From assembly GCF_039654945.1 (NCBI RefSeq), contig NW_027361676.1:32426001-32490000 (forward strand): a stretch of 64,000 bases of DNA, read 5' to 3'. Position numbers and translations under genes: made by a program. Below the pieces are notes generated by a model that was given only the letters and a program-made list of their open reading frames with translations, was not told where the DNA came from and did not search any database. Source of the DNA: Dendrobates tinctorius. Lineage: Eukaryota. Shown here piece after piece: positions 1 through 64,000 of the stretch (position 1 is its first letter; the number at the start of each line of letters is the position of its first letter).

Positions 1-1525
1 CTGATGTGCCCAAACAGTGGAAACCCCCCAATTCTAACTCCATCCCTAACCCCAACACACCCCTAAACCTAATCTCAGCCCTAGCCCTAACCCTTGCCCT
101 AAACCTAACCCTAATGGGAAAATGGAAATAAACACATTTTTTTTATTTTATTATTTTTCCCTAACTAATGGGGTGATAACGGGGGGTTTGATTTACTATT
201 TATGGCGGTTTTTATGTTTGGCAGCTGTCACACGCTAAAAGACGCTTTTTATTGTAAAAATAGTTTTTGCATCACCACATATTGAGAGCTATAATTTTTC
301 CATATTTTGACCCACTGAGTCATGTGAGGTCTTATTTTTTGTGGGACGAGTTGGCGCTTTTACTGGTATCATGTTCGGGCACGTGACATCTTTTGATCGC
401 TTTTTATTCTGATTTTTGGGACGCAGAATGAACAAAAACCAGCATTTCATGAATTTCGTTTGGGGGGTGCGTTTACACCGTTCCGCGTGCAGTAAAATTG
501 ATAAAGCCATTTTATTCTTCGGGTCAGTACGGTTACAGCGATGCCTCACTTATGTCATTTTTTTATGTTTTAGCGCTTTTATGCAATGAAAACTGTTTTA
601 TATAAAAAATAATTATTTTTGCATCGCTTTATTCTGCGAGCCATAACTTTTTTATTTTTTCACTGATGATGCTGTTTGGTGGCTCGTTTTTTGCGGGACA
701 AGATGACGTTTTCAGCGGTACCATGCATATTTATATGCGTCTTTTTGATCGCGCGTTATTGCACTTTGTGTTCGGTGGTATGATAATAAATCATTATTTT
801 TTGCTTTGTTTTTTATTTTTATTTTTTATTTTTTAAGGGGTTCGCTAAAGGGGTTAACTAATGGGACAGTTTTATAGGGCGGGTCGTTACGCACACGGCG
901 ATACCAAATATGTGTACTTTTATCGTTTTTGTATTTTTTATTTCCAAAAAATGAATTTATTAGGGAATATTTTTTTTTTTATTTATTTAGCGATTTTTTT
1001 TAAATTATTTGTACACTTTTTTTTTTTTAACTTTATTACATTGTCCCAGGTGGGACATCACTGTCCTGTGACAGATCGCTGATCTGTCACATCACAGATC
1101 ACTGTGACAGATCAGCGATCTGTCACAGGCACTGCACAAGGCTTCCTCCTTGCCTGTGCTTTGCAGGCACTGAGGAAGTCAGCTCCCTACAGCCACCCGA
1201 AGGTCCCCGTCGCCATCTTGGATCCAGGAACCTGCAGGGAAAGAGCCCCCCGCAGCAGCGCTGCACATTGCGCTGCTGTGGGGGGCTCAGGGAAGCACGG
1301 AGGGAGCCCCCTCCCTGCCAATGCTTCCCTTTAACCCCCGGTACACCGCGATCGTGTTTGATTGCGGTGTCCAAGGGGTTAACATGTCGGGGGCGGTCCG
1401 TGACCACCCCTGACACATTGTGCCGGGTGTTACCGCTGATTGCTGTGACGTACTATCCCATCCCTGGGAATTAAGTCCCAGGGCACATGGACGGGATAGT
1501 ACGTCACATGACAGAAAGGGGTTAA
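1..1525 (-). mobile_element. Terminal part of a non-autonomous piggyBac-type DNA transposon, related to 22912-27986 but in the opposite orientation
   Basis: Ends ...aagggg-TTAA at ~1516-1525 (CCC/GGG terminus plus TTAA site). Bases 1-115 are reverse-complement similar to 23970-24042, including ccctaa repeats. Subterminal hairpins at ~1055-1130, 1331-1382 and 1445-1508. No transposase ORF. Confidence 0.75.
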
Positions 1526-3445
1526 AATAATTTTGGAGATTTTTTAACACAGTAATTCCCCCCTTCCCAAAAGAGACTGAATCATAGATGGTAAACATTA
1601 AAAAAAAGCAACGGCAACAGTCTTGGTAAGGAATACTAAAACATTTTTTTCCATAATTATTTCCCACTTATGAAAACGAACTGATCAAGGACAAGAAATG
1701 TAAAAACTCACTTCAACATCAACAGTAGCTTGTGAAGTGTACACTCTATAGACTCTGAGTCACTGAGTTTAGATTAATTTTTCTTTGCTTTCCTGTTCGC
1801 TTCTGCATCAAGAATGAAAAAAAATGTGTAATTAAAATGCAGAAACTACCACCTACACTATATCCCTCTGTTATTAATGACACTCACAGCTGTTGCCAGT
1901 TCTCCTCTTATCTTTATTACTTGAATCTCTAGTCTCATAATACTATACTAATGTTCTTCACTACCACAGTTGTTAAACTGTCTGTAGTATTTGTTCAATA
2001 TTTTATGTTTCCTCTCTCCAACCCTATTGCTGTGTTGTGAGCTCTGACATCATCTCCCTATCATAAATCACCTTAAATAGCTGCTGTGCTCCCTACCTTG
2101 GCTTTCATACTGGCTATGATAGTCTCTCCTGATTGACTGTGCTATGCCATGTGATATGATAGGTGTAAGACCTTATCAAGATATAAACACATGCCATACT
2201 TCAAATCATGGGAACCTTCTCTGGCTGATGCAATCTTCTGCTTTGTGCAAATGGTTGTACACGTTTTTGGCAATTCACAAATTATTCAAACCTGCCAAGT
2301 CCAGCAATTTAAAATTTGCCTCAAATCAATTTGCTCTTCTCTAAGGTCTACTTCTTAATACATGGAAAAAATGCATCAGTACAACTTTTTTCAATTTTTG
2401 CAAAACTAACATTACAATGAAAGGGCTTATGGAGACATTCGTGGATCTCGTTCTGATCACTGACCAGTGACCACAATGCAGGCACTGGCCGTGGGTCTCC
2501 CAATCAGAGTATGACAACTTCATATGTTTCTATGAGGCTTTGAGGCTCGAGTCGCAAGACCAGCAGCCAGTCTATGCATTGCAGTCTGTGATCAAAATGA
2601 GATCCACGTACATCTGCATGAGCCCTAAGGCTGCTTTTCAAGGTAACAAATCTGCTTTATTCTTAGGGCAGGTATACATGACAATTATCAGCTACACAGT
2701 TACTCCAGAAAAAGCCACTGATTAAATTGTAGAACTGCTGAGGTTTTGCTACACATATTACCTTTTATGTTGCAAATTGTGGAATTTGCTGAGCAATCCA
2801 CAGACTAAATTAGCATCATGTGGATCTCAAATCCACAAAACTGCTCAATTTCCAGGCTACTTCCTTTGCAGTATGGGTGTCATGAGGCTCCTTCCCTGTC
2901 CCTAACACTAGAGAAGCCCTAGCTCACCCTGTTCTCAGGGTAACTTTTGATGGTGAAGATGCCAGGGCCACATACCTTGCCTTAGCTCCTGAATCCGCCC
3001 TCAGTCTGTACTCGAGGAAGAGGGGAGCAGTAGTATATAGTAGTACACCAACCAGACTAACAAGGTAATAATATGAACAGAGGTAATGAAAAATACCAAA
3101 CATGCAAATATATTCACACATATAACAGAGTGATGCATCGGGGAGTGGATGATGGGGTTAAACCAAGGTAGGAGAAGAAAGGGAATTATCACACACTCAA
3201 AACCTAGCAGCAGTTGCAGATAAATCCACCGACCGCCTACTCCAATAAACACCAACAACAACCTTCAGCAATGCAGCAAGAGCAACTCTGACAATAAGTG
3301 CTAGCCAGGGCCCAGATTATATAGGAGATGGGAGTGGCTAACAGTGAACAGCTGAGCCTTAACACAGGCAAGCTTCCAGGAGCTCTCAACAGAGCAGATT
3401 AACCCCTGCACTGCCAAAAAAATTTACACTGTTTAATAAGAAGGT

Positions 3446-4499
3446 TGTCACGTTTCCGCCAGACTTAGGGCCTGCTGTTCCGGTCGCGGCCTCTAGGAGG
3501 CGCCGGACCGCCACTTTATCGTCAGACTCAGGGACGGCTGTTCCTGCCTCGGCCACTGGACAGGGCCGTGGTTCTGTCACGTCAGGCTCAGAGCCTACTG
3601 TCCCGGCTTTAGCCTCTAGGAGGCGCCGGTCTGTCACGTCGCCGTTAAATTCTGGGTCTGCTGCTCCTGTCGCGGTCACTAGGAGGCGCCATGGCTCGCC
3701 CAGGAGTTATGGTGCTGACAGAGTAAGGGCACCTGCGCAGGCATCTGGTGGATGCAGGCTCCACCCCTCTGTCAGTCATCAAGAGGTTACTGCATCTCCA
3801 TCTGGCCTGGTCCTGGGGGCGGTACTGATGACATCATCAGTCCAGGAACCTATGAGGGGTGACCTGATCCCTGAAATACCTTGGGACTGGTCTTGCAAGC
3901 CGCCGGATATATTCTTGGTTCCCCTGTGTGTTACTGTGTGAATTGCTTTCTGACTGACTGACTTTGGCCTGGACTTCTGACTCTCCTTCTGCCTAACGAT
4001 TCTGTACCTCTGCGACTCTCCTGGTTTATGACTTTCGGCCTGAATCTGACTCTGCTTCTGCCTAACGATTCTGTACCTCTGCTACTCTCCTGGTTTATGA
4101 CTCTTGGCCTGAATCTGACTCTGCTTCTGCCTAACGATTCTGTACCTCTGCTACTCTCCTGGTTTATGACTCTCAGCCTGAATCTGACTCTGCTTCTGCC
4201 TAACGATTCTGTACCTCTGCTACTCTCCTGGTTTATGACTCTCGGCCTGAATCTGACTCTGCTTCTGTCTACCGTTTTTGTACCATTGCTGCCCGACTGG
4301 TTTAGACTCGCATATCTCCACGTTTGTGTCCTGTATTGGAACACCTTTCTGGCGACTGTCCTGCTCTGGTCACTGCTCCTATTCAGACAGCGCCTCCTGG
4401 GCTCTGCTATAAATCCAGATCCCTGTATAGGGGTAAAGGGTATCAGTGTTTCTCGGGGTGTTGCCTGGCTGCAGCCCAGACCCGCAGGCGGACGTCACA
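3446..4499 (+). repeat. 5' LTR of element A
   Basis: 1054-bp direct repeat of 8061-9045. Contains ~60-bp repeats in U3 and 69-bp tandem repeats at ~3960-4270. Confidence 0.97.
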
Positions 4500-7400
4500 T
4501 TATATCCGGCCATATAAAAAAAAACTGCTTCTTGTGTATATATCCAGCATATACAAAAGCAGTCTCCCTGAACTTTTTTTTTCTCTCCCTTCTTCTGACT
4601 GAGCTGATTTCTGGCCTAAACACCTGGTTCAGTGCACAGCCTGAAGGAGCACTTTCATCTTCCTGCACCAGTATGCTGCAGTCTGGAGCCTTCAGAGAGA
4701 GAGCTGAGCGTCAGAGAGCCATACTACTGAGACATCGGCCTCTGGGCAACTCTGGCTATGGTTGCCCAGGGGCACAGGTATTGCCCGCAGATGCGGCTAA
4801 AGTTTTATTGCCTATTGCCCTTTCTTTTGGTCAGAAATCTCAGTGTGTGAACGCATATGTGGATTGTGGATCTGAAGGGAATTTTATGGATTCTTTGGTT
4901 GCTAAAAGTCTCGGTGTACCCCTATTAAGACTTAATGCCCCTATAAAAACTACGGCTATTAATGGCACATCTATTGTCCAGGAGGGGGTTAAATTTGTTA
5001 CTGACAAAATCACTATGTCGGTGGGAGCATTGCATACCGAGGTTATGTCATTTTTTGTGATGGATAATTTGTCTGCTGCAGTCATTTTGGGGATGCCATG
5101 GCTACGCCAGCATAATCCAGTCATCGACTGGCACCTAGGCGATGTTATACGCTGGAGTTCACACTGTCAGGAAAACTGCATGTCGCTAACAGTAAACCAA
5201 ATTAAAGTTAAACCCCTCCACATACCGTTTGCCTTCAGAGATTTTGAGGATGTCTTTTCTATTGCAAAATCTGAAAAGCTACCCCCTCACAGAAAGTATG
5301 ATTGCCCTATAGATCTGATTCCAGATGCCCGTCTCCCAAAAGGGAGAATATTTAATCTCTCAGGTCCAGAGCGTCAGGCTATGAACGAGTACATAGCTGA
5401 TAGCTTAAAAAAGGGGTTTATTAGACCGTCCATTTCACCAGTTGGAGCTGGCTTCTTCTTTGTAGAAAAGAAAGATGGTGGTCTCAGACCCTGCATTGAC
5501 TACCGGGAATTGAATGCAATCACTATAAAGAACCAGTACCCGCTTCCACTCATCCCTGATCTTTTTAATCAGCTAATGGGAGCCTGTTGGTTTACTAAAC
5601 TGGACCTCCGGGGGGCATACAATCTAGTCCGCATAAGAGACGGGGATGAGTGGAAAACAGCCTTTAATACCCCTCTTGGCCACTTTGAGTACCTGGTAAT
5701 GCCCTTCGGACTCAGTAACGCACCTGCGGTGTTCCAGCACTTTGTAAATGACATTTTCAGGGACATTTGTGGGGTGTATGTCGTCGTGTATTTAGATGAC
5801 ATTTTGATTTATTCTGCTGACCCTGTGACACATGCTCAGCATGTTCGCTCTGTACTGCAGAGACTGCGAGAACACTCTCTGTTTGCTAAACTGGAGAAAT
5901 GTGTTTTTTTTGCGGAGGAGGTACAATTTTTAGGATATGTGGTTTCAAGCACAGGCTTCCGTATGGATCCTGCCAAGATCCAACCTATTAAAACTTGGGT
6001 GCAACCCAAGTCGCTAAAAGCGCTGCAGCGATTTTTAGGGTTTGCAAATTATTACCGAAAATTCATCAGGGGTTTCTCCGAAATTGCTAAACCACTCACG
6101 GATTTGACCCGAAAAGGGGCAGACGTGACCAATCTGAACCCTGATGCAATTCAGGCTTTTGCTACGTTAAAAGAGTGCTTTGTAGCCAACCCAGTTTTGG
6201 TTCAGCCTGATCTGGACCGCCCGTTTATTGTAGAGGTGGACGCCTCTGAGGTCGGAGTGGGAGCAGTGCTGTCGCAAGGCACTGCATCACTCACTCAGCT
6301 TCGCCCATGTGCCTTTTTCTCCCGCAAATTCTCTGCCACTGAGAAGAATTACGATATAGGTAATCGGGAGTTATTGGCGATCAAATGGGCCTTCGAGGAA
6401 TGGCGCCACTTCCTCGAAGGCGCCAAACATAAGATCACTGTGATTACAGATCACAAGAATCTGACTTACCTGGAGTCAGCAAAAAGATTAAATCCTAGAC
6501 AAGCGAGGTGGGCCTTGTTCTTCTCTAGGTTTGATTTCTTAATAACCTTTCATCCTGGTACCAAAAATGTGAGGGCTGATTCTCTCTCTCGAAGTTTCTG
6601 CCCCTCACAGGCTGAGGACTCGGAGCCAGTTCCAATACTGGCCAATGGTATTGTTGTGTCGGCTGTGTCTCTGGACCTTCTGGAGGAGATCCGTAGGTCC
6701 CCAGAACCAGCCCCTGACTCGACGCCCCCCCAGAAATTGTTTGTTCCAGCTCCGTTTCGCCTACAAGTTCTGAAGGAGTCGCACGACTCCGTCCTGGCAG
6801 GCCATCCTGGGGTCAATAATACCGCCAGACTTGTGACTAGGAGTTTTTGGTGGCCAACGGTAGTTAAGGACTGCAAGGATTATGTACTAGCTTGTGAAAC
6901 CTGTGCTCGCGCCAAGTCCCCTCACAATCGGCCTGCCGGCTGGCTCCAGTCCTTGCCCGCTCCAGAGAGTCCATGGACCCACATCTCCATGGACTTCATT
7001 ACTGACCTACCACCCTCAGAGGGGAAGACATGTATCTGGGTGGTGGTGGACAGGTTCAGTAAGCAATGTCATTTTGTTCCCCTCTCTGGATTACCTAATT
7101 CAGAAACTCTGAGTAAGTTGTTTATTGTTCATGTAATAAGGCTGCATGGCGCTCCAGAGAATATCGTGTCCGACAGAGGTACCCAGTTTGTTTCCAAATT
7201 CTGGAGAGCATTCTGCAAATGTATTGGTATTGAATTATCCTTCTCCTCCGCTTACCACCCTGAGACCAATGGTCAAACGGAGCGTACCAACCAGGCTCTA
7301 GAGCAATATCTTCGCTGCTATGTCTCGGAACATCAGTCTGATTGGGCGGAACATCTCCCATTAGCTGAGTTCGCTCTAAATAACCAGTACCAGGAATCTA

Positions 7401-8083
7401 TCAAAACCACCCCGTTCTTCTGCAATCATGGTTTGCACCCACGTTTTGGTTCATTTTCGGCCAAGATGTCGGAGCTTCCGGGAGTAGAGAATTCCATACG
7501 TCACTTAAGGACAATCTGGTCGGAGGTGAACACAAACTTGAAAGGGTCCCAGGTCAGGCAGGCTTCGGCCGCAAATAAACGGAGGTCCACGGGGCCGCAC
7601 CTAGGAGTTGGGGACAAAGTTTGGCTGTCTACCAGAAACATTAAGCTTAAGGTGCCATCTGCCAAACTGGGGCCCAGGTTTATTGGTCCCTACGAGATAT
7701 TAGAAGTAATTAACCCGGTAGCCTTTCGATTAAGGCTCCCTCAGTCTTTTAAAATTCCTAATGTTTTCCACAAATCCCTTCTCAAGGTGTACCGCTCCCC
7801 AATTCATCCCGTCCAGTCCCCTCCTCCTCCAGTTTTGGTCAAGGGTGCCTTGGAGTACGAAGTCCAGGGCATCCTTGATTCCCGTTTAGTGAGAAAGTCT
7901 GTGCAATATTTAGTTCATTGGAAAGGCTATGGCCCAGAGGAGAGGTCCTGGGTCCCCGCTAGTGACATTCATGCCAAGGGGTTGATTAGAAGGTTTCACC
8001 TCCTTCACCCTGATAAACCGGGTTTTGAGGGTCCGGAGGCCCCTCTTGGAGGGGGGGTACTGTCACGTTTCCGCCAGACTTAG
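4028..8083 (+). CDS. pol: Uninterrupted Pol polyprotein (protease-RT-RNase H-integrase-chromodomain). Possible starts at ATG 4028 (in the LTR) or ATG 4673.
   Basis: VDCGSEGN protease, YLDD RT, EVDAS/TDHKNL RNase H, HHCC and SMDF/SDRG/GQTE integrase, GPY motif, YEVQGILD...YLVHWKGY chromodomain. No stop codon in 1351 codons. Confidence 0.93.
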   Translation: MTFGLNLTLLLPNDSVPLLLSWFMTLGLNLTLLLPNDSVPLLLSWFMTLSLNLTLLLPNDSVPLLLSWFMTLGLNLTLLLSTVFVPLLPDWFRLAYLHVCVLYWNTFLATVLLWSLLLFRQRLLGSAINPDPCIGVKGISVSRGVAWLQPRPAGGRHIISGHIKKNCFLCIYPAYTKAVSLNFFFLSLLLTELISGLNTWFSAQPEGALSSSCTSMLQSGAFRERAERQRAILLRHRPLGNSGYGCPGAQVLPADAAKVLLPIALSFGQKSQCVNAYVDCGSEGNFMDSLVAKSLGVPLLRLNAPIKTTAINGTSIVQEGVKFVTDKITMSVGALHTEVMSFFVMDNLSAAVILGMPWLRQHNPVIDWHLGDVIRWSSHCQENCMSLTVNQIKVKPLHIPFAFRDFEDVFSIAKSEKLPPHRKYDCPIDLIPDARLPKGRIFNLSGPERQAMNEYIADSLKKGFIRPSISPVGAGFFFVEKKDGGLRPCIDYRELNAITIKNQYPLPLIPDLFNQLMGACWFTKLDLRGAYNLVRIRDGDEWKTAFNTPLGHFEYLVMPFGLSNAPAVFQHFVNDIFRDICGVYVVVYLDDILIYSADPVTHAQHVRSVLQRLREHSLFAKLEKCVFFAEEVQFLGYVVSSTGFRMDPAKIQPIKTWVQPKSLKALQRFLGFANYYRKFIRGFSEIAKPLTDLTRKGADVTNLNPDAIQAFATLKECFVANPVLVQPDLDRPFIVEVDASEVGVGAVLSQGTASLTQLRPCAFFSRKFSATEKNYDIGNRELLAIKWAFEEWRHFLEGAKHKITVITDHKNLTYLESAKRLNPRQARWALFFSRFDFLITFHPGTKNVRADSLSRSFCPSQAEDSEPVPILANGIVVSAVSLDLLEEIRRSPEPAPDSTPPQKLFVPAPFRLQVLKESHDSVLAGHPGVNNTARLVTRSFWWPTVVKDCKDYVLACETCARAKSPHNRPAGWLQSLPAPESPWTHISMDFITDLPPSEGKTCIWVVVDRFSKQCHFVPLSGLPNSETLSKLFIVHVIRLHGAPENIVSDRGTQFVSKFWRAFCKCIGIELSFSSAYHPETNGQTERTNQALEQYLRCYVSEHQSDWAEHLPLAEFALNNQYQESIKTTPFFCNHGLHPRFGSFSAKMSELPGVENSIRHLRTIWSEVNTNLKGSQVRQASAANKRRSTGPHLGVGDKVWLSTRNIKLKVPSAKLGPRFIGPYEILEVINPVAFRLRLPQSFKIPNVFHKSLLKVYRSPIHPVQSPPPPVLVKGALEYEVQGILDSRLVRKSVQYLVHWKGYGPEERSWVPASDIHAKGLIRRFHLLHPDKPGFEGPEAPLGGGVLSRFRQT

Positions 8084-9045
8084 GGCCTGCTGTTCCGGTC
8101 GCGGCCTCTAGGAGGCGCCGGACCGCCACTTTATCGTCAGACTCAGGGACGGCTGTTCCTGCCTCGGCCACTGGACAGGGCCGTGGTTCTGTCACGTCAG
8201 GCTCAGAGCCTACTGTCCCGGCTTTAGCCTCTAGGAGGCGCCGGTCTGTCACGTCGCCGTTAAATTCTGGGTCTGCTGCTCCTGTCGCGGTCACTAGGAG
8301 GCGCCATGGCTCGCCCAGGAGTTATGGTGCTGACAGAGTAAGGGCACCTGCGCAGGGATCTGGTGGATGCAGGCTCCACCCCTCTGTCAGTCATCAAGAG
8401 GTTACTGCATCTCCATCTGGCCTGGTCCTGGGGGCGGTACTGATGACATCATCAGTCCAGGAACCTATGAGGGGTGACCTGATCCCTGAAATACCTTGGG
8501 ACTGGTCTTGCAAGCCGCCGGATATATTCTTGGTTCCCCTGTGTGTTACTGTGTGAATTGCTTTCTGACTGACTGACTTTGGCCTGGACTTCTGACTCTC
8601 CTTCTGCCTAACGATTCTGTACCTCTGCGACTCTCCTGGTTTATGACTTTCGGCCTGAATCTGACTCTGCTTCTGCCTAACGATTCTGTACCTCTGCTAC
8701 TCTCCTGGTTTATGACTCTCGGCCTGAATCTGACTCTGCTTCTGCCTAACGATTCTGTACCTCTGCTACTCTCCTGGTTTATGACTCTCGGCCTGAATCT
8801 GACTCTGCTTCTGTCTACCGTTTTTGTACCATTGCTGCCCGACTGGTTTAGACTCGCATATCTCCACGTTTGTGTCCTGTATTGGAACACCTTTCTGGCG
8901 ACTGTCCTGCTCTGGTCACTGCTCCTATTCAGGCAGCGCCTCCTGGGCTCTGCTATAAATCCAGATCCCTGTATAGGGGTAAAGGGTATCAGTGTTTCTC
9001 GGGGTGTTGCCTGGCTGCAGCCCAGACCCGCAGGCGGACGTCACA
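8061..9045 (+). repeat. 3' LTR of element A
   Basis: 985 bp, one 69-bp unit shorter than the 5' LTR. Confidence 0.97.
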
Positions 9046-10439
9046 AAGGTGAAGTGCTTCTATTCAGTGCAGGAAAAGGAGAAATCAGATGCTGTGGTCT
9101 TCTAGCTCCTCTCTGATGCAGTAAACCTGTGACAATTGGGCTAACATTTTGGGAAATCTCACCCACAATAATTTATATGTGAAACGCAGTGGATTTTCTA
9201 TCTTACTAATTCACTATGTATCTGCCCTGTGTGCACAATCTAAGAGCTAAAAACTAGGGTGTTATATGTTTTACTGACTTTTATTACATGCTCTAGCTGT
9301 TGTGCTCTACCTCCCTACTGATTGTATATTGACTACATCTTAATGACATTTTTCAAGCCATAGACTGGTGTCTTTTGTTGATTGTAGTGTGAGTTTGCTT
9401 ACAGTGTGCATTAGTAATTAGTATCTCTGGTTGCCCGGAGTTAAATTGAACCTGTCACCTGATTCATTCTACTCAAAGCTGGTTAATTTTCGAGACATCT
9501 TCCTCTACATTTGGGGATAAGATTTTGTGGAATCTCACCCACAATACTTTAATTGGAAAATTCAAGATTTTCCATACGTTAAATCCACGATGAAACTGCC
9601 CTGTGTTTACAACCTAGAAGATGAAAAATAGAGTAAATAGAGATAGTGTATTGTACTGACTTTCAGTTCGTGCTATAAATGTTGCAAAAAACTTGGCACT
9701 CGGTTAAATGTTGCGCTAGTATAGTCTGTAATTTGTAGTGGTATGTGTGACAATGGATGCTTGTGAATCGCTGACTGACTCATTTTGGAACCCCTTCCCT
9801 CTGATACGTATGTTAGTAGGGCTAGTTTCAAGTCAGCGCCAAGTAGTGGCACTGCCTAGTGCCGCAGTGCTCCCAGCTCCTATCACATGTTGGAGCCAGT
9901 GTGCGCCACGCTACATTAGGCACTACAGTACCGCATGTTCAGCAGCATAAGTCAGAGTGGCGCCGTGCGCCATTAATGCGCTTTCCAGGCCAAAGATTAG
10001 GCTGGTTAGTGGCATCCGCCAGAGCTGCGCTGTACGTACTTCGTGCGGTATTCATCTGTCAGCTGCACCGTGACTGTTAACAGGGCACAGCGTTCAGTAA
10101 GGGTCTCTCCCTGGAGTCGCAGTTGTGGCACCGAACGCTAGTGGGTCTAGAGGGACTCTAACCCCGTGTCCTTGGAGCAGGGTACAGTGACCAAAACACT
10201 AGCGTTCACTCTGCAGTATCGCGACACTATGAAGCAATAGGGTGTGCCTCCTATTCACCGGGTGAAGTTAACCCATGTGTGTTTGCTATACCGCCAGTTT
10301 CTGTCCGCCATAACCAAACAGCAGTCTACCATCTCTGCACAGTGGACCCCAGGCTGCGAATGCACCTCATTACCATCTTTTATTATTTGGTGCATTCCGC
10401 CAGCCCTAACATTATACTAGCACCAGGGTCTGGCTAGTA

Positions 10440-13400
10440 ATGGTGGACGAACAGCAACTGCTGCAGTACATCCGGCAGCTGGAGGGCAGGTTGGCGGCTC
10501 TCGAGCGTTCAGCCTCAGCTGCATATGTTACTGCGGTCGCTGTTCAGGCAGCCACGGAGGCTGTTTCCCGTGTGACCACTGCCATCCCTGCCACAACTTT
10601 GTCCCGCTGCCCCAGAAGTTCTTGGGTGATAGTGCTTCACGTTGGGACTTCATGAACCAGTGCTCTATACAGCTAGAGCTGCTGGCGGCACGATTCCCCT
10701 CAGAGCGGGCTAAGGTGGGATTTGTTGTTTCCCTCTTGTTGGGCAGGGCTTTAGAGTTGACCACACAGCTGTGGGAATGCGGTGATCAGGTGGTGCAGAG
10801 CGCTTCTCAGTTCTTGGCCACTCTGAAGCAGGTTGTCTTCAGACCACGAGCCACCCATGACACCACGCTCCAGCTGCTGGCATTGTCACTTGGTCAGCCA
10901 TTATGCCATCCGGTTCCAGACCCTGGTCTCTGAGCAGGAGTGACCAGACAAGGTCCTCATCCCAGTGTTCTGGAGAGGCCTGGCTGACCACGTGAAGGAT
11001 ACCCTGTCCACCAGGAAGATTCCAGCTACACTGGAAGAGTTTATTACTGTCTTTACCCGTATTGACCTTCACTTCGTCGAGCGAAGGATGGAGCGGGCCC
11101 AGTGTAGGCAGAGTTTAGGTTGGCACCTAGTTTTTCAAAACTTCAGGAGTCTTCCGATAGGGCGTCCAAGCCCAAAGAGGCCACGGAGGGTTCTCACTCG
11201 GGAACCAGGTCTCGGTCCGTTCGAGCACCCGTGGTCTGCTATGTGTGCCGGCAGTCTGGTCACCTTGTCAACCAGTGCCCACAGCGATCAGGAAACCACT
11301 CTCGTCCACTGGTCATTGGGGGAGGCTTACTGGACTCAGCGGCGTTTTCCCCTAAGCTGTCCTTTGGGGGGACGCTTGAGTTTGGTTCCTCCACTCTGGC
11401 GGTGGAGGTATGCGTGGACTCCGGTGCAGAGGGCAATTTTATGTCATCTGCCTTCGCTCAACGGCATGCAATACCCCTGGTTATGCAATCCAAACCAGTC
11501 ACTGTCAAAGTGGTGAACGGCGCGACCCTACCCTCACAGATTACACACCAGACCGCCCATTTGGTACTCTCGGTGTCTCCATCCCATCAGGAGATGATAT
11601 CCCTTCCCATCATGCCTGAGGGTATCGATCAGGTCCTTTTAGGGGTCCCCTGGCTACGCTACCACTCCCCTCATATAAAGTGGTCCTCAGGGAGAATTCT
11701 GGGATGGAGTAAAACATGTGAGGATAGATGTCTGAGGGAGTGCATCTAGGTTGCCTCCACCGAAGTCCCCGCAGATCTTTCCTCTCTCCCCACACATTAT
11801 CAACAGTATGCAGATGTGTTCTCCAAGCGGGCGACAGAGACTCTTCCTCCTCATCGCCCCTTCGACTGTCCTATTGACCTCTTGCCTGGTGCTGAGCCAC
11901 CTCGGGGTCAAGTATATCCCTTTTATCTCCCAGAGACAGAGGCCATGTCTCAGTATATCAGGGAGAATCTGGCAAGGAGCTTCATTAGGAAGTCGGTGTC
12001 ACCAGCAGGGCCGGGATTCTTCTTCGTCCAGAAGAAAAACGGAGAACTGCGTCCCTGCATCGATTACAGGGGTCTTAACGCTATCACCGTTAAGAATAAG
12101 TACCCTCTGCCCCTGATATCAGAGCTGTTTGATAGGTTACGGGGAGTGAGAGTGTTTACCAAACTCGATCTGTGGGGGGCTTACAATCTGATTCACATCC
12201 GTGAGGGGGACGAATAGAAGATGGCTTTTAACATGAGGGATGGGCACTATGAATACCTGGTGATGCCCTTTGGGCTCTGTAATGTGCCCCAGCCGTCTTC
12301 CAAGACTTTGTGAACGATATCTTCCAGGATATGCTTACCATATCGGTAGTGGTCTATCTAGATGATATTCTCATCTACTCTCCAGATATTGACTCCCACC
12401 GGAGAGATGTTTGCAAAGTCTTCGACCTCCTGCGGGCAAACTCCCTCTATGCCAAGTTGGAGAAGTGTGTGTTTGAGCAGGACTCCTTCCCTTTCCTGGG
12501 CTATATCATCTCCCCCCAGGGATTGGCTATGGATCCTGCCAAACTACAGGCGGTGATGGATTGGCAGAAGCCCCATTCTCTCAAAGCGGTGCAGCGCTTT
12601 ATAGGGTTCATAAACTACTACCGCCAATTCATTCCCCACTTCTCGACTTTCGTAGCCCCCTTGGTGGCCCTCACCAAGAAGGGTGCAAATCCCAAGTTGA
12701 GGTCGGAACCTGTCTCCAAGGCCTTCTCCTCCATTAAGTCCCATTTCGCTAGCGCTCCCATTCTACATTGCCCTGATGTAGATAAACCCTTCATTCTCAA
12801 GTTGGATGCCTCGTCTGTCGGTGCTGGAGTGGTCCTGTTCCAGAAGGACTTGCAAGCTCGGAATCACCCATGCTTCTTTTTCTCTAAGACCTTCACACCG
12901 GCGGAGAGGAATTATTCCATCTGGGACAGGAAGTTGCTAGTGATAAAGTTGGCCTTCTCGATGTGGAGACATCTCCTGGAGGGGACTCACCACCCTTTCC
13001 AGGTGTTCACCGACCACAAGAACTTGGTGTATTTGCAGACAGACCAGCGGCTAAATTCTCGCCAGGTCAGATGGTCCTTGTTCTTCTCCATGTTCCACTT
13101 TACCCTCCATTTTCTCTCTGGTGAGAAGAACATCCGGGCCGATGCTCTGTGGTGTCATTGGAAGAGGAGGAGCCTCTGCTGATTGTCCCTTCTGAGAGCC
13201 TGAGGACCGTGGCTCCAGTCGCTCTTGAGTCAGTACCCACGGGCAAGACATTTGTCCCTACCCATCTGCGACCGGAGGTCCTCTCTTGGGCTCACTCATC
13301 CAGGGTGGGTGGACATTTTGGGACAAAATGGACCTCTGAGCTTCTGGCGAGGACGTAATGATGACTGCATAAGGCCCATGATGTCAGGGACTATATTCGG

Positions 13401-15285
13401 GCATGTGTCCCCTCGGCAATGGCCCGCTGGGCTACTTTACCCCCTACTGGTAGTGGACAGGCCCTGGGAGATGGTCGGTATGGATTTTGTGGTGGGACTG
13501 CCCAAGTCCATTGGCAGCACGGTCATTTGGGTTGTCACCGACCATTTTTCTAAGCTGGTGCACCTGGTGCCTCTTTCCCGGTTATGTTCTACACGGGGCC
13601 TGGTGGCGTTGTTCATTAAGCATGTCTTCCGCTTGCACGGTATGCCGGACAAGATTGTCAGTGACCGAGGTCCCCAGTCTGTGTCTTGCTTTTGGAGAGA
13701 GTTATGTCATCTGCTCAGAGTCGAACGGGTTGGTAGAGAGGGCCAACCAGACCCTGGTCACATATCTTCAACATTTTGTCTCAGCTAGGCAGGATGACTG
13801 GGCATCCTTGCTGCCGTGGGCGGTGTTCACTTTGAACAATGCTGTGGCCAATTTCACTGGTCAGACCCCATTCTGTTATGATTGAGTCACTGTAGGAGGC
13901 AAAAACAGAAATGCTAGCTAAGTCCTGAAAACCGGAGAAGTTGGCAACTATCAGATTGCAGACCCCTGAACCTATCAACACAACTAGCAGTAGCCGTGGG
14001 GGGTTCCTACGATGACCTAGACCCCTCGATCACAGCCGGAGAGATACATAGTCCTAAAGAAGGAAAGGGGAAATCTAACTGCCCCAGAGCAGACCCCAAA
14101 GCAATAGGCAGCCCCACACATATAATGACGGTGAAGCAAGATGAAAACACTTACACAGACAGAAAGACAGGCTGAGCAAAGACGGGGCCCAAAAACTACC
14201 TAGATAGGAACGGATAGGAAGGCTGCTGTCTGCAATCTGCCAAAACCCTATCAGAGACAAAAGCCAACAAGCTGATATAAAAATGGCCCTGAAGCAACTA
14301 AGCTTCAAAAACTAAATCAGCACTCAGGTACCTTCAGAAGACAGAGCTCACGGAACACTGCACACTCCAGCAGGGAGTGGCAGAATCCAAGAGCAAGAAA
14401 AACAAAAACAAATCTTAGATGCAAAAAGGCAAAACAGAAAACTTAGCTTTAGGAGAGCAGGAATCAGACTGGTGTCCAAGAGTCCACAGAGAAATCACCC
14501 GCAGGGCAGAAAGGGCGTAGGCTGCCTTAAATCCAGTCAGTGACTCCACTCAGCCAATCGTCTTCATTAGTCCCAGGTGTCTGATAATCAGGCTCACTAC
14601 CTTCCTTCACTAGAATAGGGAGTTCACCAGGCCTCAGTGACGGAGGGGAAAATGAACTCACAACACCATTCCTCCTTAATTACGGCCAGCGTCTGCGCAT
14701 TCCAGTTCCCATGCCCGTGTCGTCCACCGACTCTAGGGTGGCAGACTGGGCGGTGGAAGCACATGTCATTTGGGACCGCACTCAGGATGCCATACGGGCC
14801 TCCAAAGAGAGAATGAGGTCTTCTGCTATCGCACACCGGCGCCCCACTCCCACCTTTGCTCCTGGCGACTTGGTGTGGCTCTCTGCTCATAACATCAGGC
14901 TGCGGGTTGAGTCCACTAAATTTGCGCCTTGCTTTATAGGTCCCTTCAAGCTCCTTGAGCAAATTAACCCTGTGGTCTACCACCTACTGTCTGGCTCTTC
15001 CTCCACACCTGGGTATCATGGACAACTTCCACATGTCTCTCCTTAAGCCCGTTCATTTGTCCTGGTTTTCTGAGTCATGTACCGGGACATCGGACTTGTC
15101 CTCGGACGAGTACAAGGTGAACGTCATCGTGGGGTGTAAGGTGGTACAGGGCAAAAGGTATTACCTGGTGGACTGGAAGGGTCATGGCCCAGAGGATAGG
15201 ACCTGAGAGCCTGTGAAGAATATTCATGCTCCCCTGCTCATTGCAGCCTTTGAGCATAGCGAGGCGCAGGAGGGAGGGGGCCCAA
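10440..15285 (+). pseudogene. Disrupted gag-pol of element B
   Basis: Gag start MVDEQQ, CCHC CYVCRQSGHLVNQC, protease VDSGAEGN, RT YLDD, RNase H, integrase, chromodomain YYLVDWKGH, split over many frames by stops and frameshifts. Confidence 0.9.
13874..14665 (-). mobile_element. Solo LTR of family C inserted in the integrase of element B
   Basis: Near-identical to 39241-40038. TG...CA ends. 6-bp TSD ccattc (13868-13873, 14666-14671). Confidence 0.95.
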
Positions 15286-16379
15286 TGTTAGGCGTCGGAT
15301 TCCTGCCTCTGCACAGGGGGAATCTCGAGCCTTGCCTTCTGTGGTCTCCCATTCAGTCCCAGCCGCAAAGGAGCCTGCTCAGCAAAGACATCATTCCCAG
15401 CGTCTTGTTCAGGCTAGTGCTGTCAGGATGGTTGCTGCTGACACCTCTGGGTCAGCTTTGGCAATCCGCACTAGCCAGCAGCGAGCAGCTCCAGAGGCTA
15501 AGTCCTTTTTGCAGCCTTCTGAGCATGCCCGTAGGACAACTTCTCTTTGGAGGTTCGGGGGTCACACGCTCAGGTCCTCAAGCAGCTCTGATTGGGCCAT
15601 CACGAAGGTCCCAGAAGGCTGCGCCTATAAAAGGATCACATGGCAGCACAGCCGTGTGCTAATATAGTCTGTAATTTGTAGTGGTATGTGTGATGATGGA
15701 TGCTTGTGAACCGCTGACTGACTCATTATGAAACCCCTTCCCTCTGATACGTATGTTAGTAGGGTTTAGAGTTTCGAGTCAGTGCTGAGTAGTGGCACTG
15801 CCTAGCACCGCAGTGCTCCCAGCTCCTATCACATGATGGCGCCAGTGTGTGCCATGCTACATTAGGCACTATGATACCGCACATTCAGCAGCATCAGTCA
15901 GAGCGGCGCCGTGCGCCATTAATACTCTTTCCAGGCCAATGCTTAGGCTGGCTAGTGCCATCCGTCAGAGCTGTGCTGTACGTATTTCGTGCGGTATTCA
16001 TCTATTAGCTGCACCCTGTGACTGTTAACAGGGCACAGCGCTCAGTAAGGGTCTCTCCCAGGCATCGCAGTTGCGGTACCGAACGCTAGTGGGTCTAGAG
16101 GGACTCTAACCCCGTGTTCTTGGTGCAGGGTCCTGTGACCAAAACACTAGCGTTCACTCTGCGGTATCGCAGCACTGTGAAGCAACAGGGTCTGCCTCCT
16201 ATTCACCGTGTGAAGTTAACCCATGTGTGTTTGCTATACCGCCAGTTTCTGTCTGCCATTACCAAGCAGCAGTCCATCATCTCTGCACGGTGGACCATCT
16301 TTTATTATTTGGTGCGTTCCGTCAGCCCTAACATTGCCTAATATTGTGTAGGGTGACTTATTGCCACTAAAGAGTCTCA

Positions 16380-16830
16380 AACTCATCAAGACATGGACTC
16401 CGCAAGACCTTTGAAGCTGTGGTATTTAGATTCAAATCCTTAGTAACAGAACATTTAAGTCTTGCAAATTGTGCGGTGTGGAATTCTTGATACAGACAGA
16501 ATGTTCTAGTAGATTCTAGTGAATTATGAGATATTAGTAGGCCAAATCAATACTTTAAACTTTTTGTCATGTTCCTAAACGCATACAGAAACCACTTTTG
16601 CAATGTGGTAGGGCACATTTCCCTTGTTGAAAGAGACTATTGCCAATAGGGAATACCATTGTCATAAAGAGGATTACTTGGTCTGCAACATCATTTAGGT
16701 AGGCAGTATGTGTAACAATCACATGAATGTCAGGATTGCCTCGGCTGGCTTTCTTCTTTACATGTATCTAGGTGCCATCTCTTCTATGAGCAAGTGATTC
16801 ACATAAACATAGCAGTCCAAATCATGAAAA
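16380..16830 (-). mobile_element. Degenerate Tc1/mariner-like fragment
   Basis: Resembles decayed Tc1 transposase antisense sequence. No ORF, pattern recognition only. Confidence 0.35.
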
Positions 16831-18769
16831 GGAAAGCTTAATAAAATATGTTAACGCCCTTGATGTTCGATTAGATCATAGTACAATAAAGGGTTAGTGG
16901 ATATATGCTATACACTATACACTATACTATACACTTTCCGCTCTCTCTTTATATTTATAACAGTAGAGGACAATGTACAGAATTTCATTTTTTAACAAAT
17001 TACGGTATTTAAAAAATTAAAAGTGAAGAGGTGTAACAAAAATAGAAGCAATTTGCAATCATTTGCACTTCTATTATGCAAATCACCTGTTAAGAAGTGA
17101 AATGTTGGCATGTTTTTGATTAGCATACATTTATGCAAGTGATTTGTTAGCAGAACACACTTGAGAAAAAGATATTTTAAATTGAAAAAAGAACAAAATT
17201 CTGCATCACCTAAATTCTAGAAGTTTAGAACAGTTCAGAGTTTGGTTAAAAAAGCAAACTCACATGAGGCTTTTTTCATGCATGAGTATTTTTGATAAGT
17301 CTTTCATTAGTATTTTCTGCCAAAACTAGGAATTTCTCCAAAAAACAGAACTTTCAATTATAGTTTTTTTCTTTCCACTCCAGGTTTTGGCATACAAATG
17401 ATGCAAACTACAGCCCAAATACTCATATGTGAATAAGCCATTTACTAAGACCAACACAAGCTAATATTCTAGAACAATGTAGGGGATGTTTTGCTTTCCT
17501 GGAAAAAGCACAAAGTTGGATATCTAAATATCTGAATTAGCCAAAAACTCTATGGTGAGAAATGTACAGAGATTATGGATATACTGTAGGTCTTAGAAAA
17601 CTACCACATTAATGATTAGCATATTGCTCTTAATAATTGAACAGTATGAGTAAGCTCTTTCTTTCTCTACTGCCTATTACTCACTCTCAAAATTGTATAA
17701 TTTACCGCATAGTACATACAGGGGATTTGGATCTATGTATCAGAAAAACTACTACTCATCTCTACCCAATTAATATGGAATAAAAATTCAACTATGTTTT
17801 GAATTGTTGAATGTCGGGGTAGAGGGACTACACATTTGAGGGGTAGCTGCCAAAATCACTAATGTACTCTACTTGTGGTCATTAAAACCATCCGAGGAAG
17901 GCTCATCTAATATATGGTATTAAATAAGGCTAAAAAATAATAAGCTTGACCCAGAAGGAGAAGGTCAAGTGGAGAAGGAGGTGGATATGGACATGGTGGT
18001 GTAGGAAGAAGAGGCAAGAGGTTACGCAACATTGTTTTTTGTTGGTTTTTTGTTGCTTTTTTAGTAATTCTTTTAAAAGTTTTTTTTCTATGTATGTAAG
18101 AGTTATACATACTCCCAGCCAGTGGGCATGGTTTCACTCTCCATACACCAGTATGGAGCGTGGCAGCGCCCTCTACTTGTCAACACCCACTGGCCATCTG
18201 CATCACTGGTTAGGGTGCGGCCTTGGCTCCATACAAGTGTAATTAGCAAGGCCACACCCACTGGCTGGGGGTATGTATAACTCATACCCTCCGTTCCCAG
18301 GTATAAAACCAACAAATCCCCACAGCACACTCTGGGCATTCATAAGTCTGCAGTCACACAGAGTGATTGCAGACTTATGCTTTGACTGGACAACCCCTTT
18401 AATACAACATAGAACTAACCAAACAAAAAATGACAATGTAGCACAGGAGAAGGAGGTCCAAGTAGAGGAGAAGGGGGAATAGGAGGAGGTGGATGTGGCA
18501 GTGTAGATAGAACAGGCAGTGGAGAAGATGGCCATACAAGTGTAAGTAGCAAGGCCACGCCCACTGGCTGGGGGTATGTATAACTCATATATACCCTCTA
18601 TTCCCTGGTATAAAACTGGCAAATCACACATTGGTTCTTTTGGGGGTTTTTTTCATTTGAGAAAGCCTCAAAAGTAAACAAATTGCAAATAGCATTTAAA
18701 ACTGGCTGGGTGCAGCTGATCTAGTTGTCTAGTCAGCCAAAGATATGAAGAAGTCCTGTGAGATTCAAG

Positions 18770-21085
18770 CTTTGTTCATTTTAATAAATTTTAGCTTCCC
18801 CAAGTAGGCTAAGGACAGGCAAATGTGCCTGTCTGTGATCACATCATGCTAAACATATGTTCTGATAAAATACTTCCCGCAGGTCAGGCCAGCACATCCA
18901 AAGCATAAGGGGAAAGCCCAGACCATGTGTCCAATGTGAACACTCATAAGTTAAATGGAGCAGACCTTTCAGTTAGTATGTGGAGACATGTGGACAGATA
19001 TTATTCCACCATGTTTTTGTAATGCTACCTACTGCTAATACGGACAGTATCAGATGGTGATGCCGGATGTTTTGGCATGCCAAGTATGTTTTGCCACATT
19101 TCAGCCATGCTAACCCTGCTTTCCAAGATGGTGGCGGTTCCACAGCTTCGATGGCAACTTCCTCCTCCTCTGTCTTGTCCTTCCAGTGAGCCTCTGCTGT
19201 CAGGTGGGAACACCGTCAGTAGTGGCTCTACCAACGTGTGCTTGTATTCACTCTGGTGATTGAAGTAATGACGTTGTCCTTGTAGCAGTGATCCAGCAGG
19301 GTGGCATCCCAATTATCAGTAGTGGTAACAATTTGGCAACTCGTTGGTTGTTGTGCATGAACAGTAGCATGTATTGGCTCATGTGTTTCAGGCTGCCCAA
19401 AGGCAATGACAAGCTGTCCTTGGTGGGAGGCATATGGTGTATGTTCTCTGTATCCTCCCAGCCATGCTCCAGTCATGTCCTTGAGCTTATTTCAGTGCCA
19501 CTCTGTTGGGAACATGTGTCCTCCTCCTCATCATCCTCTAATATTGTCCCCTGCTGGACAGTTGTGTACCTGGCCACTGTTGGTACAGGAACACACCCTC
19601 CAAACCATGTGTGGCAACAGGCTTGATAACGTTGTGAATGCTCCCTTTTCCTCCTGATCCTCTTCCTCTGTTCCAACACCTCATCTATCATCACCTGAAG
19701 CTTTTTTCTAGCAAGCATAGAAGTGGTATAGTAAGGCTCATGATGGCATCATCAGTGCTGGCCATGTTGGTGGTGTATTTGAAGAAGCACAAAATGGCAC
19801 ACATGTCCCCCCATGGAGGCCCAAATGTTGGTGGGGAAGTGGTGTTCCACAGAGCAACTGAGCCGAGTGTGCTGCAGATGAATCTCCTCTATTTCCTGCT
19901 ACTTGCACAGTCTTTCCATCGTGTGCAATGTGGTTTTCATCATTGTGATATGCCACATATCAGTCAGTGAGCAAGAAGGCAGAAGTGACACTGCAGCATA
20001 GACAGGTGAGCAGCAACAAGGTGAAAATGCCGAAAGTGAGCGCACACTGCCTGAACTTTCAGCAGAAGCTCTGACATATGTGGGTTATTTTTATGGAAGC
20101 TTTGCACCACCAAATTCAGCACATGTGCTAGGCAAAGGATGTGCTTCAAACCAGATGGGCCAAGAGCTGCTATGAGATTTGACTCATTATCATGCACCGA
20201 TAGGCCAGGTTTGAGGTTAACCAGGACCAACCTTGCATTTGTCTGTTGTCTGATTACAGTCCACTGCTCCTGGAAGGTGTGAGTTTTTTCCCCAAAACAG
20301 ATAAGTTTCAGAACAGCCTGCTGTCATTTAGGGTCCCGTTACATTTAGCGATGCACCAGCGATCCCGACAACAATACGACCCGGTCAGGATCGTTGGTGC
20401 ATCGCTAAATGGTCGCTAGTGAGCTGCCAAACAGCAGCAGCGGTCGGCGGTCGATACTTACCTCTCAGACTCGGTGATGATGACTTCTTCTGCCCCTGTC
20501 CATGGCTTGCTCATCGGCGCCAGCAGGAAGCCGACGACGAGAAAACGGCCCAGGACATTCTTGCACGATCACCGATAACCAGCGGGGGAGCCGGTCGGAG
20601 GTCAGTGTCACATGTAGCGATATCGCTAGTAATATCACTGCTGCGTCACAAAATCGGTGTCACTTTAGCTGGCTGTGCTGAAGTTGGTAGTGAAGGTCTT
20701 GTGACTGGATGAGGAAGTGGATTTGGAGGAAGAGGCAACTTGGACAGAGGAATGTCCAGCAATACAAGGTAGTGGTGGGACATGAACTAGAATGCCTTTC
20801 GCCTCAGACCCAGCCGCCACTACATTTACCTAGTGGGCAGTTAGGAAGATGTAACTTCTCTTTCCATGCTTTCTGGTCCACGTATTGGTGGTTATGTGGA
20901 CTTTGCCATTGATAGAGCTGTCCAGTGAAAACACGTGATTTAGACAGCAACAAGTGTGCACAGGGTAGGCATGGTTCACCTGGAATAGTAGTGGCTGGCA
21001 ACAACATACTGCAGGACAGACACCGCAATCAGTTTTTTAAAACTGTCCATATCCACCAGCCAGAATGGCAGCATTTCAAAGGCCA
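18770..21085 (-). pseudogene. hAT (Ac-like) transposase remnant
   Basis: DNESN and CLAHVLNLVV (CxxH) motifs in ORF 19964-20230, an RWNST-like segment near 19890, and a C-terminal dimerisation-like segment (VLAxPAGSILSExMFS) at ~18850-18900. Confidence 0.85.
20328..20668. mobile_element. MITE fragment (PIF/Harbinger-like) inside the hAT remnant
   Basis: CpG-rich insertion with internal inverted repeats (agcgat...atcgct) interrupting the transposase. The right terminus is unclear. Confidence 0.5.
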
Positions 21086-23668
21086 ATAAAGATGAGCGAA
21101 CCCATGGATGTTTGGGTTCGGGTCCTGTCAAACATTTTAAAAAAGTTCAGTTTGGGTATCAGAACGGTGTCAGAACCTGAACCTGGAACACATTCAAATG
21201 AATGGGGGGCCCCAACATCATGTGTTTACCATGCTGTCAACTGTTTGATCAGCGGTAAAAAGGTTACCGCTAGTAAGAGTGCTCCTGCTCCCACGCTGTC
21301 ATACAGATGATAGCTTGTAAGCCAGCAGCTCTGACCAGCGTTAAAATGGTTACGGCTGATCACTGGCATTGGATGATGAGTACTACTCATTTATACATCT
21401 GGTCTATCTGATAGCAGCGAGAGCAGGTGTACAGTGATGGAAGTATTCACCAGTGGGCACCTGTACAATAAATAAATATATAAGAGATGTAGGGTCTGTT
21501 CTATTCTTGGTAACCAGCTAAGACAAAACCAACAACTGCAGACTGCAGCCCGAAACAGTCAGTTTTATCATGGCTGTTTATCAATTATAGAGGGGTCCCA
21601 CATTAATTAATAAATAATTCAAAAAACAGCATGGGTTTCCCCCATTTTTGACAACCAGACATCTGGAGGCTGGTATTCTCAGACTGGCAAGGGACCATGG
21701 ATATTGGCCCTCCTCAGTCAAAAAATAGCAGCCTGAAGTTGCCTCAGAAAAGGCAGATCTTTTCGATGTGCCAATTCTGGCTCTTTGCCCAGAACTTCCC
21801 ACTTTCCCTGTTGCTGCCGCAAGTGGGGAAATATTTCTGAGGTTGATGTCAGCTTTATAATATCAGCTGACATTAAGCCCACATGTTATTAATGGAGAGA
21901 CATCTATAAGACACCCCCATTATTAACCCAATAATCATATTGTAAAAAATACACAGCCAGAATAAAGTCCTTTAATTGAAAGAAAGACACATACTCCTTT
22001 ATTTTAAATAAATACTATTTTCCAATTTATTACTGCAAAATAAAAAAATAATAAACCACCATATTCCTCACCTGTCCATCGAGAAGTAAATCCACACCTG
22101 GTTTCTTGAAGAGCTTCAGTTCTGCTACATCTGGGTGGTTTGCTGAGCACTGGCATGATGCAACCGCTCAGCAAGCTAGCCAGAACACACTATGACAGGA
22201 GCATGATTACGCTGCAGTGTGTAGCACTGATGTGAGAAAGGTCACTGGAGTTCAAAGCTGAAGAACCCCAATTACCTCACTAACATCACCGCTATCATTG
22301 TGAGAAAGTTCTCACACAGCGAGCAGTGACATCTGTGAGGTGACCAGAGTTCACCAGCTACTAACTCCGGTGACATTTCTTACATCAGTATTACACACTA
22401 CAGGAGTGTAATCACACTCCTGTCTCAGTGTGTTCAAAATAGAGGAGTCTATATCTTTCTTTCAATTAAAGGACTTTATTCAGCCAGGACATGTCTGTTT
22501 AGCCTATTGCTGGTTATTGAAAACAGGAGGGATCCCATGCCATTTTTAGGAGGTCTCCATTATTAAAATCAGCAAAAGGTAAGCAAACAGCTGTGAGCTT
22601 TTATTAATTCCCTTAAAACCTTTATGGATATTGTCCCATTCCCAGAATATAAACAATAGCCTCCAGACATCGGATTTCCCTCAGCTGGTTATGAAAATTA
22701 CAGGGGACCCCAAGCTGTTTTTTCATTTATTTTTTATTTATTAACAAGTACAGTAAAATACACACCCAAGATAGCATTTGTTACAGCCTTCAGGTGTTCC
22801 AGAAGCTGGAAACTTCAATAGCCTTAAAATGGCCCTCAAAGTGTTCAGTAAGGTTTTCAGGCCTTACAACTGCCACGAGACTCGGTGGCAGTGAACTCTG
22901 GCAACCTTTAACCCCTTCACGACCTTTGACGCCACGTAGGCGTCATGAAAAGTCGTGACAATACGACCCATGACGCCTAGGTGGCGTCATGAATTTATTG
23001 CCCCCCTGCGGGTCGGGTGACCGGGGTCACTGAAAGGTCACCCGACCCGCACACAAAGGACCCTTCAGAGTTAACACCTGGGGGTGTGGCTTAGCCCCCA
23101 CGTGCCTGCAATCGCTCTGATTGGCTGTTAAAAGTGAAACTGCCAATCAGAGCGATTGTAATATTTCACCAATGAAAAGTGGTGAAATATTACAATCCAG
23201 CCATGGCCGATGCTGAAATAGCATCGGACATGGCTGGACACTGAGACCCGACCCCCCCCCACACCGACTGACGGCACCGATCGGCTGCCGCCGCAGTCTG
23301 ACGGCACCGATCGGCAGCCACCGTCATAATCTGCCCCCGCCTTCCCTCCGCCCCCCCAGCCCTCCGATCACCCCCTCAGCCCTCCGATCACCCCCTCTCA
23401 CTCTCCTTTGTGCCTCCGATCTCCCGCTATCCATCCCGGTGTCCTGCCGTCCAGCGTCATGGGCGCCGCCATCTTGGAAGATGGCGGGCGCATGCGCAGT
23501 GCGCCGAATCGAATCTGCAACGCTGCAGATTCATTCATTTATTTTGATCACTATAATAAACTTTCATAGTGATCAAAATTAAAAAAAAGTAAATCACCGC
23601 CCCCTTATCACCCCCATAGGTAGGGACAAATAATAAAAAAAAAAAAAAAAAAAAAATTTATTTTTCCA

Positions 23669-24005
23669 TTAGGGCTAGGGCTAGGGCTAGGGTTAGTGTT
23701 AGGGTTAGGGTTAGGGCTAGGGTTGGAATTAGGGTTAGGGTTAGAAATAGGGTTAGGGTTGGACTAAGGGTTAGGGTTGGACTAAGGGTTAGGGTTGGAC
23801 TAATGGTTAGGGTTGGACTAAGGGTTGGAATTAGGGTTAGGGTTGTAATGGGGATTAGGGTTAGGGTTGGGTTGGGATTACGGTTAGGCTTGTGGTTAGG
23901 GTTAGAGTTGGGATTTCGTTAGGGGTGTGTTGGGATTAGGGTTGAGGTTAGGGTTATGATTAGGGTGGGGATTAGGGTTAAGGGTGTGTTGGGGTTAGGG
24001 TTGGA
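23669..24005 (+). repeat. Degenerate telomere-like (TTAGGG)n array inside the transposon
   Basis: ttaggg units mixed with ctaggg, ttggactaaggg and ttggaa variants over ~340 bp. Confidence 0.9.
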
Positions 24006-24015
24006 GATAGAATTG

Positions 24016-27000
24016 AGGGGTTTCCACTGTTTAGGCACATCACGGGGTTTCAAAAAGCGGCATGGAGCCACCATTTATTCCAGCCAATTTTGCGTTCAAA
24101 AAGTCAAACGGTGCTCCCTCCATTTCGAGCCCTGACATGTGCCCAAACAGTGGTGTGCCCCCACTTATGGGGTATCAGGGTACTCAGGAAAAATTGCACA
24201 ACAACTTTGGGGGTCTAATTTCTCATGTTACCCTTGGGAAAATAAAAACATGGGGGCTAAAATAATTATTTTTGTGGAAAAAAAATGATTTTTTATTTTC
24301 ACGGTTCTGCGTTATAAACTTCTGTGAAGCACTTGGGGGTTCAACGTGCTCACCACACATCTGGATAAGTTCCTTGGGGGGTCTAGTTTCCAAAATGGGC
24401 TCACTTGTGGGGGGTTTCCACTGTTTAGGTACATCAGGGGCTCTGCAAATGTAACATGATGCCCACAGACCATTCCATCAAGTCGGCATTTCAAAACGTC
24501 ACTACTTCCCTTCCGAGCCCCAACGTGTCCATGAACAGTGGCCCCCCCCACATATGGGGTACCAGCGTACTCAGGACAAACTGGACAACAACTTTTGGGG
24601 TCCAATTTATCCTGTTACCTTTGTGAAAATAAAAAATAGTGGACTAAAAATCATTTTTTGAGAGAAAAAAATATTTTTTTATTTTCACGGCTCTGCGTTA
24701 TAAACTTCTGTGAAGCACTTGGGGGTTCAAAGTGCTCACCACACATCTATATTAGTTCCTTGGGTGATCTAGTTTCCAAAATGGGGTCATTTGTGGGGGG
24801 TTTGCACTGTTTAGGTACATCAGGGGCTCTCCAAACGTGACATGACGCCCACAGACCATTCCATCAAGTCGACATTTCAAACGTCACTACTTCCCTTCCG
24901 AGCCCCAACGTGTGCCCAAACATTGGTCCCCCCACATATGGGGTACCAGCGTACTCAGGACAAGCTGGACAACAACTTTTGGGGTCCAATTTATCCTGTT
25001 ACCCTTGTGAAAATAAAAAATAGCAGGCTAAAAATCATTTTTTGAGGGAAAAAAATATTTTTTTATTTTCACAGCTCTGCGTTATAAACTTCTGTGAAGC
25101 ACTTGGGGGTTCAAAGTGCTCACCTCACATCTAGATTAGTTCCTTGTGTGATCTAGTTTCCAAAATGGGGTAATTTGTGGGGGATTTGCACTGTTTAGGT
25201 ACATCAGGGTCTCTGCAAACGTAACATGACGCCCACAGACCATTCCATCAAGTCTTCATTTTAAAGCGTCACTACTTCCCTTCCGAGCCCCGTGTGCCCA
25301 AACAGTGGTCCCCCCCACTTATGGGGTACCAGCGTACTCAGGACACACTGGACAACATCTTTTGGGGTCCAATTTATCCTGTTACTCTTGTGAAAATAAA
25401 AAATAGTGGACTAAAAATCATTTTTTGAGGAAAAAAAATATTTTTTTATTTTCATGGCTCTGCGTTATAAACTTCTGTGAAGCACTTGGGGGTTCAAAGT
25501 GCTCACCACACATCTATATTAGTTCCTTGGGTGATCTAGTTTCCAAAATGGGGTCATTTGTGGGGGGTTTGCACTGTTTAGGTACATCAGGGGCTCTCCA
25601 AACGTGACATGACGCCCACAGACCATTCCATCAAGTCGACATTTCAAACGTCACTACTTCCCTTCCGAGCCCCAACGTGTGCCCAAACATTGGTCCCCCC
25701 ACATATGGGGTACCAGCGTACTCAGGACAAGCTGGACAACAACTTTTGGGGTCCAATTTATCCTGTTACCCTTGTGAAAATAAAAAATAGCAGGCTAAAA
25801 ATTTATTTTTTGAGGAAAAAAATTTTTTATTTTAACGGCTCTGCATTATAAACTTCTGTGTAGCACCTGGGGGTTCAAAGTGCTCACTATGCATCTAGAT
25901 AAGTTCCTTAGGGGTCTAGTTTTCAAAATGGGGTCATTTGTGGGGGAGCTCCAAAGTTTACGCACACAGGGGCTCTGCAAACACGACATGGTGTCCACTA
26001 ACGATTGGAGCTAATTTTCCATTCAAAAAGTCAAATGACGCTCCTTCCCTTCTGAGCCATGCCGTGCGCTCAAACAGTGGTTTCTCCCCACATATGGGGT
26101 ACCAGTGTACTCAGGACAAACTGGACAACAACTTTTGGGGTCCAATTTATCCTGTTACCCTTGGGAAAATAAAAAATAGCGGACTAAAAAATCATTTTTG
26201 AGGAAAAAAAATATTTTTTTATTTTCATGGCTCTGCATTTATAAACTTCTGTGAAGCACTTGGGGATTCAGAGTGCTCACTACACATCTAGATAAGCTCC
26301 TTGGGGGTTCTAGTTTCCAAAATGGGGTCACTTGTGGGGGTTTCTACTGTTTAGGCACACAGGGGTTCTGCAAATGCAGCATGACACCCGCAGAACATTC
26401 CATCAAAGTCTGCATTCCAAAATGGCGCTCCTTCCCTTCTGAGCTCTCCCATGCTCCCAAACAGTGGTTCCCCCCCACATTTGGGGTATCGGTGTACTCA
26501 GGACAAATTGCAAAACAACTTTTGTGGTTCAATTTCTCCTGTTAGCCTTGTGAAAATTAAAAATAGCGGGCTAAAAAATCATTTTTGAGCATAAAAAAAT
26601 GATTTTTTATTTTCACTGCTCTGCGTTATAAACTTCTGTGTAGCACTTGGGGGTTCAAAGTGCTCACCACACATCTAGATAAGTTCCTTCAGGGGTCTAG
26701 TTTCCAAAATGGGGTCACTTGTGGGGGAGCTCCAATGTTTAGGCACACAGGGGCTCTCCAAATGCGACATGGTGTCCGCTAACGATTGGAGCTAATTTTC
26801 CAATCAAAAAGTCACATGGCGCTCCTTCCCTTCCGGGCCCTGCCGTGCGCCCAAACAGTGGTTTATGACCACATATGAGGTATTGATGTACTCAGGAGAA
26901 ATTGCCCAACAAATTTTAGGATCCATTTTATCCTGTTGCCCATGTGAAAATGAAAAAACTGAGGCTAAATAATATTTTTGTGAAAAAAAAGTACTTTTTT

Positions 27001-27400
27001 TTTTACGAATCAATTTGTGAAGCACCTTGGGATTCAAAGTGCTCACTATGCATCTAGATAAGTTCCTTGGAGGGTCTAGTTTCCAAAATGGGGTCACTTG
27101 TGGGGGAGCTCCAATGTTTAGGCACACAGGTGCTCTCCAAACGCGACATGGCAACCGCTAAATATTCAAGCATATTTTCCATTCAAAAAGTAAAATGGCG
27201 CTCCTTGCCTTCTGAGCCCTGCCGTGCGCCCAAACAGTGGTTTATGACCACATATGAGGTATCGGTGTACTCAGGAGAAATTGCCCAACAAATTTTAGGA
27301 TACATTTTATCCTGTTACCCATGTGAAAATGAAAAAACTGATGCTAAAAGAAAATTTTGGTTGGAAAAATTAAAATGTCCATTTTTTCATTCCATGTTGC
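24016..27400 (+). repeat. Tandem satellite, about 9 units of ~380-395 bp
   Basis: Unit marker ggggg..cca.tgtttagg.aca at about 24016, 24411, 24796, 25179, 25563, 25943, 26336, 26723 and 27102. Units 767 bp apart are near-identical. Confidence 0.9.
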
Positions 27401-28580
27401 TTTAGTTCCTGTGAAGCACCTGAAGGGTTAATAATCTTCTTGAATGTAGTTTTGAGTAGCTTGAGGGGTGCAGTTTTTAGAATGGTGTCACTTTTGGGTA
27501 TTTTCTGCCATATAGACTCCTCAAAGTGACTTCAAATGTGAGGTGGTCCCTAAAAATAATGGTTTTGTAAATTTTGCTGTAAAAATGAGAAATTGCTGGT
27601 CAACTTTTAACCCTTATAACTTCCTAACGAAAAAAAATGTTGTTTCCAAAATTGTGCTGATGTAAAGTAGACATGTGGGAAATGTTATTTATTAACTATT
27701 TTGTGTCACAAGGCTCTCTGGTTTAACAGAATAAAAATTCAAATTTTGAAAATTGCAAAATTTTCAAAATTTTCACCAAATTTTCATTTTTTTCACAAAT
27801 AAATGCAAAAATTATCGACCTAAATTTACCACTAACATGAAGCCCAATATGTCACAAAAAAACAATCTCGGAATCGCTAGGATGCATTGAAGCATTCCTG
27901 AGTTATTACCTCATAAAGGGACATTGGTCAGAATTGCAAAAAATGGCCAGGTCGTTAAGGTCAAAATAGGCTGGGTCATGAAGGGGTTAAGGTTCAAACA
28001 AGTAGAATTCCAGCTTCTGGAATTAATTTTAAAAATGTGAAAAACATTTTATTTGGAACATATTTAAAAATCAAAAAAATTCTTGCCGTATTGCAGGGAG
28101 CAGGAAGAAACATGGCTAAGCATTTTGAATGCTAACAGTGTTCTTCCTCATGTCTTTTTATTATTATTGGCAGAACCTGGAATTTTGGTCAGAATGTCAT
28201 TCCGTGCATGCTGGATCACAAAATATAGGATACACTGAGCTGGCTAATTTTCATCTTTTTTTATAACCTTTAAAATTACATGAGTTCAGAGCCCCTGGAT
28301 CCCATGGTAGCTTGAGTGCCGGACTGATAAATGCCGGAATCGCAGTCGTTCATTAGTTTGGCACTGGTACTTGTAAAGCAATTGAAATAGCGACTAATGA
28401 ACTCAGGTGACCTTACTGTACTTGTTAATAAATGCAAAAATCAATGAAAAAACAGTGTGGGGTCCCCTTTACTTTTCAGAGCGACATCTTAATATTCTGG
28501 GAATGGAAATGTCCATAAAGCTTACCATGCTATTAATATCAGCTCACAGCTGTTTACTTAGCCTCTACTTGTGGGGCTTT

Positions 28581-28868
28581 TTGTTCTCTTCCATAAGAAG
28601 CCATAAGATGAGCTCCATTGCAGACAGAGATGATGGGAGTAATTTTGGTGGACTTTTGGAAGAAGATGATAGGGATAAAACAAAACGGTTGTTTCAGAAT
28701 AGGTCGGAGAAGAAGTGCAGAGACCAGTTCAATGTGCTCATTAAGGAGCTTGGGTCTATGCAGCCCGGAAATGCCCCCAAGATGGACAAATCCACAGTGT
28801 TGCAAAAGAGTATTAACTTTCGGAGGAAACACAAAGAAATTAATGCCAGTGAAATCAGACAAGACTGG
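28581..28868 (+). pseudogene. CLOCK: Intronless (mRNA-derived) fragment of the circadian gene CLOCK: N-terminus plus bHLH
   Basis: Translation [89 protein letters not shown] (ATG 28608) aligns to vertebrate CLOCK as recalled ([91 protein letters not shown]). It has a 4-codon deletion and ends before PAS-A. Confidence 0.93.
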
Positions 28869-29900
28869 GTGCTCAGATTCAGAAGATTTATGCCACACTT
28901 CAGGTTCTGATGGCACAGTGTGCAAACCACCCGCATCTTGTCATCAGCACATTGGCTGACAAAAATGTCCTGCCAGAGAGCTACATTGAGCTGGCTTTGT
29001 TATTCTCATTTCTTCAGCGGGGTGGGCAGCGGCATCCGATGTTCTGACTAGAAGCCGCCCTCTTTGCTTTTGCGCCTTGCTCTCTCTTTTGCTATGCTAC
29101 TGGAGTAGCATGACCACCTCATCTTCCTCCAAACTGCACATGTCACTAGGATGGCCTTTGCTTCATGTGGGGTCTAGAACCTCATTATCTCCCACGTCAT
29201 CTTCCAACCAGTCCTCACTCCTGCCCTTCTTGCCGATTTGCATACTGCAGTAAGAAGAAACAGTTGGTACCTGTGTTTCATCACCATCACCTTCCCATTT
29301 ATGCATCCTCCAACTTATCAAATGGTTGAGCATCAGTGAAGTTAATATTGTTTTGTGGAGCAGGGCCAGACGGAACACAGCCAGTGAAGTCATCAAAAAA
29401 CTGACTGCTGCATGACTTTGGATTTAGACTACATGGCTGATTTGCAAGGGGATGGGGTGGAAGTCGGATGACCATGGCCCGCAGGTGCCAAGTCTGCACT
29501 TTCTGCAGTGAACTTAATGGATGATAATGCAAAGGAACTGTAGGCACTCTTAGCCATCCAATCTAACATCAGCTCAACATGTTCTCACCTCACCATTCAT
29601 GTAGCGGTATTCATCTCTATGAACTGACGCAAAATGTCTTGTCGCCTGTGTTCACCAGAGGAATGTGCTGTATTTGGGCACACAGCAGAAACAGAACGAC
29701 CACTTCTTCATCCTGCAGCAGGTTCATCACCACCACTACCAGAAGCAGCTACAACAACACCACCATGGCCATGTCCTCATCCCCTCATTGATGGTCTACT
29801 CATTTTTTTAAGTGGTTTTCAGGTACACCACTCCCACAAACTCACACAGCGGCAGAGTATAATTATTTTTTTAGGCCAGGCCTCAACATGTACAGACACA
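28869..29900 (-). pseudogene. hAT transposase N-terminal and BED zinc-finger remnant
   Basis: Minus-strand [29 protein letters not shown] (BED-like) and acidic EDDVGDNEVLDPT segment. Confidence 0.7.
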
Positions 29901-30273
29901 ATGGTAGAGTATAATTATTTTTTTTTAGACATGGACACAACTTGTTATGCACAGCAGTAGATTTAAATTATTATTTTGGCCTATCCATAACTTGTACAGA
30001 CACAACTGCAGAGTATAATTCTTTTTTAGGCCCACTTCTCGTACTTGGCTGCAGAGTGACTTTTTGACACAGTACTCCGGCAAGCAGGGGTGCAGAGTAC
30101 ACAAAAAGACTTTTTGGCACAATGCTGCCACTGAGACACATGCCGAGTACACACACGAGGCTTTTTTGCAGAGTGCTCACAAACAAAGTCTAATATTGTC
30201 CCTCACTACAGCTGCGTTCTACCCTTACACTAATCAGAGAAAAATGGTGGTGGCACCAATGATCTGGCATTAA

Positions 30274-30632
30274 GGCTATGTGCCCATGTTAGCATTTTTA
30301 AACGCTCAGGAAACTGATCCCCTTCCCAGAAAACGCGTGTTTTATTTCCGCGAGTTTTTTGCACAAAAGACGAGCGTTTTTGACGCATTTTTTCCGCGCG
30401 TTTTGTGGGCACATTGGAAAAGGCTTAAAACACTCAGCAATGCGGAAATTAATGAGCATGCTGGGTTTTTAGCCGCTAAGCGATTCCCGAGCGTTTAAAA
30501 ACGCATGCATTGGCACAAAAAGCCAAAAATGCATGCAATTTAATGTGAAGCTTCTTTTAAGCGTTTCTGCAGTGTCTGAGCCGGCACAAACTCTGCGGAA
30601 ACGCTTAAAAAATGCAACGTGGGCACACAGCC
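30274..30632. mobile_element. PIF/Harbinger-type MITE
   Basis: TIRs ggctatgtgccca / tgggcacacagcc. 3-bp TAA TSD at 30271-30273 and 30633-30635. Confidence 0.85.
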
Positions 30633-33088
30633 TAATACAAGCTGGGTCATGTAGCGCACCATCCAGTCACAGCCATGCCAATACTTGTCATGGCAGTGAT
30701 GGCTCCGTAAGTGTCCACAACCTAAAAGCTTGTAGATTGGCCATACTGCAGCCTTTCATCAAACTTTATTAGGCATCTAAACTTGAACAGTAAACCGGAC
30801 TTCTGGGAAGAAGTCCATGTTCAGGGTTTGATATGGTTTGAACCCCGAACTTTACAGTTCGGATTCGCTCATGGCTATTCATATCCAGTAAACGTATTCA
30901 CATTTTTTACATTATACACACAAACTTAAATTTTATGTGATATACCAGCACAAAGTAGCAAGTATTTATGAAGTGCAAAGAAATTATACATGTTTTTCTT
31001 AACAACTTAAAAATAGAAATCTGAAAATTGTGACATGCATTTGTATTCAGCCCCCTTGAGTCCGGTACGCCTGAATAAATATTATATATATTATTTATTA
31101 TGCCCCCAGTCATTAAAAACCCGCTATGACAAAATGCTAATGATGGGGCAGGCCTGCACCTCCAAGGCATTGAGGGACAGTTCATGCCATATGTCCAGTT
31201 TGGATACCAAATAGCTGTACGGCACAGAGAAATCATAGAGAACACTAGTATGGTTGGCTAGGTACTCCTTCACCATCTTCCAAAACTTTTCCCTTTTTGT
31301 CAGACTACGCCACACATCAGGGCCTGGGCACTGGGAGGGTCTAATGAAACTGTCCCAGAACTTTGATAGTGTTCCCCTGCCTTTGTTATATCTGGTGTGA
31401 GTCTCTCCACCTTGGTTTCCCAAAGAACTATCACCTCTACCACCAGCGTTGTCAAATGGGAATTTTTGTACTAATTGCTCTACCAGTGCCTCTTGATATT
31501 GCACCATTTAACTAGCTCTCTCTGCCACAGGAATGAGAGACGGAAAGTCCTCCTTGTTGTAGCATGAGTCGAGAAGGGTGAACAACCAATAATCACTGTT
31601 GTTCAAAATACGAGTAACATGAGGGTCACAGGAAAGTCAGCGGGGCATAAAATCAGCCATTTGTGCCAGACTCCCAACAGACAAGACTTCCCTGTCCCTA
31701 CCACGAGGATTTCTCTCCATCTCCTCCTCTTCTCTCTGCTCATCCTCCTCAGCCTATCTATGCTGAACAGACTTATGAAGCTGGTGTTGCTAATGCACTC
31801 TGTAGCACAGGCAACCATTTCCTGCTCCCTCTCCTCCTCAGCCTCCTCCTACTCATTATCACCCAATCTGCAAGGAGATGAGATGAGGCTGGACTGGGTA
31901 GTATCACCCTGTGTACTTTCTTCCTCCATCTCCATCTGGTTCACATGCAAATCTTCCTCTTTAATTGTGAGCAGCGAGCATTTAAGTAGACACAGAAGCA
32001 GGATTGTTACACCACTGACCATCTTAGTTAATTCCTCAAAGTTTTGTCCAAGCCTACGCATCGATTATCTACAAAATACCGATCTATAAGAAATACTGGA
32101 TACTGGAGTTTGTATTACATCATAATTTTTTCGTCTTCAAGGATCGTTTTTTCTTACAAAAACGCGGCACTGCCATGGGTGCGGCGTGCGCCCCGTAATA
32201 TGCAAACCTGTTTCTTGGTTATTGGGAGAGGCAGGTTTTCCTTGGTGGCGGGGCCCACGCCGCAGACCATGTGCAGTGCTGGCACCGTTATATAGATGAC
32301 GTACTAGTCATCTGGCAGGGTTCTATATCTGAACTCAGGGAATTTATGCAACATCTCAATTTGAATTACTGTATGTGAACCTTCGATTCACTTATAAATG
32401 GCACAAATCAAGCCTTGAGTTCTTGGATGTCCTACTGTGTGTGGATGCAGATGGAGTAATCCAAACTGATCTGTTCCGCAAGGAGACAGCAGTAAATTCC
32501 CTCTTACATGCATCTTCTGCGCATGTCCCACCTGTTATTCGTGCTATTCCCACTGGACAGTACTTACGGACTCGGCGCATTTGTTCTACGGAGGAAAAAT
32601 TTGAGCAGCAGGCCAAAGATCTAGGAGAACGATTTAGATCTAGAGGGTATAGTAATCGCTGCATTAGACAGGGATATAGGAGAGACAAACGGACCCCATG
32701 TAATGAATTATTAACCAATTCCTTTAATCCACGGCAACAAGGGAATGAGAATACCATTTGTTTTGTATCTACTTCTAATTGCCTTTGGGATCGGATGAGA
32801 GATATTGTGGAAAAATGCTGGCCGGTCTTACAGACCGATGCAACTCTAATGGCTTGTTTGCCATCAAAACCAAGAATAATTCCTAGACGAAGTATGAATC
32901 TAAAGGATTATCTAGTTAAAAGCCATTATGTACAGAAAACTACAACACCCTTTACCAATTCAAGACGAACATAAGGATGCTTCCCATGTGGCAGATGTGT
33001 CGCATGCCCAAATGTCTGTAGAACTTCGACATTCACATCATCTGATGGGAAGAAAACCTTTCATATAAGGGACTTTATCACATGCAAT

Positions 33089-33738
33089 CAGGGCTGTGGA
33101 GTCGGAGTCGGAGTCGTGGAGTCGGAGTCGGTGCTCATTTTGGTGGAGTCGGAGTCGGAGTGGGAGTCGGTATAAAATGGACCGACTCCGACTCCTAAAA
33201 TATATAATAAATTGGGTACAGTAATTCAATGCAGGATGTGCTGAATATTTTTTCATAGGAGTTTGGGAAAGTTATGAAATGTCCTATAAATGGCTGTTCT
33301 ATTCCTGATCTAAGGCTACATTCACACACAGCGTTTTTCCTGTGTTTTTTGAGGATACGTTTTTCAGCTGCAAAAGCAGATCAGCTTTTTAAAAAACTGC
33401 ATCACCTGAAAGGTTTTTGAGCTCATAGATAATGTTTTCAATAGCAAAAGCAGATTAGAAATCTGCTCTATCTATCCATTTATCCATTTCTGTCTATCCA
33501 TTTCGTATCTGTACCAAAAAGAATGAAAACCGGGTAGTACACCAATATATATTCTGTTCTATCTAAATATCTTGATTATTGGATCATAAAAATGATTAAA
33601 TGTCTGAGGTTCACATTGTACTACAATAAATTTTTCACTTAAATATAAGCAATATGTGTGGGAGTCGGAGTCGGTGTAAGGGAAATTGAGGAGTCGGAGT
33701 CGGAGTCGCAGGTTTGGCTTACCGACTCCACAGCCCTG
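33089..33738. mobile_element. hAT-type MITE with (GGAGTC)n subterminal repeats
   Basis: TIRs cagggctgtggagtcgg / ccgactccacagccctg. Perfect 8-bp TSD catgcaat (33081-33088, 33739-33746). Confidence 0.95.
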
Positions 33739-35238
33739 CATGCAATACAATTAATGTGGTATATTATGCCACCTGCCCTTGTGGTAAAATTTATGTCGGA
33801 CTCACACCACGAGAACTTAAAATTCGCTTACGCGAACATGTGAGGGACATTATAGCGGCTAGGGAGATTCAAGATATCTTCAGTTTGAAAACTCTTCCTA
33901 AGCATTTTAAACTCTTTCATGATGCTAATCCCAAGGGCCTGTTGGTCCATGGTATTGATAAAATCGAGTGCTGTGTCCGGGGTGGCAATGTCAAGAAGAT
34001 CCTCGCACAGCACGAGTGCAGATGGATCTTGACATTGGACACCCTGGCACCAAAGGGATTAAATTAAACTAATAATTTTGGGTCTTTTCTCTAATTATTT
34101 CTCCATTTTTATCCATCTCTATCTCATTTTGCTCTGGTTCTATCCCCTTCCCTCCTCCCTCCCTCTTTTTTTGTTTTCGCCCTTTGTTCCCCATTCTTTC
34201 ACTGGATTTACATCTTTTTTCTGTACTTCCTTGGTATCTGTATTTTAGTATTTTTTCGTTTTAATATGATTCTTGTGTGTTTGCTTTTTAGTTATCATGC
34301 ATTTATAATTCAATACCGTACCGATGTACCTATGCCTGTTCCTGGAAATTTGACTATATTCTATGGGATCAATGATGTCGGTCTGCCGTGGACATTTTTT
34401 CCAAATGATCTTAGCCCATCTACACTTCAACAATTGATTACGGATTTGGATGGACAATCAAATTAAGAGATATAATGGAGCCACCTGGTCTGATGGGTAT
34501 TAATATATGGGATATGTCTCTTTTTATTAAATTAATACCCTATGTGTATATGTATTACGTATCCAGTGACTAGATATACTCTAATTGTACTGTAATGATG
34601 CAGTTTTTTATTTTGCCTTATATATGTTTCCATTGTTTTAATGGAATTTTGAATTACCAACAGCCGCTTTATTATTTTCTGAGCATTCGATGTGGACTAA
34701 GCATACTGAGCCACTAAATTAAAATATCCTGTTTTGTGGCTGCTTACACCAGATTAATAGGCTGGTGAAGGTGGTTTTGATATATGCGCAGTATGATTGT
34801 AATCAAGGTATAATAGATACTTCCCTTTTTTTCATTGCTTTAATATTTTGAAGCAGTGATTATATAATGGGGATACCTGACTTTATGATAGGATCGCTGA
34901 TGGGTATTTGGCACTAATACAGCTGCGACTGATTAAAGCAATTGTGTTATTAAAAAGAGACTCTCCCATTAAGGCGGCTGGCACTTGATCCACAAGAAAA
35001 TGGCCGCGATTTGGAGCGCGTGCTCAGTGCGACCGGTATCGGCGTTACATGTTTCGGCCTTCTATTATGAGTCGCGCGCATTATAATGACGTCACATGGG
35101 TGGTTGTTGTACCACTCTTGTGATGGCAGCGGTTCATTGTACTAACGCCGCCCGGCCTCACTGGGCATGCGCCGCTTTAATCAATGGCACATGGGAGTCT
35201 GGGCATATAAGGTGGATTTGCAGTATAGGCAGACATCT

Positions 35239-35275
35239 CCCCTTGATAAAGAAGTGGCGAAACGTGCGTCGGGGG
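35239..35275 (+). ncRNA. Degenerate minimal hammerhead ribozyme in the Penelope terminal region
   Basis: cccc-TTGATAA-agaagtggc-GAAA-cgtgc-GTC-gggg matches the stem I / CUGANGA / GAAA / GUC layout, with two core changes. Confidence 0.6.
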
Positions 35276-38200
35276 TAGCAGTGAGATGCTGACCTGGGCA
35301 CTGTGGCAATATGGGTGAGTGACTATGCACTTTATGTGGACATATGGATATATATCCTTGTGAACTTATTTTTACTTGACCGGCATGGGGTGCATGTTGT
35401 AATAGGCTGTTAATGATTGTTCATGTCTGCATCTTGATATGGGATTGCTGCATTGCCATTTAGGCCTATTCTAATACCTTGTATCCTATACATTGGGACC
35501 CATACTTGTATCATTTTTTTGCCACTGTCTATTATTTGTACCATGGTGACTCTTCACTGTTTGTTGTTTCTGGATTGCACCCTCTATATACCTCATGCAT
35601 TATAAGTGTTTGATATTTTTAACTTTAATAAAGATGTGTTTTCTATATAACTTATCTCATCTTTTGTTGTGGTTTATGGTTACTCCACTTGTTCTTTTTG
35701 TTTGCAAAATACCGATTGACCATAATACAGACCAACATGTTGTAGCTGGTATTCAGCTACTGCCCTCTGCTGCTGACAAAGCCTTGTCAACATATGTAAT
35801 GTGGAGTTCCAGCACATGGTCATGTCGCAAACCAGTCAATGAGCTGGTACTTGCAAGCACTGCTGCATCACTGCCAAACGGAGATGGCTGTAGCTGACAT
35901 GCACAAATGGGCACACACAGAGCATACCTTCACATGAAGCTCAGGAAAATCTGAATAGATTTTCAGAAGCCGCTGAACCACTAAGTTGAGCACATGGGTC
36001 AGGCATGGTACTTGTGCAAGCTTGCCAAGTTTCAGTGCTGCCACCAAGTTAAGTCCATTATCACACACGACCATGCCTGGTTGTTCAGCAGCGAGAGCCC
36101 AGAGCTGCCTGGTCTTTTTTTACCTTTCCACAACTCTGAAGCTGTGTGCTGTTTGTCACCTAAAACATTAATTTCAGCAGAGACTGTTGCCACTTCACTG
36201 AGGGGCAGTGATGCAGAGCTTTCAGCTTGTGATTGATATCGACGATGTACTCCTAGATGACAATTCAGAGTTGGATGATGAGGATGAGGAGGTGTGAAGG
36301 AACTGGTGTATTAGGTCGAGAAAACCCTGATAGAACTAGGTCCTGTATTCCTAGGCATTGGTAGCATGTGTGTGGCACCAATGTCTGACTCGGCCCCGGC
36401 CTCCAAACTCTTAGCTAGTAAGACTGGACTCTTTGTAAGACAAAGTGGTGCTGGGAAACTAACTGGAAACATTATTTGCCATTCAACCTGCCACCTGTTT
36501 GCACTGTTCTGGCTTCAAGAGTGGTGTCCCATGCTTCATCTGCATATTGGAACAGAAAGCTAGGTCTCGAGCATGTTTGTTGTGCTCCTCGGCAGACACA
36601 ATTTCACCTGGCCCATAGCCTTGGCCTCTGCATGCACCATCAGCAACACATTCATTTCCCCGTTTCTTACTGCACATCTTTCACATTTTAAATTAGGTAT
36701 ATATGTCTACAAGCTCTCCGGTATTATAAAGTAAAAGAAAATATGTAGACCTGAAAAATACTTATTTTTTTAGGTTGCAGTAGCAGTATACCTATAGAAG
36801 GACTGTAAGGCAATAAACAATACAGTGACACTTAGTAGGAGCTAGCTTCCAGGAGTGGATCCTCTGGGTCACGGCGCTGAACCTCTCCCGGGTGAGTGTG
36901 CCAGGTGGAACTGAACCATATACAGGGACCGTTAGGAGCAGGCCTGGGGGAGTCAGGCACCGCGATAGCCGGTCCAAGAGGGGAAGCTCGTAGAGAAGCT
37001 GAGAGACAAAGGTAAATAGGGAAGGCTGGAGAGTAGGGACCAGGAAGACTTGCAGGTACGGGGTACTGGAGAGTGGGACCAGAGGCACTAGGAAGCTGGG
37101 GATCAAATAACAATGCAAAGGGTCAATTAGTACAGTGGGTGAGAACCCGCAGAAAGGCCAAGATTAAGTATACAGGAGTACACTCAATAAACAGGCGCCT
37201 CCATTAAGGGAGAGCAGCCTGATATAGTCAGCAATGGCACCTGATTGGACCACAGATGGTCCAGATCAGTTGCAATACATTAAAGGGCCAGCAGAGCGTG
37301 CGGATGTGAAGCCAACAGAGCGGAGGAGAGATGCTGGGAGCCCGGAGAAGCAGGATGCCACGCCAGCACAACAGTGTGGCAAGCATTGGGAGGTGGGGCG
37401 GGTGCGGTGGCAGCGAGGGTAGTCATGACAGGCGCGGCAGCCGCCGCAGTCATGACAGTACCCCCCTTACACCTCCCCCTATGGAGGTTGGCCAGAAATC
37501 TCCCTAGAATAAGAGATGCATTAATGTTCTCACTTGGCTCCCACGATCTCTCCTCCGGACTAAAACCTTTCCAATAAATAAGAAAGAGGGTTCTTCCCTT
37601 GACTTTTTTCATGGCCAAAATATCTTTCACCTCAAAAACATTGTCAGAACTAATTGGCTGAGACACAGAGGTGGATGCAGAATGTCACCGATTAAAAACA
37701 AACGGTTTGAGGAGAGAAACGTTAAAGGCATTTGGGATCCGGAGTGAAGCAGGTAACCTCAATTTGTAGGCCACATCATTAATGCATTCCAGGACCTCGA
37801 AGGGACCAATATACCGCTGACCCAGCTTGTGGGAGGGAATCTTCAGATGGATGTATTTAGATAAGAGCCAGACTTTATCGCCAGGACGATATGGTGGGAG
37901 ATCCCTCCGACGCTTGTCTGCATGCCTTTTTATTCGACCACGAGCTCTTTTGAGAGCTTCTTCGGTCTCCTTCCAGATTTTAGAAAACTCCACGGCAAGA
38001 GCGTCAGCTGCGGGCATTCCTGAGGCTGAGGTCACAGGGAGAGGCACTCCAGGATGTCGACCAAAGACAACAAAAAACGGCGACTTGGTGGAAGACTCGC
38101 TGGGATGGTTGTTATAGGTGAACTCAGCCCAGGGAAGAAGGCTGTCCCAGTCATCAAAACTTGATTGATACGGTCCACCTGCTCATTGGTCTGTGGATCG

Positions 38201-39240
38201 TAAGCAGAAGAGAAGTCCAGGGACATGCCCATGAGTTTACAGAGTGCTCTCCGGAATCAGGAAGCAAACTGAACTCCTCCGTCAGATGCGATATGTAGAA
38301 GGAATCCATGGAGTCTGAAAATTTGATGAATAAAAACTTTGGCTAGCTCAGGTGCAGACAGTAGCCCAGGCAGGGGAACAAAATGAGCCATTTTGGAGAA
38401 CTGATCCACAACCACCAGAATAGCTGTACAGACAGAGAAACAAGGCAGATCGGTGATAAAATCCATGGCAATATGCTGCCAAGGAATTGCAGGAATTGGT
38501 AAAGGGTGGAGAAGACCGGAAGGTAACTGTCTTGGGACCTTGATTTTTGCACAGGATGTGCAGGAGGCTACAATGTCTAATACATCTTGATGGAGAGATG
38601 GACACCAATAATAGTGAAAAATGAGAGCAAGAGTCTTCTTAGTCCCCACGTGTCCAGCAATTTTGGAAAAGTGTCCCCAACGTAGCACCTCAACTCTAGC
38701 TTCTTCAGAGATGTAGGTCTTGTCCGGTGGAGAGGTAACAAGATTTATGGAGGCCACAATGATGATCTTGAAAGGTTCAATGATATGTAGAGGAACCTCC
38801 TCCACCTCAGTTGACTGAAGAGACCTGGAAAGAGCATCCACTTTGGTGTTCCTGTCGCCGGGTCAGAAGTGGAGCTTGAAATCGAAGCGAGCAAAGAACA
38901 GAGACCATCTTGCTTGCCAGGTATGGAGTCTTTGGGCTGATTGGATATAAGCCAAATTTTTATGGTCAGTGTAGATTATGAAGGGATGAACGACCCCCTC
39001 CAGATGGTATCACCACTCCTTCAGAGCCAATTTTATGGCCAACAATTCCCGATCTTCAATCGAATAGTTGCACTCTGCTGGAGAAAATGATTTGGAGAAA
39101 AATCCACATGGAACTAGGCGACCAGACAAAGTCTTTTGAGACAATACTGCAGCGGCTCCTGAGGAGGACGCATCCACCTCTAAGATGAAGGGTCTGCTAA
39201 CCTCCGGCCGATGAAAGACTGGGGCAGTCGCAAAGGCACA

Positions 39241-42200
39241 TGTTATGATTGAGTCACCGTAGGAGGCAAAAACAGAAATGCTAGCTAAGTCCTGAAAACC
39301 AGAGAAGTTGGCAACTATCAGATTGCAGACCCCTGAACCTATCAACACAACTAGCAGTAGCCGTGGGGGGTTCCTACGATGACCTAGACCCCTCGATCAC
39401 AGCCGGAGAGATACATAGGCCTAAAGAAGGAAAGGGGAAATCTAACTGCCCCAGAGCAGACCCCAAAGCAATAGGCAGCCCCACACATATAATGACGGTG
39501 AAGCAAGATGAAAACACTTACACAGACAGAAAGACAGGCTGAGCAAAGACGGGGCCCAAAAACTACCTAGATAGGAATGGATAGGAAGGCTGCTGTCTGC
39601 AATCTGCCAAAACCCTATCAGAGACAAAAGCCAACAAGCTGATATAAAAATGGCCCTGAAGCAACTAAGCTTCAAAAACTAAATCAGCACTCGGGTACAT
39701 TCAGAAGACAGAGCTCAAGTAACACTGCACACTCCAGCAGGGAGTGGCAGAATCCAAAAAGCAAGAAAAACAAAAACAAATCTTAGATGCAAAAAGGCAA
39801 AACAGAAAACTTAGCTTTAGGAGAGCAGGAATCAGACTGGTGTCCAAGAGTCCACAGAGAAATCACCCGCAGGGCAGAAAGGGCGTAGGCTGCCTTAAAT
39901 CCAGTCAGTGACTCCACTCAGCCAATCGTCTACTCTTCATCAGTCCCAGGTGCCTGATAATCAGGCTCACTACCTTCCTTCACTAGAATAGGGAGTTCAC
40001 CAGGCCTCAGTGACAGAGGGGAAAATGAACTCACAACAGTACCCCCCCCTTGAGGAGGGGTCACCGAACCCTCAACAACGCTACCAGGGCGATCAGGGTG
40101 AGCCCGATGAAAGGCACGCACCAATCTTTTGGCATGAATATCAGAGGCAGAGACCCAGGAATTATCCTCCTGACCATAACCCTTCCACTTAACCAAATAC
40201 TGGAGTCTCCGTCTAGCCAGACGGGAATCCAGAATTTTCTCTACCTCATATTCCAAGTTACCTTCAACCAATACAGGGTCCGGAGGTGCCACCTCAGGCA
40301 CAACTGGCTCAACAAACCTCTTCAACAAGGACTTATGGAACACATTATGGATCTTAAATGTGACAGGAAGAGCCAAACGAAAAGAGACCGGATTAATAAT
40401 CTCCAAAATCTTGTAAGGTCCAATAAATCTAGGCTTAAACTTAGGAGAAGCCACCTTCATAGCAATATTTTTTGATGTGGTTATCCAGATAACTTATCCA
40501 CCACTTGGTCCCAGATCTGGTGCATTCTCTCCACCACAGTGTCAACACCTGGGCAGGCAGAAGGCTCCACCTGCCCTGAAGAAAATCGAGGGTGAAAACC
40601 AAAGTTACAAAAAAAAGGTGACATCAAAGTGGCAGAACTAGCTCTATTATTTAAAGCAAATTGGGCCAAGGGCAAAAATGAAACCCAATCATCCTGATCA
40701 GCGGAAATAAAACATCTCAAATACGACTCCAAGGTCTGGTTTGTTCTCTGTCTGCCCATTGGTCTGAGGGTGAAAAGCAGAGGAGAAGGACAACTGAATT
40801 CCCAACTTGGAACAGAACGTCCTCCAAAATTTAGACACAAATTGAACTCCTCTGTCAGATACAATGTTCTCAGGAATCCCGTGCAAGCGAACCACCTGTT
40901 GCAAAAACAGAGGCACCAACTCAGAGGAAGATGGCAACTTAGGCAGTGGTACAAGATGAACCATCTTAGAGAACCTATCACAAATCACCCAAATAACAGT
41001 CATTCTTTGAGAGACCGGCATATCAGAAATGAAATCCATTGAAATATGGGTCCATGGCCTCCTGGGGACCGGCAAAGGCATCAACAACCCACTAGAGCGA
41101 GAACAAGATTTAGACCGGGAGCAAGTCCCACAGGACTGCACAAAATTCCTGACATCATGAGACAAGGTGGGCCACCAAAAAGAGCGACTCACCAGATCTC
41201 TAGTACCAAAAATACCTGGATGACCAGCCAATGCAGAGCAATGAACTTCAGACATCACTCTCTTCTTCCACTGGTCAGGAACATACAACTTTCCACTAGG
41301 GCAACGCTCAGGTTTGTCCTCCTGGAACTCTTGCAGGGCAAGTCTCAAATCGGGCGAGATGGCAGAAAGAACTACCCCTTCGCCTAAGATGGTGGCAGGC
41401 TTGGTCACCACAGGAGAATCAGCAAAGAAACTCCTAGAGAGGGCATCTGCCTTGACATTCTTAGTTCCAGGAAGGAAAGAGACCACAAAATCAAAACATG
41501 TAAAAAACAAGGCCTACCTAGCCTGTCTAGGGTTCAAGCGTTTAGCCGACTCTAGGTAAATCAAATTTTTGTAGTCAGTGAGGACCACAACTTGATGTTT
41601 GGCTCCCGCCAACCAATGTCTCCACTCCTCAAATGCCCATTTCATGGCCAACAGTTCCCGATTCCCCACATCATAGTTACGTTCAGATGAAGAGAACTTA
41701 CGGGAAAAGAAAGTACAGGGATTCATTTTAGATGTTACCGGATCCTTTTGGGACAACACCGCTCCTGCACCAATCTGAGAAGCATCCACCTCTACCTGGA
41801 ACGGGAGTGAGACATCAGGTTGCCGCAGAACCGGGGCGGAGGTAAATCTACGCTTCAGCTCCTGAAAGGAAGCAACCGCCTCCGGAGACCAATTCAACAC
41901 ATCCGCACCCTTCCTGGTCAGGTCAGTCAATGGTTTGGCAATACTAGAAAATTTTGCTATAAATTTCCGATAAAAATTAGCAAAACCCAAAAACTTCTGG
42001 AGGGCCTTCAAAGAAGTGGGCTGAACCCAATCATAAATGGCCTGTACCTTGGCCGGGTCCATTTCAATAGTTGACGGAGACAAAATAAATCCCAAAAAAG
42101 AAGTTCTCTGTACTCCAAAAAGGCATTTTGATCCTTTGACATATAGAGAATTCTCTCTCAAGATCCGGAACACAGTCCGAATATGTTCCACATGAGAATC

Positions 42201-43722
42201 CCAATCCTTGGAGAAGATCAAAATATCATCCAGATAGATAATCAAAAATTTATCGACAAAGTCTCGGAAAATATCGTTCATGAAGCACTGGAAGACAGAA
42301 GGGGCATTAGTGAGCCCAAAAGGCATCACCAGGTACTCAAAATGTCCCTCCGGAGTATTAAACACCGTCTTCCATTCATCCCCCTGCTTAATGCGGATAA
42401 GATTATACGCCCCCCCTGAGGTCAAGCTTAGTAAACCAGCAAGCACCTCTGACTCTAGAGAATAGATCCGAAATCAGGGGTAACGGATACTGATATTTAA
42501 TAGTAATTTTATTGAGGGCACGATAATCAATACAAGGCCTTAAAGAACCATCCTTCTTGGCCACAAAAAAAAACCCGGCACCTAAGGGTGAAGAGGATGG
42601 TCTAATATGACCCTTCTCCAACGCCTCCTTAATATAGGACCGCATAGCCTCGTGCTCGGGTACAGATAAATTGAAGAGCCGACCCTTAGGAAATTTACAC
42701 CCCGGGTTTAGTTCAATTGCACAGTCATAACTCCTATGAGGAGGCAAGGACGCAGACTCATTCTCACTAAATACATCATAGAAGTCCGCCAAATAGTCAG
42801 GAACCTCATGCGACTGAGGAGAGGTGGAAAAAACCGGAGCCTCACTAAAGGTACACCGGCAACCCCAACTCACCACAGACATAGACTACCAATCCAAAAC
42901 TGTATTATGAATCTGCAACCAGGGAAACCCCAGAACAACGGCATCATGCAGACCATGCAACACCAAAAATCTGCAATTTTCTTGGTGGTCTGGGGCGACC
43001 CGCATGACCAACTGGGTCCAAAACTGAGGTTTATTTTTAGCCAGAGGGGTAGCATCAATCCCCCTCAAAGGGATAGGCGTCTGCAGAGGTGTCAATGGAA
43101 ATCCACAGCGTTTAGCAAAATCCAAGTCCATTAGGTTTAGCGCTGCTCCCGAATCCACAAAAGCCTTTGCGGAAAATGTGGACAGGGAACAGATCAGAGT
43201 AATCGCCAAAAGAAACTTAGGCTGAACCCCACCAACAGAAAACGTGTGTGCAAAGCGTTTCTCACGTTTAGGACAAACAGAAATAACATGTGAGGCATCT
43301 CCACAGAAAAAACACAACTTATTACGCCTTCTGAATTCCTGACGTTGCGCCTTAGACAAAACTCTATCACATTGCATAGGTTCAGACGTCTGTTCAACCG
43401 GTGGCAACACCTCTCGTGTAATCCTGCGTTCACGTAAACGCCGATCAACCTGAATGGCTAAAGACAAAGAATCGTCCAGACCAGAGGGAACAGGAAATCC
43501 CACCATAGTATCTTTTACGGCTTCTGACAAACCCTTCCGAAAGAGAGCAGCCAAGGCACTATCATTCCAGGTAGTAAGGACCGCCCACTTTCTGAACTTT
43601 TGACAGTACAACTCTGCAGATTCTCAACCCTGGTTCAATGCTAACAGGGTCATTTCAGCCTGATCAATAGCATTAGGTTCGTCGTACAGCAACCCCAAGG
43701 CTTGAAAAAATGCGTTCACATT
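39241..43722 (-). mobile_element. Family C chromovirus copy C1 (3' LTR 39241-40038, frameshifted gag-pol, 5' end deleted)
   Basis: Gag with CCHC CFFCGDASHVISVC and protease VDSGA in one frame (42886-43611), RT YLDD (41514-42446), integrase, chromodomain (39930-40460), PPT at 40039. Confidence 0.93.
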
Positions 43723-44101
43723 AGTCAGAATGCGATCGGCGCACCCTATCTTTAGCATAGGGTGCGCAGATCGTGCGCAGGCCGTGCGCTAGTTGCGCTT
43801 TGACCTGCGCTGCGCACTTTTGACGGTGCGCCGTGCGCGCCAAAATCAAACTTTTCGGATTTTGGCGCGCACGGCGCACCGTCAAAAGTGCGCAGCGCAG
43901 GTCAAAGCGCAACTAGCGCACGGCCTGCGCACGATCTGCGCACCCTATGCTAAAGATAGGGTGCGCCGATCGCAGGCGCCGCTGTCCGCTAGGAGGCGGC
44001 GCTACAAGCAAGGGGCGGGCACGCCGGGCAGAGAGCCGGCTCGGGGGCGGAGCTACCCCCGGCCGTGCGTGCGCTTAAAAAGCGCTAATGTGAAACCAGC
44101 C
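43715..44101. mobile_element. Harbinger-type MITE with a perfect 117-bp-arm internal palindrome; left TIR truncated
   Basis: Right end taatgtgaaaccagcc-TTA. Arms 43731-43847 and 43858-43974 are exact inverted repeats. Confidence 0.75.
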
Positions 44102-45253
44102 TTAGACATCCGCAAATGACTGGTAGACAGTAGGAAGGCCAGGAAGATTAGAGGAAGATCATTGAGAGCTGGGTCGAGGAATAGGCAATAGGCATCGTAC
44201 AGGACAAAAGTGGCCTCAAAGAAGAACTTCCCCTGAGAGCCAGTCAAGGACAGGCTCATGCGACCTGAGCCAGAGAAGACCAAGAAGCAATGCATGAGAA
44301 AGTTCAGGCAGGTCGTAGAAGGCAATCTTCTCCTGATGTTAGGCACCTATTTGTATCACTACTTCCGCCGTAACCATAGTAATGTACTCTTGTAGAGGTT
44401 TGCCATCCACCGACGCAATCAGAGGCAGATTTTTCAAGGTTACCACCGGAATCCGATACTTGCTCACTTCTTCGAGCTGGATAAAATTGCCTGCCGCACC
44501 CAAATCCACATATGCCTACACAGACTCACGCCTGTGACCAAAGATGAGAAGAACGGACATAGTAAGGGGTAGAGAGGAATTATGTGCACCTAGGGAGGCC
44601 TCTCTTACCTGGCCTAGGTGGATGAGTTTTCCAGATGCTCTGGGCAAGAGTGGAGAAAATGTGACTACCCTCAACAGTAGTAGCATAGGCCCTGCGCTCG
44701 TCTCTCCCTCTGACGAAGTTCTGCCACCTTGAGCAGGTCCACCTGCATAGGTTCCGCAGAGTAGACCATGGGATGAGTGGTGAGTCATGGACTAGGTGGT
44801 CTATTCACTGAAGGGGATGACCTAAAGGACCTCCTCTCCCTAGCCGACTCCCAGGAGCGTTCCTGGAATCGAAGGTCAATGAGGGTGGCAAGAGCAATAA
44901 GATCTTCCAATGAGGTCAGAGTATCCCGACCCACAAGTTCATCTTTTATCTTTCCTGAGAGACCCCACCAGTAAGCCTCCACTAGCACCTCATTATTCCA
45001 CCCCAGCTCAGAAAACAATGTGCGAAAACGAATGGCGTACTGTCCGACCGTAAGGGTGCCTTGATGGAGATTAAAGAGGTACTTAGTAAGGGAGGCTAAG
45101 TGGCCCGGCTCATCAAAAACTCTACAGAAAGTGTCCAGAAAGGCAGATAGACTTGAGACCACGGGGTCAGCTCGTTCCCAAAAGGGATTTACATAGCCTC
45201 TCACTCAAGATGGGAGATAATGAAAGCCACTCTAGCTCGGTCAGTAGGTTACT

Positions 45254-47591
45254 TGTTGTGAGTTCATTTTTCCCTTCACCATTGAGGTCTGATGAACTCC
45301 CTCCTCTAGTGAAGGAAGGTAGTGAGACTGATTACCAAACACCTGGGCATCTAGATGATGACTGGGTGGCTGGAATTGAGGACTGGATATAAGGCTGCCG
45401 ACGCCCTTCTTCCTGGCTGGTGATTTTTCTGCTGGATTCTTGGAGACCAGTCTGATTCCTGCATCTCAAAGCTAAGTTTTTCTGCTCTGCTTTGTACTCT
45501 TCAGTTTTGTTTTTGTTTTGCCTTGTTTTTTTGGGAGTTCTGCCATCCCCGGCCGGGGGTGAGCTGAATTCCATTTTTGTCTCTGATCTGTTGTTCTTTT
45601 GCTCTGTCTTCAGAATATACCTGAATGCTGATATAGTCTTTTGAAGCCTAGCGACTTCAGGGCCTGTTTTTCCTATAAGTCGGTTGGCTCATTTTGATAG
45701 GGTTTTTGCGGATGGCAGACAGCAGCTTTCCTGTCCTGTCCTATGTAGTTAGCTTGGGCCCCATCATTTGCTCAACCTATCTTTCTATCTGTGTTAGTGT
45801 TTTCATCTTGCTTCACCGTCATTATATGTTGGGGGCTGCCTATTGCTTTGGGGTCTGCTCTGGGGCAGTTTAGTTTTTCCCCTTTCTGTCTTTAGGCTAT
45901 GTAGTTCTCCGGCTGTGATCGAGGGGTCTAGGGCACCATAGGAACCCCCCACGGCTACTGCTAGTTGTTGTGGATAGGTTCAGGGGTCTGCAATCTGATA
46001 ACTGCCAACCTCTCTGGTTTTTCTGGACTTAGCTGGTATTTTGTTTTTTCCTTCTTCGGTGACTCATCATAACAAAATCACCAGCCCGCAGATCCTAGGG
46101 TACTCAATAGCAGGAGAGAATTGTAAAAAAAAAAAAAAAGTGTCAGAATTTTTTTTTTTTTTTTTGTGTGCATATTTTTTCTTCTATATCTCTGTGGCCG
46201 TAGGGGGAATTTTTCTCTCAATGGAGATGAAGCAATTGTCTGATCGTGTGGAGCAGCTCGCTGCTGAAGTGCGGGGAATTTCCGCCTATCTTGCTCATTC
46301 ACATGCTGCTGAACCAAAGATTCCTACACCTGATATGTTTTTTGGGGATCGGTCTAAATTCTTGAATTTCAAGAATAATTGTAAATTATTTTTTGCCTTG
46401 AAGCCTAACTCGTCGGGGAACTCCGCGCAGCAGGTTAAAATTGTCATCTCTTTGCTGCGCGGCGATCCCCAGGATTGGGCGTTTTCTTTGAAACCTGATG
46501 ATCCTATTCTGAATAATGTGAACGCATTTTTTCAAGCCTTGGGGTTGTTGTATGATGAACGTAATGCTATTGATCAGGCTGAAAAGACCCTGTTAGCATT
46601 AAGCCAGGGTCGGGATTCGGCAGAGTTTTACTGTCAAAAATTCCGAAAGTGGGCGGTCCTTACTACCTGGAATGATGGTGCCTTGGCAGCCCTCTTTCGG
46701 AAGGGTTTGTCAGAAACTGTAAAAGATACTATGGTGGAGAGAACGCACCAGATCTGGGACCAAGTAGTGGATAAGTTGTCTCTCTCCCAGGAAAAGGCCC
46801 AGCGGTTTTCCAACCGGCGTAGGACCGTTGGTCCCCAGTTTAAGGTGGGTGATATGGTTTGGTTGTCATCAAAAAATATCGCTATGAAGGTGGCTTCTCC
46901 TAAGTTTAAGCCTAGATTTATTGGACCTTACAACATTTTGGAGATTATTAATCCGGTCTCTTTTCGGTTGGCTCTTCCTGTCACATTTAAAATTCATAAT
47001 GTGTTTCATAAGTCCTTGTTGAAGAGGTTTGTTGAACCAGTAGTTCCTGTGGTGGCACCTCCTGACCCTATATTGGTTGAAGGTAACATGGAATATGAGG
47101 TAGAGAAGATACTGGATTCCCATCTGGCTAGACAGAGACTCCAGTATTTGGTTAAGTGGAAGGGTTATGGTCAGGAGGATAATTCCTGGGTCTCTGCCTC
47201 TGATATTCATGCCGAAAGATTGGTGCGTGCCTTTCATCGGGCTCACCCGGATCGCCCTGGTGGCATGGATGAGGGTTCGGTGACCCCTCCTCAAGGGGGA
47301 GGTACTGTTGTTAGTGTTTTCATCTTGCTTCACCGTCATTATATGTTGGGGGCTGCCTATTGCTTTGGGGTCTGCTCTGGGGCAGTTTAGTTTTTCCCCT
47401 TTCTGTCTTTAGGCTATGTAGTTCTCTGGCTGTGATCGAGGGGTCTAGGGCACCGTAGGAACCCCCCACGGCTACTGCTAGTTGTTATGGATAGGTTCAG
47501 GGGTCTGCAATCCGATAGCTGCCAACCTCTCTGGTTTTTCTGGACTTAGCTGGTATTTTGTTTTTTCCTCCTTCGGTGACTCATCATAACA
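45254..47591 (+). mobile_element. Family C deletion derivative C2 (2.3 kb) inserted in the gag of D
   Basis: 5' LTR 45254-46074. 3' LTR 47306-47591, internally deleted. 6-bp TSD gttact (45248-45253, 47592-47597). Confidence 0.93.
46221..47390 (+). CDS. Gag (capsid-like) fused in frame to the integrase C-terminus (GPY) and chromodomain, 389 aa
   Basis: EPKIPTPDMFFGDRSKF...LLRGDPQDWA...FRKGLS gag joins at KDTMV|ERTHQIW to FIGPY and YEVEKILD...YLVKWKGY. The frame is open throughout. Confidence 0.75.
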   Translation: MEMKQLSDRVEQLAAEVRGISAYLAHSHAAEPKIPTPDMFFGDRSKFLNFKNNCKLFFALKPNSSGNSAQQVKIVISLLRGDPQDWAFSLKPDDPILNNVNAFFQALGLLYDERNAIDQAEKTLLALSQGRDSAEFYCQKFRKWAVLTTWNDGALAALFRKGLSETVKDTMVERTHQIWDQVVDKLSLSQEKAQRFSNRRRTVGPQFKVGDMVWLSSKNIAMKVASPKFKPRFIGPYNILEIINPVSFRLALPVTFKIHNVFHKSLLKRFVEPVVPVVAPPDPILVEGNMEYEVEKILDSHLARQRLQYLVKWKGYGQEDNSWVSASDIHAERLVRAFHRAHPDRPGGMDEGSVTPPQGGGTVVSVFILLHRHYMLGAAYCFGVCSGAV

Positions 47592-49761
47592 GTTACTGCT
47601 GCGGTAATAACTCAAAGTGTAAACAGCACTGATTTAAAAAAAAACCCTGCACAGCTTTGGATCACCAGTATACCGAGGAGGTTTACCGAGGAGGGGAGGA
47701 GGGTGAGGAATAGAGTCAGGGGCGCGAATCAACGCCTGCGAGGATGCGGCTGTCTGTAAAGAGAGTAAACGATCATCCACAGAAGCCATATGCGTCAAAA
47801 TGTGAGCTTGTGTATCATGCTGCTGGACAAGCTACTGCTGGAAGCTGGCTAGCTGGGAGGCATTTCCAGGATCTGCGGCCTGTAAGGCTGATAAACGAGA
47901 ATCCATGGTTTTCATGAAGAGCATGATGTGAGTCTGATTCTCTCGCAAGTATTCTAATTCCTTCTGAGCGGAAGCGGAGGCACCGGTGGGATCCATGACC
48001 TGATTATACTGTGACACTTTGTAGGAGCTAGCTTCCAGGAGTAGACCCTCTGGGTCACGGTGCCGAACCTCTCCCGGGTGAGCATGCCAGGTGGAACCGA
48101 CCCCTATACAGAGACTGTTAGGAGCAGGCCCGGTAGAGTCAGGCACTGCGACAGCCGGGGCCAAGAGGGGTGGCTCATAGAGAAGCAGAGAGGCGAAGGT
48201 AAATAGGGAAGGCTGGAGATTAGGGACCAGGACGAATTGCAGGTGCAGGGTACTGGAGAGTGGGACCAGAGGCACTAGGAAGGAGACCAGGAGAAGCAGG
48301 AGCAGGGATCGCTGGACAGGACCAGAAGGCGAAGGAGCACCAAGACAGCTGAGGACCGGGATGCACAGGCAGCGTCAAAGGGAAGCTGGGGAACAAATAA
48401 CAACGCAAAGGGTTAATTAGTACAGCGGGCAAGAACCCGCAGAAAGGCCAAGATTAAGTATACAGGAGCACACACAATAATCAGGCACCTCCATTAAGGG
48501 AGGGTGTCCTGATATAGTCAGTAAAGGCACCTGATTGGACTGCAGTTGGTCCAGATCAGGTGCAGTACATTAAAGGGCCGGCAGAGCACGCGGCCGTGGC
48601 CTAAGGCGCATACGCAGGTCCGCCATCGGACGTGAAGCCGACAGAGAGGAGAGGAAACGCTGGGAGCCTCGAGCAGCTGGAAGCTGTGCTGGCACAACAG
48701 CGCAGTAAGCATTGGGAGGCTGGGCAGACATGCTGCGAGCGAAGTCATGACAGGCGCGGCAGCTGCCGCAGTCATGATGCCTGCCTTTGCAATCTTATTG
48801 TTGCAAAACATTCTGATGACATTGGTTACAGACAAATTTCTAAACTACTGAAGATTCCATTGTGCACTGTTGGGGCCATAATCCAGAAGTTGAAAGAACA
48901 TAATTTCATCATAAAAAGGCCTGCTCGCAGCGCCACTTGAAGTGATGGCCGGGGGACCACCACAATGCAGGGAGACTACGGTACACAAGATGAGGTGCAA
49001 ACAAGAAAGGGTTAATTTATTTACAGGCAAGGAAGGCAGTGTTAAGAAAGTGTAAACTGGGGTATGCAATGACATAAAAACAATTTACAAATTTGATATT
49101 CCCTAGCTGGGCCGTACAAATGGCACGGTGCACCAACTATTACAGATCAGTGTATTCTTTCAAAAGGCAAAACAATACAATAGAGTACAGTATGGTTAAC
49201 ACTCACAGTAAAGTTGGTGTCTCAGTTCCTTCCTGGGGGCACCTGCAGTTCTCTGCAAGATGATGTCCTCCCTGGAAGCTCTGTGCAACGTGGTCTTGTC
49301 CTTGTGTGACGATTCTGAACCTGTTCCTAGAAACGGTGAACTCCCTCTTCTGAATTCCTTCCTTGTAGATCTTCATGGCTCCTCGCAGTAACACAGGAAA
49401 ACCACCTTCATTATCCCCAGAAGGGTACACACAATCCCACAGGTTCAGTCAGTTCTAAGCTGCACGTTTTTCTCCTCATGTCAGTCTCCTGCAGACTCTC
49501 AGCTCCAAACACTCACTGGGAAAACAGCCCCTCCACTCTCCATAGCTGGAAGAGCAAACCAAAGCAGTCTTTTGAAGGGTAGAATCGAATATACCATCGC
49601 ATCAGCCAAGGGGGTCCTGTCTCTTAAAGGGGCAGCGTGTCTCTGCTGTCCATAGCAATGTCAGCCCCTTACATGCCTCCCTACTTAAAGATGGTTGTCC
49701 TCGGCCATCACAGCATCAAGGTTGCAGTGAAATGAAGAAACTTGCAAAGCAGGAACAGCAC

Positions 49762-52700
49762 CTATAGAGGAGGCAACAAAATCGATAACACAGACAGAGA
49801 ACACTGTTGTACATATCGGACTGGTGGAACCCCTGCAGTAGACCTCTGGGATCTCCGGAGCTCTTGGCTAACTTCCAGAAGAACACTTGCTGCAGGAGTT
49901 GTAGTAGATTCTTTTCTGGATTCGTTGTCACATGGCAGTAGTGGTACATCCAGAAGATTACCTTCTCTGTGCGCCTGAGGACCCCCCACGGTGTCAGGGC
50001 CGGTCCACCATTCATCACTGATTTCAATAGCAGGCAAGACAGGTTCAGAAAGTGGGGCAGCGCCTTCAGGCAGCAATGGTACAGAATGGGCCTCAGACCA
50101 GCCTGGCCACAGCATATTTCTGTGGACCACTCTAGGGGCAGACGCCCCATTCTCAACCTGCACCTTGTAGACCGGACCGTCAGCATACACTTGCTCTATG
50201 ACTTTGTAAGGCTGTACTTCCCATCTCTCGCTTAGTTTACCCTTGGGGCATTTCTCCCTTACTAATACTCGGTCCCCGGGCCGGAGCGGTACCTCTTGAA
50301 TCGGTTTACGGCCCGTATGTTCTTTGTCCTGTAGCTGCTGACTCACCAACCGCCAAATTGTTTGCAGTCATTTCCAATGTTCTTTCACCCATGAAGTGAC
50401 ACTTTGCTCAATCAGCTCCTCTGGCTGTTTCAACTTCAATTCAATGATCTTTCGTCCAGCTCTTCCAATCAGCAGCAGATAGGGGGTGTAACCTGTGGTG
50501 GAATGGACCCGATTATTGTAGGTCCAGACCAACTCTGGCAGGAAATCTGGCCAGCATGCCTTCTTGTCCTCTTCCAACATCCTCAGCATTTGAAGTAAGG
50601 ATCGGTTGAAGCGTTCACATGCTCCGTTGCCCTGAGCATGGTAAGGGGTGGTCCGGGACCGCTCGATGCCATACAAACGATACAGTTCTTCCATCACCTT
50701 GTCTTGGAAACATGCACCTTGGTCAGAGTCGATGTGCTTTTGGCACCCATACACTCTGATGAAGTCTTGACAGATGGCTGGTGCCGCCGACTAGGCATCT
50801 GATCTCTACTTGGGGTGAGCACCGCGAACTTGGAGAAAAGATCGGTCATCACCAAACAGTACTGTGGACCCCGGGCTGGGTGTCCCACAAGGAGATAATC
50901 AATCATCAAAACTTCTAGCGGTTCCTTAGTATGTATGGTCTGGATGGGCGCCCTTTGTTCAGTACTCTTAATGAAGTCGCATACCCGATATTGCCGGAAA
51001 ACCTCTTCTACCACGGACTCCAACCGGGGGCAGTACACGTGTCTCTGTAACCACTGGTAGGTCTTTGTGGACCCGAAGTGGGCTCCGAATTCGTGGGCAT
51101 CTTTAGCCACTTCTTGGGCCATTCCTCCTGGGATGACCACCTGCCACCTTACTTCAGTATCTTTCGGCTGTTGCCTCTTGCGATATAGCACCGATTCTGG
51201 CACCTCCAGCCTATCCCACTGGTGTAAGACACTTTTCATCTCAGCGTCCAGACTATCTCTCTCTTGTTTGCCTGGCTTCCACTTCTGCGCTACCCAGCAT
51301 TTCATCTGTCTCAGCCCTCCGTCTTCATCTTGAACATTTCCCCACTCTTCATTGGTTCTCCCCAGAGATCGGGGTAGTGCGCAGGCCTCCCTTCTTGACT
51401 GGACCGCAACCACTGGGGTCTTGAACTTACGGAAGTCTGGGGTTTCTTCCTCTTCAAGTTGTTCATCGAGATCCCCCACTGGAGTTTCCACCGTCACTCG
51501 TGACAGGCCATCGGCATTTGCATTTTCAGTAGCAGAGCGATAACTGATGGTAAAGTCAAACTTGGCTAGACGAGCCACCCACCGTTGTTCTAAGGCCCCC
51601 AATTTAGCATTCTCAAGGTTGGCCAGGGGATTATTTTCCGTTCGAACTTGAATCTTGGTCCCTGCCAGGAAGCCCGCAAACTTCTCTGTCACGGCCCACA
51701 CGAGGGCCAGAAGCTCTAACCGGAAAGAGCTGTAATTATGGGGGTTTCTTTCACTGTCTCGCAGGGACCTACTGGCATACCCGACGACTCTCTCATGTCC
51801 ATCCTGTATTTGGGAAAGTACTACACCGAGTCCATGAAAACTACCATCTGTGTACAACAGGAACAGTTGATCAAAATCTACGTAGGCCAAAATCGGGGCT
51901 GAAGAGCATTCTTTATAGCATGGAAGGCCTCCTCTCGCCTCTGGTCCCAGGGGATGCACTGGGTCCTCGGCACTCCGGCAGTCCCCCTCAGCAGTTCATT
52001 CAGAGGTCCCGCCACCTTTGCGAAATCTTTGACAAACCGTCGGAATTCCCCTGTGAGTCCAAGGAAGGCCTGGAGTTCCGGCACGGTTCGAGGAACTGGC
52101 CACTTCTGGATAGCAGCCACTTTTTCTGGTGAAGGCAGAACTCTGTCTTGTGACACTATGTGGCCCAGGTACTCGATCTCTCTCTTGAAGAAGTGGCACT
52201 TCTTTGGCTTCACCTTCAGGTTATGAGCCCGCAGTCTTCCGAGTAACTGTCCAAGCCGGGCAAGATGGTCTTCGAACGAGGCAGAGAACACAATGATGTC
52301 ATCCAGGTAGATCAGGGTAGCCTCAAAGTTTATGTCTCCCAAACACTTTTCCATCAGCTGTAGAAATGTGCCCGGAGCATTGGAGAGCCCGAAGGGCACC
52401 GGGTTAAACTCGAATAATCCCATAGGGAGGATGAAGGCAGTTTTTTCCTTGTCTTTCTTTTGCCAGTATCCGATTGCTAGATCCAAGGTGGAGAAGAACT
52501 TGGCTTTCCCCAACGCTGTCAAGGATTCCTCGATGCAGGTTAACAGATATGAGTCTCGCACAGTGCAGGCATTGAGTTTCCTGTAATCTACACAGAACTG
52601 GATGGTCCCATCCTTCTTCTTGACGAGCACCACCGGTGCCGCCCAAGGGCTCTGACTACTCTGCATGACTCCTGAATCCAGCATCTGCCTCAATAATGTC

Positions 52701-54783
52701 TTCACCTCTTGGTACATCTTGGGTGGGATATGCCGGTATCGTTCTCGAATTGGACGAGCGTCCCCGGTCGGTATCTCGTGTGTGATCGCTTGGGTACAGC
52801 CAAAATCTTTGGCGTGATGGGCGAATGCAGCCTGATTTTCCCACAGCACAGCTTCTATCGCCTGCACACGCTCAGGGCCAAGAGCCTTCACATGCACTTC
52901 CATTTGGTCAAGGATGATCCGCCCATTCCATTCTGGGGGTGGCATCTCTTCGGGCTCCGCAGCGACTGCCAGGGTCCACCCCATGCCTTCGATCGTCAAT
53001 AAAGACATCTCCTTCTGACTCACCACTTCGCCCCTGGTGTAGGTACACCCGGGCCAGATCTGTACCCCACGGAAAGGTGACTTCCCCGGGGCCCACGTTC
53101 AAAGCTCTTATGGGGATGTGTCCTCGCTGGACCACAGCTATCGCACAAGCTATCATGACTTCTTGGTCCGCTCCTCTGCCTACCAAAGGCTGAACTATCA
53201 CATCCAGCCCGTCAAGGTTGCGATGAGTCCCCCCTGGAAGGTGTAATATACTTTCTCGCTCAGGATTACAGACTCTTTCCCAGGGGCCCTGATGACCTCT
53301 ACTGCCTGATAAGATGCACCCTCTTCTGCGTCCCACAGACACGGAAGGGCTTCTTGAGTAGACTTGTGTGTGGCAGCCTTCTTCCAATAACTGGGTCCCC
53401 GTTTGGTGAACATTATCTGATCGAGTTCTCGTAGGATATTCATTCCCAGTACTACAGGCACATCTTCTTTGATGGGCTCAGGGACTAGCAGGATCCCTTT
53501 CTTTCCTGCTTCTTGCCCACAGATTCGAATATTCATCCACACGACCCCTGTGACCGGGATCGGCTGTTGATTGGCAGCAAACAACCAGATCAATGTCTCC
53601 TTCTCTGGCTTGGCCAGGGCTTGAAAATGCTCTTTGAAATATGTTTCTGACATCGTTGTCACCTGTGAACCGGTATCTATCAAGCAATGCACTGGAACGC
53701 CCTGAAATTCAGCACGCAGGATGGGACTCCCAGCAATCAGGTGTTCATTATGATAAGGAGCGGCCTCTCTTCTTGCTTCCCCCACAGAGTGCCATGTTAC
53801 TGCAGAGGTTGGTAGTTTAACGGCGGCTGTTGCTGGCTTTGAGCATAATTCCGGCAGTCCCTGGCAAGGTGCCTTGTCCTCCACATTCCCAGCATTGGAT
53901 ACCTCCTCTTCACCGAGGGGCACCCCGAGCCTGTCTTCGTGCCTCTGATGCCTGGAGGGGGGAGCTTGCACCCACTGACCCCTTAAAGGTCGGGCCGAAG
54001 GATGGTTATATGAGTGCATGAGACAGACTGTTGTTCTCCCATTCTTTGCTCAATCCGGGTTAATTTGTCTTGCATACTGACAAGAGACTGCTGCAAGTCA
54101 TGCACTACCTGGACCAGCGCCTCCTGATGATTTGGGTCTCCTCTGGTATTGGCACCCAGGACACGCATCACACAAGTCGTGCAACTGTTTTCCTTGCCTC
54201 GGGCCACTGCTTCTGCCAGGATTTGACGGAATGAAAGAGTCAGATCTGCACGGACCCGTTCTGACAGTGCTCTCCTCAAGGATGTATTGTGCAGTCCCAA
54301 AATGAATTGTTCCCAGAGTATCCGGTCTTTGGAGCCCATGCCACCGAGCCCATCCATCTCTTTCCTTTGCACTTCTGCCAACACTTCTTGCAGTGCTGTC
54401 GCATACTGAGAGATCCCTTCTTCTTCCTGCTGCAGTCTAGAGAAAAATTTGGCGCGGAGGTGTCTCTTCCAGGAATTTCACTAGCTCCTTCAGGGTACTA
54501 TGGGTGAGTTCTGGCTGTAGACAGACGTTTTTACATGCCTCTCCCTCCAAGGCAGTGGCAGTCAATGCAATGTCCACTTCAAGGTCTGTGCTGATGTTAT
54601 AAATATTCAGGGTGCTTTGCAGCCGGGACACCCAATCAGACAGGGGCATATTATTGCCATCAAATTTTGGAAGCACACTAAATATGGTGCCCATAGGAAG
54701 TATCCTTGCAGGGGTTCCACCAATGCCCACAGCATCCCCACTAACACTAGCATTCTCGTCGTTGCTGCCTTCTGCCTGCATCT
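49762..54783 (-). pseudogene. Disrupted gag-pol of element E
   Basis: Gag LPKFDG..., CCHC remnant near 53870, protease LIDTGSQVT, RT YLDD, RNase H YTDGS, integrase SDQG/GACERFN. Multiple frameshifts. Confidence 0.9.
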
Positions 54784-54795
54784 TGGTGATAGTCA

Positions 54796-54812
54796 CCCTG
54801 CTCGCAGCGCCA
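54796..54812 (-). other. tRNA primer-binding site, probably tRNA-Ser
   Basis: tggcgctgcgagcaggg lies 2 nt after the LTR CA. Its complement ccctgctcgcagcg-CCA resembles vertebrate tRNA-Ser(UGA/CGA) 3' ends as recalled. Confidence 0.75.
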
Positions 54813-56955
54813 CTTGAAGTGATGGCCGGGGGCCACCACAATGCAGGGAGACTACGGTACACAAGATGAGGTGCAAACAACAAAGGTTTAATTTATTTAC
54901 AGGCAAGGAATGCAGTGTTAGCAAAGTGTAAACAGGGGTATGCAATGACATAAAAACAATTTACAAAAGATATTCTCTAGCTGGGCCGTACAAATGGCAC
55001 GGTGCACCAACTATTACAGATCAGTGTATTCTTTCAAAAGGCAAAACAATACAATAAAGTACAGTATGCTGCTACTCTAATTGTAGCCTGACTGGCCACT
55101 GCTACTTCGGCCGCACGGCTACCGTGCTCTGTCTATTACAGCCTATCCTAAGCCCTAAACATGTGCACACACGGGGTTAGCACTCACGGTAAAGATGGTG
55201 TCTCAGTTCCTTCCTGGGGGCCCCTTGCAGTTCTCTGCAAGATGATGTGATGTCCTCCCTGGAAGCTCTGTGCAGCGTGGTCTTGTCCTTGTGTGACAAT
55301 TCCAAACCTGTTCCTAGAAACGGTGAACTCCCTCTTCTGAATTCCTTCCTTGTAGATCTTTGTGGCTCCTCGCAGTAACACAGGAAAACCACCTTTGTTA
55401 TCCCCAGAAGGATATACACAATCCCACAGTTCTAAGCTGCACGTTTTTCTTCTCACGTCAGTCTCCTGCAGATGCTCTGCTCCAAACACACACTGGGAAA
55501 ACAGCCCCTCCCCTCTCCATAGCTGGAATAGCAAACCAAAGCAGTCTTTTGAAGGGTAGAATTGAATGTACCATTGCATCAGCCAAGGGGGTGCTGTCTC
55601 TTAAAGGGGCAGTGTGTCTCTGCTGTCCATAGCAATGTCAATCCCTTACACTCCCCACATGATTTCTGACAGTGAAGTGGAAATAATTGTCCAAGAGCCA
55701 AGGACCAACTATGGAGAGCTACAGAAATACCTGGAATTTGCTGCTACAATTGTTTTAAAGAAAAGATAAGAAATGCATTCAACCTCCATGCTATGTATGC
55801 ACGCTCACAACATGACTACGTTGCTGAACGAAAAGCATGTTCAAGAATTTTAAAAGTTTGCTCAACAACATTTTGACAAGCCTGTGAAATACTGGCAGAG
55901 AATGGTCTGGTTATATGAGACCAAAATTGAACTCTTTGGATTCCATAATACACTCCATGTTTGGAGGACAAAACACTATACAAACAGTGAAGTTTGGAGG
56001 TGGTAACATCATGGTGTGAGGATGTTTTTCCACATACGACACTGACAAACTTCATATAATTGAAAGAAGGTTGAAAGGACGAATTTATCTAGATTTCTTG
56101 ATAAAAATCTCCTGCTATGTACCAGGATAATGACGATAGAAGAGGGTTGACATTTCAGCCAAACAATGATCCCAAATACACTGCCAAGGAAACTATCGAT
56201 TTGTTTCAGAAAAAGAAAAAAGCTGCTGGAATGGCCCAGCTAATCACATGACCAGAATCCAATAGAAGATTTATGGAAGAAACTAAAGTTCAGTGTTCAC
56301 AGAAAGAGCCCATGGAATCTTCAGGATTTGAATATTGCTTGTGTGGAAGAAGGGGCCAAAATTACACCTGAGGAATGCATGCAATTAGTTTCTCCATTCT
56401 TGTAGTTGTCATCACCAACAATGGCTTTTGTGCGAAGTTTTAATTAAATTTCAGTAAGTGTGTTCTATACTCTTTACATCCAACATATCTTATTATTACA
56501 CCTATCTTAATTTATGGACAATTATGGTTTGATTTCTCTGCCCATGTGGATTGGATGATTTGATACTTATAATAATAATAATAATAATTTTTATTTATAT
56601 AGCGCCAACATATTCCGCAGCACTTTACAATTAAGCGGGGACATGTACAGACAATAAATTCAATACAAGTTAAGACAATTCAAACAGTGACATTAGGAGT
56701 GAGGTCCCTGCTCGCAAGCTTACAATCTAGAAGGAAATGGGGGGACACAGTAGGTGAGAAATGCTTGTTAATTCAGGTCTGGCAATTATAATAGGGATTT
56801 TCATATAAAGCTGCATGATCCGGTCATCAGCCCGTGTGTTTAAGTGCAATAGACAAGTATCAAGTGCAGTTATCATGTGCATGAAGGGTGTGGAGACAGA
56901 TGAATAGTAGGGTGCAGATTCAGAATAATATTTGGAAGGAGGGAACAGGGCAAAG

Positions 56956-59900
56956 TTAGCTTGCTGAGTAGTTGATGTGGTAGGCTTGTTTGAAGAGATG
57001 GGTTTTCAAAGCGCGCTTGAATAGGTCAGGGCTAGGTATCAGTCTGATCATCTGGGGAAGTGCATTCCAGAGAGCTGGAGCAGCACGAGAGAAGTCTTGG
57101 AGACGGAGGTGCGAGGTTCGGATTACGGGGGATGTTAGTCTTAGGTCATTTGTAGAACGGAGGGCACGTGTAGGGCGATAGACAGAGATGAGAGAGGAGA
57201 TATAAGGCGGAGCAGAACAGTGGAGAGCTTTGTGGGTGAGAGAGATGAGTTTATACTGGACCCTGTAGCGAATAGGTAGCCAGTGTAATGACTGGCACAA
57301 GATGGAGGCATCGGTGAAGCGGCTGGACAGAAATATGACCCTGGCTGCCGCATTCAAGATGGATTGGAGAGGAGAAAGTTTGGTAAGAGGGAGACCGATC
57401 AGAAGAGAGTTGCAGTAGTCCAGACGAGAATGAATAAGAGCGACAGTAAGAGTCTTAGCAGTTTCAAAGGTGAGAAAAGGTCGGATTCTGGAGATGTTTT
57501 TAAGATGCAGGTGACAAGAGCGACTGAGTGATCGGATGTACGGAGTAAAGGAATGTTCAGTGTCGAATATGACCCCAAGACAGCGGGCATGCTGCTTGGG
57601 AGTTATGGTTGAACCCTCCAGGGTTATTTCGATGTTAGGTAGAGTGAGGTTAGTAGAGGGGAGAAACACAAGAAGTTCAGTTTTAGAGAGATTTAGTTTC
57701 AGGTAGAGGGAGGACATGATGCTAGAGACAGCAGACAGACAATCCTTGGTATTTTGAATTAGGGTAGGGGTGATGTCAGGGGAAGAAGTGTATAATTGGG
57801 TGTCATCAGCATAGAGATGATACTGGAACCCAAATCTGCTGATTGTTTGTCCAATAGGGGCAGTGTATAAAGAGAAGAGGAGGGGGCCTAGGACTGAGCC
57901 CTGCGGGACCCCGATAGTAAGGGGACGAGAAGAGGAAGAGGAGCCAGAAAAAGATACAGTGAAGGAGCGGTCAGAGAGGTAGGAGGAGAACCAGGAGAGG
58001 GCTGTGTCCTTGAGGCCTATAGAGCGGAGCATAGTGAGGAGGAGCTGGTGATCCACAGTGTCAAATGCGGCAGAGAGATCCAGGAGAATCAGCAGGGAGC
58101 AATGACCTTTCGATTTAGCTGTTATTAAATCATTAGAGACTTTAGTGAGGGCAGTTTCAGTAGAGTGTAAAGAGCGGAAACCAGATTGTAAGGGGTCGAG
58201 AAGAGAGTTATCCGAGAGATAGTGGATTAGACGGGAGTGGACCAGGCGTTCCAGGAGTTTAGAGATGAAGGGAAGGTTAGAGACAGGTCTGTAGTTAGCA
58301 GTGCAGTTCTGGTCCAGGGATGGCTTTTTAAGTAAAGGGGTTATGATGGCATGTTTAAATGAGGAGGGAAATATACCTGAAGAAAGAGAGAGGTTAAATA
58401 TTTTAGTCAGGTGAGTGGTGACCACTGGTGAGAGAGACTGCAGGAGCTGTGAAGGAATAAGGTCACTGTTGCAGGTTGTAGGCCGAGCAGAAGCGAGGAG
58501 CTTAGAAACTTCTTCTTCTGAAACAGGCTCAAAGATGTCTAGTGAGCTTGAGGTGCGGCAGGGAAGGGGATCCAGGCACTGAGGAGATAGGGCTGAGATA
58601 TCCTGATGGATGTGGTTGATTTTTTCTAGGAAATAAGTGGCCAGATCCTCACCGCTGAGGTTGGTGATGGGGGCCTGTACTTTAGGTTTCAGGAGGGAGT
58701 TTAAGGTTTCAAAAAGTCGTCTTGGGTTGTTGGATAGTGAGGTGATGAGGGTGGTGAAGTAGGATTGTTTGGCCAGATGAACGGCAGAGTTATAGGTTTT
58801 GAGCATGAACTTATAGTGGATGAAGTCTTCTGCTAAGAGAGATTTTCTCCACTGCCGCTCTGCACACCTCGAGCAGCGCAGATGAGAGCGTGTTTGCGTT
58901 GTGTGCCAGGGCTGCCGTTGTCTGTGTCGGGTCTTTCTGCGTATAGAAGGTGCTGCTTCATCTAGGGCATTCTTCAGTGTATTATTGAAGTGTGACAATG
59001 CTATGTCTGGACAGGAGAGGGTGGAGATGGGGGCTAAAGATGTGTGGAGATTGTCCCTAAGCTGTTGGGTATTAATGGTACGTGTATTCTGATAAGTGTG
59101 GTAAGTGGGGGTGTCCCGGGTGAGGAGACAATTCTTGACAGAGAAGGAAAGAAGGTTGTGGTCCGAGAGCGGGAGAGGTGAATTAGTAAAGTCGTGCAGC
59201 GAGCCGGGACGGGAGAAAATCAGGTCCAGAGTATTCCCGTCCTCATGTGTAGGAGAATTAGTAAACTGTGAGAGGCCGAATGAAGAAGTTAGAGAAAGAA
59301 GATGAGAGGCAGACTGGGAGAGCGGATCATTGATGGGGATGTTAAAGTCTCCCATGATGAGGGTGGGGATGTCACAGGACAGAAAGTGAGTAAGCCAGGT
59401 GGTGAAGTGGTCTAGAAACTGGCGGGAGGAGCCTGGAGGGCGATAAACGACCGCCACTCATAAGGAGAAGGGCTTAAAGAGTCTGACGGCGTGGACTTCA
59501 AAGGAAGGAAATGTAAGTGAGGGAAGCGGGGGGATGACCTGGAAAGCACATTGTGATGAAAGGAGCAAACCAACACCTCCACCCTGTCTGTTCTCAGGTC
59601 TGGGGGTATGTGAAAATTTCAGCCCACCAAACGAGAGAGCGGCAGCAGCGGTGGTGTCTGAATGCTGGATCCAGGTTTCTGTAATAGCCAGAAGGTTAAG
59701 GGAATTAGAGAGAAAAAGATCGTGAATGTAAGTCAGTTTGTTACACACAGACCGTGCATTCCAGAGAGCACATTGGAAAGTGATAGGAGAAGGCCTGCAC
59801 TGAATGTTAATAAGATTAGCAGGATTTCTATATGTAGCTGGAGGAGAGTAATGTATGCTGGTGGAGGGAGGCCCAGGGTTGGGGGAGATGTCACCTGCAA

Positions 59901-60072
59901 CTATTAAAAGGAGAAAAAACAGAAAAAGCAGGTGGTGGGATGATTTGTATGAACGTTTTGAGTGCTGCATGGAGGTTTTGGATGGTTTGGTGTGGGTAAG
60001 AAATGTCAATAGAGCCTCAGAGTTAAACATGGGAGAGGGGAAAAGGGAGGGGTGGATATGCAGAGAGTGCAC
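56956..60072 (-). pseudogene. LINE APE endonuclease-reverse transcriptase ORF with one in-frame stop
   Basis: WNARS, AITETW, MGDFN, TLDL, LSDHN (APE); [29 protein letters not shown] (RT). ORFs 59458-60072 and 56956-59457 abut in frame across a single TGA. Confidence 0.92.
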
Positions 60073-60522
60073 AGAATGTGTAAAAGGGCAGGCGAGTTGT
60101 TAAAAAGCAGAAGTGAAGACAAATAAGCAGCAGGTTAATATGATCAATGCATATGTAGTACGACTGACCAAGAAGCATGCGTGCATGAAAAACTTATGCA
60201 CCTTACCTGTCTCCTGCCCTGTCCAACTGCATTGTCTAACTGCCAAACACTTGATCCTGTTGCACTTAATATCTGTTGCACGCGTGCTATCCCAGCCAGA
60301 GCTAAATATATATGAAATGAAATGTCTGCTAGCTTCAGCCACCAAAAGGCCACAATCAGTAATTAACCAATTAGCACAAGGCCAGAGCAGGTATTACTAT
60401 GCAGGGTAAATAACTAAGGCTGGACAAGGCCATCAAACAGAGAAAGGGAAAAAAAAAAAACACCTTTCTACACTTCAAAGCAGAAACCAAATAGATAAAA
60501 AATAAAGACCCACCACAGGAGT

Positions 60523-60908
60523 GATGGAATGAAATACCATAAAAATATCTGGCAATATATGATGCAGTTCACACTTGTCAGACAGCATACATGGATGATG
60601 GAATGAAATACCATAAAAATATCTGGCAATATATGATGCAGTTCACACTTGTCAGACAGCATACATGGATGATGGAATGAAATACCATAAAAATATCTGG
60701 CAATATATGATGCAGTTCACACTTGTCAGACAGCATACATGGATGATGGAATGAAATACCATAAAAATATCTGGCAATATATGATGCAGTTCACACTTGT
60801 CAGACAGCATACATGGATGATGGAATGAAATACCATAAAAATATCTGGCAATATATGATGCAGTTCACACTTGTCAGACAGCATACATGGATGATGGAAT
60901 GAAATACC
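60523..60908. repeat. Perfect 74-bp tandem repeat (5.2 copies) in the LINE 5' region
   Basis: Identical units start at 60523, 60597, 60671, 60745, 60819 and 60893. Confidence 0.95.
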
Positions 60909-61154
60909 TGTGTGAAGAAGAGAAGAGAGGAACATCAGCTTCAATGCATTGTCTAACTGCAAAACACTTGATCCTGTTGCACTTAATATCTGTTGCACGC
61001 GTAAGCCCGCTTTTGTGAGAATTTCATGTTAATAGAATCTTTAGAAATATATTTACTTAGAAAATTGGTGACATGTTCAATACTTATTTCATCTGTTGTA
61101 TGTACCAGAAAGAGACCAAGAATCAGAAACATATATACCAGGACGGGGAACATA

Positions 61155-62190
61155 TAGTTGCGTGAAAAAGTGTTTGCCCCCTTCCTGATTTCCTATTCTT
61201 TTGCATGTTTGTCACACTTAAATGTTTCAGCTCACCAAATAAATGTAAACATTAGATAAAGATAACATAAATAAAAACTAAATGCAGTTTTTAAATGAAG
61301 ATCTTTATTGTTAAGGGAAAAAGAAATCCAATCCTACAAGGCCCTGTGTGAAAAAGTGTTTGCCCCCTCAAAGCATAAATTAACTGTGGTTTATCACATC
61401 TTTGGGAAGCTGACTTCAGATTCGCTAGCCACACCCAGGCTTGATTACTGCCACATCTGTTCTCAATCAAGAAATCACTTAAATAGGACCTGCTTTACAA
61501 AGTGAAGTAGACCAAAAGATCCACTAAAGCTAGACATCATGCCGCGATCCAAAGAAATTCTGGAACAAATCAGAAACATAGTAATTATTATTATTTATTT
61601 ATAAAGCACTATTGATTTCATGGTGCTGTACATGAGAAGGGGTTACATATAAAATACAGATATCACTTACAGTAAACAAACTAACAATGACAGACTGATA
61701 CAGTGGGGATCCCATGTGGGATTACATTCTACAAGATGGTGGGGAAGGAGACATTAGGTTGGGGGGTTGCAGCAGCTCCCATGTAATTGATATCTATCAA
61801 TCTGGAAAAGGTTATAAAGCCATTTCTAAAGCTTTGGGACTTCAGCGAACCACCGTGAGAGCCATTATCTAAAAATGGCAGAAAACATGGAACAGTGGTG
61901 AACCTTCCCAGGAGTGGCTGGCTGACCAAAATTACCCCAAGAGCGCAGCGACGACTCATCCAAGAGGTCACAAAAGACCCCACAACAGTATCCAAAGAAC
62001 AGCAGGCCTCACTTGCCAGAGTTAAGATCAGTGTTCATGATTCCACCATAAGAAAGATACTGGGCAAAAATTGCCTGCATGGAAGAGCTCCAAGACAAAA
62101 ACCACTGCTGAGCAATAAGAATATAAAGGCTTATTTCAGTTTTGCCAGAAAACATCTTGATGATCTCCCAGATTTTGGGGATAATACTCT
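61155..62190 (+). mobile_element. 3'-truncated Tc1 transposon
   Basis: TA followed by a TIR-like start with internal DR tgaaaaagtgtttgcccc repeated. Transposase start MPRSKEI at 61539, SGKGYKAISK, NLPRSG...KITPRAQRRLIQEV. Confidence 0.85.
61587..61782 (-). mobile_element. Short L2-like 3' end or SINE inserted in the Tc1 ORF
   Basis: (TTA)-type tail resembling 56568-56640, flanked by a gtaatt duplication. Confidence 0.6.
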
Positions 62191-63739
62191 ACTGGTTCAC
62201 ATGGTACAGTAGAATCGCAATCCAGTGCGAAACGTGCATTGTCCGTCATGTCTCTCTTTTGAATTTTTCTGCACCTGCTGCCACGATGTTAGCACTTTTT
62301 TGCACCATTGTTACTTGTACAACATTAAAAAATAAAAAGGGCTTAATTTCTTCAGAGAAGGGTGAGTGCTGACTTTTCTTTTATTTATAACTACAGCGAG
62401 ACTCAATTGCTTCATGTTTGTGCACCACCCTCTATTCAGAATTTAGAGGCAGCGATATCATACCAAAAAATCCTGTTGCACTGGTGAAAGAGCTTTCAAT
62501 GTCGGTGTTTCAACTCTTTGTATTAAATATGCTATTGTGTTATGCTTACTAGAGGTCTCAAAGAGCTGTGCATATCTGACATTCTATCTTCAGAGTACGT
62601 TTATATGTCAGATTCCTTTTCCCAATGCATTAGGAGAATAAATGCATGATATCCTGTTGGATAATCTTGAAAGAAGATCATAAACTGGTGATATGAAATA
62701 AATGTCTTAGATGTGAACACTCTTTTGTTAAACTGATGGGAAATGTGGATCCTATAAGACATAATCTGTCTGACACTAGTTAAACTGAGATTTGGAATGT
62801 AAGGATAGGAGTCAATACCAGGATTGAACCTTCAGAATTTAGATAAAAAATCTAAATGGTCAGCCTAGAGCCTAATCTAGAGGGAACACCAAGATCAAGG
62901 TCAGGATCAGGAACAATTATATGAACATGAACAATACATATGCAGTGATCCACAGGTAAGTAAAGCATGTCCTCCAAGCCTAATTTCATCAATGGCCACT
63001 AGTCACCAAGTCAACACAGCCGGTAGATAGCAGCAGGGAACCCGTCATTGACTCATTGCTGGGACAGTACAGATAGAAAAGGAGACTTTGAGACTTACTA
63101 TTTATACTAAATAAGGTTAGTAATATTTGACATTGATAATAATAAGAAAATAATGTAACAATTTGTTTCTCAGGTGAGAAAAGGTTTTGCACTCAATCAC
63201 AGTAGATAGTTATAGAGATATTCTGTCTTAGATGTTACTGCATTTTTCCTGCATTGTACCTTTATTAAAGTAAATCAATAAGACTGATTAGAAATGTAAC
63301 AAGAACAGGTTTTGTGCTCAGTAGTATATTCACACTACTAGCACTTTCGTAATATGCTCCTGTCTTACTTTACTGTTTAGTCCTGAAGTACACACAAAAT
63401 TGAGCTGTAGGAAGATTAATTACTATTCAATATCAGATTGTCTGGAAAGGGTAATTTAATTATAAGACAAAATCAAACAAATTAATTGAATTATTTTTTT
63501 CAGGGTAAAATGAGATTCATGAAATTATTGCCTCACATCCTCTTTAAAACCTAAGGAAACATTGCCTTTATCAATACCTCCTTTCAGGGGTTTTGCATTT
63601 ACTGGCTTGTATCTCAAGAAATTAAACATTTGGCCTATGTACTTTTTATCATTTAAAGAAAAGAGTCTACTTTTCCACTGTCTTAAATTTGTGCAAAATC
63701 TTTACTGTTTCATCAATGACAGTAAGTTCTAGTCTACTG

Positions 63740-63823
63740 TGTGACACCCCAGAGTCCGGTTGTCACAGTGACATTGCCTCCCTCTAACAGGTGAAGTCAT
63801 GCTTGGAGGCAGAAGGGTGGCTC
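63740..63823. mobile_element. Start of another LTR (family F), interrupted by a family C LTR
   Basis: tgtgaca... start with a short internal inverted repeat and an abrupt GC shift. Confidence 0.4.
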
Positions 63824-64000
63824 TGTTGTGAGTTCATTTTCCCCTTCGTCACTGAGGTCTGGTGAACTCCCTATTCTGGTAAAGGAAGGTAATGAGCCTG
63901 ATTATCAGGCACCTGAGCCTAATGATGATGACTGGCTGAGTGGAGTCATGGACTGGATATAAGGCTGCCGACGCCCTTCTGCCCTGCGGGTGATTTCTCT
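63824..64000 (+). mobile_element. Family C LTR, running off the window
   Basis: tgttgtgagttcattttcccc... matches 45254 onward and the reverse complement of the 14665 and 40038 ends. Confidence 0.92.

What the first reader, a model, noticed from the sequence alone, without database searches (positions are those of the whole stretch)
28581..28868. Spliced CLOCK bHLH fragment captured inside hAT transposon sequence
Seen: ~290 bp encoding the CLOCK N-terminus and bHLH with no introns, no poly(A) and no visible TSD. It abuts hAT-type subterminal repeat on the left and the hAT BED-finger coding sequence (opposite strand) on the right, between TIR-like ends at 21087 and 30877. Established: this part of vertebrate CLOCK spans several exons, and LINE-made retrocopies are normally 3'-anchored. 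Inference: an RNA/cDNA-templated patch at a break in the transposon (Pack-TIR-like capture) that could have been amplified by transposition.
Basis: partly seen in the sequence, partly recalled or inferred. Interest (0 to 1): 0.8.

Follow-up and report, generated by a model that had tools for sequence, protein, structure and literature searches.

The report
Spliced Clock mRNA patch, single dead copy
A 299-base piece of the frog's own spliced Clock messenger RNA was copied back into DNA and sealed into a chromosome break between two truncated repeats; it is a single decaying copy that never spread, so it is a tidy natural case of a known repair accident and not a gene-carrying transposon.

Summary
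Window 28570-28868 (+) is an intronless copy of the Clock N-terminus and bHLH. It matches positions 318-628 of a 5.5-kb Clock transcript contig of the same species at 94% identity, with a 12-base deletion. It crosses three exon junctions (28627|28628, 28687|28688, 28836|28837) and begins and ends inside exons. It has no poly(A) tail and no target-site duplication.

- RNA/cDNA origin without LINE hallmarks is supported.
- Amplification by transposition is refuted. One contig at unique depth spans both junctions in the source animal. The flanking repeat family does not carry the piece.
- "Inside a hAT" is not established. The BED-like motif failed every statistical search, no transposase domain lies between the proposed ends, and there is no 8-bp duplication. 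The left neighbour is a truncated, very high-copy MITE-like repeat, not a hAT subterminal repeat.

A second taxon holds the same right junction, so the event is old. The copy decays neutrally (12 replacement to 4 silent changes). No transcript carrying its letters was seen in the one run taken to be RNA.

The best reading is a reverse-transcript patch at a double-strand break (class 2 templated insertion, RMDR or ENi-like). The scan had noted hAT-type capture of host gene pieces elsewhere in this genome, but not this fragment.

The parts
28570..28868 (+). Intronless fragment of Clock mRNA: 38 nt before the conserved Met codon at 28608 (5' leader or, as in mammals, upstream coding sequence), the N-terminus, the whole bHLH, and the start of the next exon. 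It is 94% identical to the same species' transcript and carries a 12-nt in-frame deletion behind 28844.
   Evidence: (X6 record 31).
28570..28627 (+). 3' part of the exon holding the start codon. The fragment begins inside this exon, about 34 nt after its acceptor site as placed in the bird gene.
28628..28687 (+). Complete second coding exon (60 nt), joined without an intron on both sides.
28688..28836 (+). Complete bHLH exon (149 nt). It has 8 amino-acid replacements against its own parent, in a stretch that is nearly invariant among the vertebrate sequences aligned.
28837..28868 (+). 5' part of the fourth coding exon. It ends in mid-exon after the codons for QDW.
28413..28569 (+). Very high-copy MITE-like repeat cut at an internal position. 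Other copies continue after 28569 with GGTTATTAAAAAGGGGGACCCC. An inverted copy (71% identical) lies at 22580-22756.
   Evidence: loose ends at 28569; depth about 44,000.
28869..30273 (-). Middle-repetitive sequence, summed depth about 40-840. Its minus strand reads a BED-like motif at 28999-28869 that stops before the histidine pair. It is putatively the 5' arm of a DNA transposon, but no search supports that class.
30274..30632 (.). Nested 359-bp MITE with 16-nt terminal inverted repeats and a TAA duplication (30271-30273 and 30633-30635), Harbinger/PIF-like. It is not part of the capture event.
   Evidence: depth 20,000-65,000.
30861..30872 (-). TIR-like 12-mer ATGAGCGAATCC. Its partner ATGAGCGAACCC lies at 21092-21103 (+). 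No 8-bp duplication flanks the pair.

Best explanation
In a germline ancestor of two related frog taxa, a chromosomal double-strand break lay between a MITE-like repeat and a middle-repetitive element that may be a DNA-transposon remnant. The break was sealed with a 311-nt piece of reverse-transcribed, fully spliced Clock mRNA. Either a broken DNA end primed reverse transcription on the mRNA, or a free cDNA fragment was ligated in by end joining. Both ends of the patch therefore fall inside exons, and it has no poly(A) tail, no target-site duplication and truncated neighbours.

Shown here: RNA origin, exact borders, single-copy state, neutral decay, and presence of the right junction in a second taxon. 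Inferred: the break itself, the source of the reverse transcriptase, and that a single event made both junctions. The patch has no function. It has since lost 12 nt and taken 18 substitutions that wreck the DNA-binding basic region. It was never copied again.
For: RNA origin:
- The piece is colinear with a 5.5-kb transcript contig of the same species, positions 318-628.
- It crosses three intron positions mapped in a bird CLOCK gene. These are seen as ORF breaks in many vertebrate genomic contigs.

Not a LINE-type insertion:
- It ends 5' and 3' inside exons and lacks the 3' UTR, a poly(A) tail and a duplication.

Break and patch:
- The left repeat is truncated exactly at 28569. 202 (X1) and 184 (X5) contigs of that family run on differently.
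- No further CLOCK sequence exists in the 64-kb window.
- No second Clock-derived contig is laid at 85% likeness or more in the source animal, so no DNA donor retrocopy is seen.

Single copy:
- X1 record 3 and X2 record 10 span the junctions at unique depth.

Age:
- X5 (organism B) record 19, at unique depth and about 96.5% identical, runs from 28845 across 28868 to 29501.

Neutral decay:
- 12 replacement and 4 silent differences. At every replacement site the parental letter gives the residue that the other vertebrate CLOCKs aligned carry.

The mechanism is documented experimentally and in natural human and mouse alleles (PMC4516963, PMC5110952).
Against: The pre-integration sequence is unknown, so microhomology and microdeletion at the junctions could not be examined. 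Whether other copies of the right-hand repeat continue past 28869 is not shown, because no loose-end row for that place was listed. X6 is not labelled as RNA; that is inferred from a 5.5-kb intronless contig at depth 39.7 in a 755-Mb run. Intron positions were mapped in a bird and other vertebrates, not in this frog's own gene. The organism B contig has only 24 nt on the CLOCK side of the junction, below the tool's 31-nt rule for bridging.
Confidence: 0.6

Rival explanations
1. This is an ordinary LINE-made processed Clock pseudogene. Two later, independent deletions or rearrangements trimmed it on both sides, leaving 299 nt next to unrelated truncated repeats.
For: Intron loss alone fits. The region is a dense mosaic of nested repeats, a satellite and telomere-like repeats, so rearrangements are plausible. 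The copy is old, at 6% divergence.
Against: It needs two separate deletions, each removing part of the retrocopy and part of a neighbouring repeat. No other CLOCK remnant, poly(A) tail or duplication exists in 64 kb. The retained part is the 5' end, whereas LINE copies are 3'-anchored and usually 5'-truncated.
Confidence: 0.2
2. The break was made by excision or abortive gap repair of a hAT-type element. The cDNA patch became part of a non-autonomous Pack-TIR-like element bounded by the ends at 21092 and 30872.
For: The minus strand right of the patch reads a BED-like W..F / C-x2-C motif cut before its histidines. The Atlas feature search puts a zf-BED cluster set among its neighbours (16 of 40 hits, best score 0.92). 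The two proposed ends share a 12-mer and a 39-nt block scoring above all 500 shuffles. Earlier scan notes, not checked here, report hAT-type gene capture elsewhere in this genome.
Against: Pfam, PDB, the word search and the exhaustive HMMER search give no BED or hAT match. No transposase domain lies between the ends. There is no 8-bp duplication and no YARNG terminus. The left neighbour belongs to a different, roughly 100-fold more abundant repeat. The patch is single-copy, so nothing was mobilised.
Confidence: 0.13
3. This is a chimeric retrocopy. A LINE reverse transcriptase switched template from another RNA onto Clock mRNA during a single target-primed insertion.
For: Template-switch chimeras of cellular RNAs are known from mammals (my own knowledge). 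The Clock part lies at what would be the 5' end on the plus strand.
Against: No poly(A) tract lies on the plus strand anywhere between 28869 and 31400. There is no duplication. The right-hand sequence would have to be an antisense transcript of a repeat.
Confidence: 0.05
4. This is an assembly or contamination artefact, with cDNA reads joined into the genome assembly.
For: None beyond the oddity of an intronless fragment.
Against: DNA-run contigs X1 and X2 span both junctions without differences. A second taxon holds the right junction. The copy differs from the mRNA by 6% and a deletion.
Confidence: 0.01

Closest known systems
[quoted passage not shown] 2015; PMC4516963)
   Same: A short patch copied from a distant transcribed gene, with introns skipped. 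It is truncated at both ends, has no duplication and no poly(A) tail, lies at a site with loss of flanking sequence, and the donor gene stays intact.
   Different: Those cases are induced breaks or young human and mouse polymorphisms with known empty sites and documented microhomologies. This one is an old event in a frog shared by two taxa. It lies between two repeats, and its empty site and microhomologies could not be examined.
Endonuclease-independent (ENi) LINE-1 retrotransposition at broken DNA ends (Morrish et al. 2002, as cited in PMC5110952 and PMC4516963)
   Same: Reverse transcription primed at a DNA lesion. The products lack duplications, are often 3'-truncated without poly(A), and are associated with target deletions.
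   Different: ENi was defined with L1 reporters in repair-deficient cells. Here the template is a cellular mRNA, and the reverse transcriptase is unknown. This window carries LTR-retroelement pol genes according to other scan notes, which I did not check.
Processed pseudogenes (LINE target-primed retrocopies)
   Same: The source is a spliced host mRNA, and the copy is dead and decays neutrally.
   Different: It lacks the 3' end of the mRNA, a poly(A) tail and a target-site duplication. It keeps the 5' part instead of the 3' part.
Pack-MULE / Pack-TYPE (Pack-TIR) transduplication and filler DNA in Ac/Ds or P-element deletion derivatives
   Same: A host gene fragment lies next to DNA-transposon-like sequence at what looks like an internal deletion breakpoint.
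   Different: To my knowledge, Pack elements usually carry genomic fragments with introns, sit between clear TIRs with duplications, and occur in several copies. Here the fragment is spliced, the TIRs and duplication are not demonstrable, the superfamily is unproven, and the copy number is one.

Membership tests
Class 2 templated sequence insertion / RMDR patch | Insert templated by RNA of a distant gene (introns absent) | tested here: met
   Colinear with a same-species transcript contig. Three intron positions are crossed.
Class 2 templated sequence insertion / RMDR patch | No target-site duplication, no poly(A) tract, truncated at both 5' and 3' ends | tested here: met
   The borders fall inside exons.
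Class 2 templated sequence insertion / RMDR patch | End-joining marks at the junctions (microhomology, microdeletion, untemplated bases) relative to the empty site | tested here: inconclusive
   The left repeat is truncated against its family (loose ends at 28569). The empty site and the mRNA letters beyond the borders were not available.
Class 2 templated sequence insertion / RMDR patch | Donor locus remains intact | tested here: met
   The parental transcript encodes the canonical bHLH.
LINE-made processed pseudogene | 3'-anchored copy with poly(A) tail | tested here: not met
   It ends in the fourth coding exon and has no A-rich tract.
LINE-made processed pseudogene | Target-site duplication flanking the insert | tested here: not met
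   The longest shared flank word is 5 nt and is out of register.
hAT superfamily element | Transposase with BED finger, RNase H-like core and hAT C-terminal dimerisation domain | tested here: not met
   No Pfam hit in any ORF piece scanned across 21000-23600 and 27950-30800; the satellite and telomere-like stretch between them was not scanned. The BED-like 46 aa gave nothing in PDB, the word search or exhaustive HMMER. The only lead is a weak one from the Atlas.
hAT superfamily element | 8-bp target-site duplication and short TIRs | tested here: not met
   A 12-nt inverted match exists (11 of 100 shuffles give two or more matches), plus a 39-nt similar block. No 8-bp duplication appears in any register.
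Pack-TYPE (Pack-TIR) transduplicating element | Captured host fragment carried between TIRs and found in more than one copy, or otherwise shown to have moved | tested here: not met
   Single-contig depth of 5.9 and 8.8 over the fragment, against 40-840 for the adjoining repeat.

The most novel reading that the evidence does not exclude
The break that took up the Clock cDNA was made by excision or interrupted gap repair of a hAT-like transposon. That would make this a natural vertebrate case of a spliced host mRNA used as filler in a DNA-transposon deletion derivative. The six clustered substitutions at 28671-28696, around an exon junction, would then be a scar of error-prone synthesis during the event.
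Probability: 0.15. Interest if true: 0.55.

Novelty: new member of a known kind. Interest (0 to 1): 0.3.

Why it matters
Repair of chromosome breaks with reverse-transcribed cellular RNA is well documented at induced breaks and as young human and mouse polymorphisms. Old germline examples seen in more than one taxon are seldom described outside mammals. This locus is such an example in a repeat-rich frog genome, and its borders are defined to the base by the species' own transcript. It also serves as a caution: a gene fragment lying next to transposon-like sequence is not evidence of transposon-mediated capture or spread. The fragment has no consequence for circadian biology, because it is mutated in the DNA-binding basic region and no transcript of it was seen.

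Tried and rejected
BED/hAT reading of 28869-28999 (-):
- Pfam, PDB sequences and the word-index protein search on residues 1-46 gave nothing.
- The exhaustive HMMER search gave five hits. All are beta-helix, LRR or low-complexity proteins, so they are spurious.
- The Atlas feature search gave only a weak zf-BED lead.

Other searches:
- Pfam scans of 27 ORF pieces on both strands across 21000-30800 found no transposase or other domain.
- One Pfam call failed on frame and was corrected.
- Scan-note look-ups by sequence for the right arm and the terminus were blank, which means nothing.
- A search for further CLOCK remnants, a duplication and an A-tail in the window was negative.

Corrected error:
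- My first classification of the substitutions used the wrong frame and was redone.

Steps not taken:
- I could not obtain the frog's own Clock gene or the full transcript contig.
- I used only the named bird record.

Full report
**What is there.**
Window 28581-28868 (+) reads without a stop as the CLOCK N-terminus and basic helix-loop-helix. It scores above Pfam's HLH threshold (E 1.2e-5). It matches mouse CLOCK in the CLOCK:BMAL1 structure at E 9.7e-29.

Public runs were laid on 27400-31400. A 5503-nt contig of run X6 has the same species label as the source but comes from another sample and study. It aligns to exactly 28570-28868 at its own positions 318-628, with 18 mismatches and one 12-nt gap. 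The extra letters GCACAGTCTGAC encode AQSD, which other vertebrate CLOCKs have at that place.

Applying the 16 listed differences to the window restores the canonical vertebrate bHLH. That contig is therefore the parental Clock message. I infer that X6 is RNA, because a 755-Mb run gives a 5.5-kb intronless contig at depth 39.7.

**It is spliced.**
In the CLOCK gene of the bird Semnornis frantzii (locus L001), the fragment's residues lie on four exons separated by about 1.6, 1.0 and 5.4 kb. The splice signals are readable. In window coordinates the junctions are 28627|28628, 28687|28688 and 28836|28837.

Independent support comes from the word search. More than ten 67-98-residue ORFs from unrelated vertebrate genomic contigs share the bHLH exon exactly. 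They diverge immediately before RVSRNK and after RKHK.

The fragment starts inside the exon that holds the start codon, 38 nt before the Met codon at 28608. That is about 34 nt after the exon's acceptor site as placed in the bird. It ends inside the fourth coding exon. I did not have the frog's own gene, so the intron positions are inferred for this species from their conservation in birds, mammals and other vertebrates.

**What it lacks.**
- There is no A-rich tract after 28868 and no T-rich tract before 28570.
- There is no flanking direct repeat longer than 5 nt.
- There is no further CLOCK coding sequence anywhere in the 64-kb window.

It is therefore not a standard 3'-anchored LINE retrocopy.

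**Copy number and age.**
In the two runs of the probable source animal, single contigs at unique depth span the piece and its junctions. These are X1 record 3 (28535-28925, depth 5.88, no differences) and X2 record 10 (28598-28925, depth 8.83). At nearly every listed position the total depth equals that one contig.

By contrast, the sequence to the right sums to about 40-840 and the 100 nt to the left to about 44,000. The neighbouring repeat families therefore do not carry the Clock piece, and it was never amplified.

Run X5 carries another organism label. Its contigs are 94-98% identical along the flanks, whereas paralogous family copies in the source animal are about 83% identical. X5 record 19 (702 nt, depth 7.6) runs from 28845 across the junction at 28868 to 29501. 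This gives only 24 nt on the Clock side, below the tool's 31-nt rule. Even so, a real Clock gene would continue differently after GACTGG. The event most likely predates the split of the two taxa.

**Decay.**
Of the 16 listed differences from the parent, 12 change the amino acid and 4 do not. At every replacement site the parental letter gives the residue that the other vertebrate CLOCKs aligned carry, so those changes lie on the copy. They include RVSRNR to RLFQNR and KKRR to KKCR in the DNA-contacting basic region. Several are CpG transitions.

In X6 the only cover over the piece is the parental contig. The flanks at 28070-28337 and 28874-29007 have depth 0. No transcript with the copy's own letters was seen in that sample.

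**The surroundings.**
*Left.* 28413-28569 belongs to a very abundant repeat, and an inverted copy lies at 22580-22756. About 200 contigs per run continue after 28569 with GGTTATTAAAAAGGGGGACCCC. The repeat is therefore cut at an internal position exactly where the cDNA starts.

*Right.* On the minus strand, 28999-28869 reads ALWQDIF...[13 protein letters not shown]...NLST. By eye this resembles the first two thirds of a BED finger cut before its histidines. Every test failed:
- Pfam found nothing.
- PDB sequences found nothing.
- The word search found nothing.
- The exhaustive HMMER search returned only beta-helix, LRR and low-complexity proteins.
- Only the language-model look-alike search placed a set of zf-BED clusters among its neighbours, at weak recognition.

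None of the 27 ORF pieces scanned across 21000-30800 has a Pfam domain.

*The proposed ends.* They share the 12-mer ATGAGCGAAyCC in inverted orientation. Eleven of 100 shuffles give at least two matches, and the pattern was read off the data. A second 39-nt block scores above all 500 shuffles. They are probably ends of one family. No 8-bp duplication flanks them in any register, and the terminus does not fit the usual hAT start.

*Between the ends.* The 9.8 kb is a mosaic:
- a nested 0.5-kb element with 49-nt TIRs;
- a poly(A)-ended insert;
- telomere-like repeats;
- a 384-bp satellite;
- a Harbinger-like MITE at 30274-30632 with a TAA duplication.

**Mechanism.**
The simplest account is one break-repair event. 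A double-strand break with loss of sequence on both sides was sealed with a fragment of reverse-transcribed Clock mRNA. Either a broken end primed on the RNA, or a free cDNA piece was captured by end joining. This matches three described mechanisms:
- class 2 templated sequence insertions (PMC5110952), which have no duplication and no poly(A), show end-joining features and are RNA-derived;
- RT-product-mediated repair in mouse zygotes (PMC4516963), where inserts skip introns and are truncated at both ends;
- endonuclease-independent LINE insertion, as cited in both papers.

Shown here are RNA origin, borders, truncation of the left repeat, single copy, age and decay. Inferred are the break, the enzyme, and that both junctions arose together.

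The main rival is an ordinary retrocopy trimmed by two later deletions. I rate it at 0.2, because it needs two events and leaves the 5' rather than the 3' part. A template-switch chimera (0.05) lacks the required poly(A) tail. An artefact is excluded by independent contigs and by the 6% divergence.

**Earlier scan notes.**
These are unchecked AI notes and I used them only as leads.
- One names this genome as the dyeing poison frog (s1-376861).
- Two others report hAT-type capture of host gene pieces elsewhere in it (s1-366784, s1-389117; same calls).
- None concerns this fragment.

I did not fetch contigs for the unnamed exon-sized ORFs P0004-P0021, because some might be human. I used only the named bird record. 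No N stretches were involved.

**Verdict.**
This is a real, cleanly delimited, old, single-copy patch of spliced Clock mRNA at a rearrangement junction. It is a new member of a known kind of event, not a gene-carrying transposon. Interest is 0.3.

Noticed in passing
window 28671-28696: Six of the 16 listed differences between the copy and its parental mRNA fall within 26 nt around the exon junction 28687|28688. At these six places the second taxon's contig does not show the parental letter, while it does at most other places. This could be a mutation cluster made at the time of capture, or an artefact of how contigs break where the copy and the real gene share words.
   Followed up: partly
window 28762: Runs X1 and X2 come from one sample but give different letters here. 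X1 has A as in the window, and X2 has T as in the parent. The copy seems heterozygous in the source animal.
   Followed up: no
window 30271-30635: A 359-bp MITE has terminal inverted repeats GGCTATGTGCCCATGT / ACGTGGGCACACAGCC and a TAA duplication, which is Harbinger/PIF-like. Its interior is full of AAACGC/GCGTTT motifs. Summed contig depth is 20,000-65,000, and it is also abundant in the presumed RNA run.
   Followed up: partly
window 23630-27337: A poly(A) tract (23630-23655) is followed directly by about 330 nt of degenerate TTAGGG-like repeats (23670-24002). Then comes a 384-bp satellite of 8.3 units (24119-27337). Inverted copies of the telomere-like part lie at window 2-201. Interstitial telomere-like repeats are themselves known break-repair fillers.
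   Followed up: no
window 21960-22481: A 522-bp element with 49-nt terminal inverted repeats (90% match) is flanked by AGCCA on both sides. It appears nested in a second, inverted copy of the repeat that adjoins the Clock patch.
   Followed up: no
window 27400-28069: This stretch right of the satellite has the highest summed contig depth in the laid region, up to about 2 million in the DNA runs. It marks one of the most abundant repeats of this genome.
   Followed up: no
L001 12790-12795 (bird CLOCK): The donor site after the bHLH exon in the bird record reads GC rather than GT (AAAG|GCAAGT). The deposited partial protein reads through it into the intron (KGKCWNQGS), which looks like an annotation slip in that record.
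   Followed up: no
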